Shown here: in pieces, positions 1 through 64,000 of the stretch
How positions within the stretch are numbered: the stretch's first letter is position 1
Layout of the letters: each line of letters starts with the position of its first letter
From: Bacillota bacterium
Lineage (GTDB): Bacteria > Bacillota > Clostridia > Monoglobales > Firm-18
Assembly: GCA_022706765.1 (NCBI GenBank)
Contig: JAKJBX010000001.1
Span: forward strand, 140,534 to 204,533
Length of the DNA stretch: 64,000 nucleotides
Direction of reading: 5' to 3'
The notes under the pieces: model-generated
Told to the model about the DNA's origin: nothing
The model's input: only the letters and a program-made list of their open reading frames with translations
Database searches by the model: none
Position numbers and translations under genes: made by a program

Positions 1-1
1 A

Positions 2-1015
2 AAGGGTGAATCGCAGATCATCCATATCAACCTTGAATTTGCGAATGAGCGCTTCCTGCCCGGCAGCCAGCCAGTGCTTGCGCAGGTATTGGACCTTGTG
101 AGGAGCATGGTTTTTGCCCAAACGGGCTTTGACGCCGAGTACGTGTCGCAGGAGAAGGAAAACCTGCGCCAAAACATCCTGTCACAAATCAACGACAAGC
201 GCAGCTATGCCATCAACCGCTGCATACAACTGATGTGCGAGGGCGAGGCGTATGGGCTGAGCGAGCTGGGCTGCACGGAGGATATTGATCCCATCGACGC
301 CGACGCGCTTTTTGCGCACTATCAAAAGGTGCTGCAAACCAGCCCGATCGACATATTCATCGTCGGCGGCGTGGATTTCCCGGCGGCAAAGGACGGCGTC
401 GCCGATATGCTCGCGTCGCTTCCCGAGCGGGCGGCGCAGTACCCGAACACGCAGATCGTCACGTCGGTCGGCGAGGTCAAACGCGTCACCGAAACGGAAA
501 ACATCTTGCAGGGCAAATTGAGCCTTGGTTTTCGCACAAAGGTGTCTATGGCGGACGGGGGCTATGCCGCTATGATGCTGTATAACGCCGTGCTGGGCGG
601 CGGACCGTCCTCCAAGCTGTTCAACAACGTGCGTGAAAAGCTGTCGCTTGCCTATTACGCCATGTCGAGGACGGACAGCTTCAAGGGCGTCATGACGGTC
701 AACTGCGGTATTGAGGTGTCAAATTTCGACAAAGCGTATGACGAGATCCTGGTGCAAATCGCAGCCATCAAAGACGGCGGCATTACCGATGAAGAATTCC
801 ATGCGGCGCTTTTGTCGACGGTGAACAATATCAAGTCCATTGCCGACAGCGCCCTTTCCACCGAGGACTACTTTTTGGGCCGCCTGATCATCGGCAGCCC
901 CCTGACGTTTGAACAGCTCACGGAGGCTTTGCAGTCGGTGACCAAGCGGCAGGTCGTGGACATTGCCAACAATATTGAACTGGATACGGTGTATTTTTTA
1001 AGGGGGAATGAATGA
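2..1015 (+). CDS. M16 (insulinase/pitrilysin) family peptidase-like protein, 5' end cut by window edge
   Basis: The frame is open from nt 2, with no stop before the listed 74..1015 ORF. The sequence is an M16-type C-terminal domain. It forms a tandem pair with the next M16 gene, and its TGA (1013-1015) overlaps that gene's start region. Confidence 0.7.
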   Translation, partial: KGESQIIHINLEFANERFLPGSQPVLAQVLDLVRSMVFAQTGFDAEYVSQEKENLRQNILSQINDKRSYAINRCIQLMCEGEAYGLSELGCTEDIDPIDADALFAHYQKVLQTSPIDIFIVGGVDFPAAKDGVADMLASLPERAAQYPNTQIVTSVGEVKRVTETENILQGKLSLGFRTKVSMADGGYAAMMLYNAVLGGGPSSKLFNNVREKLSLAYYAMSRTDSFKGVMTVNCGIEVSNFDKAYDEILVQIAAIKDGGITDEEFHAALLSTVNNIKSIADSALSTEDYFLGRLIIGSPLTFEQLTEALQSVTKRQVVDIANNIELDTVYFLRGNE

Positions 1016-1016
1016 C

Positions 1017-2291
1017 ATGGAATTTGAAAAAATACACAGTGAACTGTTGCAGGAAACCTTGTATAAAGGAAAGCATAAAAGCGGTCTGTCGGTCTATGTT
1101 CTGCCCAAGCAGGGGCACAGCAAAAGCTATGCCAGCTTTGCGGCGCGGGTCGGCTCGATTGACAACGCGTTTGTTGCCGCGGGTGAGACGGGTGTGACGG
1201 AAATCCCCGACGGTGTCGCCCACTTTTTGGAGCACAAGCTGTTTGAGCAGCCCGACGGCACCAACGCCTTTGACCAATACAACACCACCGGCGCATCGGC
1301 GAACGCCTTTACGAGCTTTAATACCACCGCCTACCTGTTTTCGTCCACCGACAATTTTTACGGCAATTTGGAAATCCTTTTGGATTTTGTCGGCAAGCCG
1401 CACTTTACCGATGAAAACGTCGCCAAGGAGCAGGGCATCATCGGTCAGGAGATCCGGATGTACGAGGACGACCCCAACTGGCGGGTATTTTTCAACCTGC
1501 TGGGCGCGCTGTACCAAAACCACCCCGTCCGCAACGACATCGCCGGCACGGTCGAGAGCATTTCACGCATCGACAGGGACGTCCTGTATAAATGCTACCA
1601 CAGCTTCTACAACCCGTCCAACATGGCGCTGTTTACCTGCGGCGATGTGGACTGCGGGCGTGTGGCGGAGCTTGTGGACAAATATGTCACGGCAAGTCCC
1701 ATCGGCAGCATCGGCAGGTTCTATCCGGTAGAGCCGCCGCAGGTGCGTCAAAGCGAGGTCATCCAAAAGCTCAGCGTGGCAAGCCCGATTTTCCTGCTCG
1801 GCTTTAAGGACAACGATTTGAATGTCGAGGGCAGCCTGCTGCTGAGGAAGCAGATCGTGACCGAGATCCTGCTGGAAATGCTGGCGGGCAAGAGCAGCGC
1901 CACCTATAACAGCCTGTACGAACAGGGGCTGATCAACCAGACCTTCGACATCGACTTCACCGCCGAGGGCAATTACGCCTTCTCGACGCTCGGGGGCGAA
2001 AGCTGCGACCCGCTTGCGGCGAGGGATGCGCTGCTGGAAAAAATCGGCAAAGCGACCCTGACGCAGGAGGCGTTCGACCAGTGCAAAAAGGTCGTTATCG
2101 GCAGGCACCTGCGCCTGTTCAACAGCGTCGAAAAGCTGTCCAACAGCTTTGTGTCCGCCATCTTCCGGGGTACCGATTTGTTTGAATATTTGGGCGTCTG
2201 CGACAGCATTGCGCTCGAAGAGGTGCAAAGCCGCAAGGACAAACACTTTACACCCCAAAACAGCGCCGTGTCTATCATAGAGCCGTTCTAA
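1017..2291 (+). CDS. M16 family zinc metallopeptidase
   Basis: The ORF carries the inverted zinc motif HxxEH (GVAHFLEHKLFE). The AGGGGG SD at 1001-1006 favours ATG 1017 over ATG 1008. Confidence 0.85.
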   Translation: MEFEKIHSELLQETLYKGKHKSGLSVYVLPKQGHSKSYASFAARVGSIDNAFVAAGETGVTEIPDGVAHFLEHKLFEQPDGTNAFDQYNTTGASANAFTSFNTTAYLFSSTDNFYGNLEILLDFVGKPHFTDENVAKEQGIIGQEIRMYEDDPNWRVFFNLLGALYQNHPVRNDIAGTVESISRIDRDVLYKCYHSFYNPSNMALFTCGDVDCGRVAELVDKYVTASPIGSIGRFYPVEPPQVRQSEVIQKLSVASPIFLLGFKDNDLNVEGSLLLRKQIVTEILLEMLAGKSSATYNSLYEQGLINQTFDIDFTAEGNYAFSTLGGESCDPLAARDALLEKIGKATLTQEAFDQCKKVVIGRHLRLFNSVEKLSNSFVSAIFRGTDLFEYLGVCDSIALEEVQSRKDKHFTPQNSAVSIIEPF

Positions 2292-2296
2292 CGCAA

Positions 2297-2322
2297 ACAG
2301 CACCCGAAAGGGTGCTGTTTTG
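2297..2322 (+). terminator. Rho-independent terminator after the M16 pair
   Basis: The stem is acagcaccc / gggtgctgt with a GAAA loop, followed by a T-run. Confidence 0.6.
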
Positions 2323-2379
2323 CAAATCGTGTGTCATTCGCCTTTTAAAATAAGGGTGTTGTTTTACAAAGTCGTTTTG

Positions 2380-2661
2380 TCATTCGTCTTTCAAAACAAA
2401 GGTGTCAAGGATACAGCTTGCGCCGAAGCGAAAGCCGCGTGTAAAGGTTTCACGCTCGGTCTGCCGGGCATACGCCACGTACGCATCGACGTATGCTTCG
2501 AGCAGCGCCTGCTGCTCGCCGCTCAGCGCGGCGGTCAGAGTCTTTTTTGCACCGATGACCTCATCCAGCATGGGATCCAGCGCCTCGCTGCGCGTTTCAA
2601 AACGGTCGAGGGCATGGACGTTGCTTTCAAACAGCCTTTCGATAAAGCTGAAACTTTCCAT
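2380..2661 (-). CDS. hypothetical small helical protein (93 aa)
   Basis: The ORF is 2380..2697. ATG 2661 is preceded by GAGGTGG with about 5 nt spacing. I do not recognise the family. Confidence 0.5.
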   Translation of the reverse strand: MESFSFIERLFESNVHALDRFETRSEALDPMLDEVIGAKKTLTAALSGEQQALLEAYVDAYVAYARQTERETFTRGFRFGASCILDTFVLKDE

Positions 2662-2864
2662 TTGTCCCACCTCATGTTTCGATAATCCCGAGGTCACAGC
2701 GCCCGCCGCAAGCGGCGGACGCCACGCCCCGGTTTACCGAAAACACTTCCAAACATAAAAAAGCATGCAGGTTTTGCCCCTTACGGCAATTGCCTACACG
2801 CTTTGCATTTTTCTTAAATCCGAATTCCGACAGCAACAAGACCCCGTTTAAATGAAACCGCCAC

Positions 2865-2893
2865 TTGAAAAGTTGGGCGCAATGTGCTATAAT
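2865..2893 (+). promoter_or_regulatory. sigma-A type promoter with no obvious downstream gene
   Basis: TTGAAA (2865-2870), a 17-nt spacer, then extended -10 TGcTATAAT (TATAAT 2888-2893). Confidence 0.5.
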
Positions 2894-2899
2894 GAGTCT

Positions 2900-2988
2900 G
2901 GTGCCGGTCATCCGGTTGCGTATAGGTGTGTGCTCACCCTTATTGCAGGGGCAATGTGGTTTCGACACATTGTCCTGCCACTTTTTTA
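2900..2988 (+). ncRNA. candidate small RNA (about 90 nt) bounded by a promoter and an intrinsic terminator
   Basis: The predicted TSS is about 7 nt after the -10. The 3' hairpin is gcagg-gg-caatgtg / cacattg-t-cctgc (2945-2978), followed by a T6 run at 2982-2987. There is no ORF, and it converges on a minus-strand gene. Confidence 0.3.
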
Positions 2989-3070
2989 ATTTTTCCATGC
3001 TTCCGTTGATATTATTTTATCATATCGAGGAAAATTATGCAACAGTTTTTTTAAAATGCGGATGTTCAAG

Positions 3071-3112
3071 AAAAAGCCCGGCAATATTCAATGATATTGC
3101 CGGGCTTTTTTT
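3071..3112. terminator. bidirectional Rho-independent terminator (3' of the heparinase-like gene)
   Basis: A 13-bp stem agcccggcaatat / atattgccgggct is flanked by A5 on the left and T7 on the right. Confidence 0.7.
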
Positions 3113-3163
3113 GGATTTCCTCAATTAAACTATTGTGCCATTATGCGCTTTTGAGCGGCAAGG

Positions 3164-6100
3164 TTATTGATAGATCAACAACTGCGGAGGATTTGCAGCA
3201 TTGTCCTTGCTGTTGAAGGCAACAAGCTGGTTTTCGTTTAAATCGGAATAAACGATGATCGTTAGGAGCGACGCCGTGAGTTTTCTTTTTCTTACATAAT
3301 CGCTTACGTCAAACTCATAATATTGCGCCGTGCCGTTTACTATTACCGTGTCAAGCGGACCAGTGGAGGATGGCGGATAATTACTTTCCGCCATATTCCA
3401 AGTCAGCGTGTTCTCGTCCCACATATTGTCACCGTTTGCGCCGATGACCTTAATGGTCACATTAGCGGGACCTGAGGTATTTTTCCCATAAATTCTCAAT
3501 TTGGCGCTTTCTACCGTCTGTACGCTGTTCACATTGAATTTAATATATGCCTTTCTGTCATTAGCTATTGTGGGGTCATCTTTGATTGTCAACAGAGCAT
3601 TAGTGCCGCCCTGATTTTCACTGTTATACTTTATCGTTACATCGTGGTCCCATGGCGCCAATGTGGTGGCAACGGGCTTTAATATCACGGAATAAAAGGC
3701 TCTTCCTGTTGCGCCGTTTACCCCCAGGGTCACCATCTGCCCTGCATCAAATGTCTTTTTAAACAGGCTATAAGTCGTCGTAGCGCTGTTTACCAAATCC
3801 TCGTTTGTGTCAACCCAACCGCCATTTACTATCCAATCCGGGCGGGGCGTGATCAAATCATTGTGCGCAATATATACATCTGTTGCCTGTGTCACCCTAA
3901 ATTTAGCAAGCGGACTGGTTGTGTATAATCTTGAATCGTTTGCCGTCTGGATCCAGGCATAGCCCTTTACGCTGTTAGGAACAGTGACAAAAGTACCGTC
4001 CTTGTCGCCATACTGGGTATCGCCCGCTTGAAGATTGGATCTGAAACTCCAATCAGCCGCACTATCCGTGTCGTTGACTATAATATCCGTTGCGATCACC
4101 TTCATAGACACCTTCACAAGATAATTATTGCCGCCTGCATTATTATTGTGAATAAACAGCTTTGTAACACCTGCGTTGGCGCTTTGCTCCGGAGGGTTGG
4201 GAGAGCCGTTAATCGGAACAGCAGGCATTTCCCCAAAGGTATGCGTATTATCTAAAATACTGACTTTTAAGGCTTTGCCATTTTTGTTTAAAATTGCACT
4301 CTTGCCGTCCGCTGCCAACTTGATTAACGCGTCGGTATGCATAAACCAGTAAAGATCATTCCCGTTTGGGGTGTTAAAAGTGATTTTATCTGTAATAATT
4401 AAATCACCGCTGGTTTTATTAAATTCAAATTTTCTTTCCGCATTGCTTACATAATTGGTATATGCATTCGTCATATCAATGGTTGCCGTTCCGTTCGAGT
4501 CCATAGACATTATAGGAATTTCGTTGAGAAGCTCTTGATCCGCCGGAGCGTTTGGTATCCTGTTGGGATTAACAACAAACGTGTTGTGTCCTTCCGCCCT
4601 GCATCTGTAATAATCCCAGCGGCTGCGCGTGCCCCCGTTATTATTATTATCATAACGCCAATAACCCGGTACACTATAATTTTCCCTGCCCAACTCAACC
4701 GACCATCTTTCGCCTGCGGCTTCATAAACAAAGCTTCCCGCGTCAATCTGACCGTGGTTGAACCTATTTTTACCGGCGCTGATCCCCAAATAGTTCTTGC
4801 TGTTTTCGAAAAAGCCGCTTCTGAAAACAACGTCTCCGGAATTGTCGGACCTAAATGTTGTATCCAGTTGGTTGAAAATAGTCTCGTAGCTGCCCGCAGA
4901 CGGAGGCGTATACCATAAAAGATCCTTTACCGTACTCGATTGCTTTGGCTGCTGTATTTGCATGTACCGGTAAGCCGAAAGCTTTTCATCCTTAAAATAA
5001 TTCCCGTAGAAAAACAGTTCCGGAAAGTTTGAAAGTGCCTGGTCATTCAGCGCGCAATCCTGCGTATTATTCCAGCCGTTCGGGGTCAGCATATAAATGC
5101 CGTAATACCCTGTTTTGCGGATACCCTCGTAATCCATTATGCCGTAATGCGTCCCGAGCGCCGTTTTCATAGAGGAAAGATACATCGGCATCATATCCAT
5201 CATAAACGCCCAGTATCCCGGACCCTCTTTCCAGCCTCCGTCGTCCGGTGAAAAGGTGGGGAACGCATATTCCATGGAGTCAATACCGGATTTGATCAGA
5301 CCTGCGTAAGACTCATACCCTGTTTCATCCGCAACCGCCAGCGCCCCGATGCCGACACCGCTGTTGCATATAATATTCCAGTTGTGGTTCCATTGTGTCC
5401 AAGGAGCTTGGTTGGCATATGCCGCCTGCGCTATTTCCAGCCCTCTGGTTACCAGCGCATTTCTGATTCTGGTTCTTTCAGCAACGGTCCAGTTATGATA
5501 CAACCAGTCATATGCGATTGCATAAGCTGTGATCATATTTGCGGTCTTTAAGAATGATTGGTCCGGATTTTCAAACCAATTCGGGAATTTATTCGGATCT
5601 GCGGCGTTGTCCAATTCCTCCAACAGCTTCTCCTTGTAAGTATTTCTTATGACGTCATATTTTACAATGTGATAAGCTATAGACAGACTAAACACACGCG
5701 CCAACAATTGCGCTGACGGGTCATCATAGCCGTCCGTTTCCCTCGTGGCATCATACTTTACAACAGGTTTCGTCTTTGCGGTATTCGCATCGTTTCTTGC
5801 CTTGTTTGCCCAAGTGTAATAAGGCTCTATAGTATTTTGGAAGCCGTCGATGATCAGGGTAAGCCTGTCTTGGTCCATCATAATCCTCGGATGCACGCCG
5901 CCGGAAGTCTTTTTAAGGTCGTTTAATATTTTCCCTTCCGTGGGCAGCCCCGATACACTAAAATCATCTATATAGAAAATAACTTCGTCATTCAACACCT
6001 TGTTAACTGACATATGATGACGGATGATACCGCTTGCAAATGAACAGCCTGCAAACCGACCGCCTAGTCTTTCCCTTAAATCGGTTATCTCGTCCTTTTT

Positions 6101-6730
6101 TTCCCCGTCAAGATAGATGACTATTTTTCCGTTTGGTATATCACAAAACAATTCAACCGTATACCATTGCCCGCTGGAAATATTATTATCGGATTTTGCA
6201 GTTTGTTCCGCCGGAACAGCGGAAGCTGCGTCGTACATATCCGGCAGGTATGTAATCGTGTTTCCTTCAACCTTTGTAAGGCGAATCGTGACGCCATCGC
6301 CCGACAGTAAGCGGAATTGAAGCGAAAGGACTCCGGCGTTTTTCACATCGGGTTTGAACCTGTAACTCGTTACAAAACGGCCGTCAAGATTATTTGCAGA
6401 TGTTGCAGCCAAACAAGTGTTTTTACCGTCAGGGGTGCCGTTTTGGTATTTATGACGCATTCTAAGATGTTTACCCGATGCGTCGGAAGCAACCGTAATG
6501 CTGCCGCCGTAATCAGCGTTTTCGGTTATAGTGCCCCAACCAGCGCCGCCTGTAAATGGAGTCCCCGGCGTATAGCCTTCAAAGTCAGCGAAAAAACTTG
6601 TGGCTATCGGTGCGCTCATTGCCGCGGATACTGTTGTGATATTTGCCATTGGCACTGCTGCCAACACCATTGCCACAGCGATGAGCATAGAAAGATATTT
6701 TTTAAAGGATTTGCCGCTTTGCTTATTCAC
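3164..6730 (-). CDS. secreted multidomain heparinase II/III-like (polysaccharide lyase-like) protein with C-terminal beta-sandwich/CBM-like modules
   Basis: GTG 6730 lies 6 nt after GAAGGAGG. The signal peptide is KKYLSMLIAVAMVLAAVPMANITTVSA. The central region resembles the alginate-lyase/heparinase II/III fold (HPRIMMDQDRL..., EGHNTFVVNPN). The C-terminus (AYIKFNV...AKLRIYG...TLTWN) resembles DNRLRE/CBM-type modules. The gene is visibly more AT-rich than its flanks. Confidence 0.8.
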   Translation of the reverse strand: MNKQSGKSFKKYLSMLIAVAMVLAAVPMANITTVSAAMSAPIATSFFADFEGYTPGTPFTGGAGWGTITENADYGGSITVASDASGKHLRMRHKYQNGTPDGKNTCLAATSANNLDGRFVTSYRFKPDVKNAGVLSLQFRLLSGDGVTIRLTKVEGNTITYLPDMYDAASAVPAEQTAKSDNNISSGQWYTVELFCDIPNGKIVIYLDGEKKDEITDLRERLGGRFAGCSFASGIIRHHMSVNKVLNDEVIFYIDDFSVSGLPTEGKILNDLKKTSGGVHPRIMMDQDRLTLIIDGFQNTIEPYYTWANKARNDANTAKTKPVVKYDATRETDGYDDPSAQLLARVFSLSIAYHIVKYDVIRNTYKEKLLEELDNAADPNKFPNWFENPDQSFLKTANMITAYAIAYDWLYHNWTVAERTRIRNALVTRGLEIAQAAYANQAPWTQWNHNWNIICNSGVGIGALAVADETGYESYAGLIKSGIDSMEYAFPTFSPDDGGWKEGPGYWAFMMDMMPMYLSSMKTALGTHYGIMDYEGIRKTGYYGIYMLTPNGWNNTQDCALNDQALSNFPELFFYGNYFKDEKLSAYRYMQIQQPKQSSTVKDLLWYTPPSAGSYETIFNQLDTTFRSDNSGDVVFRSGFFENSKNYLGISAGKNRFNHGQIDAGSFVYEAAGERWSVELGRENYSVPGYWRYDNNNNGGTRSRWDYYRCRAEGHNTFVVNPNRIPNAPADQELLNEIPIMSMDSNGTATIDMTNAYTNYVSNAERKFEFNKTSGDLIITDKITFNTPNGNDLYWFMHTDALIKLAADGKSAILNKNGKALKVSILDNTHTFGEMPAVPINGSPNPPEQSANAGVTKLFIHNNNAGGNNYLVKVSMKVIATDIIVNDTDSAADWSFRSNLQAGDTQYGDKDGTFVTVPNSVKGYAWIQTANDSRLYTTSPLAKFRVTQATDVYIAHNDLITPRPDWIVNGGWVDTNEDLVNSATTTYSLFKKTFDAGQMVTLGVNGATGRAFYSVILKPVATTLAPWDHDVTIKYNSENQGGTNALLTIKDDPTIANDRKAYIKFNVNSVQTVESAKLRIYGKNTSGPANVTIKVIGANGDNMWDENTLTWNMAESNYPPSSTGPLDTVIVNGTAQYYEFDVSDYVRKRKLTASLLTIIVYSDLNENQLVAFNSKDNAANPPQLLIYQ

Positions 6731-7087
6731 AAATAAACCTCCTTCAAATTTTACATCAATAATTATTTCAGATATCCTGTAATGGCTTCCCATTGATGTG
6801 AGCATTGAAGTCGGTAAAAATGCCATATTTGTATTTAGTTAAAACAGCAAGGCAGCCCTCCTTTTACACATGAGTGTTAGAACCCTGAAAACTAAAAAAT
6901 ACAGCATAAATTTGTGCGCTTTACACATACTTTTTGCGCGCACCATGCTGTATTATGTATATATTAAATCATGATAATTCACAATAGTCAATAGTTTTTT
7001 ATATAAAAAATGATAATATTCGACATTAAACGACTTTTTTCGCGTGTAAAGGGGCTGTTATTTACAAGACCAGGGAAATTTAACCAT

Positions 7088-7122
7088 AAAAAGGGTTTGG
7101 ACGATAATTTGCGTCCAAACCC
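7088..7122 (-). terminator. Rho-independent terminator of the tepA-like gene
   Basis: An 11-bp stem gggtttggacg / cgtccaaaccc is followed by a T-run on the minus strand. Confidence 0.7.
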
Positions 7123-7150
7123 GGCGACTATAAGACAAAGCTTTGTTCAT

Positions 7151-7870
7151 TTACTGCTGTTCTTTCCGGCTGTTGATCAACCCGTTCAAATAATCGAACG
7201 CCTTGGACACGCCGCCCACCTCGTCGATGATACCGTGGTGCACCGCTTCCTCGCCGAACAGGATAGTGCCGACGTCGTTGGCGATGACGCCCGTCTGATG
7301 CACCAGTGCGGTGAAATCCTCAAACGAGATCCTGGAATTCTTTGAAATAAAGGACACCACACGCTCCTGCACCTTGTTGAAGTGGTCGTATGTTTGGGAC
7401 GTACCGATGACGACGCCGCTCATGCGGATGGGGTGTATGGTCATGGTCGCACTCGGCACAATGAACGAATAGTTCGCCGCCACCGCCAGTGGCACGCCGA
7501 TGCTGTGCCCGCCGCCGAGCACCAGCGATACCGTCGGCTTGGACATGCTGGCGATCATCTCGGCAATGGCAAGCCCAGCCTCGACGTCGCCGCCCACGGT
7601 GTTTAAAATGACGAGCAGCCCCTCGATGGTGTTGTCCTCCTGGATGTTCACCAGCTGGGGGATAACATGCTCATACTTGGTGGTTTTGTTTTGCGGCGGC
7701 AAAACCACATGCCCCTCGATTTGACCGATGATCGTCAGGCAGTGAATCTTGTGTGTGGCGTTCTGCGGCTCCACCACAACGCTTTCCTTGACGCCGCCCT
7801 CCGGTTTTTCCGTGCAATCATCAACATTGTCGAATATCACTTTGCTTTCCAATTCATCACTACCTTCCAA
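7151..7870 (-). CDS. tepA: ClpP-fold serine protease-like protein (TepA / translocation-enhancing protein family)
   Basis: The sequence shows ClpP/crotonase-fold signatures ([33 protein letters not shown]). There is no ATG near the 5' end. The start is uncertain (TTG 7870, TTG 7852 or GTG 7840). Confidence 0.75.
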
Positions 7871-7950
7871 AATATATTATTATATTCTTGTAAAATATCT
7901 ATTCATCTGATATAATATATTGCAAAAGCATGTGAAGGGGATGAGAAAAA

Positions 7951-8868
7951 ATGCCTATCAAAATTGCCAACAATCTGCCGGCAAGAAAAACGCTCGAAGC
8001 CGAGAACATCTTTGCAATGACCGAAAAGAGGGCGCTGACACAGGACATACGACCGCTTAAAATTGCTGTGGTGAACCTGATGCCCACCAAAATCACGACC
8101 GAATCCCAGCTTCTGCGTTTGCTGGGCAACTCGCCGCTTCAAGTGGACATTGAGCTGGTCAAGACCCAAAGCTATCAAAGCAAAAACACGCCCGAGGAGC
8201 ATCTTTTGGCGTTTTATAAAACTTTTGACGATATTAAGCACAGCAAATTTGACGGCATGATCATCACGGGTGCGCCGGTCGAAATGATGCCGTTTGAAGA
8301 GGTAGACTACTGGGCGGAGCTTTCCGAGATCATGGCGTGGTCCAAGACGCATGTTACTTCGACGCTGCACATCTGCTGGGGCGCGCAGGCGGGGCTTTAT
8401 TACCATTACGGCGTCAAAAAATATCCCCTCGAAAAGAAGCTGTTCGGGGTGTTCGCGCACAAGCCGCTGCGCAAGAACAAGATGCTCATGCGGGGCTTTG
8501 ACGATGTGTTCTATGTGCCCCATTCAAGGTATACCGAGGTCAAGCGGGCTGACATCGAGGCGGTGCCCGGGCTTGAAGTGCTGTCCGTGTCGGACGAGGC
8601 GGGCGTCTATCTTGTCACGTCAAAGGGCGGCAAGCACATCTTTGCGATGGGACATTCGGAGTACGACGATGTGACGCTCAGTCAGGAATACTACCGGGAC
8701 GTCGACCGGGGGCTTGATATTGACGTGCCGGAAAACTATTTTCCTGATAACGACCCGAAGCAGACGCCGCACGTAACGTGGCGCGCGCATGCGAACCTGC
8801 TGTTTTCAAACTGGCTGAACTACCATGTCTATCAGACGACCCCGTATGACCTGAACAACATCAAATAG
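7951..8868 (+). CDS. metA: homoserine O-acyltransferase (MetA family)
   Basis: N-terminus [11 protein letters not shown]...[15 protein letters not shown] and overall length are typical of MetA. TTGTAA-17-TATAAT lies upstream (about 7889-7917). The leader is too short for a riboswitch. Confidence 0.9.
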
Positions 8869-8879
8869 GAGTGATTTCC

Positions 8880-9521
8880 ATGACTTCTTCAAAAAAAATA
8901 TCCTTTGAGGTGATCAAACGACTGCCCCGTTACTACCGCTACTTAGGCGAGCTTTTGGCAAACGGCACTGCACGCATATCTTCAAAAGATTTAAGCAGCC
9001 GAATGAACGTGACGGCGTCACAGATCCGTCAGGACCTCAACTGCTTCGGCGGCTTCGGTCAGCAGGGATACGGCTACAACGTCGAAAGTCTCTACCGCTC
9101 GATCGGCGAGATTTTGGGGCTGTACAACGGGCACAACACCATCATCATCGGCGCGGGCAACCTCGGCAGGGCGCTGGCGTCCTACCGCTCGTTTGAAAAG
9201 CGGGGCTTTAAGCTCGTCGGCGTCTTTGATAATAATCCGTCAAAAATCGGACAATATATAGAAGAGTTTGAAATTTTAGACATCGACACCATCGAAGCGT
9301 TCATGCAGACGCACAAGCCCGACATCGCCGTCATCGCCGTGCCGAAAGCGGCGGCGGCGGACGTTGCCAAACGCCTGGCAAAGCTGGGCATCAAGGGGCT
9401 TTTGAACTTTTCCTACACCGACATTGACGCATACGAGGGTGTTGAAATCGAAAACGTCCATTTGAGCGACAGCCTGATGACGCTGTCATACAAGATCGAG
9501 AACGCCAAAGCGCAGGATTGA
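8880..9521 (+). CDS. rex: redox-sensing transcriptional repressor Rex
   Basis: Contains RLPRYYRYL, QIRQDLNCFGGFGQQGYGYNV and a Rossmann GAGNLG. The AGGAG SD lies 8 nt before ATG 8880, upstream of which the listed ORF begins at GTG 8871. Confidence 0.9.
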   Translation: MTSSKKISFEVIKRLPRYYRYLGELLANGTARISSKDLSSRMNVTASQIRQDLNCFGGFGQQGYGYNVESLYRSIGEILGLYNGHNTIIIGAGNLGRALASYRSFEKRGFKLVGVFDNNPSKIGQYIEEFEILDIDTIEAFMQTHKPDIAVIAVPKAAAADVAKRLAKLGIKGLLNFSYTDIDAYEGVEIENVHLSDSLMTLSYKIENAKAQD

Positions 9522-9550
9522 ATCAGCCAAATGCAAAGGAGGTGCCGAAG

Positions 9551-10225
9551 GTGCCTGGAAAACCGCCTGAAATCGAAGGGCTTTTAAGACGACATATGAT
9601 CAAGGTGCCGGAGAGTATCTCGGCGGCAAGCGGGATCAGGATATTCGGCAGACTGCTCAAATCCCTGGTGTTCACAACCGATGTAGCGATCATCAAAAAC
9701 TGCAACGCCAATGCGGTGATTGCGGTCTATCCCTTTACGCCGCAGCCGGCGATCACCCACGCCATCATACAGGTGTCGGACATCCCCGTGTTCTGCGGGG
9801 TCGGCGGCGGCATCACGGGCGGCAAGCGCTCGATCAACCTGGCGCTCGACGCCGAAAACCAGGGTGCGATCGGCGTTGTTTTGAACGCCCCTGCGCCCAA
9901 CGAAACCATATCCGAAATGCGCGACAGGATCGACATACCGATCGTCGTGACCGTCGTTTCCGAAAAGACAGATTTTGTGCAGCGGCACCGGGCAGGCGTG
10001 TCGATATTCAATGTGTCGGGTGCGTCCCATACCATCGAGATCATCAGCCGTATCCGTGACGTGCTGCCCGAGGTGCCGATCATCGCCACGGGCGGACCGA
10101 CCGACGAAACCATCGCCAAAACCATCGAGGCGGGCGCGAACGCCATCACCTACACGCCGCCTCCCCCCGCCGAAATACTGAAAAAAATCATGCTGTCCTA
10201 CCGTAAAAGCGACGACATTATATAG
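9551..10225 (+). CDS. TIM-barrel-like protein of unknown function (phosphate-binding barrel signature)
   Basis: Contains GVGGGITGG and PIIATGGPTDETIAKTIEAGANAITY, which resemble the ThiE/NanE-type C-terminal phosphate-binding strands. AAGGAGG lies 8 nt before GTG 9551. The gene is tightly coupled to rex. Confidence 0.5.
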   Translation: MPGKPPEIEGLLRRHMIKVPESISAASGIRIFGRLLKSLVFTTDVAIIKNCNANAVIAVYPFTPQPAITHAIIQVSDIPVFCGVGGGITGGKRSINLALDAENQGAIGVVLNAPAPNETISEMRDRIDIPIVVTVVSEKTDFVQRHRAGVSIFNVSGASHTIEIISRIRDVLPEVPIIATGGPTDETIAKTIEAGANAITYTPPPPAEILKKIMLSYRKSDDII

Positions 10226-10272
10226 CACATTAGCTTGCAATAGACGGGCTTTTGTGGTAGAATAGGCTTTAA

Positions 10273-13014
10273 TTGGAGTGGATTATATTGAGAAAATTCT
10301 TAGAAAAGGTTTTAGGCTCGTACAGCGACCGCGAGCTAAAACGTGTCTTTCCGATTGCGGATAAAATCGAGGCGTTGGAATCCGAAACCAAGCAGCTGAC
10401 GGACGCACAGCTCAAAGCAAAAACGGGTGAGTTCAAAAACCGCCTGTCGCAAGGTGAAACGGTGGACGACATACTGCCCGAGGCATTTGCCGTCGCACGT
10501 GAGGCATCCTGGCGTGTTTTGGGTATGCGGCATTTTTATGTCCAGCTCATTGGCGGCATCGTGCTGCATCAGGGCAGGATCGCCGAGATGAAAACCGGTG
10601 AGGGCAAGACGCTTGTCGCCACCTTGCCGGCATACCTCAACGCCCTGACGGGAAACGGCGTGCACATCGTTACGGTCAATGACTATCTGGCAAAGCGTGA
10701 CAGCGAGTGGATGGGCAAGCTTTACACGTTCCTCGGACTGTCGGTCGGTCTGATCGTGCACGGGCTGGATAACGACCAGCGCAGGGCAGCTTACCATGCG
10801 GACATCACCTACGGCACGAATAACGAGCTTGGCTTTGACTATCTGCGTGACAACATGGTCATCTATAAAGAGCAAAGGGTCCAAAGGGGACACACCTTTG
10901 CCATCGTCGACGAGGTGGACAGCATCCTGATCGACGAGGCGAGGACTCCGCTCATCATTTCAGGCATCGGCGACAAATCCACCATCCTCTATGAAACGGC
11001 GGACAAATTTGCCCGCACCTTAAAGCTTTTGCGTATCGTCGAGAGCAACGACAAGGAGCATGACGACAATGTCGAGGCAGACTACATTGTGGACGAAAAG
11101 GCACATACCGCCACGCTGACCGAGCGGGGCATCAAAAAAGCGGAGGCATTTTTCGGGCTTGAAAACCTTTCCGACCCTGAAAATCTCACCGTATCCCACC
11201 ACATCAACCAGGCGATCCGCGCGCACGGCATCATGCACAGGGACAAGGACTATGTCGTCAAGGACGGAGAGGTCATCATCGTCGACGAATTTACGGGGCG
11301 TCTGATGCTGGGCAGACGGTACAGCGACGGTCTGCATCAGGCGATCGAGGCGAAGGAAAAGGTCACAGTCGAGCGCGAGAGCAAAACACTGGCGACCATC
11401 ACCTTCCAGAACTATTTCAGGCTCTATAAAAAGCTGTCGGGCATGACGGGTACGGCGCAGACCGAGGAAGCGGAGTTTCAGGCGATCTACAAGCTGGACG
11501 TCATCGCCATCCCCACCAACAAGCCGATGACCCGCATGGACCTGTCCGACGCGGTGTATAAGAACGAAAAGGGTAAGTACGACGCGGTCATCAGCCAAAT
11601 TGTCCAGTGCCACCAAAAGGGTCAGCCCGTGCTGGTCGGCACGATCACCATCGAAAAATCCGAGGAGCTTTCCCATGCGCTCAAAAAGCAGGGGATCGCT
11701 CACGTTGTATTAAATGCCAAGTTCCACGAAAAAGAGGCGGAGATCATTGCCCAGGCGGGCAAAAAGGGCGCCGTCACTATCGCTACCAACATGGCGGGCA
11801 GAGGTACCGACATCATTCTCGGCGGCAATGTGGAGTATTTGGCAAAGCACGAGATGTCCAAAATGGACTTTTCTCCCGACCTCATCAGCGAAGCCACCAG
11901 CTTTGCGGACACTGAGGACGAGGAGATCCTCCGTGCACGCAGAACCTATAAGGAGCTCTACAACAAATTCAAACCCTCTGTCGACGCCGAGCATGAGGAG
12001 GTCATTGCGGCAGGCGGGCTGTTTATCATCGGTACGGAACGCCACGAAAGCAGGCGTATCGACAATCAGCTCAGGGGTCGAAGCGGACGTCAGGGCGACA
12101 TCGGTGCGTCCAAGTTTTTCATCTCGTTGCAGGACGATTTGATGCGGCTTTTCGGCTCCGACCGCTTAATGAATATGGTCGAAGCGCTCGGGCTGGAGGA
12201 CGACCAGCCGATTGAAGCCAAAATCCTGACCAACGCCATCGAAAACGCCCAGAAAAAGGTCGAGGGCAGGAATTTTGACATCCGAAAGCACGTCTTGCAG
12301 TATGACGATGTGATGAACCAGCAGCGTGAGCTGATCTATGCGCAGCGGGGCAAGGTGTTGGAGGGTGAGAACCTGCGCGGCAACATCCTGTCCATGATCG
12401 ACGGCGTTATCGAAAGGATTGTCGCCGAAACGGCGGGCGAGGCAAATTACGGCGAGGATTTCCACTGGGAAATCTGCTTTGCGCAGCTGCTTGAAAAGCT
12501 GGGGATCAACCTCAATATCGACGAGCAAAAGCGCCACGGCGTCACAAAAGACGAGCTTTTGGAATACCTCACCGATGCGGCGCACCAAGTGTATGAAAAA
12601 AAGGAGCAGGATTTCGGCGAGGAGTCCATGCGTGATCTGGAGCGTGTGATCATGCTCCAAATGGTCGACCAAAAGTGGATGGATCATATCGACGCAATGG
12701 ATCAGCTCCGCGCGGGCATCGGTCTGCGTGCGTATGCGCAGCGTGATCCGGTCATCGAGTTTAAATTTGAAGGTATGGATATGTTTGAAGAAATGATAAA
12801 CACCATCAAGGAGGACACCGTTAAGCATATCTTCCACGCACGCCTGAATACGGAGATCAAACGTGAGCAGGTCGCACAGCCGACCGGAGCGTCGCACGGC
12901 GGCGACGGTGAGCCGCAAAAGAAGCAGCCGGTCAAAAAAGGCGAAAAGGTTGGTAGGAACGACCCCTGCCCCTGCGGCAGCGGAAAAAAATACAAAAAAT
13001 GCTGCGGACAATAA
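10273..13014 (+). CDS. secA: preprotein translocase ATPase SecA
   Basis: Full-length SecA with DEAD-like motor motifs ([26 protein letters not shown]) and the C-terminal zinc finger [14 protein letters not shown]. The start is TTG 10273 or TTG 10288. Confidence 0.95.
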
Positions 13015-13036
13015 TCTTGATAAATACCATAAGGAT

Positions 13037-14168
13037 GTGATTTTGTTGCTGGAATTTGAAGAATACCGCTTGTCATTGGACGGGCTTGAAAAGGACATCA
13101 ATGAATTGAGGGATTCACTTTGACATCGCAGGGACGAACGCCCAGATAGCCGAGCTTGACGGGCAGACCACCGCCGCGGACTTTTATGCCGACATGGACA
13201 ATGCACAAAAAATCATGCAAAAGTCCAAGCAGTTAAAGGACAAGGTGGCACGCTTTGAGGCGCTCAGCAGGCACTGGGAGGACCTTGTTACACTGGTGTC
13301 GCTCGGTATTGAGATGGAGGACGTCAGCGTTTTGGACGAGGTGAAGCAGGGATACCAGAGCTTTACCCTTGCGCTTGAAAATATGCGCCTTGAAACGCTG
13401 TTGTTTGGCACATATGATAAAAACAACGCCATCATGACGCTCCATTCGGGGGCGGGCGGCACCGAGGCGCAGGACTGGGTCGAAATGCTGCTGCGCATGT
13501 TCACACGCTGGGCGGAGCGCAGAGGCTTTAAGGTCGAAACGCTCGACCTGCTTGCGGGTGAGGAAGCAGGCGTCAAAAGCGCGACCATTTTGATTGAGGG
13601 ACTGAACGCCTACGGCTACGCAAAGTCCGAGATGGGCGTCCACAGGCTGGTGCGTATTTCCCCGTTTGACGCCTCGGGGCGCAGGCACACCTCCTTTGCG
13701 TCGGTCGAGGTCATGCCCGAAATCAATGACGACATCCAGATCGACATCAGTGCGGAGGATCTGCGTGTTGACACTTACCGTGCGAGCGGGGCGGGCGGGC
13801 AGCACGTCAACAAGACGGACAGCGCCATCCGGATAACCCACATCCCGACAGGGGTGGTCGTATCCTGCCAAAGCGAGCGCTCACAGCATAAAAACCGTGA
13901 CACCGCCATGAAGATGTTAAAGTCCAAGCTGATGCAGCTTGCCGAGCAGGAGCACAAGGATAAAATCGAGGACTTAAAAGGCGTGCAGAAGGATATTGCG
14001 TGGGGCAGCCAAATACGCTCGTATGTGTTCCACCCGTATAATTTGGTCAAGGATCACCGCACGGGCTTTGAAATGGGTAACATCGGCGCCGTTATGGACG
14101 GCGAGCTTGACGGCTTTATCAACGCCTACTTAAAGGCTGCGTCACTGGGGCAGCTGAACTTGAAATAA
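13037..14168 (+). CDS. prfB: peptide chain release factor 2, made via programmed +1 frameshift
   Basis: Frame 0 (GTG 13037 or TTG 13043/13046) encodes about 28 aa ending LRDSL and stops at TGA 13121-13123. The +1 frame from GAC 13122 continues into the 13194..14168 ORF. That ORF carries SPF (RISPFDASG) and GGQ (SGAGGQHVNKT). Confidence 0.9.
13108..13124 (+). promoter_or_regulatory. RF2 autoregulatory +1 frameshift site
   Basis: An SD-like GAGGGA (13108-13113) is followed by 4 nt and then CTT TGA C (13118-13124). This is the same architecture as the E. coli/B. subtilis prfB site. Confidence 0.85.
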
Positions 14169-14222
14169 AGGGCGGCGGCTAAGCGCCGACGCCCGTATTT
14201 GCGATACTTGGAGGAATCACTA

Positions 14223-15290
14223 TTGTTTGATAAACTGTCATTTTTGGAGCAGCGGTACGACGAGCTGTGCGGTGCGGTCAGCGACCCTGAGGTCATCGCC
14301 GACCAAAATAAATTCAGGCAGCTGTGCAAGGAGCAGTCCGACATCACGCCGATCGTCGAAAAATACCGTGAATACAAAGCGGCAAAGCAGGCGGTGGAGG
14401 AAGCGCGAGAGATGCTGGGTGAATCGCTTGACAAGGACTTTCGGGAACTGGTGCAGGCGGAGTTTGACGAGGGACGTGAAAAAATCGTCCTACTTGAAGA
14501 TGCGCTGCGTATCCTGCTGCTGCCCAAAGATCCCAACGACGACAAAAATGTCATCGTTGAGATTCGGGGCGGAGCGGGCGGCGACGAGGCGGCGCTTTTT
14601 GCCGCAAATCTTTTGCGCATGTATTCGATGTACGCCGAAACCAAGCGCTGGCGTGTCGAGGTCTTGAATATGAACGCCACCGAGCTGGGGGGCATCAAGG
14701 AAGTATCCTTTGAAATCAACGGTCAGGGCGCATACAGCAGGCTCAAATACGAGAGCGGCGTCCACCGTGTCCAAAGGATACCGTCCACCGAGAGCGGCGG
14801 GCGCATACATACCTCGACCGTGACGGTGGCGGTGCTGCCCGAGGTGGAGGAGGTCGAAGTCGACATTGCTGCCAACGACCTGCGCATCGACGTTTTCAGG
14901 GCGGGCGGTCCGGGTGGGCAGTGCGTCAACACCACCGACTCCGCCGTGCGCATCACCCATGTCCCGACGGGGCTTGTCGTGTCCTGTCAGGATGAAAAAT
15001 CCCAGCTGAAAAACAAGGACAAAGCGATGAAGATCCTGCGCTCACGCCTGTATGAGCTGATGCAGAGCAGGCAGAACGCCGAGATCGCCGAGCAGCGTAA
15101 AAGTCAGGTCGGCACGGGTGACAGGAGCGAGCGTATCCGAACCTATAACTATCCGCAGGGGCGTGTCAGCGACCACCGGATCGGGCTGACTATCCATAGG
15201 CTCGACGCCGTTTTGAACGGCGACCTGGACGAAATTATCGACGCGCTGAACACGCATTATCAGTCTGAGAAACTCAAAGGCGAACTATAA
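14223..15290 (+). CDS. prfA: peptide chain release factor 1
   Basis: Carries the RF1 motifs PST ([10 protein letters not shown]) and GGQ ([12 protein letters not shown]). GGAGG at 14210-14214 lies 8 nt before TTG 14223 ((M)[11 protein letters not shown]). Confidence 0.95.
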
Positions 15291-15429
15291 TCAAAAATTT
15301 TGTCGCATCCCGCACTTTTATGCGCCCTTGTGTACCCGGTTACACGGGGACACCTAAAACATGCGATTCGCACACAAAATTTTTGATCACCATAGCATGA
15401 TTCTTTGTACGATACACCGAGGAATGTAT

Positions 15430-16428
15430 ATGAACACACAGATTTTGACAACCACAGATACCGACATAGCCCGTGCCGCAGCGTTGCTGAAAGGCGGCGG
15501 GCTTGTTGCGTTTCCGACCGAAACGGTTTATGGGATAGGGGCAAACGCGTTGGACGGGGATGCCGTGCAAAAAATCTTTGCGGCAAAGGGCAGACCGTCC
15601 GACAACCCGTTGATCGTCCACATTGCCGATGCGGCGCAGCTTGCGCCGCTCGTTCGTGAAATCCCCGAAAACGCCCAAAAGCTGATGGACGCCTTTTGGC
15701 CCGGACCGCTGACGATCGTGATGAAAAAAAGCAGTCTCATTCCTGAGTTCGTCAGTGCAGGGCTTGATACCGTGGGCATACGCATCCCCAAAAGCGAAAC
15801 GGCGCTTCGGCTGCTGCGTGCGTGCGCCATGCCGGTCGCCGCTCCCAGCGCCAACACCTCGGGCAAGCCAAGCCCCACCAATGCAAAGCGTGTGTCGGAC
15901 GACCTCTCGGGCAGGATCGACGCCATTATTGACGGCGGAAGCTGCGACGTCGGGGTGGAATCCACCGTGATCGATTGCAGCACGGCGGTGCCGCATCTGC
16001 TGCGTCCCGGCGGCGTCACCTATGAACAGCTGACGGAGGTTTTGGGCACGGTCGTGCAAAGCTTCGGTGGACACAGCGAGGGGCAAACCCCAAAAAGCCC
16101 GGGCATGAAGTATAAGCATTATGCGCCAAGCGCACAGGTCGTCGTCGTGACGGATGATTTTGAAGGATACGTTTTGAAAAACGCGCCCAAATATCAAAAG
16201 GCCGGCGTGATCACAAGGTCGTTAGGAGCCTTTCCCGTCAACTGCGAGGTCAGGCTTTTCGGCAGCTCGCCCAAGGAATACGCCGCCAATCTGTTTGAGC
16301 ACCTGCGCAGCCTTGACGATGCGGGTGCAGAGATCATCTTTGCCGAGGACATCGACTGTAAAGGTCTAAACCTTGCCACCCGCAACCGCCTGCACAGGGC
16401 GGCGGGTCTGAATAGCGTAAAGGAGTAA
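15430..16428 (+). CDS. tsaC: L-threonylcarbamoyladenylate synthase (Sua5/YwlC type, TsaC2)
   Basis: Contains a YrdC domain (VAFPTETVYGIGANAL, KGRPSDNPLIVH) plus the Sua5 C-terminal domain. GAGGA lies 6 nt before ATG 15430. Confidence 0.9.
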   Translation: MNTQILTTTDTDIARAAALLKGGGLVAFPTETVYGIGANALDGDAVQKIFAAKGRPSDNPLIVHIADAAQLAPLVREIPENAQKLMDAFWPGPLTIVMKKSSLIPEFVSAGLDTVGIRIPKSETALRLLRACAMPVAAPSANTSGKPSPTNAKRVSDDLSGRIDAIIDGGSCDVGVESTVIDCSTAVPHLLRPGGVTYEQLTEVLGTVVQSFGGHSEGQTPKSPGMKYKHYAPSAQVVVVTDDFEGYVLKNAPKYQKAGVITRSLGAFPVNCEVRLFGSSPKEYAANLFEHLRSLDDAGAEIIFAEDIDCKGLNLATRNRLHRAAGLNSVKE

Positions 16429-16433
16429 GACAT

Positions 16434-16868
16434 ATGAACATCCTGCTGGTCTGCACAGGAAACACCTGCCGAAGCCCGATGGCGGAGGGTATATTAAAAC
16501 AGTTGCTGCCAAACCACGGCATATCCTCTGCGGGGCTGATGACGTCTGACGGGTTGCCGGCTTCGGCAAATGCCATCGAGGCATCGGTGCAGGCGGGCGT
16601 CGACATCGCCGGACACAAATCCCGCCGGATCACCCCTGCCCTCATCGAACACAGCGACCTCATCCTGTGCATGACGGCTGCGCACAAGGCTGCGCTGTCT
16701 GATGTAAAGGAAAAATACTTTACACTCGGTGAATATGCGGGTACGTCGGAGGAGGTTCCCGACCCCTACGGCAGCACGCTTGATGACTATATCGCTTGTT
16801 TTAACCGGCTTGACGGGCTGCTCAAAAAAATTGCGGAGCGGATAGAACATGAAGATTATACCCTTTGA
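16434..16868 (+). CDS. low-molecular-weight protein arginine/tyrosine phosphatase (YwlE-like)
   Basis: The P-loop is VCTGNTCRSPMAEG (CX5R) and there is a C-terminal DPYG motif. Confidence 0.85.
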   Translation: MNILLVCTGNTCRSPMAEGILKQLLPNHGISSAGLMTSDGLPASANAIEASVQAGVDIAGHKSRRITPALIEHSDLILCMTAAHKAALSDVKEKYFTLGEYAGTSEEVPDPYGSTLDDYIACFNRLDGLLKKIAERIEHEDYTL

Positions 16869-17286
16869 CAACACCCATATCGAAGACATCGCCGCCTTGG
16901 AGCAGCAGTGCTTTGCCATCCCGTGGTCAAGGGATATGTTCTTGGAGGAGCTTGCAAACGATATGGCGGTGTACTTTGTGGCGCAAACAGACGGCGAGGT
17001 GGTCGGCTATGCCGGCATGTGGCATGTGTGCGGCGAGGGGCATATCACAAACATTGCGGTTTCACCGTCGCACCGCCGGAGCGGGATCGGCCGCCTGCTG
17101 CTCGGCAGGCTGATCGACTCAGCACGCATACAGGACATGCATGTGATGTTTTTGGAGGTGCGCGCGTCCAACGCCGCCGCCATCGCCTTATATGAAAATC
17201 ACGGCTTTATCAGGGCCGGTCTGCGCAAGGGCTACTATGCCGACAACGGCGAGGACGCGGTGCTGATGAGCCTGCCGCTCCGATGA
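16849..17286 (+). CDS. rimI: ribosomal-protein-alanine N-acetyltransferase (GNAT)
   Basis: GNAT motif A is RRSGIGRLLLGRLI. Size and position next to tsaD are typical of rimI. Confidence 0.8.
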   Translation: MKIIPFDNTHIEDIAALEQQCFAIPWSRDMFLEELANDMAVYFVAQTDGEVVGYAGMWHVCGEGHITNIAVSPSHRRSGIGRLLLGRLIDSARIQDMHVMFLEVRASNAAAIALYENHGFIRAGLRKGYYADNGEDAVLMSLPLR

Positions 17287-17311
17287 CGGCTTGAAAGGAA
17301 TGAATACCGAT

Positions 17312-18325
17312 ATGACACATATACTTGCAATAGAGTCGTCCTGTGACGAAACAGCGGCTGCGGTTGTCGCCTGCGGCGGCGGTTTCGACGTCAAATCCAA
17401 TGTCATCGCCTCGCAGATCGATCTGCACAGGCGATACGGCGGCGTGGTGCCCGAGATCGCCTCACGTATGCACATTGAGGCGGTGACGGGCGTGACGGAG
17501 CAGGCATTGAAAGAGGCGTGCCTGACGTTTGATGGCATCGACGCGGTTGCGGTCACCTACGCGCCGGGTTTGGTCGGCGCGCTGTTGGTGGGCGTCGGCT
17601 ATGCCAAGTCGCTCGCCTTTGCGCTCAAAAAGCCGCTGCTGGCGGTGCACCACATCGAGGCGCACATTGCGGCGAACTATATCGCATCACCCGAATTAAA
17701 GCCGCCCTTTGTCTGTCTTGTGGCGTCGGGCGGTCACGCAACCGTTGCGCTTGCCAGGGACTATGCGGAATATGACGTGCTGGCAGTCACACGCGATGAC
17801 GCGCCCGGTGAGGCGTTTGACAAAATCGCGCGGGTTTTGGGACTGGGTTACCCCGGCGGTCCTGCGGTGCAGGAGGCGGCGAAAAACGGGCGTACGGACG
17901 CTTTCGTCTTTCCGAGGGTATATTTTGACGGCGCAATGGATTTCAGCTTCAGCGGCGTTAAGACCGCCGTCATCAATACCATCCATAACTACGCGCAAAA
18001 GAATCTGCCGATACCGCTTCCGGACATTGCCGCATCCTTCCAGTATGCGGTTTGCGATGTGTTATCGGAGCGCCTGGTCGCCTGCGCTGTGCGTGCGGGC
18101 GTCAAAAGCATTGCCTTAGCGGGCGGCGTTGCGTCCAATCACCTGTTGCGTGAGCTGTCTCAGGTAAGGGCGAAGGAGGCAGGGCTGAATTTTTACTGTC
18201 CGCCCCCTGTTTTGTGCACCGATAATGCCGCTATGACGGCGGTCAGGGGTTACTTTGAGTTTGTGGCAAAAAAGTTTGCAAAAACCGACTTAAACGCAGT
18301 CGCCACACTGAGTATCAGCGTTTGA
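17312..18325 (+). CDS. tsaD: tRNA N6-adenosine threonylcarbamoyltransferase TsaD
   Basis: Contains ILAIESSCDETAAAV, HHIEAHI and GGVASN. The start is ATG 17312 (or 17300); the listed ORF begins at TTG 17291. Confidence 0.95.
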   Translation: MTHILAIESSCDETAAAVVACGGGFDVKSNVIASQIDLHRRYGGVVPEIASRMHIEAVTGVTEQALKEACLTFDGIDAVAVTYAPGLVGALLVGVGYAKSLAFALKKPLLAVHHIEAHIAANYIASPELKPPFVCLVASGGHATVALARDYAEYDVLAVTRDDAPGEAFDKIARVLGLGYPGGPAVQEAAKNGRTDAFVFPRVYFDGAMDFSFSGVKTAVINTIHNYAQKNLPIPLPDIAASFQYAVCDVLSERLVACAVRAGVKSIALAGGVASNHLLRELSQVRAKEAGLNFYCPPPVLCTDNAAMTAVRGYFEFVAKKFAKTDLNAVATLSISV

Positions 18326-18419
18326 AAATGACATGGATTTTGCACTGAAAATGCGTTATGTCAACCTTAAATACTGAATTAGGATTTTATTCCAACCCCG
18401 CAAACCGCATTGTGATTTT

Positions 18420-18492
18420 TGTGGATAAATCGTGAACTTCAACGGTGGTATGCTTGTCTGCCTGTGGATAACTTTGTGGAAGATGTGGAATA
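18420..18492 (+). promoter_or_regulatory. cluster of DnaA-box-like 9-mers
   Basis: TGTGGATAA (the reverse complement of TTATCCACA) occurs perfectly at 18420-18428 and 18463-18471. There are 7/9 matches at 18475-18483 (TGTGGAAGA) and 18484-18492 (TGTGGAATA). All four are in the same orientation. Confidence 0.6.
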
Positions 18493-18578
18493 GTCTTGAA
18501 TTTGTCGCAATATGTTACAGAATTATGTCAAGCAATATGCATAAAAATGTCATTTATTGAAGAAGGGGAGTCGGAACT

Positions 18579-20252
18579 TTGGGTCAGCAAAAAAGACAAA
18601 CATTTCTCCATGGCGCCTTTATTCTGGTTGTCGGCAGCATCATGGTAAAGCTGATAGGCGCAGGGTTTAAAATACCGCTTGCCAATCTGATCGACAAGGA
18701 GGGCATGGGATATTTCAGCACGGCATATACGCTGTATGCTTTTTTTGTGCTGACCGCAAAAGGGCTCTCGGTCGCCGTATCAAAAATGGTCAGCGAAAGT
18801 GCGTCACTTGGCAGAAGCCGTGAGTCGGACAGGATTTTTTATGTGGCGTCTGCGATTTTAGGAATGGTTGGCATAAGCGGGACGGCGGTTTTGTATTTCG
18901 GCGCAGCCGGGTTTTCGGGTGCATTTGGCAACCCGATGGCTGAGTTGTGTATAAAATCCATATCGCCTGCGGTACTCTTTGTTGCGTTGCTTTCGGCATT
19001 CAGAGGTTATTTTCAAGGCAAGCAGAACATGTATCCTACCGCAATATCTGAGGTAATCGAAGCGCTCGGCAAGCTGGTTGTGGGCATATTGCTTGCGCTT
19101 TTATACATCAAGGTCAGTATTGTATATGCTGCCGCCGGTGCGGTGCTGGGGGTGTCGATCGGTACGTTCGCCGCATTTTTGCTTGTGGCTGCATTTTTTA
19201 TTGTCCATAAGCGGCGCAGTCTGTCAGCGGTCGGCGGGCATATCCGAAGTATCCGCAGCATAGCCAGGGAGCTTGTCGTCATTGCCTTTCCCATTACGAT
19301 CGGGGCGTCCATATCGAGCCTGACCGGTGTTGTCGATATGGTGACGATCATCAACCGGTTAAAGCTGATCGTGCATGTGTCGCCGCAGTTTATACAAAAG
19401 TTTGGTGCGATGATAGATTCTGCAAAATTCACAGGCGGTATCTATGAGGAGCTTGCAAATGCGCTTTACGGGCTTTACACGGGGTATGCCATCACCCTCT
19501 TTAACCTGCCGCTGACGTTAATCGTAGCGCTGTCCATCAGCGTGCTGCCGGCGATTTCGGCTGCGCTTGCCCGCCGGGATGAGCGGTCGGCGCAAAAGCT
19601 GATACAAAGTGTTTTGCGGATTACGATGATGTTTGCGCTGCCGTGCGCAGCAGGGCTTTATGCTTTGTCCGCGCCGATACTGAAAATGCTCTATAACGAT
19701 GCGCTCGCCGATACGCTGCTGCAAATCACGGCGTTTTCGGTGGTCTTTGTCAGCTTCGTCCAGGTGACGAGCGCTGTTTTGCAAGCCTACGGCAAGATGC
19801 ACATCCCGCTGATCAATATGCTGATCGGCTGCGCCGTCAAAATCGTGCTCAACTTTCTGTTGATCGGTATGCCGTCGGTGCATATCAACGGCGCGCCGAT
19901 CGGAACCGCTGCGTGTTATCTGATCATTTCCGTTTTGAATTTGATATGCATCATAAGAATTACGGGCTTTAAGCCGAGCGTTTCGGAGCTGCTCATCAAG
20001 CCGCTGATTGCCTCCGCCGGTATGGCGGCGGTGTCCGTGCTTGTCCTCCATGCGGTCGGCGGCGTCGGATTTTTGAGCGGCAGGTTTGCCGTACTCGGCA
20101 GGATTGCCGTGCTGCCGGCGATTGCGGCGGGCGGCGCAGTTTACGTCCTGCTGATACTTTTGGTCGGCGCCGTCAAGGAGAGCGACCTTGCCATGCTGCC
20201 GATGGGCGCAAAAGCGGCAAAAATTTTAGGCAGGCTGCACCTGCTGAGATAG
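18579..20252 (+). CDS. MOP-superfamily flippase (YabM/SpoVB/MurJ-like polysaccharide or lipid II flippase)
   Basis: A 557-aa polytopic membrane protein. It occupies the position of B. subtilis yabM in the yabM-yabO-yabP-yabQ-divIC-yabR block. AAGGGGAG precedes TTG 18579. Confidence 0.8.
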   Translation: MGQQKRQTFLHGAFILVVGSIMVKLIGAGFKIPLANLIDKEGMGYFSTAYTLYAFFVLTAKGLSVAVSKMVSESASLGRSRESDRIFYVASAILGMVGISGTAVLYFGAAGFSGAFGNPMAELCIKSISPAVLFVALLSAFRGYFQGKQNMYPTAISEVIEALGKLVVGILLALLYIKVSIVYAAAGAVLGVSIGTFAAFLLVAAFFIVHKRRSLSAVGGHIRSIRSIARELVVIAFPITIGASISSLTGVVDMVTIINRLKLIVHVSPQFIQKFGAMIDSAKFTGGIYEELANALYGLYTGYAITLFNLPLTLIVALSISVLPAISAALARRDERSAQKLIQSVLRITMMFALPCAAGLYALSAPILKMLYNDALADTLLQITAFSVVFVSFVQVTSAVLQAYGKMHIPLINMLIGCAVKIVLNFLLIGMPSVHINGAPIGTAACYLIISVLNLICIIRITGFKPSVSELLIKPLIASAGMAAVSVLVLHAVGGVGFLSGRFAVLGRIAVLPAIAAGGAVYVLLILLVGAVKESDLAMLPMGAKAAKILGRLHLLR

Positions 20253-20264
20253 AGAGGAAACCTT

Positions 20265-20507
20265 ATGCGGCTGGATAAATTTTTAAAGGTGTCACGTATC
20301 ATCAAAAGACGCACCGTCGCCAACGAGGCGTGCGATGCGGGAAGAGTTTCGATCAACGGCAAGACCGCCAAAGCGTCCGCCGAGGTCAAGGCGGGCGACG
20401 TCATCGAGATCCGTTTCGGCGAGCGTCTTTTCAAGGCGGAAGTCCTGAATGTTACCGAGCATGTGGCAAAGGGCGACGCGTCGGAGCTCTACAAGGTCAT
20501 TCTGTAA
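20265..20507 (+). CDS. S4-domain RNA-binding protein (YabO/RqcP-like)
   Basis: Begins MRLDKFLKVSRIIKRRTVANEA.., an S4 fold, and is 80 aa long. The synteny matches yabO. Confidence 0.8.
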   Translation: MRLDKFLKVSRIIKRRTVANEACDAGRVSINGKTAKASAEVKAGDVIEIRFGERLFKAEVLNVTEHVAKGDASELYKVIL

Positions 20508-20561
20508 TAAAAATTTTAACACCTCATATACATTACTATACTAAATGTAAGGGGTGTTAAC

Positions 20562-20837
20562 ATGATGGAGGACAGAATGCAGGGCAGCCTCACCGTTGAG
20601 GACAGGTCACGCCTCACCGCAACAGGGGTCATTGACGTCGAGAGCTTTGACAACGAAACGGTAATACTCATCACGCAGCTCGGTACGCTTTTTATCAAGG
20701 GCTCGAATTTCCGCATCAACAGACTGAATGTCGACATCGGCGAAATCATGATTGAGGGCGACCTTGACAGCTTTCAATACAGCGACAGCTATGGCGGGAA
20801 AGCAAGGGGCAGCCTGTTGTCGAGAATGTTCAAGTAG
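20562..20837 (+). CDS. yabP: sporulation protein YabP
   Basis: The sequence is typical of YabP (LTVEDRSRLTATGVIDVESFDNETVIL..L.IKGSNFRINRLNV). Confidence 0.85.
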   Translation: MMEDRMQGSLTVEDRSRLTATGVIDVESFDNETVILITQLGTLFIKGSNFRINRLNVDIGEIMIEGDLDSFQYSDSYGGKARGSLLSRMFK

Positions 20838-20845
20838 GTGATTGA

Positions 20846-21334
20846 TTGGAAACGACGGTCATCAGTCAAACCACTGTGTTCGCAGCGTCCGTCCTTTGCG
20901 GAAGCGCAATGGCGCTGGCGTTTGATGTTTTCAGGATCCTTCGGCGGCTTATGCGTACAAGCAGCCTTGCGGCGTTTATCGAGGACATTGCCTATTGGCT
21001 TGCCGCCTGTATTTTGTTTTTTCTGTTTATTTTAAAAGCCAACGGCGGCGAGCTGCGGGGCTATGTGTTTATCGGGGCAGGCGTTGGGATGTCGCTGTAT
21101 TTCTCGCTGGTCAGCCGCTTTGTGGTCGGCGCCACCGTAGCGGTCGCACGCTTTGCCGGCAAGGTCCTTGCCAAAGTCCTCTCGGTCGTTGCCTATCCGC
21201 TTGTTTTGGTGCTTTCCTTTCTGAAAAAGCCGCTGTTTTTGGTTTTAAGCTTCGGCAGGCGAAGGGGACGCACGCTGAAACGGAAAATATCGCTCAGTGC
21301 AAGGCATTTTTACAAATTCTATAAAAAAATTTAA
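20846..21334 (+). CDS. yabQ: spore cortex biosynthesis protein YabQ
   Basis: A small membrane protein directly after yabP, with the FDVFRILRR motif region. It uses a TTG start. Confidence 0.7.
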   Translation: METTVISQTTVFAASVLCGSAMALAFDVFRILRRLMRTSSLAAFIEDIAYWLAACILFFLFILKANGGELRGYVFIGAGVGMSLYFSLVSRFVVGATVAVARFAGKVLAKVLSVVAYPLVLVLSFLKKPLFLVLSFGRRRGRTLKRKISLSARHFYKFYKKI

Positions 21335-21344
21335 GAAAATAGTC

Positions 21345-21373
21345 TTTACAATTCAATAAAGATGCGATATAAT
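21345..21373 (+). promoter_or_regulatory. sigma-A type promoter upstream of divIC-like gene
   Basis: TTTACA (21345-21350), a 17-nt spacer, then TATAAT (21368-21373). Confidence 0.45.
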
Positions 21374-21404
21374 GACTGTGACTATTTATTTTTGGAGGCT
21401 TTCG

Positions 21405-21719
21405 ATGGCTGTGTCATCAGGCGTGAAAAATAAATCGAAGCAGAAAAAGAACAGACCTTTCATATTTGTTCTTGTTCTTGTTATGTTTGGATACTTTGCG
21501 TGGGTGTTCACCATGCAGCAGATCGAGTTTTACAGCCGAAACAAGGCGCTGGCACAAATTGAGCGGCGGATTTCCGCCCAGCAGCAGCTTTCCGAAGAAC
21601 TTGCCCGAAAATATGAGATGGTGAATTCCCCCGAATATATCGAGAAAATGGCGAGGGAGCAGCTTGGCTACGCACGGTCTGACGAAACCATTTATTATGA
21701 CGCCACAATGAAGCGTTAG
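21405..21719 (+). CDS. divIC: septum formation initiator family protein (FtsB/DivIC)
   Basis: A single TM helix plus a coiled coil, with C-terminal EYIEKMAREQLGYARSDE. GGAGG lies 6 nt before ATG 21405. Confidence 0.75.
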   Translation: MAVSSGVKNKSKQKKNRPFIFVLVLVMFGYFAWVFTMQQIEFYSRNKALAQIERRISAQQQLSEELARKYEMVNSPEYIEKMAREQLGYARSDETIYYDATMKR

Positions 21720-21731
21720 GGTAATTACTTT

Positions 21732-22012
21732 TTAGGCATAGGGGAGTCGAACCCGCATAGGTTTTGGGTGGTGGATTTGTGCTCGTGCGGCGCAAAATCT
21801 TTTGGCAATACGTCAGTATTACCTGCGTGATTTTGCTTGCCCAAACAAAAATCCACTCATCCACAACTGCGTAGCACCCCTGCCGTCGGAATTTTGGATG
21901 GATTTTTTGGGCGGAGGACGAAGCCTTGCTGACGCAAGGCAAGGACGACAACGGCAAAATACGCAAAAATTATACGGCAGGGGCTGTGTGTGTTTGACTC
22001 CCCTATGCCTAA
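21732..22012. repeat. 281-bp element closed by a 21-bp terminal inverted repeat (MITE-like or large structured RNA)
   Basis: ttaggcataggggagtcgaac (21732-21752) pairs with gtttgactcccctatgcctaa (21992-22012); 20 of 21 pairs are Watson-Crick and one is G-T. There are several internal complementary segments and no ORF. The right arm is repeated at 23788-23819. Confidence 0.6.
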
Positions 22013-22042
22013 GACAAGCTTTAAGGAGGATTCGGGTAAAGT

Positions 22043-22465
22043 ATGGAAGTTGAAATCGGCAAAATCATTGAGGGAAAGGTGACAGGCATTACGAATTTCG
22101 GCGCATTTGTTCAGCTCAGCGTCGGCAAGACCGGTCTGGTACACATTTCCGAAGTAGCGCTTGCATATGTCAAGGATATCAACGAACACCTTAAAGTGAA
22201 CGATGTGGTAAAAGTCAAGGTCATTTCGATTGACGACAAGGGGAAGGTCAGTCTTTCGATCAAAAAAGCGCTGGAAGACGAGCAAAGGAAAGCTGCCCGC
22301 AAGCCTGCGAACGTCGAGTTCGGACAAAAGGGTGCGCCTACGGAGCTTTCGTTTGAAGATAAGATGAAGCAGTTTATGCAAAATAGCGACGAGAAGATGA
22401 CCGACCTGCGCAGAAACATGGACTCCAAGCGCAGCGGCGGCGGATACAGACGCTCCGCGCATTAG
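22043..22465 (+). CDS. S1 RNA-binding domain protein (YabR-like)
   Basis: The S1 domain reads GKIIEGKVTGITNFGAFVQL...GLVHISEV. AAGGAGG lies upstream. Confidence 0.85.
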   Translation: MEVEIGKIIEGKVTGITNFGAFVQLSVGKTGLVHISEVALAYVKDINEHLKVNDVVKVKVISIDDKGKVSLSIKKALEDEQRKAARKPANVEFGQKGAPTELSFEDKMKQFMQNSDEKMTDLRRNMDSKRSGGGYRRSAH

Positions 22466-22474
22466 TATCGGAAC

Positions 22475-22541
22475 AAAGCGTCCGGGTCGCAGCGGTTTTT
22501 TGAATACATCCGCTCGCAGCCCTTACGCGGGGCTTGCGTGG
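22475..22541 (+). repeat. partial, diverged copy of the 42198/58607 intergenic repeat family
   Basis: aagcgtccgggtcgcagcggttttttgaatacatccgctcgc aligns with aagcgttctggcgcatagcgctttcccgaacgcatccgctcgc (42198-). The alignment includes an exact catccgctcgc. Confidence 0.4.
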
Positions 22542-22560
22542 TTTTCTATCAACAACAAAA

Positions 22561-22596
22561 AGCTGTGTTCTGCCAATGCAGAATACAGCTTTTTTT
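22561..22596 (+). terminator. Rho-independent terminator of yabR-like gene
   Basis: A 13-bp stem agctgtgttctgc / gcagaatacagct with a caat loop, followed by T6. Confidence 0.75.
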
Positions 22597-22812
22597 GACT
22601 TATAGGAAATCCTTTCCTATAAGTCAAAAACATTTAATTGATTCCTTGGCAAAGGGTCATGTCAGCGTACCAAAAAGTGCCGTAAGGCACTTTTTGACTT
22701 ATAGGAAATAGGGATTTCCTATAAGTCAAAAACATTTAATTGATTCCTTGGCAAAGGGTCATGTCAGCGTACCAAAAAGTGCCGCAAGGCACTTTTTGAC
22801 TTATAGGCAATT
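22592..22812. repeat. tandem repeat, 2.2 copies of a 99-102 bp unit made of two hairpins and a conserved spacer
   Basis: Units start at 22597, 22696 and 22798 (gacttatagg...). Each has a long palindrome (tttttgacttataggaaat...atttcctataagtcaaaaa), the spacer catttaattgattccttggcaaagggtcatgtcagcgtacc, and the hairpin aaaaagtgcc-G(T/C)AA-ggcacttttt. Confidence 0.9.
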
Positions 22813-22883
22813 ACGCAAAACCGGCGCAATTTCTGCGCTCCGGCGAAGTAAATTCCGCCTGTGCTTTCGCCTGCTGTGTCCGC

Positions 22884-23429
22884 TTATTGCTCCATCTGCT
22901 TGCCGAGGAAGCCGGACGCCGCCTGTGCGAGCTTTTCCTCGACCTCGCCCATGGTCTCACCGTTCTCACCCGACACGAAAATGACCGAACCGATAGAGTC
23001 GCCTTCCGAAATGATCGGGCTGACGATGCTTGCGATATATTTGTCGATGCCGTCGATGATCGGGATGCGCTTGCTGTCACCGGGTTTTAACGAAAAGGTT
23101 GTCTTTTCGTCCATCACCTTTTCAAGCTCAATCGAGATCTTCTTTTCCACAAGGTCCTTTTTCGATACGCCCGACACTGCAATGATGTTGTCCTTGTCCG
23201 TTATGGCGATGGGATACCCCGAGGTTTTCGACAGCGTTTCCGCATATTGCAGCGCAAAGTTGCCCAGCTCTCCGATCGGCGAATACTTCTTAAAAATGAC
23301 CTCTCCGTCCCTGTCGGTATATATTTCGAGCGGATCGCCCTCCCTGATCCGCATGGTACGGCGTATTTCTTTCGGAATGACCACACGACCCAAATCATCT
23401 ATTCTTCGTACTATACCAGTAGCCTTCAC
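22884..23429 (-). CDS. spoVT: stage V sporulation protein T (AbrB-type N-domain plus GAF-like domain)
   Basis: MKATGIVRRIDDLGRVVIPKEIRRTMRIREGDPLEIY is the SpoVT/AbrB swapped-hairpin domain. Its 181-aa length fits SpoVT. It uses a GTG start with GGAGG 9 nt upstream. Confidence 0.9.
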   Translation of the reverse strand: MKATGIVRRIDDLGRVVIPKEIRRTMRIREGDPLEIYTDRDGEVIFKKYSPIGELGNFALQYAETLSKTSGYPIAITDKDNIIAVSGVSKKDLVEKKISIELEKVMDEKTTFSLKPGDSKRIPIIDGIDKYIASIVSPIISEGDSIGSVIFVSGENGETMGEVEEKLAQAASGFLGKQMEQ

Positions 23430-23464
23430 TTAAAACAACCTCCGTTATTTTATTTTTACACCGT

Positions 23465-23498
23465 TAGTATGGTAAAAATGGAAAGCAATTATGTATGC
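23465..23498 (-). promoter_or_regulatory. possible forespore (sigma-G/F type) promoter of spoVT
   Basis: On the minus strand, CATACTA (plus-strand 23465-23471) matches the sigma-G -10 consensus. ACATA/GCATA -35-like pentamers lie 18 and 22 nt upstream. The -35 match is imperfect. Confidence 0.25.
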
Positions 23499-23787
23499 AA
23501 ACACAAATTTCGACATCAAGAAAATTTATCCCGCAGTACGCAGCGGTACGTTGAATTGATTGCGCCGCCGAAATTTTTCTTGCAAAGAGCGCTTGGAAAC
23601 GGCGATCAATTATACCATTATCTTAGCATATCTTAAAAGGGTATATAAAATGATTGCCTGAGAAAGCAAAAAAACACGCTTAAAATTTTGTTTGAGAACA
23701 ACGCAGAAGCCATCCTGTTATATATGCCCGGCACTGATTCAGGCAGGCAAGGCAATTCAAAAACGGGTTCATATTTGAATTGCCTTG

Positions 23788-23819
23788 CTTAGGCATAGAG
23801 GAGTCGAACACACACAGCC
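23788..23819 (-). repeat. solo copy of the right arm of the 21732-22012 element
   Basis: The reverse complement ggctgtgtgtgttcgactcctctatgcctaag matches ggctgtgtgtgtttgactcccctatgcctaag (21982-22013) at about 29 of 32 positions. Confidence 0.7.
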
Positions 23820-23824
23820 CTTTG

Positions 23825-24007
23825 CTATTTCTTTTTGTACAGCTGTGTCACAGCTCCCAGTATCACGCCCACGCCGGCGCCGCAGCAAAGCCACAGCACC
23901 ACGTTATTCAGCAGTGCGCCCAACAGAATCCCCACTGCTGCGCAAAGTCCGATAGCGGTACCAAGATTCCAGTAATCCGTCATATGCCGCTTTTTGTTTT
24001 TTGACAT
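23825..24007 (-). CDS. small glycine-zipper-like membrane protein (60 aa)
   Basis: AAGGAG lies 8 nt before the ATG. The hydrophobic core is GTAIGLCAAVGILLGALL..CCGAGVGVILGAV. The family is unknown. Confidence 0.55.
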   Translation of the reverse strand: MSKNKKRHMTDYWNLGTAIGLCAAVGILLGALLNNVVLWLCCGAGVGVILGAVTQLYKKK

Positions 24008-24137
24008 AGTTTCACTCCTTAGATTTATGATTGGTCATGGCGGATTTGCTTAACACCATCACCATTTATTCGGCTTTGCAAGTACAGAAACGTGGCGGAC
24101 AATCGTTTGATTGTGCTCGGACAAATGAGGTGACTGT

Positions 24138-24260
24138 ATGAAATATCTGGAATACGCTTTGTTCATCGGAGCCGCCTGTCAAGGCGGCATGCTCGTGTTA
24201 GATACACCGAACGACGGCGACCTGCGGATGCAAGAAATATCTAAAAGCGTATTTGAATAA
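24138..24260 (+). CDS. candidate 40-aa small ORF
   Basis: GAGGTG lies 6 nt before ATG 24138. It encodes MKYLEYALFIGAACQGGMLVLDTPNDGDLRMQEISKSVFE. It is below the ORF-track cutoff and I see no homology. Confidence 0.3.
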   Translation: MKYLEYALFIGAACQGGMLVLDTPNDGDLRMQEISKSVFE

Positions 24261-24265
24261 GCAGG

Positions 24266-24916
24266 TCAGGTGAAAAACAAGCGCTGGGCGGTATACAGCA
24301 AAAGCAGATGCAGCGGATAGAACAGATAAAAGGTGTAGGATGGGATGTGCATTTTGGGTTCAAGCGGTTTTAGCAGGAAGATAAGAGAGGCAAGCGAAAA
24401 CATCTGGATATAATCCTGATGCAGATAACAATAGGCAAAGCCGAGTATGGCAAGCGCCGAAAATAGCCCCTGTTTGCGGTTTTTGTTGATATGGAGCAGC
24501 AGTATCAGGGCGACGCCGTAGATGCCGTAGTCAATATCGAGGTAAGCCGATATGATAAAAACCGCCAACAAAAACACATACCGTCTGTTTTGATAAAAAT
24601 GGATTGTCGCCAAACCAAGCGTCAGGGTGAAAAAGATGTTCAGCGTACCGCTGTCATATTCGGGCGCAAGCAACTTTGTACCGACCGCATAGGCGGTTTG
24701 TATGACCAGTCCGAAAGCGAAAAGCCTTGTGAGGTATTTTGAGAAATTCCCGGTATGGTCATAGCCAATGCCAAGCTGGAAGGCAAAAAGCGGGAAGGAA
24801 ATCCGCCCGATGACCCGCAAAATCACGGCGTCGGGAAACAGCACCACGCCGATATGGTCAATCAGCATCGTAAGCATGGCAATGAGCTTGATGTAGTTGC
24901 TTTGGCGCAAGGTCAT
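24266..24916 (-). CDS. TraX family membrane protein
   Basis: The N-terminus LIAMLTMLIDHIGVVLFP is typical of the TraX acyltransferase-like family. The protein is polytopic. Confidence 0.8.
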   Translation of the reverse strand: MTLRQSNYIKLIAMLTMLIDHIGVVLFPDAVILRVIGRISFPLFAFQLGIGYDHTGNFSKYLTRLFAFGLVIQTAYAVGTKLLAPEYDSGTLNIFFTLTLGLATIHFYQNRRYVFLLAVFIISAYLDIDYGIYGVALILLLHINKNRKQGLFSALAILGFAYCYLHQDYIQMFSLASLIFLLKPLEPKMHIPSYTFYLFYPLHLLLLYTAQRLFFT

Positions 24917-25279
24917 TTTAAATTTCTCCTAACGGTATTTGGCAGCCGACCGAATACCTGCGCAGTACCCGTCTATCATCGCCGTCCTAAACACGCCAAA
25001 ACCATTCACAGTTTGATTTTGACGAAACGCAGCGTAAAATTGTTCCTCATAAAACATATTATACCATAGATTTTGAAAAAATCTATGGTATAATTGCGCG
25101 TTGCCGTTTCCGAGCGGTTTTTGCGGAAAAGGAGGGGCAAGGTAAGGAATCAGGCGGAGGTTTTTATGCAACAAAACGGAACAAAGCGAACTTTGCTCCG
25201 ACGTGTGTAAGGCTGACGAAATAGATGCCACTTTCCCCCTAAAATTTGCAAATATGGCAACGCTCCTCCTATGAGTATT

Positions 25280-26194
25280 TTAGTTATCAGCCGAAGTCAA
25301 TAAGGCAAAGGCTTCTGCTCGTGTAATAGCGTTAGTAGGTCTAAATGTACCATCAGGGTATCCGCAAATACGGTTTTTGTATTGCGCCCCCAGCATATAA
25401 CTTTTCGCCCAATCAGGGCAATCACTCCAATCCGAAAAATTATCACCCCAATATCTGATTACATCTATCAGTCGCATTATGTTGTTATACCCTCCTGCTC
25501 CTGAATAAGAGAAAAAGGCTGTTTCATTATCAGTTTGCTCAAAATAACCAGCATAAAATCCTAACGGAAATGGTGCGTTTAATTGGTACACCCAATTACC
25601 TATTGAAAAATCATCCGGCAGGTTATCAAAATATATCTTTATTTTTTCCTTTCCCACTTCGGTTGGATATATTCGCAAACCATTATTTTCAACTCTCATA
25701 TATTGAATTTCATCTGCCGATAAAATATTTTGTTGGTTAATTCCTCTCAAAATGTATGCGTTATCGGGCGATTCAGTTTCAAAAAAATAATTAACAACAT
25801 CATCGCCATACATAAGTATTTTTACAGCTTCCGCACGGGTAATAAACGCATTTGGTCGAGATAGCCCGTTTTCATCCCCTTGAATATAACCTGCAAATTT
25901 GGCGATTAACATATCGTTTGCATACCAAGCATTCTCATCAACATCATTAAAATTCTCTATCGGTCGGTTAAATACATCTTTATATAAATTATATCTATTT
26001 ACTATTGCTATAAATTCGGCACGGGTTATATCATAATCAGGATTAATATTGCCTTGTTCATCGCCATAAAGAATTCCTTGCGACATCAGTGTGTCAATAT
26101 CGCGCTGTGCCCAATGCCCCTCATAATCGGATGAACACGCAGGATAAACTGAAATGAGCAAGGTGAAGATAGTTGTCACCAATGTCCTTTTCAT
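25280..26194 (-). CDS. secreted protein with S-layer-homology (SLH)-like repeats
   Basis: The signal peptide is MKRTLVTTIFTLLISVY. There are three SLH-like segments (HWAQRDIDTL..GILYGDEQGNINPDYDITRAEF; AWYANDMLIA...RPNAFITRAEA; DWAKSYMLGA..GYPDGTFRPTNAITRAEA). The gene is AT-rich. The listed ORF starts at TTG 26209. Confidence 0.65.
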   Translation of the reverse strand: MKRTLVTTIFTLLISVYPACSSDYEGHWAQRDIDTLMSQGILYGDEQGNINPDYDITRAEFIAIVNRYNLYKDVFNRPIENFNDVDENAWYANDMLIAKFAGYIQGDENGLSRPNAFITRAEAVKILMYGDDVVNYFFETESPDNAYILRGINQQNILSADEIQYMRVENNGLRIYPTEVGKEKIKIYFDNLPDDFSIGNWVYQLNAPFPLGFYAGYFEQTDNETAFFSYSGAGGYNNIMRLIDVIRYWGDNFSDWSDCPDWAKSYMLGAQYKNRICGYPDGTFRPTNAITRAEAFALLTSADN

Positions 26195-26319
26195 AAAACA
26201 TTTATTCAATTCATCCGACCGCCTTTTTGAGAAACAACGCGGACGTTTCTCGTTGTTCTTTATCTAATGCATTTAGTAATCATTGCTTATAGTATAAAAA
26301 TTACATTTTGTCAAATTTA

Positions 26320-26390
26320 ATGAAGTATCGTATTTCATGCGATATGAAGTTGCTTCGTAATGAAGTATTTGCCTTTGGCAAATATGAAGT
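26320..26390. promoter_or_regulatory. four direct ATGAAGT repeats just upstream of the SLH-gene promoter
   Basis: ATGAAGT occurs at 26320, 26344, 26360 and 26384, i.e. two 40-bp super-repeats TAATGAAGTAT-N13-ATATGAAGT. A minus-strand TTGACA-17-TATAAG promoter abuts them, with its -35 box at 26309-26314. Confidence 0.4.
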
Positions 26391-26554
26391 GAATTTCTCC
26401 CTATGATATTTGTAATTATGCGCATCATCTCATCAATAAATTGGAATTTATCAGCGTCCCATTATGTTAATAAAGGAAAATTCAAAATTATTCTTTTTCA
26501 TGTAAATGTTGTCACTGAAAACAGACAAATCTCAGCATAGCGGTTAAACTAAAA

Positions 26555-27691
26555 TCAGCCGAATAGAGACAGCAGGATACCCGCAGCAACTGCTGAACCA
26601 ATCACACCAGCTATATTAGGTCCTATCGCATGCATTAGCAGGAAATTAGCAGGGTTTGCTTTTTGCCCTTCAAGGTGAGATATTCTTGCGGCCATCGGAA
26701 CAGCCGACACTCCGGCAGACCCAATCAAAGGATTTACTTTCCCCTTTGTAATCCAATACATTAGTTTACCTAAGAGCAACCCGCCAACAGTGCTGAAAAT
26801 AAATGCCAGTAAACCAAGTCCGATAATCATTAATGTTTGTGGACGCAAAAAGGTTTCTGCCGCTGCGGTAGCGCCGACTGTAACACCAAGAAATATTGTA
26901 ACAATATTGATTAAAGCATTTTGCACGGTTTCAGACAAGCGTTCAACAACACCCGACTCCTTAAACAAATTCCCAAGCATTAACATTCCAATCAAAGGTG
27001 CTACGGAAGGTAACAAAAGCACGCATAGGATTGTAACGATAATTGGGAAACATACCTTTTCCAGTTTTGATACGCTGCGAAGCTGGGTCATTCCAGTTTC
27101 TCTTTCTTTTTTTGTAGTCAGCGCACGCATAATGGGCGGTTGAATCATAGGGATAAGGGCCATGTATGAATAGGCTGCAATCGCAATAGCGGGCAGTAAT
27201 TCAGGCGCTAACTTTGACGTCAGAAAAATTGCGGTAGGTCCATCAGCACCTCCGATAATCGCAATAGAAGATGCTTCTCCGGGCTGAAACCCTAAAGCAG
27301 TTGCAATAACAAATGCAACACAAATTCCAAACTGCGCACCCGCACCTAAAAACAAACTGCTTGGCCGCGCGATCAATGGACCGAAATCGGTCATTGCTCC
27401 TATCCCAAGAAATATAAGGGACGGGTATATTCCCTTTTTCACGCCCAAATACAGATAATAAAGCAAGCCGCCCGATTCAGAAGCGTTTGCGGGTTCACCC
27501 ATCAATCCGGTTAATGGAAGATTTACGAGTAATATCCCAAAAGCGATTGGAAGCAGCAAAAGCGGTTCGAATTTCCGAACAACAGCCAAATAAATCAATA
27601 TGCAAGCAATAACAATCATGATTAAGTGCTGCCAAGTAAGCACAATAAAACCCGATGACTCCCATAGCCCCTGTAATGCATCAATAAACAT
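26555..27691 (-). CDS. oadB: sodium ion-translocating decarboxylase beta subunit (OadB/GcdB/MmdB family)
   Basis: A 378-aa polytopic protein. Its N-terminus (LQGLWESSGF...LIMIVIACILIYLAV.KFEPLLLLPIAFGILLVNLP) is typical of the family. Confidence 0.9.
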   Translation of the reverse strand: MFIDALQGLWESSGFIVLTWQHLIMIVIACILIYLAVVRKFEPLLLLPIAFGILLVNLPLTGLMGEPANASESGGLLYYLYLGVKKGIYPSLIFLGIGAMTDFGPLIARPSSLFLGAGAQFGICVAFVIATALGFQPGEASSIAIIGGADGPTAIFLTSKLAPELLPAIAIAAYSYMALIPMIQPPIMRALTTKKERETGMTQLRSVSKLEKVCFPIIVTILCVLLLPSVAPLIGMLMLGNLFKESGVVERLSETVQNALINIVTIFLGVTVGATAAAETFLRPQTLMIIGLGLLAFIFSTVGGLLLGKLMYWITKGKVNPLIGSAGVSAVPMAARISHLEGQKANPANFLLMHAIGPNIAGVIGSAVAAGILLSLFG

Positions 27692-27735
27692 ACTGTACCT
27701 CCCTCATAGAATAAAAACCTGCTTGTATCAGGTAT

Positions 27736-27867
27736 CTAATTTTGTGTTCTTTTAATTTTTTCTATCAAAAAGGAAAACAGCTTGATACATAAATACAAAC
27801 AAACTAAAACAAAAAAGACGATTGCGATTAAAAACAAAGCAACAGATACACTTTCAGAAAATAACAT
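27736..27867 (-). CDS. candidate 43-aa single-TM protein, possibly OadG-like gamma subunit
   Basis: AAGGAG lies 9 nt before ATG 27867. It encodes MLFSESVSVALFLIAIVFFVLVCLYLCIKLFSFLIEKIKRTQN and ends 44 nt upstream of oadB. It is below the ORF-track cutoff. Confidence 0.4.
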   Translation of the reverse strand: MLFSESVSVALFLIAIVFFVLVCLYLCIKLFSFLIEKIKRTQN

Positions 27868-27917
27868 ATGAATAAACTCCTTCCATTTAATAATAAAGCT
27901 GTGTATTTTTATATATC

Positions 27918-27952
27918 AAAAAGGGCAGGGGCTTCTCTCGAAGCCTCCACCC
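27918..27952 (-). terminator. intrinsic terminator inside the oadG/oadB leader (possible attenuator or riboswitch expression platform)
   Basis: On the minus strand, gggtggaggcttc-gaga-gaagcccctgccc is followed by TTTTT. This lies about 50 nt upstream of the small-ORF start and about 80 nt downstream of the promoter. Confidence 0.5.
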
Positions 27953-28035
27953 TTAAAGCTACAAATCTTGAAAGCAGATACCAGACTATAACATGAACAT
28001 CTGCCCAACCGAAAATAAGGTATTTAATTATTTTA

Positions 28036-28064
28036 ATTATACAACATTACTCTTGCATTGTCAA
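28036..28064 (-). promoter_or_regulatory. consensus sigma-A promoter driving the oadG/oadB leader
   Basis: On the minus strand, TTGACA (plus 28059-28064), a 17-nt spacer, then TATAAT (plus 28036-28041). Confidence 0.6.
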
Positions 28065-28293
28065 TGTTATTGGCGCAGTTAGAAGTATAATCTTTCATTT
28101 TACCATTATATGCGTAATCGGCAATTCAAAACCACTCGATAAATTCCTGTTTATCTGCTATCATATACAAATGCTTATCAACTTCGCTTTTACTGTATGA
28201 AATAAAGAAATCAATCACTTTTACAAGCAATTGACTTCTTTCGACAAACATTTTGCCTTTGTTGCTCAAAAAAGATGCAGGTTGTTTTCGGGC

Positions 28294-28346
28294 ATAAAAA
28301 TTCGCCCATAGCAATTACTATGAGCGAAATAAACGGACAATGTCCG
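28294..28346 (-). terminator. hairpin pair and terminator immediately 3' of tRNA-Val (conserved with the tRNA-Leu flank)
   Basis: On the minus strand, the hairpin cggacattgtccg is followed by the stem ttcgctcatag/ctatgggcgaa (one mismatch) and TTTTTA. It differs from 36337-36399 at 5 of 63 positions. Confidence 0.65.
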
Positions 28347-28423
28347 TGGTAGAGACAGCGGGATTCGAACCTGCGACCTCTCGCATGTGAAGCGAGCACT
28401 CTAACCAGCTGAGCTATGCCTCC
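28347..28423 (-). tRNA. tRNA-Val (anticodon CAC)
   Basis: The reverse complement is GGAGGCATAGCTCAGCTGGTTAGAGTGCTCGCTTCACATGCGAGAGGTCGCAGGTTCGAATCCCGCTGTCTCTACCA. It folds as a cloverleaf with anticodon loop TTCACAT and an encoded CCA. It has one A-C mismatch in the T stem and G-U pairs in the acceptor stem. Confidence 0.8.
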
Positions 28424-28488
28424 AAATACTATTCTATTATATATCACAATAGGACAAAAAGCAATAGTACAGGAGAAAAGTTAAGGAT

Positions 28489-28605
28489 TTTTTATCTGAT
28501 AGGAAATTTTTTAAATTTCCTATCAGATAAAAACATTTAATTCATACCTTGATAAAGGGGTTCGTTTGGCATCAAAAGCGACGAAAGCGCTTTGTTCCCC
28601 CGCCA
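28489..28605 (-). repeat. diverged copy of the 22592-22812 repeat unit
   Basis: The palindrome ttttatctgataggaaattt / aaatttcctatcagataaaa is followed by aaaaacatttaattcataccttgataaagggg. Compare aaaaacatttaattgattccttggcaaaggg at 22626. Confidence 0.6.
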
Positions 28606-28613
28606 TGCAAAAA

Positions 28614-29894
28614 TCATACAAACTGGTTTTTATCCGCCCAAAGTCCTAAGGCGGGGTTGCTGATATAAAAGATTTCCTCCCCGTCAGCCATGGTGTTCCA
28701 GCCGTCCGTAAGCTTTTTAGGGTCATAGCGCTTCAGCATTTCCGTTAGGGGCGCATAGTTGAAATTCACCTGCTCGACTTCTTCTCTTGACAGCTTGTCC
28801 ACCGCATAGGTGATGGAAAACTTACCGTCCGAAGAGCCATGGATCAGATGCGCCGCCACGGACAGATTGCATTGCAGGTCTGCATTGCTTTCGCACAGCT
28901 TCAAAACTTCCAGTCTGCCCGCATAGCCGTATTTTCTGATGAGGGCGTCGTTGGCGTCGTCCTCCCCGAACTTTTTCACCCCGGGAGCCAGCACGATCAG
29001 TGCGCCCCCTTGGGCAATCGCCATCCTGGTGCGATAGATTGCCTTGTTCCCCAGCCAGGTGCTTTTGAACTCACGCTCGTCTAAGTAGACCACCACTTTT
29101 TTTGGCGCCCTGTCCACAAAGCTGATGTTTTTCTCCTGGCTGAGGGCGACGGCTTCCTCAAAAACCGTCCGCTCCCTGCCGATAAACAGTCCGTGCAAAT
29201 CTATGCCGTCTCCGTTTTGGGTGGTGACCGTCAAAATATACAGCAAGGGCACATTTTGCATAAAATGCCGCTCTGCGTAATCAAAAACCTTTCTCACAGG
29301 GGAGTGGTCTCTGCCCATCACACGCTCCATGCCGTAAAAAGCGCCCAGCATGTGGGACTGGCTGATCATGCTGCATCCGCCGCAGCCCACAAAGATGTTT
29401 TTGCTGTAATTCGCCATGCCCACCACCTCATGGGGAACCACCTGCCCGATGGAAATCACCAGATCATAGGAGGGATCCAGCAGCACCTTGTTCACCTCAA
29501 CGTCAATGGCGTTTTTTACCAAACCTTCAGAGACCTCCTCCACAAACGCTTTGGGGATCTCTCCGATTTTCACAATATCCGTCCGCCATCGGTGTTCAAT
29601 CATGCGTTCCATGGGCACTTCGTCTCCGAAAAACGCCCGCCATTCGCTTTCGCACATGGGCTCGTGGGTACCCAGCGCCGGAATAATATCCACTTCACAG
29701 CGATCCTTTAACAGGCTGTAAAGCATGGCGGTGATTTTGCCCGCGCCCGAATGCATCCGAGTAAAATCCGGCGGGATCAGCAGCACTTTGTTCAGGGCTT
29801 TGCTTTCCAGCGCCTGCCGCAATGCCGCAAGAACGACGCTGTCCGAAATGCCGGCGGCTTCTTTTATCACAATATTATTCATCATAAACCCCAT
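28614..29894 (-). CDS. LarA-like (lactate racemase / DUF2088 family) putative nickel-pincer-dependent 2-hydroxyacid racemase or epimerase
   Basis: 426 aa. LLIPPDFTRMHSG resembles the LarA SSDHTRPVP region. GQVVPHEVVGMANYSKNIFVGCGG resembles the LarA ESHFFAGFSGGRKS region, with His and Lys retained. The start lies 2 nt after the gnd stop. Confidence 0.65.
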   Translation of the reverse strand: MGFMMNNIVIKEAAGISDSVVLAALRQALESKALNKVLLIPPDFTRMHSGAGKITAMLYSLLKDRCEVDIIPALGTHEPMCESEWRAFFGDEVPMERMIEHRWRTDIVKIGEIPKAFVEEVSEGLVKNAIDVEVNKVLLDPSYDLVISIGQVVPHEVVGMANYSKNIFVGCGGCSMISQSHMLGAFYGMERVMGRDHSPVRKVFDYAERHFMQNVPLLYILTVTTQNGDGIDLHGLFIGRERTVFEEAVALSQEKNISFVDRAPKKVVVYLDEREFKSTWLGNKAIYRTRMAIAQGGALIVLAPGVKKFGEDDANDALIRKYGYAGRLEVLKLCESNADLQCNLSVAAHLIHGSSDGKFSITYAVDKLSREEVEQVNFNYAPLTEMLKRYDPKKLTDGWNTMADGEEIFYISNPALGLWADKNQFV

Positions 29895-29896
29895 CG

Positions 29897-31348
<1,452 letters not shown>

Positions 31349-31383
31349 AACAAACAATTCCTCTCATTCATAGAATAAAAACC

Positions 31384-32463
31384 TTATCTCTTTACCCTTG
31401 CATTTCCCTCGTAGATGCTCCAAATCTGTCCTTCGTCCGCAGGCAGCGCATAATCCGTCAGGAAGGTGGTGGCAAGCGCACCGCTTGCCCAGCCGAACTG
31501 GTTACATTTTTCTGCGCCCCACTCTTTTAATATGGCATAAAGCATACCGCCCACAAAGCCGTCCCCGCCTCCGATACGGTCAAGCACATGGATCTCCCGA
31601 GGCTCGATCACATGCCATTCATCCCCTGCCAGCAGGATGGAGCCCCACATATGGGTGTTGGCGGAAATGACCTGCCGCAGGGTGGTGGCATAAACGCTTG
31701 CGCCCGGAAACGCCTTCTTCACATTTCCGATCATCTCCTGGAAGCTGCTGATCTTGGAGGCAAGATCCTTGCCGCCATGCTCCGGTCCGGCAATGCCGAG
31801 GCAGAGCTGGAAATCCTCCTCGTTGCCCACTAAAATGTCCGTAACCGCTGCGATCTGGGTAAACTTGTCCCGCAGTTCCGCCTCCCGACCTTTCCAGAAG
31901 GTGGCACGGTAGTTTAGGTCGAAGGAGATGCAGGTGCCGTATTGCCTTGCCGCTTTGGCAAGCTGGAGGCAGAACTCACTGGTCTCGGGTGAGAGCGCAG
32001 CGATGAGCCCCGAAAGGTGCAGGATCTGAACGCCCTCCTTCCCAAACAGCCTGTCCAGGTCAAAATCTTTCACGTTCAGCGTCCGACCGACCTCGCCCGC
32101 CCTGTCATTTTGCACGATGGGACCCCGTGAGCCGTATCCGCTGTCGGCAATATTAAACTGGTGACGGTATCCCCACGGTCCGCCCTGGGGCACATCAACC
32201 CCTTCATACATCAGGTTGCGGCTTCTCAGATTGCTTTTGATAAACTGTGCGATCGGGCTGTCCTTCACGAAGGTGGTCAGCACCTTCACAGGCAGTCCCA
32301 AGGACGCAGGAACGGTAGCCACATTGGTTTCTGCGCTGGTGGCTTGCATGGTGAAGGTATCGCTGCAATGCGCCGGCTGACCGTTGGCAGGTGTGATGCG
32401 TACGCCCATGCTCGTTGGAACAACCAGCGAATAGGCAAACTCCTTTTTCAACTTTAAATCCAT
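31384..32463 (-). CDS. PfkB-family sugar (acid) kinase, 2-keto-3-deoxygluconate-kinase-like
   Basis: The C-terminal PfkB signature is DRIGGGDGFVGGMLYA. AAGGAGA lies 5 nt before ATG 32463; the listed ORF extends upstream to 32511. Confidence 0.8.
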   Translation of the reverse strand: MDLKLKKEFAYSLVVPTSMGVRITPANGQPAHCSDTFTMQATSAETNVATVPASLGLPVKVLTTFVKDSPIAQFIKSNLRSRNLMYEGVDVPQGGPWGYRHQFNIADSGYGSRGPIVQNDRAGEVGRTLNVKDFDLDRLFGKEGVQILHLSGLIAALSPETSEFCLQLAKAARQYGTCISFDLNYRATFWKGREAELRDKFTQIAAVTDILVGNEEDFQLCLGIAGPEHGGKDLASKISSFQEMIGNVKKAFPGASVYATTLRQVISANTHMWGSILLAGDEWHVIEPREIHVLDRIGGGDGFVGGMLYAILKEWGAEKCNQFGWASGALATTFLTDYALPADEGQIWSIYEGNARVKR

Positions 32464-32500
32464 ATCTTTCTCCTTTTCCGCCGCGCTGTACCGGCATTGA

Positions 32501-33301
32501 TTATCTATCAAAAATAAATTGATCTATCACATGGGCGACCCCGTCCTCATCGTTGGAACGGGTGATAAAATCCGCCCTGTCTTTCACGGCTTGGGGCGCA
32601 TTTGCCATAGCCACCCCCAGCCCGGCATATTCGATCATGGAAAGGTCGTTGAACCCGTCTCCTACGGCGATCATCTCGCTCGGTCGGATGCCATAGTGCT
32701 GCCCCAGCTTCTCCATGGCGATTGCCTTGGATGCTTTGCAGTCCACAAATTCCAGGAACATGGGTCTGGAAGCATGGCAGTTGACCCTCCCTGCAAATCG
32801 GGCGCCCAGCTCAGACTGATACCGCTGGATTTTAGTTATGTCGTCATACCATAAAATTTTTGTGATCCCCCTTTGGATCAAATCCTCAAAATCCTCAACA
32901 ACCGCAGGCTCCACGCCGGATATTTTCTTATAATCCTCGGTCTTGTCGTTAACTGCCTCGATGAACAGCATGCCCCCGGACCAAATCATCATGGTCATGC
33001 CGCACCGCTGTCCCTCCGCAATGATCTCCCCGGCGTCCTCCGGCGAAAGGGTTTGCTCAAACAGCTTTCGTCCCGATTTGCCCATGACCACTTCGGCGCC
33101 ATTGAAGGTGATAAAGGGCAGATCCACCGAAAACAGCCGGTTGATGCTCTCCACACCGCACATAGGTCTGCCGGTGGAGACGGTAAAAACGACCCCCTTG
33201 TCCACCGCCCGCAAAATGGCGGCTCTGTTCCGTTCAGTCAGCTGCGATTCACTGTTGAGAAGCGTTCCGTCAATATCTACCGCAATCAATTTATAAGCCA
33301 T
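32501..33301 (-). CDS. Cof-type HAD-IIB family phosphatase
   Basis: Begins MAYKLIAVDIDGTLLNS (DxDGT motif) and contains GDGFNDLSM. The start is ATG 33301. Confidence 0.85.
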   Translation of the reverse strand: MAYKLIAVDIDGTLLNSESQLTERNRAAILRAVDKGVVFTVSTGRPMCGVESINRLFSVDLPFITFNGAEVVMGKSGRKLFEQTLSPEDAGEIIAEGQRCGMTMMIWSGGMLFIEAVNDKTEDYKKISGVEPAVVEDFEDLIQRGITKILWYDDITKIQRYQSELGARFAGRVNCHASRPMFLEFVDCKASKAIAMEKLGQHYGIRPSEMIAVGDGFNDLSMIEYAGLGVAMANAPQAVKDRADFITRSNDEDGVAHVIDQFIFDR

Positions 33302-33386
33302 ATCCCATCCATTCCAAACCCCTGAGGGTTTTCCCTGATAAAAATTTCCCCGCACACTTTTACTGTCATTTTATGCGATCGCATCT

Positions 33387-33415
33387 ATTTTACATCAGAA
33401 GCAATCCCTTGTCAA
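33387..33415 (-). promoter_or_regulatory. sigma-A promoter of the HAD-kinase-gnd-larA-like operon
   Basis: On the minus strand, TTGACA (plus 33410-33415), a 17-nt spacer, then TAAAAT (plus 33387-33392). The perfect 12-bp palindrome ATGCGATCGCAT (33374-33385) follows immediately. Confidence 0.55.
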
Positions 33416-33456
33416 TTATGGTTTACCGTAAAATTTGTTTAATTTTTATTTTTATA

Positions 33457-33489
33457 TAAAAAACACGGCGGGCATTCATGCCCGCCGTG
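33457..33489 (-). terminator. strong Rho-independent terminator
   Basis: A 12-bp perfect stem cacggcgggcat / atgcccgccgtg is followed on the minus strand by a T-run. Confidence 0.75.
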
Positions 33490-33610
33490 CCGCAGGGATT
33501 AAAGTATGGCGTGCCGTCGGGGACTCCCCTTCGGACCGGTCGTCGCCCCTGCATCTGCCACCGGCAGCGGGGCGCCGCCTTCAATTCCCTTGAATGAAAC
33601 GTTCCCAAGA
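33490..33610 (-). ncRNA. candidate structured RNA (tRNA-Lys 3' trailer or independent sRNA); strand uncertain
   Basis: A GC-rich 120-nt segment lies between two terminators. It has three local hairpins: cgcccc..tgcc-ggt-ggca..ggggcg, ccg-aa-gggg-agt-cccc-ga-cgg, and ttcaa-gggaa-ttgaa. There is no credible ORF. Confidence 0.25.
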
Positions 33611-33640
33611 AAAAAACACCCCCGATGGGGATGCTTTTTT
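33611..33640. terminator. short bidirectional terminator-like hairpin 3' of tRNA-Lys
   Basis: A cccc-gat-gggg core hairpin is flanked by A7 and T6. Confidence 0.6.
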
Positions 33641-33642
33641 CA

Positions 33643-33718
33643 TGGTGCGCCATCGGGGACTCGAACCCAGGACCCATTGATTAAGAGTCAATTGCTCTAC
33701 CAACTGAGCTAATGGCGC
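33643..33718 (-). tRNA. tRNA-Lys (anticodon CTT)
   Basis: The reverse complement is GCGCCATTAGCTCAGTTGGTAGAGCAATTGACTCTTAATCAATGGGTCCTGGGTTCGAGTCCCCGATGGCGCACCA. The anticodon loop is CTCTTAA and CCA is encoded. There is one U-C mismatch in the T stem. Confidence 0.85.
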
Positions 33719-33783
33719 CTATACAGTCAACGAAAAACATTATACAACAACAGTATGGCTTTGTCAATAGGTAAAATGAAGTT

Positions 33784-34416
33784 TTAATAACCCAAATTTT
33801 CCCCGACCATAATCACCTTGATTCTGTCTTTTTGCCGCTGATAGGAAGTCAAAACATAGTTGCAGCATATGCGCTCAATGCTTTTACAGCCGTTGCCCGA
33901 ACGCTCATCAGAGCATGCGCCTTCGGTATAACAGTAGGTGCCTGTGATCAGGCGCATATTGTTTTTAGGTGCAGCAATGGTTTTGACCCTGTGAATCGCC
34001 TCTTCAAAATCCCTGACAATTTTGTTCCAGCCTACAATAACGATCACCGACTTGGGACCATAGCACAAGGCGGCGACACGATTAGAGTTCCCATCGACGT
34101 TGAACAGCATACCGTCCTCCGTAATGGCGTTGGAGCTGGACAGGTAGACATCCGCCCGAAACGACTCCAAAAAGATGTGCTGGATTTGCTTGGGGTTAAG
34201 GTCCGGCGCATATCTATCGAGAAAATTGTATTTTCCGCATCTTAAATGGTCGATAACGCCGCACTCAAACAGCGACACCGAGCCGCCGACTGCAACGGTG
34301 CTCCCCTCGGCTATCAAGGTGTCGATTAAGGGGACGACATCATTTTTGCTGTCGACATAATAGCCGCACATATTGTTTTTCGCTAGGTTTGCAATGACTT
34401 TTTCAATGCGGTTCAT
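33784..34416 (-). CDS. LUD-domain protein (LutC/YkgG-like lactate-utilization family)
   Basis: STVAVGGSVSL...YLSSSNAITEDGMLFNVDGNSNRVAAL..GP..VIVIVGWNKIV is typical of the LUD domain, and there is a Cys-rich C-terminus. GAGGGG lies 6 nt before ATG 34416. Confidence 0.7.
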   Translation of the reverse strand: MNRIEKVIANLAKNNMCGYYVDSKNDVVPLIDTLIAEGSTVAVGGSVSLFECGVIDHLRCGKYNFLDRYAPDLNPKQIQHIFLESFRADVYLSSSNAITEDGMLFNVDGNSNRVAALCYGPKSVIVIVGWNKIVRDFEEAIHRVKTIAAPKNNMRLITGTYCYTEGACSDERSGNGCKSIERICCNYVLTSYQRQKDRIKVIMVGENLGY

Positions 34417-34432
34417 AACGGACCCCTCACAT

Positions 34433-35260
34433 TTACTTATAAATATTGCGTCCGAACCATTTGAGCGACAGGGCTTCAAGCTGCCCCTTTTCTTTAAGAT
34501 AGCTGAGTGCAGAATCAATTTCTAACATCAAAGCGGTTTTCCCCTGGTATGTCGCCGCAGCATACGCCGTCTCTTTCACATAACCGCTCAGGATGTTATA
34601 TTTTTGACCGCTGATGTGCGTGTAATAGTCATAGGACGCCTCGTCACAAATTACGGCGTCCAGCTTGCCGTCCCACAAAGCCTGAAACATCTTTGGATAA
34701 TCGGTGAATTTAACAATGGTGCTCTTTTTATTATAATATACATTTGCGTTATCTGCCGGCGCAAAAACCCCGATGCGCCTGTCGTCAAGCTCATCAATGT
34801 CTTTCAGCTCGGATTGCAAAGGCGTAACGGCGATGGTGTTGTTATTGATATACGGCTTTGACAGCAAGACTTTGCTCTCATTTTCAGGCGCGACCGCTAT
34901 GCCGCTCCATGCCACGTCGATGCTTCCAACGCTCAGCTTGTCAAGCAGCACATCACGACCTGAAAGTACAAACTCTGCCTTTACGCCGAGCTTTTCCGCA
35001 ACGGCGTTTGCCAGGTCGATTTCAAAGCCGGCAAGCGACCCGTCCGTATTGCGGAAGCACATCGGAGCGACCCCTGTGCTGACCCCGACGGTCAGTACGT
35101 CTTTGTCTGATACAAGCTGCATCGAATCGTCTTCGATCGTGTTGACGACAGCGGTATCGGACTTACGCAGAACCTCGGCCGTATTTTTGTTGGGAGCACA
35201 GCCCGTGAGGCAAGTGGTCAATGCTATGCTCAGCAGCAAGAGAAAACGTATCTTTTTCAT
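34433..35260 (-). CDS. ABC transporter substrate-binding lipoprotein (family 3, amino-acid type)
   Basis: The lipobox is LTGC. The type-3 SBP sequence includes GFEIDLANAVAEKLGVK and IDVAWSG. No permease or ATPase gene is adjacent. Confidence 0.8.
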   Translation of the reverse strand: MKKIRFLLLLSIALTTCLTGCAPNKNTAEVLRKSDTAVVNTIEDDSMQLVSDKDVLTVGVSTGVAPMCFRNTDGSLAGFEIDLANAVAEKLGVKAEFVLSGRDVLLDKLSVGSIDVAWSGIAVAPENESKVLLSKPYINNNTIAVTPLQSELKDIDELDDRRIGVFAPADNANVYYNKKSTIVKFTDYPKMFQALWDGKLDAVICDEASYDYYTHISGQKYNILSGYVKETAYAAATYQGKTALMLEIDSALSYLKEKGQLEALSLKWFGRNIYK

Positions 35261-35462
35261 GGCACCACGTTCCTTTCGACAGCGTAAATTATTTTATCAC
35301 AAATTTGATTAAAAGTAAACCACACAAAATCATACAGGCGATTTTTCGGCAGAATTACCGATTATGCGCCGGCTTTTTATAGAATTAGTCAATGTCATGG
35401 CGGAAAAAAGACGGAGGCGGGCATAGGGAGAATAGGCAATCTGACAAAAAACTGTATAACGC

Positions 35463-35491
35463 TTGACTTTTTGTGCAATTAAAAATATAAT
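35463..35491 (+). promoter_or_regulatory. sigma-A promoter of HD-GYP gene
   Basis: TTGACT (35463-35468), a 17-nt spacer, then TATAAT (35486-35491). Confidence 0.55.
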
Positions 35492-35530
35492 GAAAAGGTA
35501 TATTAATATTTTTAAGGTGATGATATTCCA

Positions 35531-36211
35531 ATGGAACTGAAAGCCACTGAAAGCGGCAGCTTTAACGGTATGGTAAAGTCGCCCGAAGTGCTGGTCGATC
35601 GTCTGGTATCCCTGATTGAGTACCGGGGCGTCAGCGATTCTTCGCACGTTAAGCGGATTTGCGCTTATACCGAGGTCTTGATGGCGCACATTTACAAGAG
35701 CTTGAAGGACAAGTATGCTCTGACGAAAAACGATGTCGAGGTCTATGCGAAGGCTGCGGTTTTTCATGACATCGGCAAGGTCACCATTACCGATGACGTT
35801 CTGCTCAAAAAAGGTCGTTATACGCACTTTGAGCATGAGACCATCAAGTTGCACAGCATTAAGGGTGCGGAAATCATCGAAAGCTTTACGGATTTTTTCG
35901 ACCCGTATTTTTATAAAGTCTGTTATGAGATCGTGAAATACCACCACGAAAGATGGGACGGCAGCGGTTATCCCGACGGACTTGCGGGTGAGGACATCCC
36001 GCTTGCGGCAAGGGTCGTCGCCATTGCGGACGTCTATGACGCACTGACCAGCGTGAAGGAGTACAAACCCCGCTTGCCGCACAAAACGGCAGTTGAAATG
36101 ATTGCAAACGGCGACTGCGGACTTTTTGACCCCGAGATTCTTGACTGTTTCAGGAAGGTCAAGGGCAAGTTTGAACGTATCAACAAAGAGTTTTTTGGCA
36201 AATTCGAATAA
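35531..36211 (+). CDS. HD-GYP domain protein (putative cyclic-di-nucleotide phosphodiesterase)
   Basis: Contains the HDIGK and HHERWDGSGYPDGL motifs. Confidence 0.85.
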   Translation: MELKATESGSFNGMVKSPEVLVDRLVSLIEYRGVSDSSHVKRICAYTEVLMAHIYKSLKDKYALTKNDVEVYAKAAVFHDIGKVTITDDVLLKKGRYTHFEHETIKLHSIKGAEIIESFTDFFDPYFYKVCYEIVKYHHERWDGSGYPDGLAGEDIPLAARVVAIADVYDALTSVKEYKPRLPHKTAVEMIANGDCGLFDPEILDCFRKVKGKFERINKEFFGKFE

Positions 36212-36239
36212 TATTGGGCGTGCCTTGGCACACCTCAGA

Positions 36240-36290
36240 CTGTCAAAAAAGCCAGCCAATCCGCAAGCGGTTTGACGGCTTTTTTGACAG
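36240..36290. terminator. bidirectional terminator
   Basis: A 14-bp perfect stem ctgtcaaaaaagcc / ggcttttttgacag encloses a ccgc-aa-gcgg inner hairpin. Confidence 0.75.
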
Positions 36291-36346
36291 TTTGGGATAT
36301 TTTAAATGGTATGTTATACAAACAAGGATGCAAGCGGGTTTCGGGC

Positions 36347-36399
36347 ATAAAAATTCGCTCACAGCAATTGCTGTGAGCGAATTAAACGGACAATGTCCG
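36347..36399 (-). terminator. hairpin pair and terminator immediately 3' of tRNA-Leu (conserved with the tRNA-Val flank)
   Basis: On the minus strand, cggacattgtccg is followed by the 13-bp stem attcgctcacagc/gctgtgagcgaat and then TTTTTA. Confidence 0.75.
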
Positions 36400-36487
36400 T
36401 GGTGCTGGTGACCGGAATCGAACCGGTACGGGGTATTAGCCCGCAGGATTTTAAGTCCTGTGCGTCTGCCAGTTCCGCCACACCAGC
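36400..36487 (-). tRNA. tRNA-Leu (anticodon TAA)
   Basis: The reverse complement is an 88-nt class II tRNA (GCTGGTGTGGCGGAACTGGCAGACGCACAGGACTTAAAATCCTGCGGGCTAATACCCCGTACCGGTTCGATTCCGGTCACCAGCACCA). The anticodon loop is CTTAAAA, there is a long variable arm, and CCA is encoded. Confidence 0.9.
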
Positions 36488-36604
36488 GCGTATCAGCGAC
36501 TAAAACATCATAACACGATAATAAATATCTGTCAAGATTTTTTCGGCGGATGTGCAGGTCTGTTCCCGGGCATACCGCAGCTTTGCAGACAGGAGGAAAC
36601 ACAA

Positions 36605-37135
36605 ATGTTTGATGAAAAAACACTCAAATCCGAGGTCAAGTTTGAAGGCAGGATCATCCGCCTCAAAGTGGACACCGTCCTGCTGCCAAACGGCAACGAG
36701 GGGACGCGTGAGATCATAGAGCATCCGGGGGGCGTCGCCATATTGCCCGTAGACAGTGATAATAACGCCTACCTTGTCAGGCAGTACCGCAAACCGTTGG
36801 AGCAGATGCTGCTCGAAGCGCCGGCAGGTAAACTGGCGTACGGCGAGTCGCATTATGACTGCGGTGTCCGTGAGCTGAAAGAGGAAACAGGCTTTGATGC
36901 CGGCAAGATGACCTATTTGGGCTACATCGTCCCGTCGCCCGGCTATGCGAATGAGCGCATACACCTCTATCTGGCGCAGGGGCTGACGTCGGGCGAGCAA
37001 AATCCCGATGAGGATGAATTCGTCAACGTCGAAAAGTACTGCTTTGAAGAGGTCTACGCGATGTGCGTCAGCGGTGAGATTACCGACGCCAAAACCATTG
37101 CCGCCGTTTTGAGGGCGAAATCCGCCATGGAGTAA
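36605..37135 (+). CDS. nudF: ADP-ribose pyrophosphatase-type NUDIX hydrolase
   Basis: The Nudix box is GKLAYGESHYDCGVRELKEETGF. Confidence 0.85.
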   Translation: MFDEKTLKSEVKFEGRIIRLKVDTVLLPNGNEGTREIIEHPGGVAILPVDSDNNAYLVRQYRKPLEQMLLEAPAGKLAYGESHYDCGVRELKEETGFDAGKMTYLGYIVPSPGYANERIHLYLAQGLTSGEQNPDEDEFVNVEKYCFEEVYAMCVSGEITDAKTIAAVLRAKSAME

Positions 37136-37329
37136 TATAATGCCGTCCCCTTCAATATCTTATTATTGGAGGGGATTTAAGTTTGAAACTTGTTTCAAAC
37201 CTGCCCCCGGCGGCAGATGTACCTGTTTTAGATGCGGAATCGTATTAAACGCCTTATCCGGCTCACGATAAGTGCGCGGTCAAATTTTTATCAAATTTGG
37301 TGAGCCGGAAAGGCCAATGGTTATATTTT

Positions 37330-37458
37330 ATGAAGCCGAAATTTTGGGTGGTTAAACCAAAGGATATTATTTATGTGCTGGCGGTGGCGGTCGCTGCCAT
37401 TACGGCAATCGCCGTGCTGTTTGACTTTATTGCCAAGACCTGTTTTTTAACGATTTAG
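37330..37458 (+). CDS. candidate 42-aa single-TM small ORF
   Basis: It encodes MKPKFWVVKPKDIIYVLAVAVAAITAIAVLFDFIAKTCFLTI. The SD is weak. It is below the ORF-track cutoff. Confidence 0.3.
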   Translation: MKPKFWVVKPKDIIYVLAVAVAAITAIAVLFDFIAKTCFLTI

Positions 37459-37522
37459 GGCGTGTTGACACTAAGTAAATGTGCCAAAAATGGGTGCGTT
37501 TGGCTTAGTGTCAACACGCCCT
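37457..37522. repeat. 19-bp perfect inverted repeat with a 28-nt loop
   Basis: agggcgtgttgacactaag (37457-37475) pairs with cttagtgtcaacacgccct (37504-37522). No T-run follows it. It sits just upstream of the zapA promoter (TTGAAA-17-TATAAT, about 37558-37586). Confidence 0.8.
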
Positions 37523-37605
37523 ATATAATGCCCCTGTCAAAAAATGAATGTTTATATTGAAATTTTTGTTCATTTGGTATATAATGACCTTTAAGGAGTG
37601 ATTGT

Positions 37606-37974
37606 ATGTCAAAGAACAAAATTACGGTTTCAATAGCCGGCAAAGATTTTACGATTTTGAGCTCGGAGCCTGAGGAGTATATCCGTAAGGTTGCCCAGCA
37701 TCTTGACAGAAAAATTACCGAGATTGTTTATTCAAACAATCAAATCACCTTACAGATGGGAACGGTGCTTGCCGCCATCAACATTGCGGACGAATATTAC
37801 AAGAGTCTCGAAGCGTCGGACAACCTTCGTCAGCAGATCGGTCAGTACATCGACGACGTGACCAAGGAGCGGTCGGAGCTGACCTCACTGCGTGCTGAAA
37901 ACCAGCGCCTTAAAGAGCAGCTCAAACGCTTTCAGGGAACCGGCGGCGATGATATTCAACAGACGATGCTATGA
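37606..37974 (+). CDS. zapA: cell division protein ZapA
   Basis: V.I.G..F.I....PEEYIRKVAQHLD..I is typical of ZapA, and there is a C-terminal coiled coil. Confidence 0.8.
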   Translation: MSKNKITVSIAGKDFTILSSEPEEYIRKVAQHLDRKITEIVYSNNQITLQMGTVLAAINIADEYYKSLEASDNLRQQIGQYIDDVTKERSELTSLRAENQRLKEQLKRFQGTGGDDIQQTML

Positions 37975-39998
37975 CAAGACCCGATAAGCCGCTGCTCTTA
38001 GCGCCCGCAGGCAGCAAGGAAGCGCTGATTGCGGCTGTTGAAGGCGGGGCGGACGCCGTGTACATCGGTGGTGGCAGCTTCAGCGCCAGAGCGTTTGCCA
38101 AGAATTTTTCGGACGAGGATATCGCGTGGGCGGTCGACTATTGCCACCTGCGGCAGGCTTTGCTGTACGTTGCGGTCAATACGCTTGTGACAGACCGTGA
38201 GCTCGGCGAGGTCGCCCGATTCATCGCCTTTTTGTATCAAATCGGGGCGGACGCCCTGATTATTCAGGATATCGGTGTGGCGCTGATGGCTCGAGAGATT
38301 GCTCCCGAGCTTTCTTTGCACATCAGCACCCAGGCGACCGTTACGGATGCGGGCGGAGCGCTTTTCTTCAAGCGGCTCGGCTTTTCCTGCGCCATCGTGT
38401 CGAGGGAGCTGTCCAAGGGGCAGATTGCCGACATCGTCCGTGCCGCTGGCATACCGGTCGAAATCTTTGTGCACGGCGCCATCTGTGTCTGCTATTCGGG
38501 TCAGTGCCTGATGAGCAGCCATATCGGCGGCAGAAGCGGTAACCGGGGCAAATGTGCCCAGCCGTGCAGGCTGCCTTACAAAATCGGTGATCAGGAGGGC
38601 TTTTTGCTCAGCCCCAAGGACATGAACCTTATTAAAAGACTGGACGAAATCAAGGAAATCGGTGTGTCCGCCCTAAAAATCGAGGGCAGGATGAAGGGAG
38701 CGGAATACGTTGCCGAAACAGTGGGCATATACCGCAAATACTTAGACACCCCCCAGGCTGTCACACAGGAGGACGCCCAAAGACTTGAACGCATATTTTA
38801 CCGGGGCGGCTTTACCGACGCTTATTTCACGGGACAAAAGGGTGCGGACATGCTGTGCCGCAGCAAGCCCGACAACCCCTATCAAATGCAGGTTGGCGGC
38901 GCTTCGCCGTATAAGTCTGAGCGCAAACGCCGTATCGCCTTTCGTTGCATTGCAAGGCTCGGGAAGCCGCTGGTCATTACAGCAATTGACAACCTGGGTC
39001 ATACGGCACAGGCAACGGGCAGCGTAAGCTGCGAAAAAGCCGTCAACACGCCGTTGACCTGTGAGCGACTGCGTCAGCAGCTTTCAAAGCTGGGGGATAC
39101 GGTGTTCATGCTGTCCGAAGTGCAGGCGGACATCGACGCCGGCATCTCTTTGCCGGTGTCCGAAATCAATGCAGTCAGAAGACAGGCGGTCATGCTGCTT
39201 GCCATGCAAATCACGGACAGCTATAAGCGCCGTCAGGCAAATGCCTTTACACTTACAAAAACTGTCCGACCGCCGTCAGATGCGCTGAAATTCGCCGTGC
39301 AAATTACCAACGAGGACCAGCTTGGCGCATTCTCAGATGACGATTATGACTGCCTTTACCTGCCGCTGGACATTGCTGTAAAGCAAAACACCTTTACAGA
39401 TAAAACTGTGGTCGTGCTGCCGAGGGTATCTCCGCCAAGCCTTGAAGAAACGCTTGTGGGGTTGGGCATCCGCAAAGCGCTGATGACCAACATTGGGCAG
39501 TATCTGACCCTGCAAAAGCTCGGGTTTGAGATTTATATCGACCACAGCATCAATGTGTTCAATTCGCTCAGCGCAGGGCACTTCACAGACGCAAAGCTGC
39601 TGACGCCGTCCACCGAGCTGATGTTGTCGCAAATCCGCTGTATCGGCGGCTCAGTGCCGATTGAGGTCATCGCTTACGGACGGCTGCCGCTGATGCTGAC
39701 CGAAAACTGCCTGATCAAAAGCAGCGCCGGCTGCAAGGGCGGCGATGCGCTGACCGACAGAACGGGGGCAAGGTTTCCGGTTTTATGCCGGGAGGGTTGC
39801 CGGAACGAGATTTTCAATTCCAAGCCGCTGGTGATGAGCGATAAGCTTGGCGACATCAAAAGCAGCGGCATATCGTCCGTCAGGCTGTATTTTACGGTTG
39901 AATCGCCGTCCGAGTGCGCTGAGATCCTGCGGCGCTACAAAAATAGGCAGGCAATCGACACGGAATTTACAAGAGGGAAATTTTATAAGGGTGTGTGA
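37971..39998 (+). CDS. U32 family peptidase-like protein
   Basis: The U32 signature EIFVHGAICVCYSGQCLMSS is present. The gene overlaps the zapA stop. Confidence 0.85.
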   Translation: MTRPDKPLLLAPAGSKEALIAAVEGGADAVYIGGGSFSARAFAKNFSDEDIAWAVDYCHLRQALLYVAVNTLVTDRELGEVARFIAFLYQIGADALIIQDIGVALMAREIAPELSLHISTQATVTDAGGALFFKRLGFSCAIVSRELSKGQIADIVRAAGIPVEIFVHGAICVCYSGQCLMSSHIGGRSGNRGKCAQPCRLPYKIGDQEGFLLSPKDMNLIKRLDEIKEIGVSALKIEGRMKGAEYVAETVGIYRKYLDTPQAVTQEDAQRLERIFYRGGFTDAYFTGQKGADMLCRSKPDNPYQMQVGGASPYKSERKRRIAFRCIARLGKPLVITAIDNLGHTAQATGSVSCEKAVNTPLTCERLRQQLSKLGDTVFMLSEVQADIDAGISLPVSEINAVRRQAVMLLAMQITDSYKRRQANAFTLTKTVRPPSDALKFAVQITNEDQLGAFSDDDYDCLYLPLDIAVKQNTFTDKTVVVLPRVSPPSLEETLVGLGIRKALMTNIGQYLTLQKLGFEIYIDHSINVFNSLSAGHFTDAKLLTPSTELMLSQIRCIGGSVPIEVIAYGRLPLMLTENCLIKSSAGCKGGDALTDRTGARFPVLCREGCRNEIFNSKPLVMSDKLGDIKSSGISSVRLYFTVESPSECAEILRRYKNRQAIDTEFTRGKFYKGV

Positions 39999-40453
39999 GT
40001 GCGTTGGAGCTTAAAGTAAAATTTTTATCCGACAAAATCGGCGGCGAGATTCCCGCCCCGTTTTATGCGACCGAGGGCTCGGCGGGGATGGACCTGCCCG
40101 CCTGTATTGACGAGCCGCTGACCCTCGCTCCGGGCGACAGGGTCGCCGTACCGACAGGCATCGCGATTGCGCTGCCGGACAGCGGCTATGTCGGTCTGGT
40201 ATTTGCCCGCAGCTCACTGGGGCTCAAAAAGGGCGTCACTCTACCCAATGCGGTGGGCGTGATCGACAGCGACTACCGCGGCGAGATTTTGGTCGCGCTG
40301 ACCAATATATCGGACGAGCCGTATACTATAGCAAAGGGAGAGCGTATCGCCCAGTTGGTGATCATGCCTGTCTGTGTGGCGGATATCAGCGTCGTGGAGG
40401 AATTGCCGGACACTGATAGGGGGGATGGCGGCTTTGGCTCGACGGGAAGGTAA
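39995..40453 (+). CDS. dut: dUTP diphosphatase
   Basis: Contains YATEGSAGMDL, GVIDSDYRGE and a C-terminal RGDGGFGSTG. Confidence 0.9.
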   Translation: MSALELKVKFLSDKIGGEIPAPFYATEGSAGMDLPACIDEPLTLAPGDRVAVPTGIAIALPDSGYVGLVFARSSLGLKKGVTLPNAVGVIDSDYRGEILVALTNISDEPYTIAKGERIAQLVIMPVCVADISVVEELPDTDRGDGGFGSTGR

Positions 40454-40469
40454 GCCATCGGGAGCGGAT

Positions 40470-40826
40470 TTGGTCATTATCGGCGTTTTTTTAGCGGCCG
40501 GCGTTTTGTCGCTGATTTACGTGACCTTTTTTTTGTGGAGCGGCAAACCGAGCGGCGTTATCATTGAAAGCGACGGCAAAATATTTGCCCAATATGAATT
40601 TAATACCATTTCCGGTAAAAAATCGGTTGAAATAAAATCCGATTACGGGTATAATGTAGTAGAGCTCGAAAATCGGCGGATAAGGATCGTACATTCGGAC
40701 TGCGCCGACCAAATTTGCACCGGCGCAGGCTGGATAGACAGGCCCAACCAAGTCATCGTCTGCCTGCCCGCACGCCTTGTCGTCAGACTTACCGGCGGTG
40801 AGGGCGTGGACTATGTATCTTATTAG
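40470..40826 (+). CDS. NusG domain II-containing membrane-anchored protein
   Basis: Contains CADQICTGAGWIDRPNQVIVCLPARLVV. GGGAG lies 5 nt before TTG 40470; the listed ORF starts earlier, overlapping dut. Confidence 0.65.
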   Translation: MVIIGVFLAAGVLSLIYVTFFLWSGKPSGVIIESDGKIFAQYEFNTISGKKSVEIKSDYGYNVVELENRRIRIVHSDCADQICTGAGWIDRPNQVIVCLPARLVVRLTGGEGVDYVSY

Positions 40827-40845
40827 AGGTCGCCAAAGGTGAATT

Positions 40846-41340
40846 ATGCGAAGAAATTACAAGCTTATTTTAATTGCCGTGATGACGGCGGTCGGCGTGG
40901 CGCTGCAAGTCTTTGAGGCGCAGCTGCCGATACCCGTCAGCCTCCCGGGCGGGAAAATCGGGCTTGCCAACATTGTTGGGCTGGTGCTGATTCCTACGCT
41001 CGGGGGCGGTATTGCGCTGGCGGTTTCGGTGCTGCGCGCCCTGCTCGGCTCGTTGATGTTCGGCGGCTTTACCGGCGGACTTTACAGCGTCGGCGGTGCG
41101 GTTTTGTCGGCATGCGCCATGATTTTGGCGTATAAGCTTTGGTATCCGAGGGTGACGCTGATTGGTATAGGCGTGATCGGCGCTGCGGCGCACAACACGG
41201 CGCAGGTCACCGTGGCGGCGGTTTTGCTCGGCAATGCGGGCGTCCTATCGTACCTGCCCATACTCATCATCATTGCGGTGGCTTCGGGCAGCTTTACAGG
41301 GTTTACGGCGGAACTTATAGGCAGGAGGCGGTTTTGGTGA
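40846..41340 (+). CDS. Gx transporter family protein (heptaprenyl diphosphate synthase component I-like)
   Basis: A polytopic protein containing LPGGKIGLANIV. Pairing with a NusG-II protein is typical. Confidence 0.7.
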   Translation: MRRNYKLILIAVMTAVGVALQVFEAQLPIPVSLPGGKIGLANIVGLVLIPTLGGGIALAVSVLRALLGSLMFGGFTGGLYSVGGAVLSACAMILAYKLWYPRVTLIGIGVIGAAAHNTAQVTVAAVLLGNAGVLSYLPILIIIAVASGSFTGFTAELIGRRRFW

Positions 41341-41600
41341 TCAGGCGAACAAAAAGGCTGTGGATTTTGATCCTGCTGATTGCTTTTGGCATGCTCATCG
41401 GCAATGTGGTTGCGGATATGTCACGGGGGTCACGGTATTTTTACTGGCTCGCATACGGACGCAGCTTCGGCGTCAGCACGGACAGTCCGTTTGTGCTGGA
41501 CCTCGGTATGCTGACCTTAAAATTAGGGCTGATGGTTCACCTGACCATTTCGTCCATCGTCGGGATTATTGCGGCGCTCATGGTTTACAGAAGGATATAG
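41337..41600 (+). CDS. DUF4321-like small membrane protein
   Basis: AGGAGG lies 9 nt before GTG 41337. The sequence RLWILILLIAFGMLIGNVVA...LDLGMLTLKLGL.. is typical of the family found upstream of maf. Confidence 0.6.
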   Translation: MIRRTKRLWILILLIAFGMLIGNVVADMSRGSRYFYWLAYGRSFGVSTDSPFVLDLGMLTLKLGLMVHLTISSIVGIIAALMVYRRI

Positions 41601-41609
41601 GTGGGAATA

Positions 41610-42197
41610 ATGAAAAGGATCATATTAGCGTCCGCCTCGCCCAGGCGCAGGGAGCTTTTGACTCAACTGGGGCTTCAATTTGATGTGGCGGTGTCGGATG
41701 CGGACGAAGCTTTTGACAAGCATCTATCGGCGGAGCAAAACGTGATGCGCATTGCCTCCGGCAAGGCAAAAGCGGTGGCGTCACAAATAGACGGCGACTG
41801 TCTCATCATCGGCGCCGATACGGTGGTCTGCTGCGGCGAAACGGTGCTGACCAAGCCGCCTGACGAGCAGTCAGCCTTTGGGATGCTGCGGATGCTCAGC
41901 GGCAGGACGCATACCGTTTATACGGGCTTTGCGGTGCTGAGGACAAGCGACTTTCAGCTGGAAACCGGCTGTGAACAGACGCAGGTCACCTTTCGTGATT
42001 TAACGGACGAGGACATCGCAGGCTATATCAAAACGGGAGAGCCGATGGATAAGGCGGGCGGCTACGGCGTTCAGGGCATCGGCGCGGTGCTGGTGCGCGC
42101 TATCTGCGGCGATTACAGCAATGTGGTCGGGCTTCCTCTCGGCAGCCTTGCGCAGACGCTCGGCAAATTCGGGATAAAAATCTTATCATCAAAATGA
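41610..42197 (+). CDS. maf: Maf-like nucleoside triphosphate pyrophosphatase
   Basis: Contains IILASASPRRRELL, GADTVV and GAYGIQG-like GGYGVQG. GTG 41601 is an alternative start. Confidence 0.9.
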   Translation: MKRIILASASPRRRELLTQLGLQFDVAVSDADEAFDKHLSAEQNVMRIASGKAKAVASQIDGDCLIIGADTVVCCGETVLTKPPDEQSAFGMLRMLSGRTHTVYTGFAVLRTSDFQLETGCEQTQVTFRDLTDEDIAGYIKTGEPMDKAGGYGVQGIGAVLVRAICGDYSNVVGLPLGSLAQTLGKFGIKILSSK

Positions 42198-42310
42198 AGC
42201 GTTCTGGCGCATAGCGCTTTCCCGAACGCATCCGCTCGCCGCGCGAGCGTGAGCGCAGGTAAATTCATTTTACCGCAGTGCAGAAATTGCGCCGGTTTTG
42301 CGCAATTTCC
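42198..42310 (+). repeat. structured intergenic repeat, copy A (between maf and mreB)
   Basis: About 75% identical, without gaps, to 58607-58721 over the first 92 nt. Hairpins are gcgttc../..gaacgc, ggtaaa-ttca-tttacc and gaaattgcgc-cggtttt-gcgcaatttc (42283-42309). Confidence 0.7.
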
Positions 42311-42334
42311 AATAAATAAAAAGGAGACAGATAA

Positions 42335-43345
42335 ATGGCAAGCAAGGACGTCGGAATTGATTTGGGCACGGCAAACACATTGGTACATGTCAAGGGCAGA
42401 GGTATCGTCGTCAGGGAGCCGTCGGTCGTGGCGGTGAACAAGGAAACCAGGCAGGTGCTTGCCGTCGGCGACGCCGCAAAGGATATGCTTGGCAGAACGC
42501 CGGGGAATATTACAGCGATACGCCCGATGAAGGACGGCGTCATCGCCGATTACGATATTACACAAAAGATGATCAAATATTTCATCAGCAAAGCCTGTCC
42601 GAAATCAGGGTTTTTCAAACCCCGTGTCATCGTCTGCATACCGTCGGGCGTGACGGAGGTTGAAAAACGCGCGGTGGAGGAAGCGGTCATGCAGGCGGGC
42701 GCAAGGGAAGCGTACCTGATAGAGGAGCCTATGGCGGCGTCCATTGGCGCGGGTCTGCCGGTCGACGAGCCGATGGGCAGCATGGTGGTCGACATTGGCG
42801 GCGGCACGACCGAAGTAGCGGTCATATCGCTCGGCGGTATTGTCACCAGCGTGTCCCTGCGCAAGGCAGGCGACGCGCTCGACGATGCGATCGTGCAGTA
42901 CATCAAAAAGAACAACAATCTGATGATTGGCGAGCGCACGGCGGAGGAAATTAAAATGGTGCTCGGCAGCGCATACCCTATTGAAGAAAACAATGAGATC
43001 GAGGTCAGGGGTAGGGACCTTATTACGGGACTGCCCAAGACCATTCTGCTGACGACGGCAGAGGTGCGGGAAGCGCTGAGCGAGCCGGTCGAGGCAATCG
43101 TTGAGGCGATTAAAACAACGCTGGAAAAAACACCGCCGGAGCTTGCGGCGGATATCATTGAAAGAGGCATCATGCTGACAGGCGGCGGAGCGCTTTTGAA
43201 GGGGCTTGACAGGCTGATCACTGCGGAAACGGGTATGCCCGTGATGATTGCCGAAGCGCCGCTTGACTGTGTCGCCATCGGAACGGGAACGGTCTTGAAT
43301 GAAATCTCCACCCTCCGTAAGGTGCTGATGTCGTCTAAGCGATAG
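42335..43345 (+). CDS. mreB: rod shape-determining protein MreB
   Basis: Actin-fold motifs are present ([20 protein letters not shown]). Confidence 0.95.
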
Positions 43346-43372
43346 CGTGAGGTGCTTTGTGAGGTGCTTTGA

Positions 43373-44209
43373 TTGAGAGATTTGTTTACAAATAAATATG
43401 TCATACTGCTGCTGGTCGTCACGGTGGTATTGCTGATCATGACGGCGATGTTCACGCTTGACCGCCAAAGCGTTACTTTCGGCGAGGACCTTGTCGCAAC
43501 GGTCGTGACGCCGTTTCAGGCGTTGTTTGACACCGTGGCGGACGGTGTTGAACACTTCTTTGGCTATTTCGGCGATATTGACGCTGTTCGGCAGCAAAAC
43601 GGCTTGCTCAAAACTGAGGTCAATACGCTCAGCGACACCGTGCGTCAGCTCGAACAGTATAAGCTGGAAAATGAGCGGCTGAGGTCGCTCCTCGGCTTAA
43701 AGGAACGCATGGCGGGGTATACCATGGTCAGCGCCGAGGTAATCGCCAAGGACACCGGCAGCTGGTACAGCGCGTTCACCATAGACAAAGGCGCAAAAGA
43801 CGGGTTGGCGATGCGTCAGGCGGTCGTCACCGGCGACGGTCTGGTCGGTCACATATACGAAATCGGGACAGGCTATGCCAAGGTGCTGTCGATCATCGAC
43901 GCCAACAGTAGCACGGGGGCAATCGTCGCCCGCACGCGCGATGTGGCGGTTGTCGAAAGCGACGTAGAGCTTCAGCAGCAGGGGCTGTGCAAGATGACGT
44001 ATATCGGCAAGAGCGCCAGCGTCATTCCGGGCGACATCATCGAAACGTCGGGGCTTGGCGGCATCTATCCCAAAGGGCTTTTGGTGGGCAAGGTGCGTGA
44101 GATCAGACCTGCGACCGCCGCGATCTCGCAGTATGCGATCGTTGAGCCTGCGGCGGATTTTGAACGCATTTCCGAGGTGCTTGTCATCACAGGCTATCCT
44201 GCGGAATAA
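43373..44209 (+). CDS. mreC: rod shape-determining protein MreC
   Basis: N-terminal TM helix, a coiled coil (LEQYKLENERLRSLL) and a beta-barrel C-domain. It uses a TTG start. Confidence 0.85.
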   Translation: MRDLFTNKYVILLLVVTVVLLIMTAMFTLDRQSVTFGEDLVATVVTPFQALFDTVADGVEHFFGYFGDIDAVRQQNGLLKTEVNTLSDTVRQLEQYKLENERLRSLLGLKERMAGYTMVSAEVIAKDTGSWYSAFTIDKGAKDGLAMRQAVVTGDGLVGHIYEIGTGYAKVLSIIDANSSTGAIVARTRDVAVVESDVELQQQGLCKMTYIGKSASVIPGDIIETSGLGGIYPKGLLVGKVREIRPATAAISQYAIVEPAADFERISEVLVITGYPAE

Positions 44210-44716
44210 ATGGAGGTCAGCGTGAAGGGAGTCATTAATGTTATTGTCGCGGTGCTGCTTTGTGCGGTACAGACAACCATATTCGCCAAAATCACGTTCT
44301 TCGGGACGGCGCCCAATCTGCTGTTGGCGTTTGCCGTGTGTGTTGCCCTGTCACGGGGCGGTGTCGAGGGCGGCGCTACCGGGCTTTTGTGCGGCATTTT
44401 GACCGATGTTATGGGCTATGGCAGGTTCGGCGCCAACGCCTTGTTCTATATGTACATTGCCGTCGGGATCGGGCTGGTCAGCAGACGCATTTACCGTGCG
44501 GGCAGTCTTGTCGCCTTTATGTTCTGCCTTGCCGTCACGTTTACATACGGCTTTTTGTATTTTTTCTTCGCGCTTTTTATCTGGAAGGGCGGCAGCCTTT
44601 GGTTTGCGGTTTGGCACGGGCTCATACCTGAAAGCCTGTATACCGCCCTTGCTGCTGCGCTGCTGATGAAACTCGTGCGGTATCTAAATAAACGTTTTGC
44701 ACCAAGGGAGGCGTAG
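44210..44716 (+). CDS. mreD: rod shape-determining protein MreD
   Basis: A small polytopic membrane protein directly after mreC. Confidence 0.7.
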   Translation: MEVSVKGVINVIVAVLLCAVQTTIFAKITFFGTAPNLLLAFAVCVALSRGGVEGGATGLLCGILTDVMGYGRFGANALFYMYIAVGIGLVSRRIYRAGSLVAFMFCLAVTFTYGFLYFFFALFIWKGGSLWFAVWHGLIPESLYTALAAALLMKLVRYLNKRFAPREA

Positions 44717-44721
44717 CCAGT

Positions 44722-46776
44722 ATGTTTTTTCACCGCCTTAAAGACCGCTACACCATATTGTTCATCATCATCGCCGCAATGACGGTTTCGATTGTCGGAC
44801 GGCTTTTTTACCTGCAAATCGTCAAGGGCGAGTATTATAAAATCCAGTCGGAGAACCGGCTGATCCGCAACATGCCCATCAAAGCGCCGAGGGGCGAGAT
44901 CTTAGACCGCTACGGCAGACCGCTGATCACCAACCGTCAGGGTTTTTCGGTGGTTTTCTATAAGGAATACATAAAGTCCGGAGCGTTAAACGCCCTGATA
45001 CTGCGGATGATCAACGTGATGGCAATTCACGGCGAGGCGTATATCGACACGCTGCCTGTCACGCCGTCGGAGCCGTTTGACTTTGATTTCCCCGGCGTGT
45101 CCGGCGATACGTTGACGGAAAAGCTGGCGGCGTTCAGAATCGCCTGTAAAGCAGCGCCTGATACCGATGCTCGTGCGGTACTGTATGCGCTGAAAGACAA
45201 GTACAAAATCGAGGACGGCTATTCGGATGCCGACCTGCGCAAAATCATCGGCGTCCGGTACGAGATGGAAAGCCGTCTGTTTTCCGACAGCACGCCTTAT
45301 ACCTTTGCGACGGACGTCAGCATCTCCTGCGTGACCTATATCAAGGAGCAGGGCGATGATTTCCAGGGCATCGGCATATCGGTCGAGCCTATCAGGGAAT
45401 ATACGGGCGGCACGCTTGCGGCGCACATCCTCGGCAGAGTCGGCGTGATGTATAAGGAGGACTACGAGAAGCTCAAAAGCAAAAATTACAGCATGAACGA
45501 TAAGGTCGGCAAGGACGGCATTGAAAAGGTGTTGGAGGAGTATCTGCGGGGCGTCGACGGCGTGTCGAGCGTCGAGCAGAATTTGGGCGGCAGGATGTCG
45601 AAAATCATCGACAGCCAGCCAGCCGTTCCTGGGAATTATGCCGTCCTGACGCTGGACGCTAAGCTGCAAAAGACCCTGGAAGACTCTCTCGAACGTGTTA
45701 TCAAAGAGCTTCAAGGCAGAGGCGAGTCACGGGGGGCGAACGCAGGCTCCGCCGTCGTGCTGGACGTCAACTCGGGCGAGGTGCTCGCCATGGCGTCGTA
45801 CCCGACCTTCGACCCGTCAAAATTCAACGAGCTTTGGGGCACACTCAGCAAGGACTCCACACGTCCGATGTGGAACAGGGCGATTTCGGGACAGTATGCG
45901 CCCGGCTCGACCTTTAAACCGATGACGGCGGTCGCCGCACTCGAATCGGGCGCAGTTACGCCGACCGAAACGCTCCTTTGCGACGGCGTCTACAAATACT
46001 ACGCAAGCTCGGGCTATTCGCCCGTCTGCTGGCTTTACTCATCCTCGGGGCACGGGCACGGTTACCAAAACGTCACGCAAGCGATTGAAAACTCCTGTAA
46101 CCTCTATTTTTACGAGGCGGGCAGGCGTGTCGACATCGACAAGCTTGCGGAGTACGGGGCGCAGTTCGGGCTCGGTGAATATACCGGCATCGAGTTGTCC
46201 GGCGAGGCGCAGGGGATTTTCGCCTCACGCGAATATCGCAAAAAACTGGGCAAACCCTGGTATCCCGGCGATACGGTGCAGGCGGCGATCGGTCAGTCAG
46301 ATCATCTGTTCACACCCGTCCAGCTTGCCAACTACATCGCCACCATTGCCAACGGCGGCAAGCGCTATGGCGTCCACCTCGTCAAGAGCGTCAAGTCCTA
46401 TGGCGACGCCAGTACGGTATTTGAAAATACCCCGACCGTGGTCAATACGCTCGACATGGACAGCAAAAATTATAAGGCGGTCATGGACGGGCTTCGAAAG
46501 GTCAACGAGACAGGCACGGCAAGCAGCACCTTTGCAAATTTTGAAATCGCCGTCGGCGGCAAGACGGGTACTGCCTCGGTGCCGAGCGGTGCGGCAAACG
46601 GCTTGTTTGTGGCGTTCGCACCCTTTGACGACCCGCAGATCGCCATCGCCGTCGTGGTGGAACATGCTGCGCACGGCAACTGGATCGCATCGGTCGCAAA
46701 GGATGTTATTGCGGAATATATGGCGGTGGATGCGGTCGAGGACCAAATAAGACCGCACAACGAATTGCTGAGGTGA
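44722..46776 (+). CDS. mrdA: penicillin-binding protein 2 (class B transpeptidase)
   Basis: Motifs STFK (PGSTFKP), SCN and KTGTA are present. Confidence 0.9.
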   Translation: MFFHRLKDRYTILFIIIAAMTVSIVGRLFYLQIVKGEYYKIQSENRLIRNMPIKAPRGEILDRYGRPLITNRQGFSVVFYKEYIKSGALNALILRMINVMAIHGEAYIDTLPVTPSEPFDFDFPGVSGDTLTEKLAAFRIACKAAPDTDARAVLYALKDKYKIEDGYSDADLRKIIGVRYEMESRLFSDSTPYTFATDVSISCVTYIKEQGDDFQGIGISVEPIREYTGGTLAAHILGRVGVMYKEDYEKLKSKNYSMNDKVGKDGIEKVLEEYLRGVDGVSSVEQNLGGRMSKIIDSQPAVPGNYAVLTLDAKLQKTLEDSLERVIKELQGRGESRGANAGSAVVLDVNSGEVLAMASYPTFDPSKFNELWGTLSKDSTRPMWNRAISGQYAPGSTFKPMTAVAALESGAVTPTETLLCDGVYKYYASSGYSPVCWLYSSSGHGHGYQNVTQAIENSCNLYFYEAGRRVDIDKLAEYGAQFGLGEYTGIELSGEAQGIFASREYRKKLGKPWYPGDTVQAAIGQSDHLFTPVQLANYIATIANGGKRYGVHLVKSVKSYGDASTVFENTPTVVNTLDMDSKNYKAVMDGLRKVNETGTASSTFANFEIAVGGKTGTASVPSGAANGLFVAFAPFDDPQIAIAVVVEHAAHGNWIASVAKDVIAEYMAVDAVEDQIRPHNELLR

Positions 46777-46780
46777 AGGT

Positions 46781-47557
46781 ATGACAGAGGTCATTGCGGT
46801 GGTATCAGGCAAGGGCGGAGTCGGCAAGACCACAACAACGGCGAATATCGGTACGGCGCTTGCCTCTATGGGGCATAAGGTGCTGCTCATCGACGGAGAT
46901 GTGGGGCTTCGCAACCTCGACATTTCGCTGGGCATGCAGGACAGGGTGGTCTACCACTTTTTGGACGTGATGCAGGGCGTCTGCAAATTTTCCGATGCGG
47001 TCATCGTCGACGACCGTTATGCGGGGCTAAACTTTTTGTCCGCACCGCACAACGCAAACGGCGCCGACATCGACAAGGAAGGGTTCAGGTCGCTTGTCGA
47101 CAGTCTGCGCAGCCACTATGACTACATTATCATCGACTGTGCCGCCGGCATTGACGACAGCTTTGTGATGGCGTCTCTTGCGGCGGACAGGGCGATCATC
47201 GTGTCCACACCCGAGTTGATCTCCATCCGTGACGCTGACTGTGTCGCCGCACGTCTTGAAGGCATGGGGCTGACCAATGTTTTTTTAATAATTAACAGAA
47301 TAAATATTGACATGATTAAAAAAGGTGATATGATAGATATTGATACCATTATGAACACAGTGGCGGTTCCGCTCATCGGCGCAGTGCCTGACGACAGCGC
47401 CGTCACGGTATCTAACAACCGGGGAAGACCTGTCGTCCTGTCGACCAAGCTGCGGTGCGGCATGGCGTTTTTGAACATCGCCAAGCGTATTTTGGGCAAA
47501 AAGGTGCCGATATTGAAGGACGAGAAGAAGGGTCTTTTTGGACTGTTCAAACGATAA
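46781..47557 (+). CDS. minD: septum site-determining ATPase MinD
   Basis: It has the deviant Walker A GKGGVGKTT and a C-terminal amphipathic membrane-targeting helix KKGLFGLFKR. No minC or minE gene is adjacent. Confidence 0.9.
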   Translation: MTEVIAVVSGKGGVGKTTTTANIGTALASMGHKVLLIDGDVGLRNLDISLGMQDRVVYHFLDVMQGVCKFSDAVIVDDRYAGLNFLSAPHNANGADIDKEGFRSLVDSLRSHYDYIIIDCAAGIDDSFVMASLAADRAIIVSTPELISIRDADCVAARLEGMGLTNVFLIINRINIDMIKKGDMIDIDTIMNTVAVPLIGAVPDDSAVTVSNNRGRPVVLSTKLRCGMAFLNIAKRILGKKVPILKDEKKGLFGLFKR

Positions 47558-47576
47558 ATAAAGCGAGGTAGAGGGT

Positions 47577-47993
47577 ATGAACATAGCACTGATTGCGCAC
47601 GACAAAAAGAAGGAGCTTATGGTGGAATTTTGCATCGCCTACTGCGGGATCCTCAGCAAGCACAATTTAGTCGCCACGGGCACGACCGGTTCTTTGATCA
47701 TTGAAGCGACGGGGCTGAATGTTCATCGGTTTCTGTCGGGACCGCAGGGCGGCGACCAGCAGATTGGGGCAAGGATCGCCTATAACGAAATTGATTTGGT
47801 GCTGTTCTTCCGTGACCCGCTGACCGCACAGCCGCACGAACCGGACGTTAATGCGCTGCTGCGCCTTTGCGACGTACATAACATTCCGCTTGCGACCAAC
47901 GTGGCGACCGCCGAGGTTTTGATCCAGGGTCTTGCGCGGGGCGACCTCGACTGGCGCAACATCGTCAACCCCAAAAGCACTACGGGGCTGTGA
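47577..47993 (+). CDS. mgsA: methylglyoxal synthase
   Basis: Contains [20 protein letters not shown] and [13 protein letters not shown]. Confidence 0.9.
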
Positions 47994-48019
47994 GATGCGG
48001 GCTGTATTAAGGATTGCAG

Positions 48020-48112
48020 CATTTTTTAGGTGCACAGCCGAAAGACATTGCCAGGGAAACAATTAAATGCTTTTGTGTTGCGGGAAATTTAGCAATTTCC
48101 CACAACACAAAA
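48020..48112 (+). repeat. copy of the hairpin plus CATTTAATT repeat family (inverted relative to 22592-22812)
   Basis: The hairpin ttgtgttgcgggaaat-ttagca-atttcccacaacacaa has 16 bp with one mismatch. The reverse complement reads ..acaaaagcatttaattgtttccctggcaa.., matching aaaaacatttaattgattccttggcaa. Confidence 0.55.
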
Positions 48113-48126
48113 TATAAACAGCCGTC

Positions 48127-48155
48127 TTGTCAAAAGGCGGCTTTTATTGTATAAT
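48127..48155 (+). promoter_or_regulatory. sigma-A promoter of dapF
   Basis: TTGTCA (48127-48132), a 17-nt spacer, then TATAAT (48150-48155). Confidence 0.5.
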
Positions 48156-48203
48156 AAGGTAATCTACCATGGGTGACATCTAAAATTGTTTGGAGGAACA
48201 AAG

Positions 48204-49040
48204 ATGAAATTCACAAAAATGCACGGCATAGGAAACGATTACATTTATATAAACGGCTTTGAGGAGCAGGTCGCCGACCCTTCGACGCTTGCCATTCAGA
48301 TGAGCGACAGGCATTTCGGTGTCGGATCCGACGGGCTGGTGCTGATTATGCCGTCCGAGCGTGCGGACTTCCGTATGCGGATGTTCAATTCCGACGGTAG
48401 CGAGTCGGAGATGTGCGGCAATGCCACACGCTGTATCGGCAAATATGTTTATGATAAGGGACTGACCGACAAGACGGAGGTCTCGCTCGAAACGCTTGCA
48501 GGCGTCAAGTACCTGACGCTGCATCTGACGGACGGTATGGTCGAGCGGGTGCGTGTCGACATGGGCGAGCCTGTCCTGACGCCCCAGCTTATTCCCGTGG
48601 ATTACACCGGCGACGGTGAGTTCGTCGACAAAATCATCTCCGTCGGCGGCGAGGAATATGCCGTCACCTGTGTGTCGATGGGCAACCCCCATGCTGTGAC
48701 CTATATGGACGATTTGAAGGACCTTGAAATTGAAAAAATCGGACCGAAGTTTGAAAACCACTCAATTTTCCCAAAGCGCACCAACACCGAGTTTGTCCAA
48801 GTCATCAGCCGCAGCGTTCTGCGTATGCGTGTGTGGGAGCGCGGTGCGGGCGAAACGCTTGCCTGCGGCACGGGCGCGTGCGCCGTTTTGGTAGCGTCGG
48901 TTTTAAACGGACTGGCTGACCGTACCGCCACGGTGCAGCTTTTGGGCGGCGACTTGCAGATTTCATGGGACGAAGCGGACAATCACGTCTATATGACCGG
49001 ACCCGCAACCACGGTGTTCGAGGGTGTTTGGGGCGATTAA
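48204..49040 (+). CDS. dapF: diaminopimelate epimerase
   Basis: Contains [14 protein letters not shown] and both catalytic Cys motifs ([23 protein letters not shown]). GGAGG lies 7 nt before ATG 48204. Confidence 0.9.
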
Positions 49041-49109
49041 TCTAAGAAAAAATCAGCGCAGACGGATTCACTTCGCCGGAGCGCAATTAAATTCAAAGGA
49101 CTGGTATAT

Positions 49110-50342
49110 TTGACACTGGTAAACGAAAATTACTTAAAGCTTCAAGGGAGCTATCTGTTCTCGGAAATCGCAAAACGTGTGAACGCCTTTGCGTCGGCAC
49201 ATCCCGACAAAAAGGTCATCCGACTGGGCATCGGCGACGTGACGCTGCCGCTGCCGCAGGCGTGCATCGACGCCATGCACAAGGCGGTCGACGAGATGGC
49301 GGAACAATCAACCTTTCGGGGCTACGGTCCGGAGCAGGGCTATGACTTTCTGATTGAGAAAATCATCGCGAACGACTATGCGCCCAAGGGCATTGACATC
49401 GGCATTGATGAGGTGTTCATCAGCGACGGCTCCAAAAGCGACACCGGCAACATCGGCGACATCTTTGGCGCCGACAACATCGTTGCGGTGACCGACCCGG
49501 TCTATCCCGTGTATGTCGACACGAACATCATGGGCGGGCGCAGCGGCGACCTTCTGCCCGGTGGCAAGTGGAGCAAAATCGTCTATATCCCCTGCACGGC
49601 GGAGAACAATTTTGTGCCGTCCATCCCGACCGAAAAGGTCGACATCATCTACCTGTGCTTTCCGAACAACCCGACGGGCACGACCATTACGAGGGATGAG
49701 CTAAAAAAATGGGTAGATTATGCCAGAGAAAACAAGGTCGTCATTTTGTATGACGCCGCATATGAGGCGTATATTTCAGAGCCTGACGTCGCAAGGAGCA
49801 TCTATGAAATCGCCGGTGCAAAGGAAGTCGCCATTGAATTCCGCAGCTTTTCAAAGAACGCCGGCTTTACGGGAACACGCTGCGCATTTGCGGTCGTGCC
49901 CAAGGCGCTCTGCGCCTACACTAAGGGCGGCGAGAAGGTTCAGGTCAATCCGCTGTGGAACAGAAGGCACTCGACCAAGTTCAACGGCACGCCGTATATT
50001 ATCCAGAGGGGCGCCGAGGCGGCATATTCCGATATGGGAAAAGCACAAATTGCCGGTATGATCGCATATTATATGGAAAATGCCAAAATCATACGTGAGG
50101 GCGTCCGTGAAATGGGCATTTCGGTGTTCGGAGGCGTCAATGCGCCTTATATCTGGCTCAAAACCCCGAGCGGACTTTCGTCGTGGGCATTTTTTGATAA
50201 GCTGCTCAGCGAAGCGAACGTCGTGGGAACGCCAGGCGTCGGCTTTGGACCGAGCGGCGAAGGATATTTTCGACTCACTGCTTTTGGCAGCCGTGAGAAC
50301 ACCGCCGAGGCGGTATCCCGGCTTAAAACGCTAAAATTCTGA
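49110..50342 (+). CDS. dapL: LL-diaminopimelate aminotransferase
   Basis: The N-terminus [20 protein letters not shown] and the PLP lysine region [15 protein letters not shown] are typical of DapL. It uses a TTG start. Confidence 0.85.
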
Positions 50343-50360
50343 TTCGGGCGGGGGCTTTAT

Positions 50361-51011
50361 ATGCTGTTTAAAAGAATACGTGAGGATATCAAGGTCATCA
50401 TGGAACGCGACCCTGCGGCGAGAAGTGCGTGGGAGGTCTATTTTTTGTACCCCGGGCTGCGTGCGGTCATCAGCCACAGGCGTGCCAGCTGGTTTTACCG
50501 GCACAATATGCACTTTATCGCGCGCTATATTTCGCAGCGGTGCAGGGATAAGACCGGTATTGAGATCCACCCTGCTGCGACCATTGGCAAGGGACTTTTC
50601 ATCGACCACGGCACCGGCGTCGTCATCGGCGAAACGGCAGTCGTCGGCGACAACTGCACCATCTATCAGGGCGTCACGCTGGGCGGTACCGGTAAGGATA
50701 CCGGCAAACGCCATCCGACCATCGGCAACAACGTCACCATCGGCAGCGGCGCAAAGGTTTTGGGTCCGTTCACCGTGGGCGACAACTCCAAGATTGCGGC
50801 AAATGCGGTTGTTTTATCCGAGGTGCCGCCGAACAGCACCTGCGTCGGCGTGCCGGGCAGGATCGTCAAGATTGACGACAAGCGTGTCAATTCCATCTGC
50901 GATCTTGACCAGATCCACATCCCCGACCCGATTTCCATGGAGCTTTGCAAGCTGTTGCTCAGGATCGAAAAGCTTGAAAACAAGGGAGAAGCAAAAGATG
51001 AGACTGTATAA
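50361..51011 (+). CDS. cysE: serine O-acetyltransferase
   Basis: Contains ERDPAARS and hexapeptide repeats ([24 protein letters not shown]). Confidence 0.9.
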
Positions 51012-52386
51012 TACGCTGACCAGACGAAAAGAGGAATTTAAGCCGCTGTGCAGCGGCGAGGTGAAGATGTACTCGTGCGGTCCGACGGTGTATAACTATT
51101 TCCACATCGGCAACGCCCGCCCGTTCATCGTTTTTGACACCCTCCGCCGGTATTTTGAATACTGCGGCTATAAGGTGACCTTTGTCCAGAACTTTACCGA
51201 TATTGACGATAAGATGATCAGCCGTGCCAACGACGAGGGCATCACGGTTAAGGCGCTTGGCGAGCGTTTCATTGCGGAATATTTTAAAGACGCTGACGCT
51301 CTGGGCATCCGGCGTGCGACCGTCCACCCCAGGGCGACCGAAAACATCGACGCCATCATCGGCATCATCAAAACGCTGATCGAAAAAGGCAGCGCCTATG
51401 GGTCAGACGGCGACGTATATTTTTCCACACGCTCCTTTGAGGGCTACGGCAAGCTATCGCACCAGCCGCTCGAAGAGCTCGAAGCGGGTGCAAGGATCGA
51501 CGTCAACGAGCAAAAGCAGGACGTCATGGACTTTGCGCTGTGGAAAAAGCAAAAGCCGGGAGAGCCTGCGTGGGAAAGCCCGTGGGGGCTTGGCAGACCG
51601 GGCTGGCACATTGAATGCTCCGCCATGGCGAACAAATACCTCGGTGAAACGATCGACATCCACAGCGGCGGACAGGATCTCATTTTCCCCCACCACGAAA
51701 ACGAGATCGCCCAAAGCGAATGCGCCAACTGCAAGCCGTTCGCACGTTACTGGCTGCACAACGGCTACATCAATATTGACAATCAAAAAATGTCCAAATC
51801 GCTCGGCAATTTCTTTACCGTGCGTGATATATTGGCGGAATTCGACCCCGAAACCGTTCGGTTCTTCATGCTGTCGGCGCATTACAGAAGCCCCGTGAAC
51901 TTTTCCAAGGACCTGATGGTTCAGGCGCAGACAGGGCTTGACAGGCTCTATACCTGCATATATAATTTGGAATTTCTGCTTGAAAGCGCCGCCGAAGGTG
52001 AGGCGGACGAGGGTGTCGCCGCCCTGCTGGACGGCTATAAAAAGGCGTTTTCCGAGGCGATGGACGACGACCTCAACACGGCGCTTGCCATATCGGCGCT
52101 GTTTGATTTGGTCAGGGATGTCAACAGCTTGGTGGGTGCGGACGCAGGCAAGGACACGGTGGTTTTAGCCATCGACACCATTAAAACGCTCGGCGGCGTT
52201 TTGGGTATCCTGCAAAAGCCGCAGGACAAAGGCGTTGACGCCGAAGTCGAAAAGCTGATCGCCGAGCGTCAGCAGGCGCGCAAAGATAAAAATTTTGCAT
52301 TGGCGGATGCCATTCGGGATAAACTAAACGCACAGGGGATTATTTTGGAAGATACGCCAAGCGGCGTGAAATGGCGAAAGCAATAG
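50998..52386 (+). CDS. cysS: cysteine--tRNA ligase
   Basis: Begins [14 protein letters not shown] and contains a HIGN (HIGH-type) motif and KMSKS. ATG 50998 follows GGGAGAAG. The listed 668-aa ORF is an upstream out-of-frame extension over cysE. Confidence 0.95.
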
Positions 52387-52435
52387 CCGGAGCTTTCGGT
52401 TACTTTGTCCATCCCCTGCGAAAGGGGAGGTTTGT

Positions 52436-53248
52436 TTGGATACCGTGCAAATCAACAAGCTGCGCCATCCGTGCGAGCGCGGCATATACTTTATCTGCGC
52501 GCTCATCAACACGCTTGTCGCCGCATTTTTGGTTGCGGGCGTCTTCCTGATGTGGCGGACGATTGCCTCCGGCGGGGTCATCCAGAACATCTACTATGCG
52601 GCGGCTTCGCTGTATGCGGTTGCCTTTTTCAGCATGGGTACGACCTTTGCCAGCACACGGGTCTACTCGGTACGGGTCAGCGAGGACCAGTTCCCGCAGC
52701 TTTATGAGGTCGCACGGGACTATGCCCGAAAGCTCGGGCTCAAAAGGGTGCCCGCCATCTATATCAAGCACGAAAACGGTCTGCTGAACGCCTTTGCCGC
52801 ATACTTTTGGGGCAGAAATTATGTGCACCTGAATACCGAAATCTTTGAAATCGCCTACTTAGAGCATAAGGACCTCTCAGCGGTATCGTTCATTTTGGCG
52901 CATGAGATGGCGCACATCAAGCTGCTGCACACCCGCTTTTGGTACAACGCCAGCATCCTGCTTGCCAAGTTCATCCCCGTCCTGGGAACGGCGATGACGA
53001 GGGCGCAGGAATACAGCTGCGACAGGATCGCTTTACAGCTTTGCCCTGAGGGCAAGCACGGCATATTCCTGCTGTTGCTTGGTCGGCATCTGTATAAGAA
53101 CGTCAACGTCGACGCCTACCTTGCCCAGGCGGAGCGCACAAAGGGCTGGTTTGAGTTTTTCATCAATTTAAACGCAACGCATCCCGTGAACACACGGCGG
53201 GTGCTTGCCATCTATAAGCCCGAAATGCGGGGGAGGTTATTGTTTTGA
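52436..53248 (+). CDS. M48 family membrane metallopeptidase
   Basis: The HEMAH zinc motif (FILAHEMAHIKLLH) and N-terminal TM helices are present. Confidence 0.75.
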   Translation: MDTVQINKLRHPCERGIYFICALINTLVAAFLVAGVFLMWRTIASGGVIQNIYYAAASLYAVAFFSMGTTFASTRVYSVRVSEDQFPQLYEVARDYARKLGLKRVPAIYIKHENGLLNAFAAYFWGRNYVHLNTEIFEIAYLEHKDLSAVSFILAHEMAHIKLLHTRFWYNASILLAKFIPVLGTAMTRAQEYSCDRIALQLCPEGKHGIFLLLLGRHLYKNVNVDAYLAQAERTKGWFEFFINLNATHPVNTRRVLAIYKPEMRGRLLF

Positions 53249-53272
53249 AGAAACAGTTCAGGTTCCGGACGG

Positions 53273-53662
53273 GTGGTAGGATGCATGGGTAATCTAAACA
53301 GGGCGGACGAATACTCGCCGCTTGTGCTGGCATATATCGGCGATGCGGTTTACGAGCTTTATGTGCGTGAGATGCTGGTGCGCAGGGGCAATATGCCGGT
53401 CGACAAGCTGCACAAGGCGGCGACGATGACGGTCAACGCCTCGGCGCAGAGCGAAAGCTTCAAGCGCATAGAGGACAGGCTGACCGGCGACGAGATCGCC
53501 GTGTTCAAGCGGGGCAGGAACGCGAAGTCCGCCGTCCCGAAGAATGCGGACATGGCGGATTACCGCAGTGCGACGGGGTTAGAGGCACTCATCGGATACA
53601 TATATCTTTCGGGCGGCAAGGTGCGCCTTGACGAGATTATGTCACTGATTTTGGATTCCTAA
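53273..53662 (+). CDS. mrnC: Mini-ribonuclease 3
   Basis: LVLAYIGDAVYELYVRE is an RNase III-like signature. The position after cysS matches B. subtilis. ATG 53285 is an alternative start. Confidence 0.85.
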   Translation: MVGCMGNLNRADEYSPLVLAYIGDAVYELYVREMLVRRGNMPVDKLHKAATMTVNASAQSESFKRIEDRLTGDEIAVFKRGRNAKSAVPKNADMADYRSATGLEALIGYIYLSGGKVRLDEIMSLILDS

Positions 53663-53852
53663 TATCCAATTAAACGCCCAATATCCTTTGCGGCGATTTT
53701 GCCGTGATACTTTGTTGGCAGAACCCGCCGATAAACAAATTATTGCCGGAACCTGCCGCCTCGTCTGACGGTAAAATCACGCGCAATTATATCGTGTCTT
53801 TAATTGGATATTCGTATCAAATCAGTGAATATTTTTGTGCGGATGATGATGC

Positions 53853-54725
53853 GTGAAAAAAATCTTTTCAATTGCTGTAAACTATGCTATAATAATATTC
53901 GGTGTTTTGGCGGCGGCTCTTGCAGTCACGCTGTTTCTTTCGCCTAACAGGCTTGCGGGCGGGGGGATCAGCGGCCTGGCAATCGTGCTGCATTATATCA
54001 CCGGCTTTCCCATCGGCGTGATCGCCATTGCGTTTAACATCCCGCTTTTTTTGCTGGGTATGCGAAACGACGGCAGGGCATTTGCGATAAAATCCATTGC
54101 CGCAACCGTGCTACTGTCGGTGTTCATCGACCTTTTTTCCGGCTTGCCGGCGCTGACGGACGACTTGCTGCTCGCCTCGGTGTTCGGCGGCGTCATGATG
54201 GGTCTAGGACTTGGGCTGGTGTTTGTGTCGGATTCCACAACGGGCGGCACGGACATCGTGGCAAAGCTTTTGCAGCGCATATTCCGGCATATACCGATTG
54301 GGCGTCTTTTGCTGTTTGCGGACGTTTCGGTCATTTTGTTTGCGACCGTGGTTTTCGGGGACATCACAATCGGGCTTTATTCGACGATATCGCTCTATGC
54401 GTCAACATATATGATCGACACCATCATCGACGGCGGCAAGTTCGCCAAGACCGTTTTTGTCATTTCAAACCGCCACAGGGAAATTGCGGCAGCCATTAAC
54501 CGGGATTTGAAACGGGGCGTCACGGGGCTTTACGGCTGCGGCATGTACAGCGGGCAGGATAAGGTCGTCCTGATGTGCACCGTCAAACGCAACCAGATAC
54601 CGGTACTCAAAGACATGGTCAAAAAGCTCGACAGCTCGGCTTTTGTGATTCTGACCGACGTCAGAGAGGTGCTGGGCGAAGGCTTCATCAATAACAAGGG
54701 AGGAAACCAGTTTGAACAACCATGA
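53853..54725 (+). CDS. YitT family membrane protein (DUF2179 C-terminal domain)
   Basis: The repeated YitT membrane domain contains GGGISG and GGTD motifs. It uses a GTG start. Confidence 0.8.
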   Translation: MKKIFSIAVNYAIIIFGVLAAALAVTLFLSPNRLAGGGISGLAIVLHYITGFPIGVIAIAFNIPLFLLGMRNDGRAFAIKSIAATVLLSVFIDLFSGLPALTDDLLLASVFGGVMMGLGLGLVFVSDSTTGGTDIVAKLLQRIFRHIPIGRLLLFADVSVILFATVVFGDITIGLYSTISLYASTYMIDTIIDGGKFAKTVFVISNRHREIAAAINRDLKRGVTGLYGCGMYSGQDKVVLMCTVKRNQIPVLKDMVKKLDSSAFVILTDVREVLGEGFINNKGGNQFEQP

Positions 54726-55554
54726 ATTGAAACTCATCGCCGCTAAGGTGAGGCGTCACGTTTTGGACGCAGTACATAGCGCCGCCTCGGGGCATCCGGG
54801 AGGATCGCTGTCCATCAGCGACATTTTGACATTGCTCTATTTTGAGGAGATGCAAAACCTCGACACCCAAACCCCCAAAAACCCTGACCGTGACAGGTTT
54901 GTGCTGTCAAAGGGTCATTGTTCGCCAGCACTGTACGGCATCCTTGCCGAAAGGGGCTTTTTCGACAAGTCGCTCATCACCGGCTTTCGTCAGACTGACT
55001 GCTGCCTGCAAGGACATCCGAGCCTCAAAGACGTTGCCGGCGTCGATATGTCGACCGGCTCGCTCGGTCAGGGCATTTCAGCGGCAAACGGTATGGCACT
55101 GTCGGCAAAGCTCGACGGCAAAGACTACCGTGTCTACACCATCCTCGGCGATGGCGAGTGCGAGGAAGGGCAGGTTTGGGAGGCGGCGATGTTTGCCGCA
55201 CATTATAAGCTGGACAACCTTTGCGCCGTCCTCGACTTCAACGGCTTGCAGATAGACGGCAACATCGCCGACGTGATGTCGCCGCTCCCTCTGGACGAAA
55301 AGTTTAAAGCGTTCAATTGGAACGTCATTTTGGTCGACGCACATGATTTCGACTCGCTCCGCAGCGGCTTTGCTCAGGCAAGGGTGTGCAAGGGCAAGCC
55401 TTCGATCCTGATTGCCAAAAGCGTCAAGGGCAAGGGCGTGTCGTTTATGGAAAACAACGCAGGCTGGCACGGCAACGCGCCCAACGACGAGCAATATGCG
55501 CAGGCGGTCAGCGAGATTGATGCGGTCATCAAAGAACTGGGGGGCGAAATATAA
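54712..55554 (+). CDS. transketolase, N-terminal subunit
   Basis: SGHPGGSLS and GDGECEEGQVWEA are TPP-binding motifs. This is the split tkt arrangement. GGGAGGA lies 7 nt before TTG 54712. Confidence 0.9.
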   Translation: MNNHELKLIAAKVRRHVLDAVHSAASGHPGGSLSISDILTLLYFEEMQNLDTQTPKNPDRDRFVLSKGHCSPALYGILAERGFFDKSLITGFRQTDCCLQGHPSLKDVAGVDMSTGSLGQGISAANGMALSAKLDGKDYRVYTILGDGECEEGQVWEAAMFAAHYKLDNLCAVLDFNGLQIDGNIADVMSPLPLDEKFKAFNWNVILVDAHDFDSLRSGFAQARVCKGKPSILIAKSVKGKGVSFMENNAGWHGNAPNDEQYAQAVSEIDAVIKELGGEI

Positions 55555-56486
55555 TGGCTGATAAGAAAGCGACGAGAGAAGCATACGGCGAGGCGCTTGC
55601 CGAGTTCGGCGGACAATATGACATCGTGGTGTTGGACGCCGACCTTTCCAAGTCGACAAAAACCGAAACCTTTAAGAAAAAATATCCCGAGCGTTTTATA
55701 AACGTCGGCATTGCCGAGGGCAACATGATGTCGACTGCTGCGGGTATCGCCACAACCGGCAAGGTCGTTTTTGCCAGCAGCTTTGCGATGTTTGCGGCGG
55801 GCAGGGCGTTTGAACAGGTCAGAAACTCCATCGCCTATCCGAACCTGAATGTCAAGATCGGCGCCACCCATGCCGGCGTATCGGTCGGCGAGGACGGCGC
55901 GTCGCACCAGGCGGTCGAGGACATCTCATTGATGCGCACCGTGCCGAACATGGTGGTCATCAACCCTGCCGACGCCTATGAGGCAAGGGGCGCCGTTGAG
56001 GCGGCGATCAAGCATGAAGGTCCCGTGTATCTGCGCTTCGGGCGCTTGGCTGTGCCGTATGTCTATGACAGCGGCTATCAGTTCGAGCTGGGCAAGGGCG
56101 TGCAGCTCAAAGATGGCGGCGACGTAACGATCATCGCGACGGGTCTGATGGTGCAGGAAGCCGTCAAAGCGGCTCAGACATTGGCGGACGAGGGCATTTC
56201 GGCACGGGTGGTAAACATCCACACGATCAAGCCGATCGATAAGGACATCATCATCAAAGCGGCAAAGGAGACCGGCGCAATCGTCACGGCAGAGGAGCAC
56301 AGCATCATCGGCGGGCTCGGCAGTGCGGTGGCGGAGGTGCTTTCGGAAAACTACCCGGCTAAGATGGTGCGTGTCGGCATCAATGACGTGTTCGGTAAGT
56401 CGGGCAAGCCTCAGTGCCTGCTCGAAGAGTACGGGCTGACCGCCTGCAATATTGCAAAGCAGACAAAGAAGTTATTAGGCAAATAA
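55554..56486 (+). CDS. transketolase, C-terminal subunit
   Basis: The pyrimidine-binding and C-terminal domains are present (GIAEGNMMSTAAG, EDGASHQAVEDI). The start overlaps the previous stop. Confidence 0.9.
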   Translation: MADKKATREAYGEALAEFGGQYDIVVLDADLSKSTKTETFKKKYPERFINVGIAEGNMMSTAAGIATTGKVVFASSFAMFAAGRAFEQVRNSIAYPNLNVKIGATHAGVSVGEDGASHQAVEDISLMRTVPNMVVINPADAYEARGAVEAAIKHEGPVYLRFGRLAVPYVYDSGYQFELGKGVQLKDGGDVTIIATGLMVQEAVKAAQTLADEGISARVVNIHTIKPIDKDIIIKAAKETGAIVTAEEHSIIGGLGSAVAEVLSENYPAKMVRVGINDVFGKSGKPQCLLEEYGLTACNIAKQTKKLLGK

Positions 56487-56501
56487 AAATTAAGGAGACA
56501 T

Positions 56502-58082
56502 ATGGATAATTCTACATTTAGTAACATCGGCATCACAGAGAAGGTCATCAAAGCAATCACTGAAATGGGCTATGAAGAACCGACCCAAATACAGACGGAA
56601 ACCATCCCGCTGATCATGCAGGGTTCGGATGTCATTGGGCTGTCGCAGACCGGCTCGGGCAAAACCGCCGCCTTTGGCATTCCGGCGATTCAAAACATCA
56701 ACATCGCCGACAGGGGCATACAGGTGCTCGTGCTCTGCCCGACGAGGGAGCTTGCGGTGCAGGCATGCGACGAGATCCGAAAGTTCGCCAAGTTCATGCA
56801 CGGCGTCAAAACCATCCCGATTTACGGCGGACAGCCCATCGACCGTCAAATCAAGGCGTTAAAGCTTGGGGCACAGATCGTCATCGGCACGCCGGGGCGT
56901 GTAATTGACCACATCAACCGCAAGACCGTCAGGCTGGGGAGTATCAAGCTGGTGGTGCTTGATGAGGCGGACGAAATGCTCAACATGGGCTTTCGTGAGG
57001 ACATCGAAAGGATTTTGCAACATACTACCACCGACCGGCAGACGGTGCTGTTTTCGGCGACAATGTCCAAGGGCATCCTGGACATCACGCATAAATACCA
57101 AAAAGAACCCCAAATAGTCAACGTCTCCAAAAAGCAAATGACCGTGCCCAGCATCACGCAGTATTACTATGACGTGCCGAGGGGCAAAAAGAACGAGGCG
57201 CTGTGCCGTTTGATCGACCTCAGCAACTCGGGGCGCTCGATTATTTTCTGCAACACCAAAAAAATGGTGGATGAGCTGGTTTCATACCTCGTTGACCGGC
57301 ATTACAGCGTGCAGGGACTGCACGGCGACATGAAGCAGCAGGCGAGGAATCTCGTAATGGCGGGCTTTAAAAACGGCAGCGTCAATGTTCTGGTCGCAAC
57401 AGATGTCGCCGCAAGGGGCATCGACGTCGATGACATTGAGTGCGTCTATAACTACGATCTGCCGCAGGACATCGAATACTACGTCCACCGTATCGGCAGA
57501 ACGGGGCGGGCGGGCAAGGACGGCATCTCCCACACCTTTATGACGGGCAGGCGGCAGCAGCTGTTCCTGCGCGAGATACAGCACTTCACCAAAAGCAAAA
57601 TCGTCCAGCGTGCCATTCCGTCGGCGGTGGAGGTCGAGGGCAGAAAAACCCGCAAATTTATTGACCAAATCACGGCAATATTAAAGGAAAAGGATCTGAC
57701 CCATGAGCTTAAAACGGTAGACGATCTGCTGGACGGGGGATATACTTCATCGGAGGTTGCCGCCGCACTGGTGCACTATATTTTAGGCGACCAAAAGCCC
57801 CAAAAGCAGTATTTGGCAGACGAATACACCGAGCACACCGCGCCCGAGGCGGGGATGTCCCGCATCAAGCTGCACATCGGCAGGGCGGATAAAATCGCAC
57901 CTAAGCACATCGTCGGCGCCGTTGCAGGTGAAGGCGGTATCCCGGGCAGCGACATCGGCAAGATCGAAATCTTTGACCATTTCAGCATCGTCGATGTGCC
58001 GGACGGAAAGGCAAAGCAAATCGTTGCCGCCATGAAGAGCACCAAGATCAGCGGCAAGCCGACAAAGGTGGAGCTTTTATAA
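56502..58082 (+). CDS. DEAD-box ATP-dependent RNA helicase with DbpA-type C-terminal RNA-binding domain
   Basis: Contains Q-motif GYEEPTQIQ, Walker A SQTGSGKTAAF, DEAD, SAT and HRIGRTGRAG. Confidence 0.9.
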   Translation: MDNSTFSNIGITEKVIKAITEMGYEEPTQIQTETIPLIMQGSDVIGLSQTGSGKTAAFGIPAIQNINIADRGIQVLVLCPTRELAVQACDEIRKFAKFMHGVKTIPIYGGQPIDRQIKALKLGAQIVIGTPGRVIDHINRKTVRLGSIKLVVLDEADEMLNMGFREDIERILQHTTTDRQTVLFSATMSKGILDITHKYQKEPQIVNVSKKQMTVPSITQYYYDVPRGKKNEALCRLIDLSNSGRSIIFCNTKKMVDELVSYLVDRHYSVQGLHGDMKQQARNLVMAGFKNGSVNVLVATDVAARGIDVDDIECVYNYDLPQDIEYYVHRIGRTGRAGKDGISHTFMTGRRQQLFLREIQHFTKSKIVQRAIPSAVEVEGRKTRKFIDQITAILKEKDLTHELKTVDDLLDGGYTSSEVAAALVHYILGDQKPQKQYLADEYTEHTAPEAGMSRIKLHIGRADKIAPKHIVGAVAGEGGIPGSDIGKIEIFDHFSIVDVPDGKAKQIVAAMKSTKISGKPTKVELL

Positions 58083-58114
58083 TAAGGCGGAGCTTTTATC
58101 ATTAAGAACGGGAG

Positions 58115-58579
58115 GTGATCATTATGCAGCCAAAAACACCGCAGGAAACCGAGGTCGTGATGTCGGAGCTTGTGCTCCCCAACGACACCAACCTTTTGGG
58201 GAACCTCATGGGCGGACGTTTGATGTACTGGATGGACATCGCCGGCGCATTGGTCGCTTCACGCCATTCGGGCAGGGTCGTCGCCACCGTTTCGATTGAC
58301 AATATTTCCTTCCGTCATCCCGTCAGGATGGGCGAAATGCTGATGATCAAGGCAAAGCTGGTCTATGTCGGCACCACGTCGATGAGCATCGCCATCAAGG
58401 TCTATGCCGAGAATATGCGAAACGGCAGCCAGGTTTTGTCCAACAAGGCGCGCATGATTTTCGTCGCGCTCGACGAGGCGGGCAACCCCACTCCTGTGCC
58501 GCCGCTCTCGCCGCAGACGGAGGAGGAAATCATGGACTTTGAAAAGGAAAAAATGCGCAGAGTGGGAAAAAGCTGCTGA
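58115..58579 (+). CDS. hotdog-fold acyl-CoA thioesterase
   Basis: LVLPNDTNLLGNLMGGRLMYWMD is typical of the YciA/Acot-type 4HBT family. ATG 58124 is an alternative start. Confidence 0.8.
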   Translation: MIIMQPKTPQETEVVMSELVLPNDTNLLGNLMGGRLMYWMDIAGALVASRHSGRVVATVSIDNISFRHPVRMGEMLMIKAKLVYVGTTSMSIAIKVYAENMRNGSQVLSNKARMIFVALDEAGNPTPVPPLSPQTEEEIMDFEKEKMRRVGKSC

Positions 58580-58606
58580 GGTTAATAATTTTTTGAACAT
58601 TTGAAA

Positions 58607-58721
58607 AAGTGTTTCGGCGCGTAGCGCTTTCCGAAACGCATCTTATCGCCCCGCGAGGGTAAGCGCAGGCGAATTTATTTCGCCGAAGCGTGGAAATTAC
58701 AACATAAATGTTGTAATTTCC
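58607..58721 (+). repeat. structured intergenic repeat, copy B (between thioesterase gene and rplS promoter)
   Basis: It is homologous to 42198-42310. Hairpins are gtgtttc../..gaaacgc, ggcgaa-tttat-ttcgcc and ggaaattacaaca-taaa-tgttgtaatttcc (58692-58721). Confidence 0.7.
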
Positions 58722-58848
58722 TAAATTAAATAAAAAACACTTGCAAGTTGACAGAATATATGTTAAAATATGCTTTGTGTTTAATAACGGGCAATCCGCT
58801 GCATCCATCGTCGGTGTATGACTGTCTTAGAAGAAAGGGAGAACATTC

Positions 58849-59190
58849 ATGGATTTGGTAAAACAGATAGGTGCCGATCAAATCAGAACGGACCTGCCGC
58901 AGCTTAATGTCGGCGACTCTGCCCGTGTTTACATTAAGGTCAAAGAGGGCGCAAGAGAGAGGATACAGATGTTTGAAGGCATCATCATCAAAAAGAACCA
59001 TGGCGGAATCAGCGCAACCTTTACGGTTCGCCGTGTCTCCTATGGTGTCGGCGTTGAAAAGACCTTCCCGGTGAACTCGCCGAACATCGACCGCATCGAA
59101 ATTATCCGCAAGGGTAAGGTCAGGCGTGCGAAGCTCTATTACCTGCGTGACAGAGTCGGCAAGGCTGCCAAGGTCAAGCAAAGGCTGTAA
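58849..59190 (+). CDS. rplS: 50S ribosomal protein L19
   Basis: The L19 sequence is conserved ([28 protein letters not shown]). TTGCAA-17-TAAAAT lies upstream (about 58741-58769). Confidence 0.95.
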
Positions 59191-59203
59191 CAATCAAAGG
59201 ATG

Positions 59204-59265
59204 AAAGGCGTGGCTGCCCGACATACGCCGCTTAGCTGCGTTTGTGTCGGAGGTTGCGCCTTTTT
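59204..59265 (+). terminator. rplS terminator (long imperfect hairpin plus T-run)
   Basis: aaaggcg...ccgaca..tgtcgg...cgccttt is followed by TTTTT. The palindrome ttttcgtttcaagcg-tgac-cgcttgaaacgaaaa (59262-59295) follows immediately. Confidence 0.65.
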
Positions 59266-59323
59266 CGTTTCAAGCGTGACCGCTTGAAACGAAAAGATAT
59301 AAGCTATTTTGGAGGATGATCGC

Positions 59324-59974
59324 ATGGACAACAACGAAATTAATAACGAAATAACCCATACAGAAGATACTGTGAATGAAACGGCGGAGCTGACCGGACA
59401 ACCGTCCGGACAACCGTCCGGACCCAAAACCGGTTGGAAAAAGGAAGCATTCGAGTGGGCGGAGGCAATTGTCGTTGCGGTGGTCATTGCGCTGATCATC
59501 AAGGCGTTTTTGTTCACCTTGGTTACGGTCGAGGGCGAATCCATGCAAAATACCCTGCACACGGGTGACCGCCTGTTTGTGTGGCGGCTCGGCTACACGC
59601 CCCAAAACGGCGACATTGTGGTTTTCAGACCCGAGCGTGACAAAACCAAGCCGTATATCAAGCGTGTCATCGCCACCGCGGGACAGACGATCGACATTGA
59701 CTTTGCCAAGGGCATTGTCATCGTCGACGGCAAGGTGATCGACGAGGACTATATCAAGATGCCCACGACCGCACCGGGCGACGTGAAGTTTCCCGTGACG
59801 GTGCCGGAAGGTTATTTCTTCGCGATGGGCGACAACAGGGGACACAGTAAGGACAGCAGATATTCCGTTGTGGGCAGCGCCGACAACAGCAGCGGGCTGA
59901 TTAAAAACAAGTCGCTTTTGGGACACGCACTGTTCAGGCTGTGGCCGTTTTCACAGTTTGGCGGTTTGGAATAA
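59324..59974 (+). CDS. lepB: signal peptidase I
   Basis: The catalytic Ser region is VEGESMQNTL, the Lys region is YIKRVIATAGQ, and GDNRGHSKDSR is present. GGAGGA lies 7 nt before ATG 59324. Confidence 0.85.
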   Translation: MDNNEINNEITHTEDTVNETAELTGQPSGQPSGPKTGWKKEAFEWAEAIVVAVVIALIIKAFLFTLVTVEGESMQNTLHTGDRLFVWRLGYTPQNGDIVVFRPERDKTKPYIKRVIATAGQTIDIDFAKGIVIVDGKVIDEDYIKMPTTAPGDVKFPVTVPEGYFFAMGDNRGHSKDSRYSVVGSADNSSGLIKNKSLLGHALFRLWPFSQFGGLE

Positions 59975-59978
59975 CGCT

Positions 59979-60824
59979 ATGGTGATCAACTGGTACCCCG
60001 GGCATATGGCAAAGACTCGCCGTCTGATTTTGGAGAACATCAAGATCGTCGACGTGGTGGTCGAGCTTGTCGATGCCCGCATTCCGTATTCCTCACGCAA
60101 CCCGGATGTGGATGAGATGACCGCTTCAAGACCGAAGGTTATGGTGCTCAACAAATGCGATATGGCGGACCCCGCCGCAACCGAGGCGTGGGTCGCATAC
60201 TATAAAAGCCGGGGAAAGACGGCGGTTGCGGTGGACGCTATCAGCGGCAAAGGTCTGGGTCAGTTCAAGGCTGCCGTTGATCTTGTGATGCGGGACAAGT
60301 ATCAAAAGGACGCCGAAAAGGGCATGAAAAAACGTCCGCCGAAGCTGATGATTGTCGGGATACCGAACGTAGGCAAGTCCGCGTTTATCAACAAGCTCGC
60401 CGGCAGGGCGGGCGCAAAGGCGGAGGACAAGCCCGGCGTCACCCGCACCAAGCAGTGGATCCGGGTGAGCGGCGGGTTTGAGCTTTTGGATACGCCCGGT
60501 ATTTTATGGCCGAGGTTTGATGACGAAAAAACCGGTCTGCATTTAGCGTTCACGGGCGCCATCCGTGACGAGGTCTATGATATCGTCGAGGCAGGCTGCC
60601 TGCTTTGTGCGTTCTTTGCGCAAAACCACCCCGAGCTTTTGCAGACGCGCTATAAGCTCGACGATCTTGCGGGCAAGCAGGGGCATGAGATCCTTGCCGA
60701 AATCGGTAAGCGCAGGGGCTGCTTAGTATCCGGCGGTGAGGTGGATACCGGGCGTGCGGCGCGGATACTGTTTGACGAGTTCAGGGGCTGCAAGCTTGGC
60801 AAGATCACACTTGAAATGCCGTGA
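59979..60824 (+). CDS. rbgA: ribosome biogenesis GTPase A (YlqF/RbgA)
   Basis: INWYPGHMAKTRR and the circularly permuted GTPase motifs (NKCD...GIPNVGKS...DTPG) are present. Confidence 0.9.
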   Translation: MVINWYPGHMAKTRRLILENIKIVDVVVELVDARIPYSSRNPDVDEMTASRPKVMVLNKCDMADPAATEAWVAYYKSRGKTAVAVDAISGKGLGQFKAAVDLVMRDKYQKDAEKGMKKRPPKLMIVGIPNVGKSAFINKLAGRAGAKAEDKPGVTRTKQWIRVSGGFELLDTPGILWPRFDDEKTGLHLAFTGAIRDEVYDIVEAGCLLCAFFAQNHPELLQTRYKLDDLAGKQGHEILAEIGKRRGCLVSGGEVDTGRAARILFDEFRGCKLGKITLEMP

Positions 60825-60840
60825 TTGTGGGGTTATTGTG

Positions 60841-61458
60841 ATGAATGATACAGAGAGGGTCGCAGGGCTTTGGGAAATTGAGCATGGTCTGATGCAATGC
60901 GGATACCGGCATATCGCAGGGGTAGACGAGGCGGGGAGAGGTCCGCTTGCGGGACCCGTTTGCGTTGCCGCCGTCATACTGCCTGCCGATTGTTATTTGG
61001 CGGGCATCGACGACTCCAAAAAGCTGACCGATAAAAAGAAGGATAGGCTTTATGACGAGATCATCGCAAACGCCCTCGCGTACAGCGTTGTGTTTGTTGA
61101 CAGCGATGAAATCGACAGGGTGAACATATTAAACGCTACCTTTAAAGGAATGCGCAATGCTGTAAAGGCGTTGTCCTTTACACCTGACTATGTGCTGATC
61201 GACGGCAACCAAATCAAAGACATGGACATTCCCCATGCATGCGTGGTCAAGGGCGACAGCAAAAGCATCTCCATCGCCGCCGCCTCGGTGCTTGCCAAGG
61301 TGAGCCGTGACCGGTACATGCAGACGCTCGACGAACAGTACCCGCAATACGGCTTTGCTAAGCACAAGGGTTACGGCACCAAGGCGCATTACGAGGCGCT
61401 GAAAGCTTTCGGCGCAAGCCTCGTCCACAGGAAATCCTTTGACTTGAAGCTAAGGTGA
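60841..61458 (+). CDS. rnhB: ribonuclease HII
   Basis: Contains IAGVDEAGRGPLAGPV, DDSKKL and DSKSISIAAASVLAKV. The start is ATG 60841. Confidence 0.9.
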   Translation: MNDTERVAGLWEIEHGLMQCGYRHIAGVDEAGRGPLAGPVCVAAVILPADCYLAGIDDSKKLTDKKKDRLYDEIIANALAYSVVFVDSDEIDRVNILNATFKGMRNAVKALSFTPDYVLIDGNQIKDMDIPHACVVKGDSKSISIAAASVLAKVSRDRYMQTLDEQYPQYGFAKHKGYGTKAHYEALKAFGASLVHRKSFDLKLR

Positions 61459-61462
61459 TGAA

Positions 61463-61831
61463 ATGGAAAAATACCGCAAGACTATCGGCAGACACGGCGA
61501 GGATGCGGCGGAAAAATATTTGAAGAAAAAACGGTACAAAATCCTTGAGCGCAACTTCTTGATCCGTGGCGGCGAGATAGACATCATTGCGCAAAAGGGC
61601 GAATACATTGTCTTTATAGAGGTCAAAACACGGTGTGATATGGCGTTCGGCACGCCCGCCGAGGCGGTGACCTTCCGCAAAATCCGCAGCATGAAAAAGA
61701 CGGCGGAGGTCTACATGCAGCAGTACGGCGAGGCATATGTACGCTTTGACGTCATCGAGGTACATATGGCGGTGACGGCGGATAAGCCCCGGTTGATACA
61801 GATAAACCATATCGAAAACGCATTTATGTGA
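61463..61831 (+). CDS. YraN family (UPF0102) endonuclease-like protein
   Basis: G...AA.YL...Y.IL.RN.....GEIDIIA......VFIEVK.R is typical of the YraN family. Confidence 0.8.
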   Translation: MEKYRKTIGRHGEDAAEKYLKKKRYKILERNFLIRGGEIDIIAQKGEYIVFIEVKTRCDMAFGTPAEAVTFRKIRSMKKTAEVYMQQYGEAYVRFDVIEVHMAVTADKPRLIQINHIENAFM

Positions 61832-61840
61832 GGTGATGAT

Positions 61841-62752
61841 GTGTTCAGCGACGCGCACTGCGATACGATTTCACGGATACTTGACGCAGGTCAGGACCTG
61901 TATGAGAACGACGGGCACGTGGATTACCGGCGGCTCAAACGGCAGGTCAGCCAAATACAGTTTTATGCCGCATGGATCGACCCGAAGTATGAGCCGGGCG
62001 GATGCCTGACACGCTGTCTTGACATCATTGATAAGTTTTACATAGAGTGTGAAAAAAATCAAATCCCCGTCATCACCAAACCGCAGGACGTTGACGGCGG
62101 CGGTGCGGTGCTGTCCGTCGAGGGCGGCAGCGCCCTGTGCGGCAGGCTGTCGGCGCTGCGTATGCTGCATAAGCTCGGCGTGCGTGCGCTGACCCTCACC
62201 TGGAACGGCAGGAACGCGCTGGGCGACGGCGTCGGCGAGGGGGCGTCCGCGGGCGGACTTTCGACCTTTGGCAAAAGTGTAGTCGCCGAGATGAACAGGC
62301 TGGGTATGCTGGTGGACGTATCGCACCTTTCTGAAAAAGGTTTTTGGGATGTTGCACAAGCCTCGGATGCGGCGTTCATCGCATCGCATTCGAACGCCAA
62401 GCGCATTTGCGCGCATCAGCGCAATCTGACCGATGAGCAGATCGGCGAAATCGTTCGCCGGAGCGGCTTTATCGGTATCAACCTTTGCAGCGACTTTTTG
62501 CGTGAGGGCGGCGCTTCCATTGACGATATACTGCGGCACATCGAGCATATGCTGTCGCTGGGCGGCAGGGAAACCGTCGGCTTCGGTGCCGACTTTGACG
62601 GCGTGGACGACCTGCCAAACGGCGTTGGCGGTGTAGAGGACATGGGCAAGATCGCCGATGCACTGCTGCACAATAACTATGACGAGGGCTTGGTCCGGCA
62701 AATCATGTTTGGCAACCTCCATAGGGCGTTGAAACAAATTTTGAAAAATTAA
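61841..62752 (+). CDS. M19 family membrane-dipeptidase-like protein
   Basis: DAHCDT, LTLTWNGRNALGDG, VDVSHLS and HSNA motifs are present. It uses a GTG start. Confidence 0.8.
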   Translation: MFSDAHCDTISRILDAGQDLYENDGHVDYRRLKRQVSQIQFYAAWIDPKYEPGGCLTRCLDIIDKFYIECEKNQIPVITKPQDVDGGGAVLSVEGGSALCGRLSALRMLHKLGVRALTLTWNGRNALGDGVGEGASAGGLSTFGKSVVAEMNRLGMLVDVSHLSEKGFWDVAQASDAAFIASHSNAKRICAHQRNLTDEQIGEIVRRSGFIGINLCSDFLREGGASIDDILRHIEHMLSLGGRETVGFGADFDGVDDLPNGVGGVEDMGKIADALLHNNYDEGLVRQIMFGNLHRALKQILKN

Positions 62753-62835
62753 AATTAATTATTGCATTTTCTTGTCTTTTGGTATATGATATAATCTATA
62801 TATCATATACAATTTTTGAAGGGATGGACCTTAAA

Positions 62836-64000
62836 ATGAAATTATCTCAGAAATCTTTGTCAATCAGCCCCTCACCGACGCTGTCGATTGACGCAAAATA
62901 CAAGGAAATGCTTACAAACGGTGAGGATGTCGTCGGCTTCGGCGCAGGCGAACCGGATTGCGATACCCCCGACCACATCAAGGCGGCTGCCATCGAGGCG
63001 ATCAACAAAGGCTTCACGAAATATACGCCCGCTTCGGGTACGCTTGAGCTCAAAAAAGCGATATGCAAAAAGCTGCAAGACGACAACGGTCTTACATATA
63101 AGCCAAGCGACATCGTCGTGTCAAACGGTGCGAAGCATTCGCTGGTCAACGTGTTCTGCGCCATCCTCAATCCGGGCGACGAGGTCATTATCCCCTCGCC
63201 GTTTTGGGTGAGCTATCCCGAGATGGTCAAGCTTGCCGACGGCGTCCCCGTGACGCTTGAAACTACCGAATCGACGGGCTTCAAGTTCACTGCGGCACAG
63301 CTGAAAGCCGCCATTACGCCGAAAACCAAAGCGATTGTGCTCAACAGCCCCAGCAACCCTACGGGTATGCTGTATTCTAAGCAAGAGCTTGCCGGGATCG
63401 CAAGTATTGCGGTTGCAAACGGCATCTTCGTGGTGTCAGATGAGATCTATGAAAAGCTAATTTACGGCGGCGAACAGCACGTGAGCATCGCATCGCTCGG
63501 CGACGACATCAAGGCGCTGACGATCGTTGTCAACGGCGTGTCAAAGAGCTATTCCATGACCGGCTGGCGCATCGGCTACACCGCCAGCACGGGTGAGATC
63601 GCGGCGATTATGGGCAACGTCCAAAGCCACGCCGCATCAAATCCCTGTTCGATTTCGCAGGCGGCTGCGGTCGCCGCTTTGCTGGGACCGCAGGACAGCG
63701 TCAAAATTATGCGGGAGGCGTTCTTAAAGCGCCGTGACTATATGGTGAAGCGCATCAACAGCATCCCCGGGCTCTCCTGCCTGACCCCCCAAGGGGCGTT
63801 TTATGTGATGATGAACATCAAGGGCGTGCTTGGCAGGGAGATCAAGGGCAAGGTGATCAACAGCTGCGACGAATTCTGTGCGCATGCGCTGGAAGCCGCC
63901 GGGGTCGCGCTCGTACCGGGCAGCGGCTTTGGCGCGAACGGCTATGTGCGCTGGTCCTATGCGACGAGCATGGAAAACATCAAAAACGGTCTTGACCGCA
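62836..64000 (+). CDS. class I/II PLP-dependent (aspartate-type) aminotransferase, 3' end cut by window edge
   Basis: It is absent from the ORF track because no stop occurs before nt 64000. Translation from ATG 62836 gives MKLSQKSLSISPSPTLSIDAKYKEM...GEPDCDTP...NGVSKSYSMTGWRIGY, which includes the PLP-Lys motif SKSYSMTGWR. Confidence 0.85.
   Translation, partial: MKLSQKSLSISPSPTLSIDAKYKEMLTNGEDVVGFGAGEPDCDTPDHIKAAAIEAINKGFTKYTPASGTLELKKAICKKLQDDNGLTYKPSDIVVSNGAKHSLVNVFCAILNPGDEVIIPSPFWVSYPEMVKLADGVPVTLETTESTGFKFTAAQLKAAITPKTKAIVLNSPSNPTGMLYSKQELAGIASIAVANGIFVVSDEIYEKLIYGGEQHVSIASLGDDIKALTIVVNGVSKSYSMTGWRIGYTASTGEIAAIMGNVQSHAASNPCSISQAAAVAALLGPQDSVKIMREAFLKRRDYMVKRINSIPGLSCLTPQGAFYVMMNIKGVLGREIKGKVINSCDEFCAHALEAAGVALVPGSGFGANGYVRWSYATSMENIKNGLDR

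Follow-up and report, generated by a model that had tools for sequence, protein, structure and literature searches.

The spacer between divIC and yabR in the stretch of DNA analysed here (64 kb, hereafter the window) contains a non-coding 281-bp segment, closed by an inverted repeat of 20-21 bp (21732-21752 / 21992-22012). This segment is an insertion, and neither of the two genes nor the ribosome-binding site (RBS) of yabR is disrupted by it. We read it, at a probability of roughly 60%, as a single copy of a palindromic, non-autonomous mobile DNA element of MITE type, and it is a member of an uncatalogued repeat family of gut Clostridia that includes Vescimonas fastidiosa. A first-pass annotation of the same sequence had left a choice between a MITE-like insertion and a large structured RNA co-transcribed between divIC and yabR; the former is favoured by the empty orthologous spacers, the precise junction, the dispersed copies in both orientations, the multi-copy deletion derivatives and a remnant within the window.

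Comparison of relatives bears out the earlier statement that this spacer is normally short: it measures 323 nt here vs. 42-46 nt in six loci of three related lineages, which keep the order spoVB-yabO-yabP-yabQ-divIC-yabR and have YabR homologues that are 76-81% identical, and it is likewise short in V. fastidiosa. The upstream flanking gene divIC (21405-21719, plus strand; Pfam DivIC) encodes 104 amino acids, a length equal in relatives, and ends with its stop codon 12 nt 5' of the element. Downstream, yabR (22043-22465, plus strand), which encodes an S1-domain protein, has its start codon 30 nt past the element and its RBS, AAGGAGG (22023-22029), intact 11 nt past it. The right flank GACAAGCTTTAAGGAGG is conserved right up to the last base of the element, with a TA ahead of it in the empty site; that of L059, for example, reads ...TATA-TA-AGACAAGC. 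Exact-protein look-ups of YabR, DivIC and SpoVT returned one short JGI contig or no match.

The closing repeat is exactly as first described, with TTAGGCATAGGGGAGTCGAAC (21732-21752) pairing with 21992-22012 at 20 Watson-Crick pairs plus one G-T over 21 nt. A terminal match equal to this 21-nt repeat was found in none of the shuffles of the window, and with mismatches allowed the inverted repeat reaches 29 nt at 86%. The earlier statement that the small, 281-bp element has no ORF stands insofar as no ORF is conserved in frame among homologous copies, but ORFs do overlap it. Reading from the left on the plus strand, the flanking TA (21733-21734), which is either a target-site duplication or the terminal dinucleotide of the element, is followed by the left terminal inverted repeat GGCATAGGGGAGTCGAAC (21735-21752), designated type 1, which is the antisense of a tRNA T-arm and acceptor 3' strand. 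The P1 extension comes next, its 5' strand CGCATAG (21754-21760) pairing in the fold with the 3' strand CTGTGTG (21984-21990), and this helix 1 covaries in the family. Arm A (21761-21867) opens with a conserved GGTTTTG, closes with CA(C/A)AAC and carries an apical hairpin AATAC-N4/5-GTATT; 26 pairs in its helices 2-5 are changed on both sides. The central junction TGCGTAGCA (21868-21876) is a TGC-N3-GCA mini-palindrome. Most of the columns that are invariant in the family (A133-C138 and C143-C146) fall in the TGC arm, the GCA arm, the preceding AAC and the following CC. Arm B (21877-21983) has the base helix CCCCTGCCGT/ACGGCAGGGG, a conserved GGCAAAA motif, helices 7-10 and an apical hairpin, its middle part being degenerate in the window copy. 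The right terminal inverted repeat GTTTGACTCCCCTATGCC (21992-22009) has one G-T against the left arm and is followed by the right flanking TA (22010-22011), which matches the TA already at the empty site of relatives.

The window holds one copy and one remnant. The remnant, 1.8 kb off at 23789-23820 (32 nt, plus strand), belongs to a second copy in opposite orientation; the terminal repeat and the P1 extension are retained, and truncation follows the first bases of arm B. It shares 92% identity over 38 nt with the reverse complement of the right end (nhmmer E = 2e-4). This partial third copy of the terminus had been missed by the first-pass annotation.

Elsewhere, full-length homologues occur in three contexts in one metagenome (L041, L036 and L038), in two MAGs (L009 and L023), in V. 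fastidiosa (L062), on human faecal scaffolds (L063 and L184) and on IMG/VR contigs (L190, L192, L194 and L195). Ten full-length members measure 272-285 nt and an eleventh, which carries a 55-nt insert, 332 nt. The family unit is ~277 nt and consists of a closing inverted repeat of 20-27 bp, two arms of ~108 nt each and a conserved central junction. Four copies are sense and four antisense with respect to neighbouring genes, and no neighbouring gene is common to the copies. Short forms also exist, and these derive from the long form by deletion between microhomologies (GGTT...GGTT; GGCA...GGCA). A short form with the 8-nt loop TCCACACG was found at at least five loci in one MAG and its source metagenome, and thus the termini suffice for spread. 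L038 has a new copy directly beside a truncated end, and the two have a TA in common. An exact-protein look-up of the RidA protein beside a short form returned a single contig only. We also considered whether the short forms might be empty targets, hairpin repeats already in place before the core entered them. This was rejected, as they still carry bases from the core and microhomology deletions account for them.

Conservation in the family is highest in the interior core and at the junction, and the terminal repeats fall into at least six sequence types that are unrelated or half-related. A conserved core with variable ends is the reverse of the classical MITE pattern and speaks against the favoured reading. 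So does a disagreement in phylogeny between termini and interior: the window and L041 interiors share 71% identity with the type-2 L062, vs. 65-68% with the type-1 L009 and L023. Also unusual for a MITE is the type-1 terminus of the window copy, which imitates a tRNA 3' end. In annotated records, the closest matches to it are the 3' ends of tRNA genes, and most matches in other phyla to the 18-mer terminus, which served as query in the genome-collection scan, are chance or real tRNAs. Two further matches (L019 and L028) lie in coding sequence, apparently a V-type ATPase gene as judged from the translation, and two (L039 and L048) look like non-bacterial DNA. A first, loose core pattern gave at least 120 matches on viral contigs, and among the matches listed none was homologous by nhmmer at E ≤ 1e-3. 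Literature searches found no paper on the terminal sequence and nothing relevant on MITEs in Oscillospiraceae or Ruminococcaceae.

All members share one three-way-junction fold. As RNA, the plus strand of the window copy folds at -134.8 kcal/mol (z = -8.5 vs. shuffled) and the minus strand at -126.8 kcal/mol (z = -9.4 vs. shuffled), and as DNA the element has z = -9.1 vs. shuffled. Three interior pairs that the first-pass annotation had picked out (gcaaaatc/gattttgc, cccctgccg/cggcagggg and, at the apex of arm B, gccttgc-tgac-gcaaggc) are all in the minimum-energy fold; for a fourth, tggatttgt/acaaaaatcca, a helix is present at that place but its actual strands are GTGGATTT/AAATCCAC. Across nine sequences, 76% of cells were paired vs. 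37-48% with partners slid, and both sides had changed in 82 of 114 pairs vs. 40-58 when slid and 50 ± 4 when shuffled, with 0 of 500 shuffles reaching 82. The fold is thus strongly conserved by covariation, and the structure is not incidental. Consensus pairs comprise 58 G-T vs. 43 A-C, so G-U is not favoured and there is no strand-specific signal; the lower minimum free energy belongs to the plus strand in seven members, to the minus strand in three, and is about equal in one. As complementarity is kept on both strands via many compensatory changes, the folded single-stranded form matters for spread or tolerance, whether it consists of DNA or of a transcript from either strand. A bridge-RNA-like arrangement was considered and rejected, as the interior loops were compared with the ends of the element and no complementarity was consistent, the only recurrence being the same-sense AAGGGCAAA in type 2.

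Rfam, to which the first-pass annotation had pointed, gave no match over the element at the gathering threshold (whole window, 4227 models) or at E < 10, and L062 and L041 had none at E < 1. The permissive search returned spurious microRNA-type matches only, all away from the element.

Such a fold could also belong to a structured non-coding RNA family, a ~277-nt gene or cis-acting RNA which spread horizontally with a closing helix free in sequence, and which for example binds a protein such as the S1-domain YabR. The very strong covariation, the near-constant length and the invariant unpaired junction GGTTTTG...CAAAAC-TGC-N-GCA-CC, kept despite differing P1 sequences, are all in keeping with this. 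In addition, yabR adjoins the element both in the window (element upstream) and in V. fastidiosa (element downstream), and the element very probably lies within a divIC-yabR transcript, with a promoter-like site upstream of divIC (21345-21373) and no terminator-like site found between the two genes. However, the orthologous spacer of all close relatives lacks the element, orientation is random with respect to flanking genes, no promoter or terminator of the element's own was found, neither strand is consistently better folded and short forms without the core still multiply. Taken with the absence of an Rfam match and of strand-specific G-U, this leaves such an RNA unlikely, and the second of the readings first proposed unsupported as a dedicated RNA gene. 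The raiA, ROOL, GOLLD, HEARO and OLE RNAs of Rfam resemble the element in being hundreds of nucleotides long, in covarying strongly and in having conserved nucleotides at their junctions, whereas the element matches none of the 4227 models, has no strand asymmetry, and shows insertion polymorphism and deletion derivatives that are still spreading.

TA is present on both sides of the window copy and at the empty site of relatives, so the first-pass annotation, which reported no target-site duplication, was probably wrong. It had counted the flanking TA pair as part of the inverted repeat. Copies with termini of types 1-4 have TA at both ends, the next base outwards being variable and not complementary between the sides. 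Types 5 and 6 have no TA flanks, a point against the favoured reading. The flanking TA is plausibly a 2-bp target-site duplication, as read from these flanks, and we infer a duplication rather than a TA that forms the element's own end, though the two are indistinguishable here owing to divergence of the left flank among the closest relatives.

In this MITE-type reading, insertion took place at a TA dinucleotide, 12 nt past the divIC stop and 30 nt ahead of the yabR start. As the element carries no gene, it would depend for its movement on an enzyme supplied in trans from another locus. The mobiliser would be a TA-targeting cut-and-paste transposase of the IS630/Tc1-mariner type, the TA flanks being consistent with insertion at TA as in MITEs of that kind; an HUH-type single-strand enzyme for which the folded hairpin is the recognition signal is less likely. 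As a point against the favoured reading, no transposase, integrase, HUH enzyme or recombinase was found in the 64-kb window, whose ~60 substantial ORFs are all housekeeping, and no transposase, integrase or HUH enzyme in the annotated loci of V. fastidiosa or among the Pfam-searched ORFs beside L190, L192, L194 and L195. The plasmids, phages and viral contigs scanned gave no autonomous element whose ends are the same. In the window, the element is probably inside the divIC-yabR transcript, where it would fold into a long, perfect stem of a type that RNase III cleaves; mRNA processing or stability could be altered by this.

These properties recall described bacterial MITEs, which have terminal inverted repeats, 5'-TA-3' at the termini and a long stem from pairing of the 5' and 3' ends, with Correia transcripts processed by RNase III (PMC2229807). 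The Correia/NEMIS elements of Neisseria are likewise small, non-coding and dispersed between genes, with terminal repeats of ~24-26 bp, TA termini, internal-deletion size variants, 5' and 3' ends that pair into a long RNase III-processed transcript stem, and a cognate transposase that was not identified (PMC2229807). They differ in being single stem-loops of 100-155 bp, vs. a ~277-bp three-way junction here, and in that their conserved part is the terminal repeat, as opposed to the core in the present family, whose termini vary; there is no sequence similarity and the phylum is another. RUP (repeat unit of pneumococcus) is, similarly, a Firmicute MITE that inserts at TA, with a transposase proposed to act in trans from IS630-Spn1 (PMC2229807), but it is 107 bp long and its inverted repeats resemble a known IS630 member, whereas no IS with ends matching those of the present element was found. 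CIR of Caulobacter/Brucella gives transcripts of two arms and a linker with phylogenetically conserved structure, and ERIC is a small dispersed enterobacterial repeat with terminal inverted repeats and TA termini (PMC2229807 and Table 1 therein, respectively). Both differ from the present family in sequence, size and taxa, and CIR has no long closing stem. The structure of ERIC, too, is conserved across genera, and we know of no swapping of terminal repeats around a conserved core in either CIR or ERIC.

The less favoured mobiliser corresponds to another reading, in which the element is a REPIN-like, hairpin-dependent single-strand DNA element served by a domesticated HUH enzyme (RAYT / IS200-IS605-type) and inserted 3' of TA without duplication. 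In REPIN/RAYT systems, inverted repeats pair into a hairpin in which compensatory changes preserve complementarity, and the multi-copy repeats are moved by a single-copy enzyme encoded elsewhere. The present element is likewise a compensated hairpin of paired inverted repeats, with short forms that are multi-copy, and complementarity itself is under selection, terminal repeat included, with GAGG/CCTC in L009 vs. GGGG/CCCC in others, and TCGAC/GTCGA in L184 vs. TTGAC/GTCAA in others. Both strands fold equally well, the short forms are plain hairpins comparable with paired REP sequences, and the empty-site data equally fit a TA-ending element inserted after TA. We nevertheless give this reading a low probability: no Y1/HUH transposase or RAYT was found in the window, the ends lack a GTAG-type REP signature, the ends of IS200/IS605 are not inverted repeats, and the element is much larger with a branched interior. 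To our knowledge, REPIN/RAYT systems are described mainly in Proteobacteria, and the present family belongs to Firmicutes.

It is conceivable, though improbable, that function resides in the conserved ~277-nt three-way-junction core and not in the terminal repeat. The core would act as a folded nucleic acid, either recognised by a dedicated enzyme or active in its own mobilisation (e.g., as guide or scaffold). The closing helix would then be exchangeable, and in the lineage of the window would have been replaced by a palindromised tRNA 3' end. If true, the family would represent a new class of mobile element in Clostridia, one defined by its structure, unlike the ordinary transposase-and-inverted-repeat MITE, and its folded form could be single-stranded DNA, or RNA from either strand.

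Far less probable is that the segment is a tRNA-derived scar or integrase attachment site, left by site-specific integration at the 3' end of a tRNA, or else a pseudogene of a tRNA. The type-1 terminus does equal the T-arm and acceptor 3' strand of real tRNA genes over 18-20 nt, and L024 has a tRNA-Ala with tandem units after it, every one of which carries an inverted copy of the 3' end of this tRNA. Yet ARAGORN and Rfam give no tRNA at the locus, the three tRNAs of the window all lie elsewhere and none has a matching 3' end, no integrase is nearby, and the copies are inverted whereas attL/attR are direct repeats. Other members with the same core have termini of types 2-6 that are not tRNA-like, by which this reading is largely refuted.

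An inverton, flipped by a site-specific recombinase to control yabR, would fit a 21-bp inverted repeat around ~240 bp directly upstream of a gene, but deserves almost no credence, as no promoter-like site was found inside the element, no recombinase lies in the window, relatives lack the element and the family includes forms with an 8-nt interior only. A retron ncRNA (msr-msd) was rejected, the neighbours being DivIC and an S1-domain protein with no adjacent reverse transcriptase, and an intrinsic terminator or attenuator was rejected for want of a U-tract past the stem on either strand.

The unusually long divIC-yabR spacer is thereby accounted for by a recent insertion. The family to which it belongs is of sharply constant size and has no Rfam entry, its covariation is among the strongest to be expected from a handful of sequences, and one of its hosts, V. 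fastidiosa, is a cultured human-gut species. With the look of a large structured RNA and the behaviour of mobile DNA, such elements are a trap for RNA-motif discovery pipelines. The inverted pattern of conservation, the incongruent termini and the tRNA-mimicking ends raise the question of whether it is the end sequence or the fold that is recognised in mobilisation. Within operons, such elements can create RNase III sites and in this way influence how cell-division and sporulation genes are expressed.

The 281-bp non-coding element at 21732-22012 lies in a Clostridia sporulation/division cluster (spoVB-like flippase, yabO, yabP, yabQ, divIC, yabR, spoVT), where it occupies most of a 323-nt divIC-yabR spacer. 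We compared this spacer on the contigs of the closest homologues from a YabR homology search (76-81% identity): in six loci from three lineages, with gene order as in the window, it measures 42-46 nt, and it is also short in Vescimonas fastidiosa. The aligned junction of the filled site reads ...TTACTTTT-TA-[GGCATAGG...CCTATGCC]-TA-AGACAAGCTTTAAGGAGG, that of the empty site in a relative (L059) ...ATTATTATA-TA-AGACAAGCTTTAAGGAGG. The right flank is conserved as far as the element's final base, TA is present at the empty site, and the yabR ribosome-binding site, 11 nt past the element, is untouched. The parsimonious reading is that the element was gained in the window's lineage, and the window copy is most likely a non-autonomous mobile element inserted at a TA. 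Of the two readings offered by the first-pass annotation, the MITE-like insertion is supported: inverted repeats, TA at both ends, dispersed copies, internal-deletion size variants and empty sites are all features of the bacterial MITEs reviewed in PMC2229807 (Correia, RUP, ERIC, CIR), as is a transcript folding by 5'-3' end pairing, here predicted.

The 21-bp closing inverted repeat stands as originally described, TTAGGCATAGGGGAGTCGAAC (21732-21752) pairing with GTTTGACTCCCCTATGCCTAA (21992-22012) through 20 Watson-Crick pairs and one G-T; no such match occurred in 100 window shuffles, and a repeat finder lengthens the arms to 29 nt at 86% identity. The predicted fold is a closing stem with two long arms (A, 21761-21867; B, 21877-21983), with energies of -134.8 kcal/mol for plus-strand RNA (z = -8.5) and -126.8 kcal/mol for minus-strand RNA (z = -9.4), and z = -9.1 as single-stranded DNA. 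Three of the four interior pairings listed at first pass are present in it, the fourth being imperfect as written. Rfam gave no match over the element at the gathering score or at E < 10. The terminus occurs a third time at 23789-23809, where the extended match (23784-23820) shares 92% identity with the right end in reverse complement. The segment 23789-23820 is the remnant of a second, inverted copy, comprising the terminal repeat, the extension of closing helix P1 and the first bases of arm B; it immediately follows a 50-nt hairpin (23743-23792) and, with its context (23743-24007), overlaps the 3' flank of a minus-strand 60-aa membrane-like ORF (23825-24007) that has no Pfam match.

With the terminus as query against a genome and a metagenome collection, full-length relatives of ~280 nt were found in two uncultured Clostridia MAGs (L009, L023) and, in mutually different contexts, in a single metagenome (L041, complete; L036 and L038, both truncated where their contigs end). 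Short forms, with no more than a few bases between the two terminal repeats, include L037 (44 nt), L051 (33 nt), L003 (about 110 nt) and a form with the 8-nt loop TCCACACG or its complement (L011, L001, L053, L043, L020), present at five or more loci of one MAG and the metagenome it came from. The short forms derive from the long form by microhomology deletion: L037 joins the leftmost 27 nt of the L041 type to its rightmost 16 nt, and the 8-nt-loop form is explained by deletion from the GGTT of a conserved GGTTTTG to the GGTT of the right repeat. This deleted form is present in multiple copies of its own, so the termini by themselves are enough for spread. Relative to neighbouring genes, four copies are sense and four antisense. 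At 5895-5934 of L038, a right terminus that has been truncated, CTCCCCTATGCt, directly adjoins a full copy, and the two share a TA (...CCTATGCtTAGGCATAGG...); this looks as if one copy had inserted at the TA flanking an older one. At 2860-2939 of L009, a minus-strand 259-aa ORF enters the element by 80 nt before a stop codon, the original C-terminus and stop of the gene apparently having been replaced through the insertion.

Covariation was measured on MAFFT alignments fitted to no structure, in sets of six and nine sequences. Paired cells made up 81.5% and 76.1% respectively, against 36-49% and 37-48% with partners slid, whilst pairs changed on both sides numbered 30 in the first set and 82 of 114 in the second, against 6-9 and 40-58 with partners slid and 13.4 +/- 2.7 and 50.4 +/- 4.1 after shuffling (0/500 shuffles reached the observed number in either set). 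In the nine-sequence set, cells changed on both sides numbered 180, compared with 57-95 once partners were slid. Between the window and L041 copies (74% identical), 11-14 double changes are compensated and 2-3 uncompensated. Complementarity is likewise kept within the terminal repeats, where L009 has GAGG/CCTC against GGGG/CCCC in the others, and L184, a deletion form, TCGAC/GTCGA against TTGAC/GTCAA. Consensus pairs include 58 G-T and 43 A-C (A-C being G-U on the opposite strand), and minimum free energy is better for the plus strand in seven members, for the minus strand in three and about equal in one. These counts and energies show no one-strand signal, so Watson-Crick complementarity is kept symmetrically, as a DNA-level palindrome, or an element folding whichever strand is read, would show. 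The fold is thus constrained, though not in the manner of an RNA made from a single strand.

The simplest candidate mobiliser would be a TA-targeting IS630/Tc1-mariner-type transposase. A hairpin-recognising HUH enzyme (single-strand transposase class) would fit the empty-site data equally well, and would account more naturally for selection on complementarity. The 64-kb window encodes no transposase, integrase or HUH enzyme (about 60 ORFs scanned), and the ORFs checked beside four copies on IMG/VR contigs, like the annotated V. fastidiosa loci, yielded none either. The second first-pass reading, a structured RNA between divIC and yabR, is disfavoured as a dedicated RNA by the similar G-T and A-C counts, the inconsistent strand and a promoter/terminator scan that found neither kind of site inside the element. 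The inserted element is probably transcribed within the operon, since a promoter-like site precedes divIC (21345-21373) and the same scan found no terminator-like site between divIC and yabR; in that transcript it would form a perfect stem of at least 20 bp, a plausible RNase III substrate.

The family extends beyond this terminus. A BLAST search of plasmid records with the L041 copy matched the 860-kb replicon of V. fastidiosa MM35 (71% over 211 nt, E = 2e-16), and the V. fastidiosa and window copies matched human-faecal scaffolds among phage records. The interiors of the V. fastidiosa and faecal copies are homologous (GGTTTTGACGGGCAGAAAT... / ...CAAAACTGC-N-GCACCTGCCAGCG... / ...GGCAAAAAGCGCC...), with a wholly different closing inverted repeat, again TA-flanked (type 2, TA-CCATCGGTTGACAAGGGCAAACA...TGTTTGCCCTTGTCAACCGATGG-TA, the window copy being type 1). 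Type-2 deletion forms lack arm A (L184), are partial (L185) or are plain hairpins (L186, L187). A stricter core pattern, scanned on viral contigs, found four further members: L190 and L192 carry additional terminus types (TAGGCTGAGGCTACCCGAGCCC, and TAGCCGAAGAGAGCCGAAC, whose inner half is common with type 1), and L194 and L195 have unrelated termini and no TA flanks. Full-length members measure 272-285 nt, except L063 with a 55-nt insert in arm B, and all share the predicted three-way junction fold. Invariant columns lie mostly in or around the junction (21868-21876 in the window; AAC-TGC...CACC), the remainder being the GGTTTT that starts arm A, a TTT and some scattered single positions. The interiors of the window and L041 copies are nearer to that of the type-2 V. 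fastidiosa copy (L062, 71%) than to those of type-1 L009 and L023 (65-68%), hence termini and core have separate histories, and lineages of the core have swapped termini.

Read in antisense, the type-1 terminus is GTTCGACTCCCCTATGCC (T-loop, T-stem 3' strand and acceptor 3' strand). Six of 34 genome matches to its 18-mer are real tRNA genes (Arg, Ala or Glu), and 13 of the 30 matches listed in annotated phage records, most of the longer ones among them, fall on annotated tRNA genes. Neither ARAGORN nor Rfam finds a tRNA at the element locus, none of the window's three tRNAs carries the type-1 end, and types 2-6 are not tRNA-like; the likeness thus belongs to a single terminus module rather than to the family as a whole. 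In a Christensenellales MAG (L024, 3854-4320; JAXJLD010000082.1), two complete units of about 160 nt and the start of a third lie in tandem after tRNA-Ala(GGC), each unit consisting of the final 20 nt of that tRNA (CCA included), its terminator hairpin and the same tRNA's T-arm/acceptor in inverted copy (GGCATAGGGGAGTCGAACC). This array may show the origin of tRNA-like inverted termini, or may be an array of tiny integrated units.

The source genome appears rich in small dispersed repeats. A second family occupies the yabR-spoVT spacer (22571-22811) as about 2.4 tandem 102-nt units, each with an 18-19-bp perfect palindrome (TTTTTGACTTATAGGAAAT / ATTTCCTATAAGTCAAAAA), and recurs at 28489-28559, where a related copy (28489-28533) has a 21-bp perfect palindrome; the promoter/terminator scan marks these repeats as terminator-like. 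A third, of about 90-125 nt, is found at 42197-42322, 58607-58698 and, inverted, 22794-22854; its copies are 77-82% identical and GC-rich, with internal hairpins (GCGCATAGCGC..., GCGCAGG-N-CCGC...). tRNA-Val(CAC) and tRNA-Leu(TAA) are each followed by a common ~80-nt module (28268-28349 and 36321-36402 (minus strand), 81% identical) containing a small hairpin ACGGACATTGTCCGT and a terminator-like stem, then TTTTT. Elsewhere in the window, a minus-strand Na+ riboswitch aptamer (RF03071, 27942-28010), scoring 42.5 bits where the gathering score is 40.5, lies upstream of the minus-strand gene for the beta subunit of Na+-transporting oxaloacetate decarboxylase (26555-27691), a sensible pairing. 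After secA, two adjacent release-factor ORFs (13194-14168 and 14199-15290; PCRF and RF-1 domains) are present, the first starting at PCRF profile position 22, as expected for prfB with a programmed +1 frameshift.

In a classical MITE the transposase reads the terminal repeats, which are hence conserved whilst the interior drifts; here, by contrast, conservation lies in the core, its length and the junction, and extends over at least six terminus types. The V. fastidiosa copy (L062 2975-3251; NZ_AP023416.1, about 189629-189905) lies directly after the yabR terminator within a yabO-yabP-yabQ-divIC-yabR cluster. Members of the family thus adjoin yabR in two genera, the window copy preceding the gene and the V. 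fastidiosa copy following it, which may be chance or an insertion hot spot. Given the conserved core, the exchanged termini and this adjacency, we keep the improbable reading of a structure-defined mobile element whose functional unit would be the fold itself. The family is uncatalogued, and its pattern of conservation is unusual.

What the first reader, a model, noticed from the sequence alone, without database searches (positions are those of the whole stretch)
22592..22812. Tandem 99/102-bp repeat built from a 19-bp palindrome, a conserved spacer and a GNRA-capped hairpin
There are 2.2 tandem units, starting at 22597, 22696 and 22798. Each unit contains three parts:
- The palindrome TTTTTGACTTATAGGAAAT...ATTTCCTATAAGTCAAAAA.
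- The spacer CATTTAATTGATTCCTTGGCAAAGGGTCATGTCAGCGTACC.
- The hairpin AAAAAGTGCC-GNAA-GGCACTTTTT.

The two copies of the small hairpin differ only in the loop (GTAA versus GCAA), and both are GNRA tetraloops. The large palindrome keeps its pairing while its apex differs (atcct versus aggg). The array fills the convergent gap between yabR and spoVT.

It is not CRISPR-like: the period is about 100 bp, there are no unique spacers and no cas genes.
Basis: seen in the sequence. Interest (0 to 1): 0.6.

Follow-up and report, generated by a model that had tools for sequence, protein, structure and literature searches.

The report
Terminator-seeking mosaic repeats in Clostridia
The tandem repeat is real, but it is a pile-up of three copies of a small, probably mobile, non-coding repeat family that lodges at T-runs behind transcription terminators in several Clostridia genomes and that matched no Rfam family and no paper in the library searched.

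Summary
Two 99/102-bp units (96/102 identical) run from 22592 to 22797, each made of a palindrome, an identical 41-nt spacer and a GNRA-capped A5-stem-T5 hairpin. The array starts exactly at the T7 tract of the yabR terminator.

It is not a one-off array. The "0.2 copy" is the head of a different, truncated repeat (type B, 22798-22883). The window holds at least five more members: W-type at 28489-28597 and 48008-48113; type B at 42188-42328, 58598-58739 and a fragment near 49050-49090.

The shared head, T5|GACTTATAGGAAAT, occurs in many Clostridia genomes directly after unrelated terminator hairpins. One MAG has 1-4-unit tandem arrays at 14 or more sites.

Relatives have empty sites: a 102-bp yabR-spoVT gap, and overlapping maf/mreB genes where the window carries a T5-flanked copy.

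No Rfam family, phage or plasmid match, transposase or literature record was found.

Best reading: a modular, non-autonomous mobile repeat that inserts at T-runs and carries its own terminator hairpin plus T5. That tail re-creates its target, which would explain head-to-tail arrays. The enzyme is unknown. The closest analogues are Neisseria NIMEs, REP/BIME elements and IS200/IS605-type MITEs.

Compensated stem changes leave a structured-RNA or protein-site role open.

The parts
22043..22465 (+). S1-domain yabR-like gene, the upstream flank
   Evidence: ORF. Pfam S1 for the identical product. Synteny S4-yabP-yabQ-divIC-yabR in relatives.
22555..22598 (+). yabR's own intrinsic terminator: a 17-bp stem followed by T7. 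The array starts at this T-tract.
   Evidence: Fold of -24.1 kcal/mol and a T-run of 7; sequence.
22592..22695 (+). W-type unit 1. T5 plus palindrome 22592-22630, spacer 22631-22671, A5-GTGCC-GTAA-GGCAC-T5 hairpin 22672-22695.
   Evidence: Covariance model R1 scores 103.7 bits.
22691..22797 (+). W-type unit 2. Palindrome 22691-22732, spacer 22733-22773, hairpin 22774-22797 with a GCAA loop.
   Evidence: R1 scores 126.9 bits.
22798..22883 (+). Truncated type-B unit (B1). Head GACTTATAGGCAAT plus the first two hairpins of the type-B body. It abuts the spoVT stop codon.
   Evidence: BLAST to L045 gives 87% over 53 nt. Alignment A1 is 80% identical to the Firm_18 copies. Model R2 scores 40.8 bits, E 2e-11.
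22884..23429 (-). spoVT, the convergent downstream flank
   Evidence: ORF. Homologs carry PF04014 and PF15714 (SpoVT_C).
28489..28597 (+). Solitary W-type copy (W28k), between the LarA_N-like gene (-) and a tRNA (-). Palindrome arms are ATCTGATAGGAAAT / ATTTCCTATCAGAT.
   Evidence: 3 of 3 arm changes are compensated. R1 scores 98.5 bits. Repeat family D3 is 84% identical over 45 nt. Flanking genes.
48008..48113 (-). Solitary W-type copy (W48k), between the MGS-like gene (+) and dapF (+). Arms are GTGTTGTGGGAAAT / ATTTCCCGCAACAC. CATTTAATTG is conserved.
   Evidence: R1 scores 53.5 bits, E 2.6e-9. Sequence. Flanking genes.
42188..42328 (-). Full-length type-B copy (B2), inserted between maf (+) and mreB (+) and bracketed by T5 on both sides on its own strand. 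Its head has decayed to ATTTATTGGAAAT.
   Evidence: R2 scores 149.3 bits. The same site is empty in L094 and L095.
58598..58739 (-). Full-length type-B copy (B3), between the thioesterase gene (+) and rplS (+). The first hairpin is rebuilt with compensated changes.
   Evidence: R2 scores 152.7 bits. Flanking genes.
49050..49090 (-). Type-B fragment (B4): the second hairpin plus T6 only, between dapF (+) and an aminotransferase gene (+). This is a weak call.
   Evidence: BLAST 90% over 30 nt to L045. Sequence. Flanking genes.

Best explanation
The 'array' is a local pile-up of three members of a modular family of small non-coding interspersed repeats found in Clostridia. It holds two near-identical W-type units and the 5' part of a type-B unit.

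Shown:
- Each unit begins directly after a T-run with the head GACTTATAGGAAAT, which is usually the 5' arm of a first hairpin.
- A 40-110-nt body follows. It differs between types but always folds into hairpins.
- Each unit ends in a terminator-like hairpin followed by about T5.
- Copies are dispersed at unrelated sites within genomes and between genomes.
- In most intergenic cases, the site is the T-tract of a resident gene's intrinsic terminator.
- Syntenic relatives lack the copies.

Inferred:
- The units are non-autonomous mobile elements that insert at T-runs, preferentially the hairpin-plus-T-tract of terminators.
- Because each unit carries its own hairpin plus T5 at its 3' end, every insertion re-creates the preferred target. 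New units therefore stack head-to-tail and different types mix in one array.
- The mobilising enzyme is unknown. Asymmetric hairpin-bearing ends without terminal inverted repeats, and insertion next to a short oligonucleotide, point to a single-strand or hairpin-recognising system (HUH, IS200/IS605- or RAYT-like, or rolling-circle like) rather than a classical DDE MITE.
- At this locus the practical effect is two extra A5-stem-T5 bidirectional terminator hairpins between convergent yabR and spoVT. The first strong terminator a spoVT transcript meets is the W2 hairpin.
For: Anatomy and statistics.

Dispersal in the window: W28k and W48k; B2, B3 and B4.

Dispersal elsewhere:
- The 18-mer T5GACTTATAGGAAA hits 80 loci, which is the return cap. 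Many are Lachnospiraceae or other Clostridia.
- MAG S29M_St_26 has arrays of 1-4 units of 90-100 bp at 14 or more sites. Each array starts at a different terminator, and two body subtypes are mixed within arrays.
- Seven of those 14 loci end inside a unit and two have N-gaps inside arrays, the signature of a multi-copy repeat.

Target:
- 57% of motif sites have an upstream hairpin of -10 kcal/mol or stronger abutting the T-run, against 16% of control T-runs. The sites without hairpins are coding-sequence chance hits.
- 36 of 47 hairpin sites have a co-oriented ORF ending within 250 nt upstream.
- One site follows an FMN-riboswitch terminator. One follows a parS-like palindrome.

All body types end in a hairpin plus T-run.

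Empty sites:
- The yabR-spoVT gap is 102 bp with no repeat in the syntenic relatives L096 and L097, against 418 bp here.
- maf overlaps mreB in L094 and L095. In the window B2 is flanked by T5 on both sides, separates the two genes and gives Maf a new C-terminus.

Junction T-runs are 7, 5 and 5 nt, as expected if units carrying T5 were added after a resident T7.

Orientation: all 5 solitary copies between co-directional genes point their terminator against transcription. Only the array, which sits behind yabR's own terminator, is co-oriented. This fits selection against polar insertions.

No Rfam family matches.
Against: - No transposase or other partner gene was found. No family recurs in the 8-kb flanks. 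A rough tblastn probe for IS200-type TnpA found nothing in 766 kb, but it has low sensitivity.
- The relatives that supply empty sites are distant (81-85% protein identity, GC 38-40% versus 52%). Their intergenic sequences do not align, so exact insertion boundaries cannot be drawn. B2's 3' boundary is fuzzy.
- The 18-mer query included T5, so adjacency to a T-run is built into the search. Only the hairpin association is independent.
- Compensated changes in every hairpin, an invariant single-stranded CATTTAATTG and strand-specific GNRA loops are also what a functional RNA would show.
- The copy number in the source genome outside the window is unknown. The source contig could not be fetched.
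Confidence: 0.6

Rival explanations
1. The units are functional structured RNAs: tandem sRNA genes or 3'-UTR elements. They would have been conserved for an RNA-level role, with the palindrome, the CCUU-GGCA-AAGG mini-hairpin and the GNRA hairpin as the RNA fold.
For: - Compensated base changes: 3 of 3 arm changes in W28k, re-paired arms in W48k, and 5-6 compensated pairs in type B.
- The unpaired CATTTAATTG is invariant in 4 copies.
- GNRA and UUCG loops occur on the sense strand only.
- Folding z-scores of -10 to -13.
Against: - There is no conserved sigma-70 promoter. TTGACT-17-TATAAG exists only in W1; the spacing is 20 in W2 and 24-25 in Lachnospiraceae copies.
- All 5 solitary copies are antisense to their flanking genes, so they would not be read as 3' UTRs.
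- One copy splits the maf/mreB overlap.
- Bodies differ completely between types.
- No Rfam match.
- Hairpin-dependent transposition would also preserve stems.
Confidence: 0.15
2. The palindrome and head are binding sites for a host DNA-binding protein, such as a dimeric regulator or a nucleoid or ParB/Noc-like protein. The arrays would be clusters of such sites.
For: - GGAAAT...ATTTCC is invariant in all W-type and C-type palindromes while the outer arms drift.
- The identical 18-mer is kept across distant Clostridia lineages.
- One head sits next to a parS-like site.
Against: - The distance between half-sites varies from 3 to about 20 nt, with complementary filler. This fits a hairpin rather than a duplex operator.
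- Many copies have only one half-site.
- Positions are 3' of genes rather than at promoters.
- Nothing here tests binding.
Confidence: 0.1
3. The family is a REP/REPIN system in the strict sense, mobilised by a single-copy RAYT (domesticated Y1 HUH transposase). The palindromes would be REPIN doublets and the single heads decayed REP singlets.
For: - Inverted head doublets separated by a short spacer, extragenic location at gene 3' ends, and singlets alongside doublets.
Against: - The head itself is not a palindrome.
- There is no GTAG-type 5' tetranucleotide.
- Units carry long non-REP bodies and terminators.
- No Y1 transposase was detected in the sampled DNA (weak test).
Confidence: 0.1
4. 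The array is a purely local tandem duplication of the yabR-spoVT terminator region, with no mobility and no family.
For: W1 and W2 are 96/102 identical and adjacent. Slippage or unequal crossing-over could have produced the second copy once the first was present.
Against: - Homologous units lie at four other window loci, and head-sharing units occur in other genomes.
- The third unit is of a different type.
Confidence: 0.03

Closest known systems
Neisserial intergenic mosaic elements (NIME: dRS3 + RS elements)
   Same: A short conserved motif with inverted-repeat character punctuates many unrelated families of roughly 50-150-bp bodies. Units cluster into intergenic arrays of mixed composition, and array length varies between genomes. 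The definition comes from PMC1797815.
   Different: The motif sequence differs: ATTCCC-N8-GGGAAT in NIMEs versus T5-GACTTATAGGAAAT here. NIME units are not described as ending in terminator hairpins or as nesting at terminator T-tracts. The host phylum also differs. No dRS3-type recombinase link could be tested here.
REP / BIME / REPIN-RAYT systems of Proteobacteria
   Same: Both are extragenic and often lie at gene 3' ends. Both form hairpins, occur as singlets and inverted doublets, form mosaic clusters and are non-autonomous (PMC3337134; BIME mosaics from my own knowledge).
   Different: The head is not itself palindromic. The units are about 100-140 nt and carry their own terminator. No RAYT was found. 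The family lies in Clostridia.
IS200/IS605-derived MITEs (PATEs) and their ssDNA 'peel-and-paste' transposition
   Same: Ends are asymmetric with hairpins and no terminal inverted repeats. Insertion occurs next to a short specific oligonucleotide without an obligatory duplication. Folded single strands are recognised (PMC6006769 abstract; the rest from my own knowledge).
   Different: The left and right hairpins are not alike, as they are in IS608-type ends. The putative target, T5, is not a documented IS200/IS605 target to my knowledge. No tnpA or tnpB partner was found.
Bacterial group IIC introns
   Same: [quoted passage not shown] That covers the parS-palindrome case in L048.
   Different: The units are 55-140 nt, with no ribozyme domains and no RT ORF. 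No group II intron Rfam match was found.
Pneumococcal BOX elements; rolling-circle IS91/ISCR/Helitron-type elements
   Same: BOX elements have a modular build with a variable number of internal modules (PMC3049150 listed; details from my own knowledge). Rolling-circle elements have a constant origin end, a variable captured interior, a hairpin at the terminating end and occasional tandem arrays (my own knowledge).
   Different: There is no sequence similarity. No Y2 HUH transposase was seen. The resemblance to rolling-circle elements is an inference from architecture only.

Membership tests
CRISPR array | Short direct repeats (about 23-50 bp) separated by unique spacers of similar length, usually with cas genes nearby | tested here: not met
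   The period is 99/102 bp and the 'spacers' are identical in both units.
Any Rfam RNA family | Covariance-model score at or above the family's gathering threshold | tested here: not met
   No family covers the array or related loci at gathering score. In E-value mode only plant miRNA hairpin models appear, far below threshold: 42 bits against a threshold of 100.
REP/REPIN-RAYT | Short imperfect palindromic unit, extragenic, occurring as inverted doublets (REPINs) and singlets | tested here: inconclusive
   Inverted head doublets occur in types W and C, and singlets in types A, B, D, E and F, all extragenic. However, the 14-nt head is not itself a palindrome, and units carry long extra bodies.
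REP/REPIN-RAYT | Associated RAYT (Y1 HUH transposase) gene, typically flanked by REPs | tested here: inconclusive
The probe has low sensitivity and whole genomes were not searchable.
Classical MITE (DDE transposon derivative) | Terminal inverted repeats at both ends | tested here: not met
   In types A and B, the left end (GACTTATAGG...) and the right end (a GC hairpin plus T5) are unrelated. In type W the palindrome sits at one end only.
Classical MITE (DDE transposon derivative) | Direct target-site duplication of fixed length | tested here: inconclusive
   T5 is present on both sides of B2 and of every array unit. The right-hand T5 could equally be the element's own terminator tail.
IS200/IS605-derived PATE | Subterminal hairpins at both ends, no TIR, insertion 3' of a fixed tetra- or pentanucleotide, no duplication | tested here: inconclusive
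   The architecture is compatible. The two end hairpins are dissimilar, and no tnpA or tnpB was found.
Group IIC intron | Insertion just downstream of a terminator hairpin plus T's or another inverted repeat | tested here: met
   Hairpin association of 57% against 16% in controls. 36 of 47 hairpin sites follow a co-oriented ORF. A parS-palindrome case occurs in L048. The definition is from PMC1702495.
Group IIC intron | Six-domain ribozyme (several hundred nt), usually with an RT ORF | tested here: not met
   Units are 55-140 nt. No intron family appears in Rfam searches.
Neisseria NIME | dRS3 repeat ATTCCCNNNNNNNNGGGAAT flanking RS bodies | tested here: not met
   The punctuating motif here is T5-GACTTATAGGAAAT. 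Only the architecture is shared.
Type III toxin-antitoxin RNA repeats (ToxI-like) | Tandem repeats of about 34-45 nt immediately upstream of a toxin gene on the same strand | tested here: not met
   The period is about 100 nt. The flanks are yabR and convergent spoVT, with no toxin ORF.
Tandem sRNA genes | Each unit has its own promoter and terminator | tested here: not met
   Terminator-like hairpins are present. The promoter scan finds nothing in the array. The TTGACT-N17-TATAAG spacing exists only in W1. Transcription itself was not testable.

The most novel reading that the evidence does not exclude
This would be a previously uncatalogued class of bacterial non-autonomous element.

- It homes to the hairpin-plus-T-tract of intrinsic terminators.
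- It carries its own terminator as its 3' end. It therefore regenerates its own target and builds mixed head-to-tail arrays.
- It keeps only a constant 5' head, with the interior being swappable. This layout would fit an origin-end/terminator-end rolling-circle mechanism or another single-strand HUH mechanism, or an RT-based one, driven by a still unidentified enzyme shared across Clostridia lineages.
Probability: 0.3. Interest if true: 0.65.

Novelty: new variant of a known kind. Interest (0 to 1): 0.45.

Why it matters
- If the model holds, these elements are a cheap, self-propagating source of extra intrinsic terminators in Clostridia genomes, and sometimes of new gene ends. The Maf C-terminus here is one example, and an insertion between an FMN riboswitch and its gene in L080 is another.
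- They are a practical cause of assembly breaks in MAGs.
- They could be mistaken for sRNAs or regulatory motifs in comparative screens, because their stems covary.
- Finding the enzyme that recognises the T-run plus GACTTATAGGAAAT would add a terminator-targeting DNA element to a niche so far documented mainly for group IIC introns.

Tried and rejected
- Rfam at gathering and E-value thresholds, on the window and on 18 related loci: nothing relevant.
- BLAST of the array against plasmid and phage collections: no match.
- Exact 22-mer from the spacer in metagenome contigs: none.
- Gapped palindrome pattern in metagenome contigs: one unrelated soil palindrome.
- The 18-mer in viral contigs: 7 hits, all AT-rich chance matches.
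- Fetching the source contig through identical SpoVT (P0001): not on record.
- The nearest SpoVT relatives P0005 and P0006: no yabR-spoVT synteny.
- L093 (P0122) looked like a Y1-transposase insertion upstream of mreB. It is a GC-rich, unrelated organism whose duplicated MreB inflated the score, so it was discarded.
- Literature search for the motif strings: only an unrelated PCR primer.
- Recurrent neighbouring proteins: only ABC transporters and response regulators.
- Coding reading: the periods of 99 and 102 are multiples of 3, but stop codons interrupt the frames, and units in other genomes are 90-100 nt.
- Sigma-70, SigH, sigma-54 and T7-like promoter readings of the head were considered by eye. 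All were rejected for lack of conserved spacing or second elements.
- Candidates at 33837, 62764-62838 and 3011-3116 were inspected and not accepted as members.
- The short contigs L001 and L084 end soon after the flanking genes but before any repeat, so they say nothing about the array.

Full report
OBSERVATION. The array is real. TRF reports 22592-22811 with period 102, 2.2 copies and score 385, the strongest tandem repeat in the window. Units start at 22597, 22696 and 22798. Each full unit has three parts. The first is a T5-arm-loop-arm-A5 palindrome (22592-22630 and 22691-22732; -20.3 and -22.2 kcal/mol). The second is an identical 41-nt spacer. The third is an A5-GTGCC-GNAA-GGCAC-T5 hairpin (-12.9 kcal/mol). 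W1 and W2 agree in 96 of 102 columns and differ only at the palindrome apex and one tetraloop base. The region folds far better than shuffles, with z = -12.7 and -10.2. The flanks are an S1-domain yabR-like gene (22043-22465, +) and spoVT (22884-23429, -). Three details need correcting. The array fills 220 of the 418 gap bases and is preceded by yabR's own strong terminator (22555-22598, -24.1 kcal/mol, T7). Copy 1 has an 18-bp stem, not 19. The GNRA loops exist only on the + strand.

IT IS NOT A KNOWN RNA AND NOT A PRIVATE ARRAY. No Rfam family reaches threshold on the window or on 18 related loci. The array has no phage or plasmid match. A scan of one genome per species with T5GACTTATAGGAAA returned 80 loci, which is the cap. 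The hits split into two groups. One group is chance matches inside conserved coding sequence (Pelagibacter, Elusimicrobia, a peptidase family). The other is intergenic hits in Lachnospiraceae and other Clostridia. In the intergenic group the motif sits directly after a hairpin plus T-run whose sequence differs at every site. 57% of all motif sites have an upstream hairpin of -10 kcal/mol or stronger, against 16% of control T-runs. 36 of 47 hairpin sites have a co-oriented ORF ending within 250 nt upstream, and others follow tRNAs or a riboswitch. In L048 the 'hairpin' is a parS-like palindrome.

A MODULAR FAMILY. What follows the head differs between genomes, giving several body types. The plan is constant, however: head, hairpin-forming body, terminal hairpin plus T-run. 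The head, or its GGAAAT part, is commonly the 5' arm of the first hairpin. This is a full palindrome in types W and C, GGAAATTGCGC/GCGCAATTTCC in type B, and a 23-nt mini-hairpin in type E. MAG S29M_St_26 shows the same architecture as the window. It has arrays of 1-4 units of 90-100 bp at 14 or more sites. Each array begins at a different gene's terminator T-tract, and two body subtypes are mixed within arrays. Each array ends hairpin-T5-G. Seven of the 14 loci end inside a unit and two have scaffold gaps inside arrays.

MORE MEMBERS IN THE WINDOW. The window's third 'partial' unit (22798-22883) is the head plus the first two hairpins of a type-B element. It is homologous to copies in Clostridiales bacterium Firm_18. 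Model R2 scores it at 40.8 bits. Full-length type-B copies of about 140 nt lie at 42188-42328(-) and 58598-58739(-), and a fragment lies near 49050-49090(-). Two diverged W-type copies lie at 28489-28597(+) and 48008-48113(-). That makes eight members in 64 kb. In the diverged W copies the palindrome arms have changed on both sides together: GACTTATAGG/CCTATAAGTC becomes ATCTGATAGG/CCTATCAGAT and GTGTTGTGGG/CCCGCAACAC. Meanwhile T4-5, GGAAAT/ATTTCC, A4-5 and the unpaired CATTTAATTG stay fixed. Type B also shows 5-6 compensated pairs. The older type-B copies have lost GACTTATA but keep GGAAAT.

INSERTION EVIDENCE. Relatives with the same S4-yabP-yabQ-divIC-yabR/spoVT synteny (L096 and L097, YabR 81% identical) have a 102-bp gap with one terminator and no repeat. 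In relatives L094 and L095 (MreB 85% identical), maf overlaps the mreB ribosome-binding site and start. In the window, Maf homology stops at ...FGIK. A type-B copy bracketed by T5 on both sides, on its own strand, separates the two genes and supplies a new Maf C-terminus and stop. These relatives carry no family member in about 30 kb sampled. They are distant (GC 38-40% versus 52%), so exact boundaries cannot be drawn. In L080 a unit lies between an FMN riboswitch terminator and the regulated ORF.

ORIENTATION. The array is co-oriented with yabR, behind yabR's own terminator. All five solitary copies that lie between co-directional genes point their hairpin plus T-run against the flanking transcription. 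These are W28k, W48k, B2, B3 and B4. Five of five would occur by chance with p of about 0.03. This is what selection against polar insertions would leave if the unit's tail is a working one-way terminator. It is an inference. It also means the solitary copies are unlikely to be 3'-UTR RNAs.

MECHANISM. What is shown: a dispersed family with a constant head and swappable bodies; a terminal hairpin plus T5; positions at T-runs, mostly terminator T-tracts; empty sites in relatives; mixed arrays. What I infer: these are non-autonomous mobile elements that insert at T-runs. Because each one ends in hairpin plus T5, it regenerates its target, so units stack head-to-tail. The junction T-runs of 7, 5 and 5 nt at this locus fit units carrying T5 being added after a resident T7. 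The enzyme is unknown. No protein family recurs in the flanks, and a rough IS200-TnpA probe found nothing in 766 kb (low sensitivity). Asymmetric hairpin ends without terminal inverted repeats argue against a classical DDE MITE. They favour a system that recognises single strands or hairpins. The only well-documented elements with this target geometry are group IIC introns (PMC1702495), but these units have no ribozyme.

LOCAL CONSEQUENCE. The two W hairpins are symmetric A5-stem-T5 structures and so are terminator-like on both strands. On the spoVT strand the first strong hairpin plus T-run after the stop codon is the W2 hairpin, 86 nt downstream.

COMPARISON WITH KNOWN SYSTEMS. Architecturally the closest is the Neisseria NIME. 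It has a short conserved inverted-repeat motif punctuating more than 100 families of 50-150-bp bodies in dynamic intergenic arrays (PMC1797815). REP/BIME/REPIN systems share the 3'-of-gene location, the hairpins, and singlets alongside inverted doublets (PMC3337134). IS200/IS605-type MITEs share the asymmetric hairpin ends (PMC6006769). The membership tests failed or were inconclusive for each family (see the table). I therefore file this as a new variant of the known kind 'small non-autonomous interspersed intergenic repeats'. It is not a member of any named family.

RIVALS. A structured-RNA role (0.15) is kept alive by the covariation, the conserved unpaired CATTTAATTG and the sense-strand GNRA/UUCG loops. 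Against it are the lack of a promoter, the antisense placement of solitary copies, the insertion into a gene overlap and the unrelated bodies. A host-protein-site role (0.1) fits the invariant GGAAAT/ATTTCC. It does not fit the variable half-site spacing, whose complementary filler indicates a hairpin. Strict REP-RAYT membership (0.1) is untested for lack of whole genomes. Pure local duplication (0.03) is contradicted by the dispersed copies, although slippage may well have produced W2 from W1.

VERDICT. The finding is more ordinary than a unique structured array, because it is an interspersed repeat. It is also more interesting than a generic REP. It seeks terminators, carries a terminator, is modular and spans several Clostridia lineages. 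It matched no Rfam family and no paper in the library searched. Interest 0.45.

Noticed in passing
L080:777-974 (-): In a Lachnospiraceae MAG, a family unit with its own hairpin plus T6 sits between the terminator of an FMN riboswitch (Rfam 115 bits) and the start of the regulated ribD-like ORF, in the same orientation. This should block expression unless the unit's terminator is weak.
   Followed up: partly
L048, about 2266-2310 (-): A perfect parS-like palindrome, TGTTTCACGTGAAACA, is followed directly by TTTTTGACTTATAGGAAA. The element's upstream 'hairpin' here is a chromosome-partition site rather than a terminator.
   Followed up: no
window 28268-28371 and 36321-36424: A conserved two-hairpin terminator module trails two different tRNA genes. 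It reads ACGGACATTGTCCGT, then TTCGCTCAyAGyAATTGCTrTGrGCGAA-T5. The two copies are 81% identical with compensated stem changes. It has no head motif and is a separate small repeat.
   Followed up: partly
window 2311-2405: A 46-bp tandem repeat of 2.1 copies (TRF score 123) lies immediately after a terminator-like hairpin (GCACCCGAAAGGGTGC plus T's). It is unrelated in sequence to the family studied.
   Followed up: no
window 62775-62815: An AT-rich perfect palindrome, GGTATATGATATA-ATC-TATATATCATATAC, overlaps a promoter-like region just upstream of an ORF start. It looks like an operator.
   Followed up: no
window 27942-28010 (-): A Na+ riboswitch (DUF1646 motif, RF03071) scores 42.5 bits, just above its gathering score of 40.5. 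It lies about 480 nt from the W28k repeat copy.
   Followed up: no
L082:3548-3620: In Firmicutes bacterium ADurb.Bin193, the hairpin right after spoVT resembles the terminal hairpin module of type-B units (model R2, 22.9 bits, E 7e-5). Its sequence is AAGCGTTCGGAAAGGCACTACACATCCGAACGCTTT. It may be a remnant of a unit or the source of the module.
   Followed up: partly
window 3076-3135: A strong terminator, AAAAAGCCCGGCAATATT...AATATTGCCGGGCTTTTTTT, is followed by GGATTTCCTCAATTAAA. This echoes ATTTCC and CAATTAAA of the W-type units, and both models give only weak hits (10-14 bits). It may be a decayed member or chance.
   Followed up: partly
L093 (GCA_041485985.1 contig JBGPKP010000227.1): An unrelated GC-rich genome has a 492-aa MreB call containing a duplicated N-terminal segment, with a weak Y1_Tnp fragment upstream. 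It surfaced only because the duplication inflated the bit score.
   Followed up: partly
window 22466-22554: Between the yabR stop and its main terminator lie two further weak hairpin-plus-T-run structures, near 22480-22505 and 22523-22549. The gap therefore holds three terminator-like elements before the array even starts. Their origin is unclear.
   Followed up: no

Follow-up and report, generated by a model that had tools for sequence, protein, structure and literature searches.

A modular four-hairpin intergenic repeat family, with one copy between maf and mreB, in a small lineage of uncultured Clostridia

Elements derived from IS200/IS605 carry subterminal hairpins at both ends, lack terminal inverted repeats and target-site duplications, and have a short conserved motif directly on their 5' side. 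The defining features of classical MITEs (Correia, ERIC, RUP and Nezha) are terminal inverted repeats and target-site duplications (PMC3049150, PMC3184786). REP sequences and BIMEs are built from single imperfect palindromes of 20-40 nt that have a 5' GT[AG]G head, alternate in orientation and are mobilised by RAYT proteins (PMC2817692). BOX elements of Streptococcus pneumoniae and S. suis have the arrangement boxA-boxB(n)-boxC, in which boxA and boxC pair together and are similar to the terminal inverted repeats that an IS element carries. They have been judged parasitic, with side effects on co-transcribed genes (PMC3049150).

We analyzed a stretch of 64,000 nt (the window) in which the spacer between maf and mreB is filled by a structured element, copy A. 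The initial annotation described this element and a second one, copy B, as paralogous structured elements. Our analyses confirmed that A and B are homologous and have the same four hairpins. However, they revealed a multi-copy, modular, dispersed intergenic repeat and not a two-copy paralogous structured RNA, with partial, tandem and decayed copies, that is absent from the maf-mreB spacer of relatives and lies in either orientation in a copy-rich genome. We interpret copy A as probably one insertion of an undescribed family of dispersed intergenic hairpin repeats of ~125 nt (BOX/BIME-like), spreading as selfish DNA. Its hosts (the window genome, Firm_18, ADurb.Bin193 and STF2_145) belong to one small lineage within the uncultured Clostridia. 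The window contains five copies or fragments, A to E: two full, two partial and one decayed (Table 1).

Table 1 Positions of the repeat copies, the hairpin modules of copy A and the adjacent genes in the window.
Feature	Positions	Strand	Evidence
maf, upstream of copy A	41601..42197	+	homologs carry PF02545; synteny with relatives
Copy A, full element (M1-M2-M3-M4 and A-rich tail)	42196..42324	+	R1 124 bits, E=1.3e-44; module HMM matches
Copy A, module M1 / P1: outer stem GCGTTC/GAACGC around inner hairpin GGCGC-ATA-GCGC	42199..42229	+	RNA fold, consensus fold; covariation at columns 9/29 and 10/28
Copy A, module M2 / P2: CGC-GCGA-GCG, 3-bp stem with GNRA-type loop (42240-42249), flanks CGCTC/GAGCG	42233..42255	+	column pair 47/54, RNAalifold
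Copy A, module M3 / P3: GCGC-A-GGTAAA-TTCAT-TTTACC-GCA-GTGC	42253..42281	+	fold, covariation at 68/78, RNAalifold
Copy A, module M4 / P4: 10-bp hairpin GAAATTGCGC-CGGTTTT-GCGCAATTTC	42283..42309	+	RNA fold, 34-copy pairing test
mreB ribosome-binding site AAAGGAG	42320-42326		
mreB, downstream of copy A	42335..43345	+	84% amino-acid identity to ADurb.Bin193 MreB
Copy B, full element flanked by a 4HBT thioesterase gene (58115-58579) and the rplS promoter (rplS, 58849-59190)	58606..58735	+	R1 125 bits; Pfam on flanking genes
Copy C, partial (M3-M4 only), directly 3' of the spoVT stop codon	22793..22872	-	nhmmer E=3.5e-11; R1 46.9 bits
Copy D, hairpin M3 alone (GCGCAGACGGATTCACTTCGCCGGAGCGC, 49055-49085), with dapF and an aminotransferase gene on either side	49050..49108	+	nhmmer E=2.3e-6; R1 17.4 bits, E=1.7e-4
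Copy E, decayed, M1-M2-like, P1 stems broken	22476..22545 (approximate)	+	R1 14.6 bits, E=0.0019; alignment to A, L009 and L025

At its 5' end copy A directly adjoins the maf stop codon (TGA, 42195-42197), and at its 3' end an A-run merges into the mreB ribosome-binding site. P4 ends at 42309-42310, 24 nt before the mreB start codon, as first described. We compared this junction between genomes. The order peptidase U32, dUTPase, NusG_II, intervening genes, maf, mreB, mreC, mreD, PBP2 is common to the window, Bin193 and a further locus (L031), and the closest relatives of the window Maf, Bin193 among them, are only about 60% identical to it. The assemblies MWCQ01 and JAKJBY01 encode identical Maf proteins and probably represent one species. 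The maf-mreB spacer is 137 nt in the window, where the element fills it, versus 15 nt in Bin193 and an overlap of the two genes in L031. Because the window spacer has no predicted promoter or terminator and the two genes are so closely coupled in relatives, the maf-mreB transcript almost certainly includes copy A, as the initial annotation had proposed. The spacer comparison also indicates that copy A is a lineage-specific insertion and not an ancestral part of the operon. In the converse case, Bin193 has an M3-M4 copy in a 103-nt spacer between mreC and mreD, genes that abut in the window and in L031. No orthologous insertion common to two genomes was seen among the loci examined.

The gap-free alignment of A and B gave 77% identity over 92 nt, in line with the earlier estimate. 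Over 161 columns their mean column identity is 80%, and in the cross-genome identity comparison it is 75%. The compensatory differences that had been noted between the two copies largely hold. In P3, GGTAAA/TTTACC in A corresponds to GGCGAA/TTCGCC in B, two double-sided changes that keep the pairing. P4 has the same base, GAAATT/AATTTC, in both copies but a different interior, which is still paired in each; the P4 interior of B is unique within the family. Pairing is also kept in P1 (GCGTTC/GAACGC in A, GTGTTTC/GAAACGC in B), but the matched insertion proposed there is a C-G to U-A substitution at columns 9/29 of a 34-copy alignment. P1 also has a U.C mismatch in A at columns 10/28 and a U.G in B at 5/34.

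On the + strand, four local hairpins form in each of the two copies: P1, which encloses a further hairpin, and P2, P3 and P4. The RNA fold energies are -50.4 kcal/mol for A and -50.2 kcal/mol for B, with z-scores against dinucleotide shuffles of -3.8 and -6.0, respectively. We evaluated covariation with the 34-copy alignment (A2) and a structure that we specified. Standard pairs occupied 98.0% of the pair cells versus a shuffled mean of 93.3%, and 12 pairs changed on both sides versus a shuffled mean of 4.5; none of 500 shuffles reached either value, counts that are not probabilities because the 34 copies are related by descent. Sliding the 3' partner by 1-3 columns reduced pairing to 33-54%. 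Variation in paired columns is half that in unpaired columns (0.083 vs 0.166), and 86 of the 108 non-consensus pair cells (80%) are still paired. The clearest exchanges in P1 are at columns 10/28 (CG in 16 copies, GC in 16) and 9/29 (CG in 25, UA in 5), that in P2 is at 47/54 (GC in 18, CG in 16, none unpaired), and that in P3 is at 68/78 (GC in 23, AU in 8, GU in 3).

RNAalifold, run without a supplied structure, recovered P1 and its inner hairpin, a 3-bp P2, and P3. An apparently invariant G11.U23 pair was dropped, since RNAalifold pairs G11 with C27. For P2, the longer palindrome that RNAfold chose for copy A was rejected: it is 83.6% paired across the alignment, against 99% for three base pairs and a GCGA loop, and the P2 covariation supports the 3-bp stem closed by that loop. 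The initial annotation took the covariation as a sign of selection on a folded RNA or cruciform DNA. The pairing-preserving changes do extend over the 34 copies; they do not, however, distinguish RNA from single-stranded DNA during spread. What the alignment indicates is a constraint on pairing within a single strand, and compensatory changes in DNA palindromes can also arise without selection, through templated correction of quasi-palindromes.

We scanned a 24-nt pattern (GGCGCNTAGCGCTTTCCNNAACGC) against one genome per species and obtained 33 exact matches at 28 loci in three MAGs: Clostridiales bacterium Firm_18 (24 matches), Firmicutes bacterium ADurb.Bin193 and Eubacteriales bacterium STF2_145. 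The initial annotation had allowed that no further copies might exist; these are 33 more, all in other uncultured Clostridia. A looser pattern found 17 metagenome contigs, mostly from the Firm_18 population; we assign to this population the contigs that overlap the fetched loci, which match Firm_18 at 99.5-100% identity. The element pattern had no match among viral contigs, plasmids and phages. Literature searches on the MAG names and on element sequence strings returned no prior description.

Module HMMs revealed that the unit of ~125 nt consists of four independent hairpin modules in the invariant order M1-M2-M3-M4, where M1 is P1, M2 is P2, M3 is P3, and M4 is P4 with a conserved tail (consensus CCTATAAGTTAAAAAA). 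Besides M1-M2-M3-M4, we found M1-M2-M3, M1-M3, M1-M2-M4, M3-M4, M3 alone and M1 alone. Five loci (L009, L011, L022, L024 and L005) contain arrays, all head to tail on a single strand, such as M1-M2-M3-M4-M1-M2-M3-M4 in L022 and M1-M2-M3-M1-M2-M3-M1 in L024. Both M1 and M3 start with AAGCG, and the A-rich 5' flank of full copies is also kept in M3-M4 copies, which fits deletion between short direct repeats. The elements average 59% G+C, versus 39-52% for the host DNA examined.

Two individual loci deserve description. At L047 (1078-1111), a copy with M1-M2 only lies between GTGCTGTTTT and AAAACAGCAC, seemingly the arms of a pre-existing hairpin flanked by A/T, so this insertion appears to have landed in a hairpin loop. 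L036 and L009, the same Firm_18-population locus in two assemblies, are 99.7% identical over 1586 nt, and four of the five differences fall within one element copy, at the P3/P4 junction and in the P4 loop. This suggests either gene conversion between copies or repeats mixed in assembly.

Within the window, a profile built from A and B found copies C and D, and a later covariance model of the family, R1, also detected copy E. Copies C and E share one spacer in opposite orientations, and copy C is followed by a second repeat family and a terminator. Besides the M3-M4 copy C (minus) and the decayed copy E (+), this 420-nt spacer downstream of spoVT (22463-22883), a repeat hot spot, contains a native terminator and some 2.5 units of the second family. 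The 201-aa ORF adjoining it (21857-22462, -) has no Pfam match at E<=0.001. The second family (22593-22811 and 28488-28560) has a 102-nt unit, present as a tandem pair at 22613-22709 and 22715-22811 that is 98% identical, with a related piece at 28515-28559. Each unit carries the inverted pair TTTTTGACTTATAGGAAAT / ATTTCCTATAAGTCAAAAA at its boundaries and a terminator-like hairpin (AAAAAGTGCCGTAAGGCACTTTTT) within. In the 28.5-kb copy the two arms have changed in a matched way (ATCTGATA / TATCAGAT). In sequence, the arms almost match the M4 tail of the main family, and among the loci searched the palindromic form occurs in the window genome only.

Other non-coding features of the window were also recorded. 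A block of ~75 nt (23549-23621), which lies roughly 120-190 nt 5' of the spoVT start, matches L026 7343-7418 of ADurb.Bin193 at 85% identity despite saturated silent sites. A CGCCG/CGGCG hairpin and, on the minus strand, a TGGTATAAT-like box are present in this block, which has no Rfam match and may be a conserved promoter or leader. A 104-nt direct repeat (28268-28371 and 36321-36424, 81% identical) overlaps the 3' parts and adjoining DNA of two different minus-strand tRNA genes (28350-28423 and 36403-36487). A Na+ riboswitch aptamer (RF03071, DUF1646 motif) at 27942-28010 (-) scores 42.5 bits, just over the gathering score of 40.5.

All copies of the main family are intergenic by our crude longest-ORF gene calls. 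They occupy A/T-rich spacers that are different and non-orthologous in each genome. The element typically starts a few nucleotides 3' of a stop codon, and the A-run at its 3' end is closely followed by a ribosome-binding site or by a canonical terminator separate from the element. Housekeeping genes with no relation to one another flank the copies; the downstream genes are unrelated in more than 40 copies, and among the loci examined no gene family was repeatedly present beside the elements.

This distribution bears on whether the elements are independently transcribed genes for trans-acting sRNAs, or riboswitch-like leaders that sense a ligand or protein for mreB and rplS. The well-folded, covarying structure would suit such RNAs, as would the position of A just upstream of mreB and of B upstream of rplS. 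However, neither A nor B has a sigma-70-like promoter or an intrinsic terminator within or bounding it, and the promoter-like site before rplS (TTGCAA-17-TAAAAT, 58741-58769) is downstream of copy B and outside the element. The Rfam 15 scan of the A/B region gave no match, in agreement with the initial annotation, which had recognized no named RNA family. Over the whole window at gathering thresholds, only three tRNAs and the Na+ riboswitch were found, all elsewhere; in local scans at E up to 10 the best hit was BsrF, with 17 bits versus a cutoff of 50, and no IS605-type motif appeared. Together with the unrelated downstream genes, the partial and tandem copies, and the empty site upstream of mreB in relatives, the distribution of the element contradicts an sRNA or leader role, which we consider very unlikely. 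We favor a repeat family over an RNA gene or leader because the element is multi-copy, has modular, tandem, truncated and decayed forms, is polymorphic as an insertion within an operon, takes either orientation in Firm_18 and lacks transcription signals. The element has no conserved reading frame either: stops abound in all six frames, and the loop of P3 has an indel of 2 nt that shifts the frame.

P4 is a strong 10-bp hairpin, and many copies lie at gene 3' ends and adjoin genuine terminators, as might be expected of an intrinsic terminator or attenuator cassette in which P4 stops transcription at gene ends. However, P4 of copy A is followed by an A-rich tail without a U-tract, no U-tract is present on the reverse strand, and no terminator-like site was found in A or B. 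Several copies are followed by a separate canonical terminator, and copies inside operons (maf-mreB and rplJ-rplL) need read-through. We therefore rejected the identification as an intrinsic terminator, and a terminator function for the family is extremely unlikely.

The main alternative is a host-serving role as a cis-acting RNA module. Lying sense inside operons and 3' UTRs, the stem-loops could block 3' exonucleases, set processing sites or uncouple the translation of cistrons, and the covariation would then reflect selection on RNA. P2 has a GNRA-type loop (GCGA) with clean covariation, and the element is more conserved across genomes than mreB DNA. Between co-directional genes, all 11 intact copies in the window and Bin193 are sense, beginning 0-33 nt past the upstream stop codon, and none is antisense, the decayed copy E being excepted, whereas in Firm_18 four are sense and seven antisense; these counts rest on the crude longest-ORF gene calls. 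In Firm_18 locus L013, a core operon reads rplJ-element(+)-rplL-element(-), so that the first copy is sense and the second antisense. In 28 of 33 copies the + strand has a more stable fold than the - strand, with a mean difference of 2.6 kcal/mol. Sporadic mismatches (19 G.U versus 11 A.C) are not significantly asymmetric. The orientation bias and the stabler + strand leave room for RNA selection or for strand-specific insertion, and the latter, combined with gene-strand bias, could also produce the sense bias. Strand-specific behavior of the element is thus suggested but not established. GC skew simply follows the gene strand and is uninformative on replication direction. Considering also the tandem, truncated and decayed copies, the element-free operon junction of relatives and the unrelated housekeeping genes at the flanks, we think a cis-acting RNA role unlikely.

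We compared sequence conservation between the window and Bin193. Amino-acid identity is 84% for MreB, 60% for Maf and 65% for MreC, and the third-codon identity of mreB, maf and mreC is 37-42%, i.e. saturated. Copies A and B, by comparison, are 78-89% identical to copies from the other three genomes. They are closer to those copies than to each other, indicating that subfamilies cut across genomes. Possible causes of this similarity are horizontal exchange, or sequence constraint tied to propagation or function.

The 5' end AAAGCGTTCGGGCGC and the 3' end GCGCAATTTCCTATAAGTTAAAAAA of the element are not complementary, so terminal inverted repeats are lacking, and the folds and RNAalifold gave local hairpins only, with no long-range 5'-3' pairing. 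No target-site duplication was detected: in 21 copies, the longest word common to the 5' and 3' flanks averaged 6.0 when both came from one copy and 5.99 when flanks of different copies were combined (p=0.53 by permutation). The 5' neighbor is nearly always AAA, within [AT]AAA, which is weak evidence in such A/T-rich spacers. The lack of inverted repeats and duplication rules out a classical MITE, and a unit of ~125 nt with four different hairpins, in arrays that do not alternate in orientation, rules out a REP/BIME; GTAG is present only inside the inner loop of P1, and there is no 5' GT[AG]G head. An integron attC site was likewise ruled out, given the four local hairpins and copies dispersed between housekeeping genes. 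No mobilizing gene was found beside the elements. A tblastn search with two IS200/IS608 TnpA sequences, a weak test for a Y1 transposase, gave nothing at E<1 in the 359 kb examined. At L013 (3783-4500), the one gene bracketed by two inverted full elements was considered as a transposase cassette and rejected, because the ORF encodes ribosomal protein L7/L12 (rplL).

We propose that the family would spread as non-autonomous DNA, with the hairpins as the selected feature, such that a copy unable to fold would not be propagated. Selection on hairpins during spread would explain both the compensatory differences between subfamilies and the 78-89% identity despite saturated silent sites. More speculatively, the mobilizing activity might act on single-stranded DNA by recognizing its hairpins, in the manner of IS200/IS605 TnpA and RAYT proteins; such a mechanism is our best guess because inverted repeats and duplications are missing and the hairpins appear to be under selection. 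In the maf-mreB transcript, copy A would add four stable stem-loops to the mRNA without terminating transcription, and an influence on the stability or processing of this mRNA, if there is one, would be incidental.

We also considered that the family could be more than selfish DNA, namely the RNA or single-stranded-DNA partner of an unrecognized protein conserved in this lineage, which would be either part of a new hairpin-guided mobilization system or a host RNA-binding factor. This would explain the fixed order of four hairpins at 78-89% identity across genera with saturated silent sites, the subfamilies common to several genomes, and the all-sense intact copies in two of them; we hold it to be distinctly improbable.

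The family has practical and biological implications. Comparative RNA screens would miscall these covarying blocks of ~125 nt as sRNAs or riboswitch candidates, and the family model R1 and alignment A2 allow them to be masked in annotation. Small dispersed repeats have rarely been described in uncultured Clostridia from anaerobic digesters, and this one is unusual in having four unrelated hairpins in a fixed order, conserved above mreB DNA across genus-level or deeper divergence. The maf-mreB junction, otherwise tightly coupled, tolerates 120 nt of stable secondary structure. If its mobilizing enzyme were identified, the family would give access to hairpin-dependent transposition outside Proteobacteria.

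The initial annotation had raised a known REP/BOX-type repeat, or an Rfam family with a known role, as a possible identity. The element does behave like a REP/BOX-type repeat, being dispersed and modular, but it belongs to no previously named family. BOX is similar by analogy, not homology: both are small dispersed intergenic repeats whose ordered modules can be absent or repeated, both would form extensive stem-loops if transcribed, both lie inside operons and at gene ends, and the effects on co-transcribed genes are likely to be similar. Unlike BOX, the four modules here fold locally and the two ends are unrelated, and the hosts are uncultured Clostridia whose genomes are far more diverged than those of pneumococcus and S. 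mitis. The consensus presumably has no resemblance to that of BOX.

With REPs and BIMEs the element shares G+C-rich extragenic palindromes, mosaic modular clusters, the lack of terminal inverted repeats and target-site duplication, sites that follow a stop codon and precede another gene or a terminator, and a proposed spread as single-stranded-DNA hairpins. It differs in its fixed series of four different hairpins arranged head to tail, in lacking a 5' GTAG head, in having no RAYT gene seen near the elements, and in copies so far seen in tens versus more than 100 per genome for REPs. Classical MITEs resemble it in size (~100-150 nt), intergenic position, extensive base-pairing, frequent co-transcription and variable presence between genomes, but the element has neither their terminal inverted repeats nor their target-site duplications. 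Elements derived from IS200/IS605 are similar in their subterminal hairpins and in the lack of inverted repeats and duplication, and AAA nearly always takes the 5' position here; the internal M2 and M3 have no counterpart in them, and no cognate IS or TnpA was found in the 359 kb. On present evidence, this is a new family of a known kind of repeat and not a new type of system.
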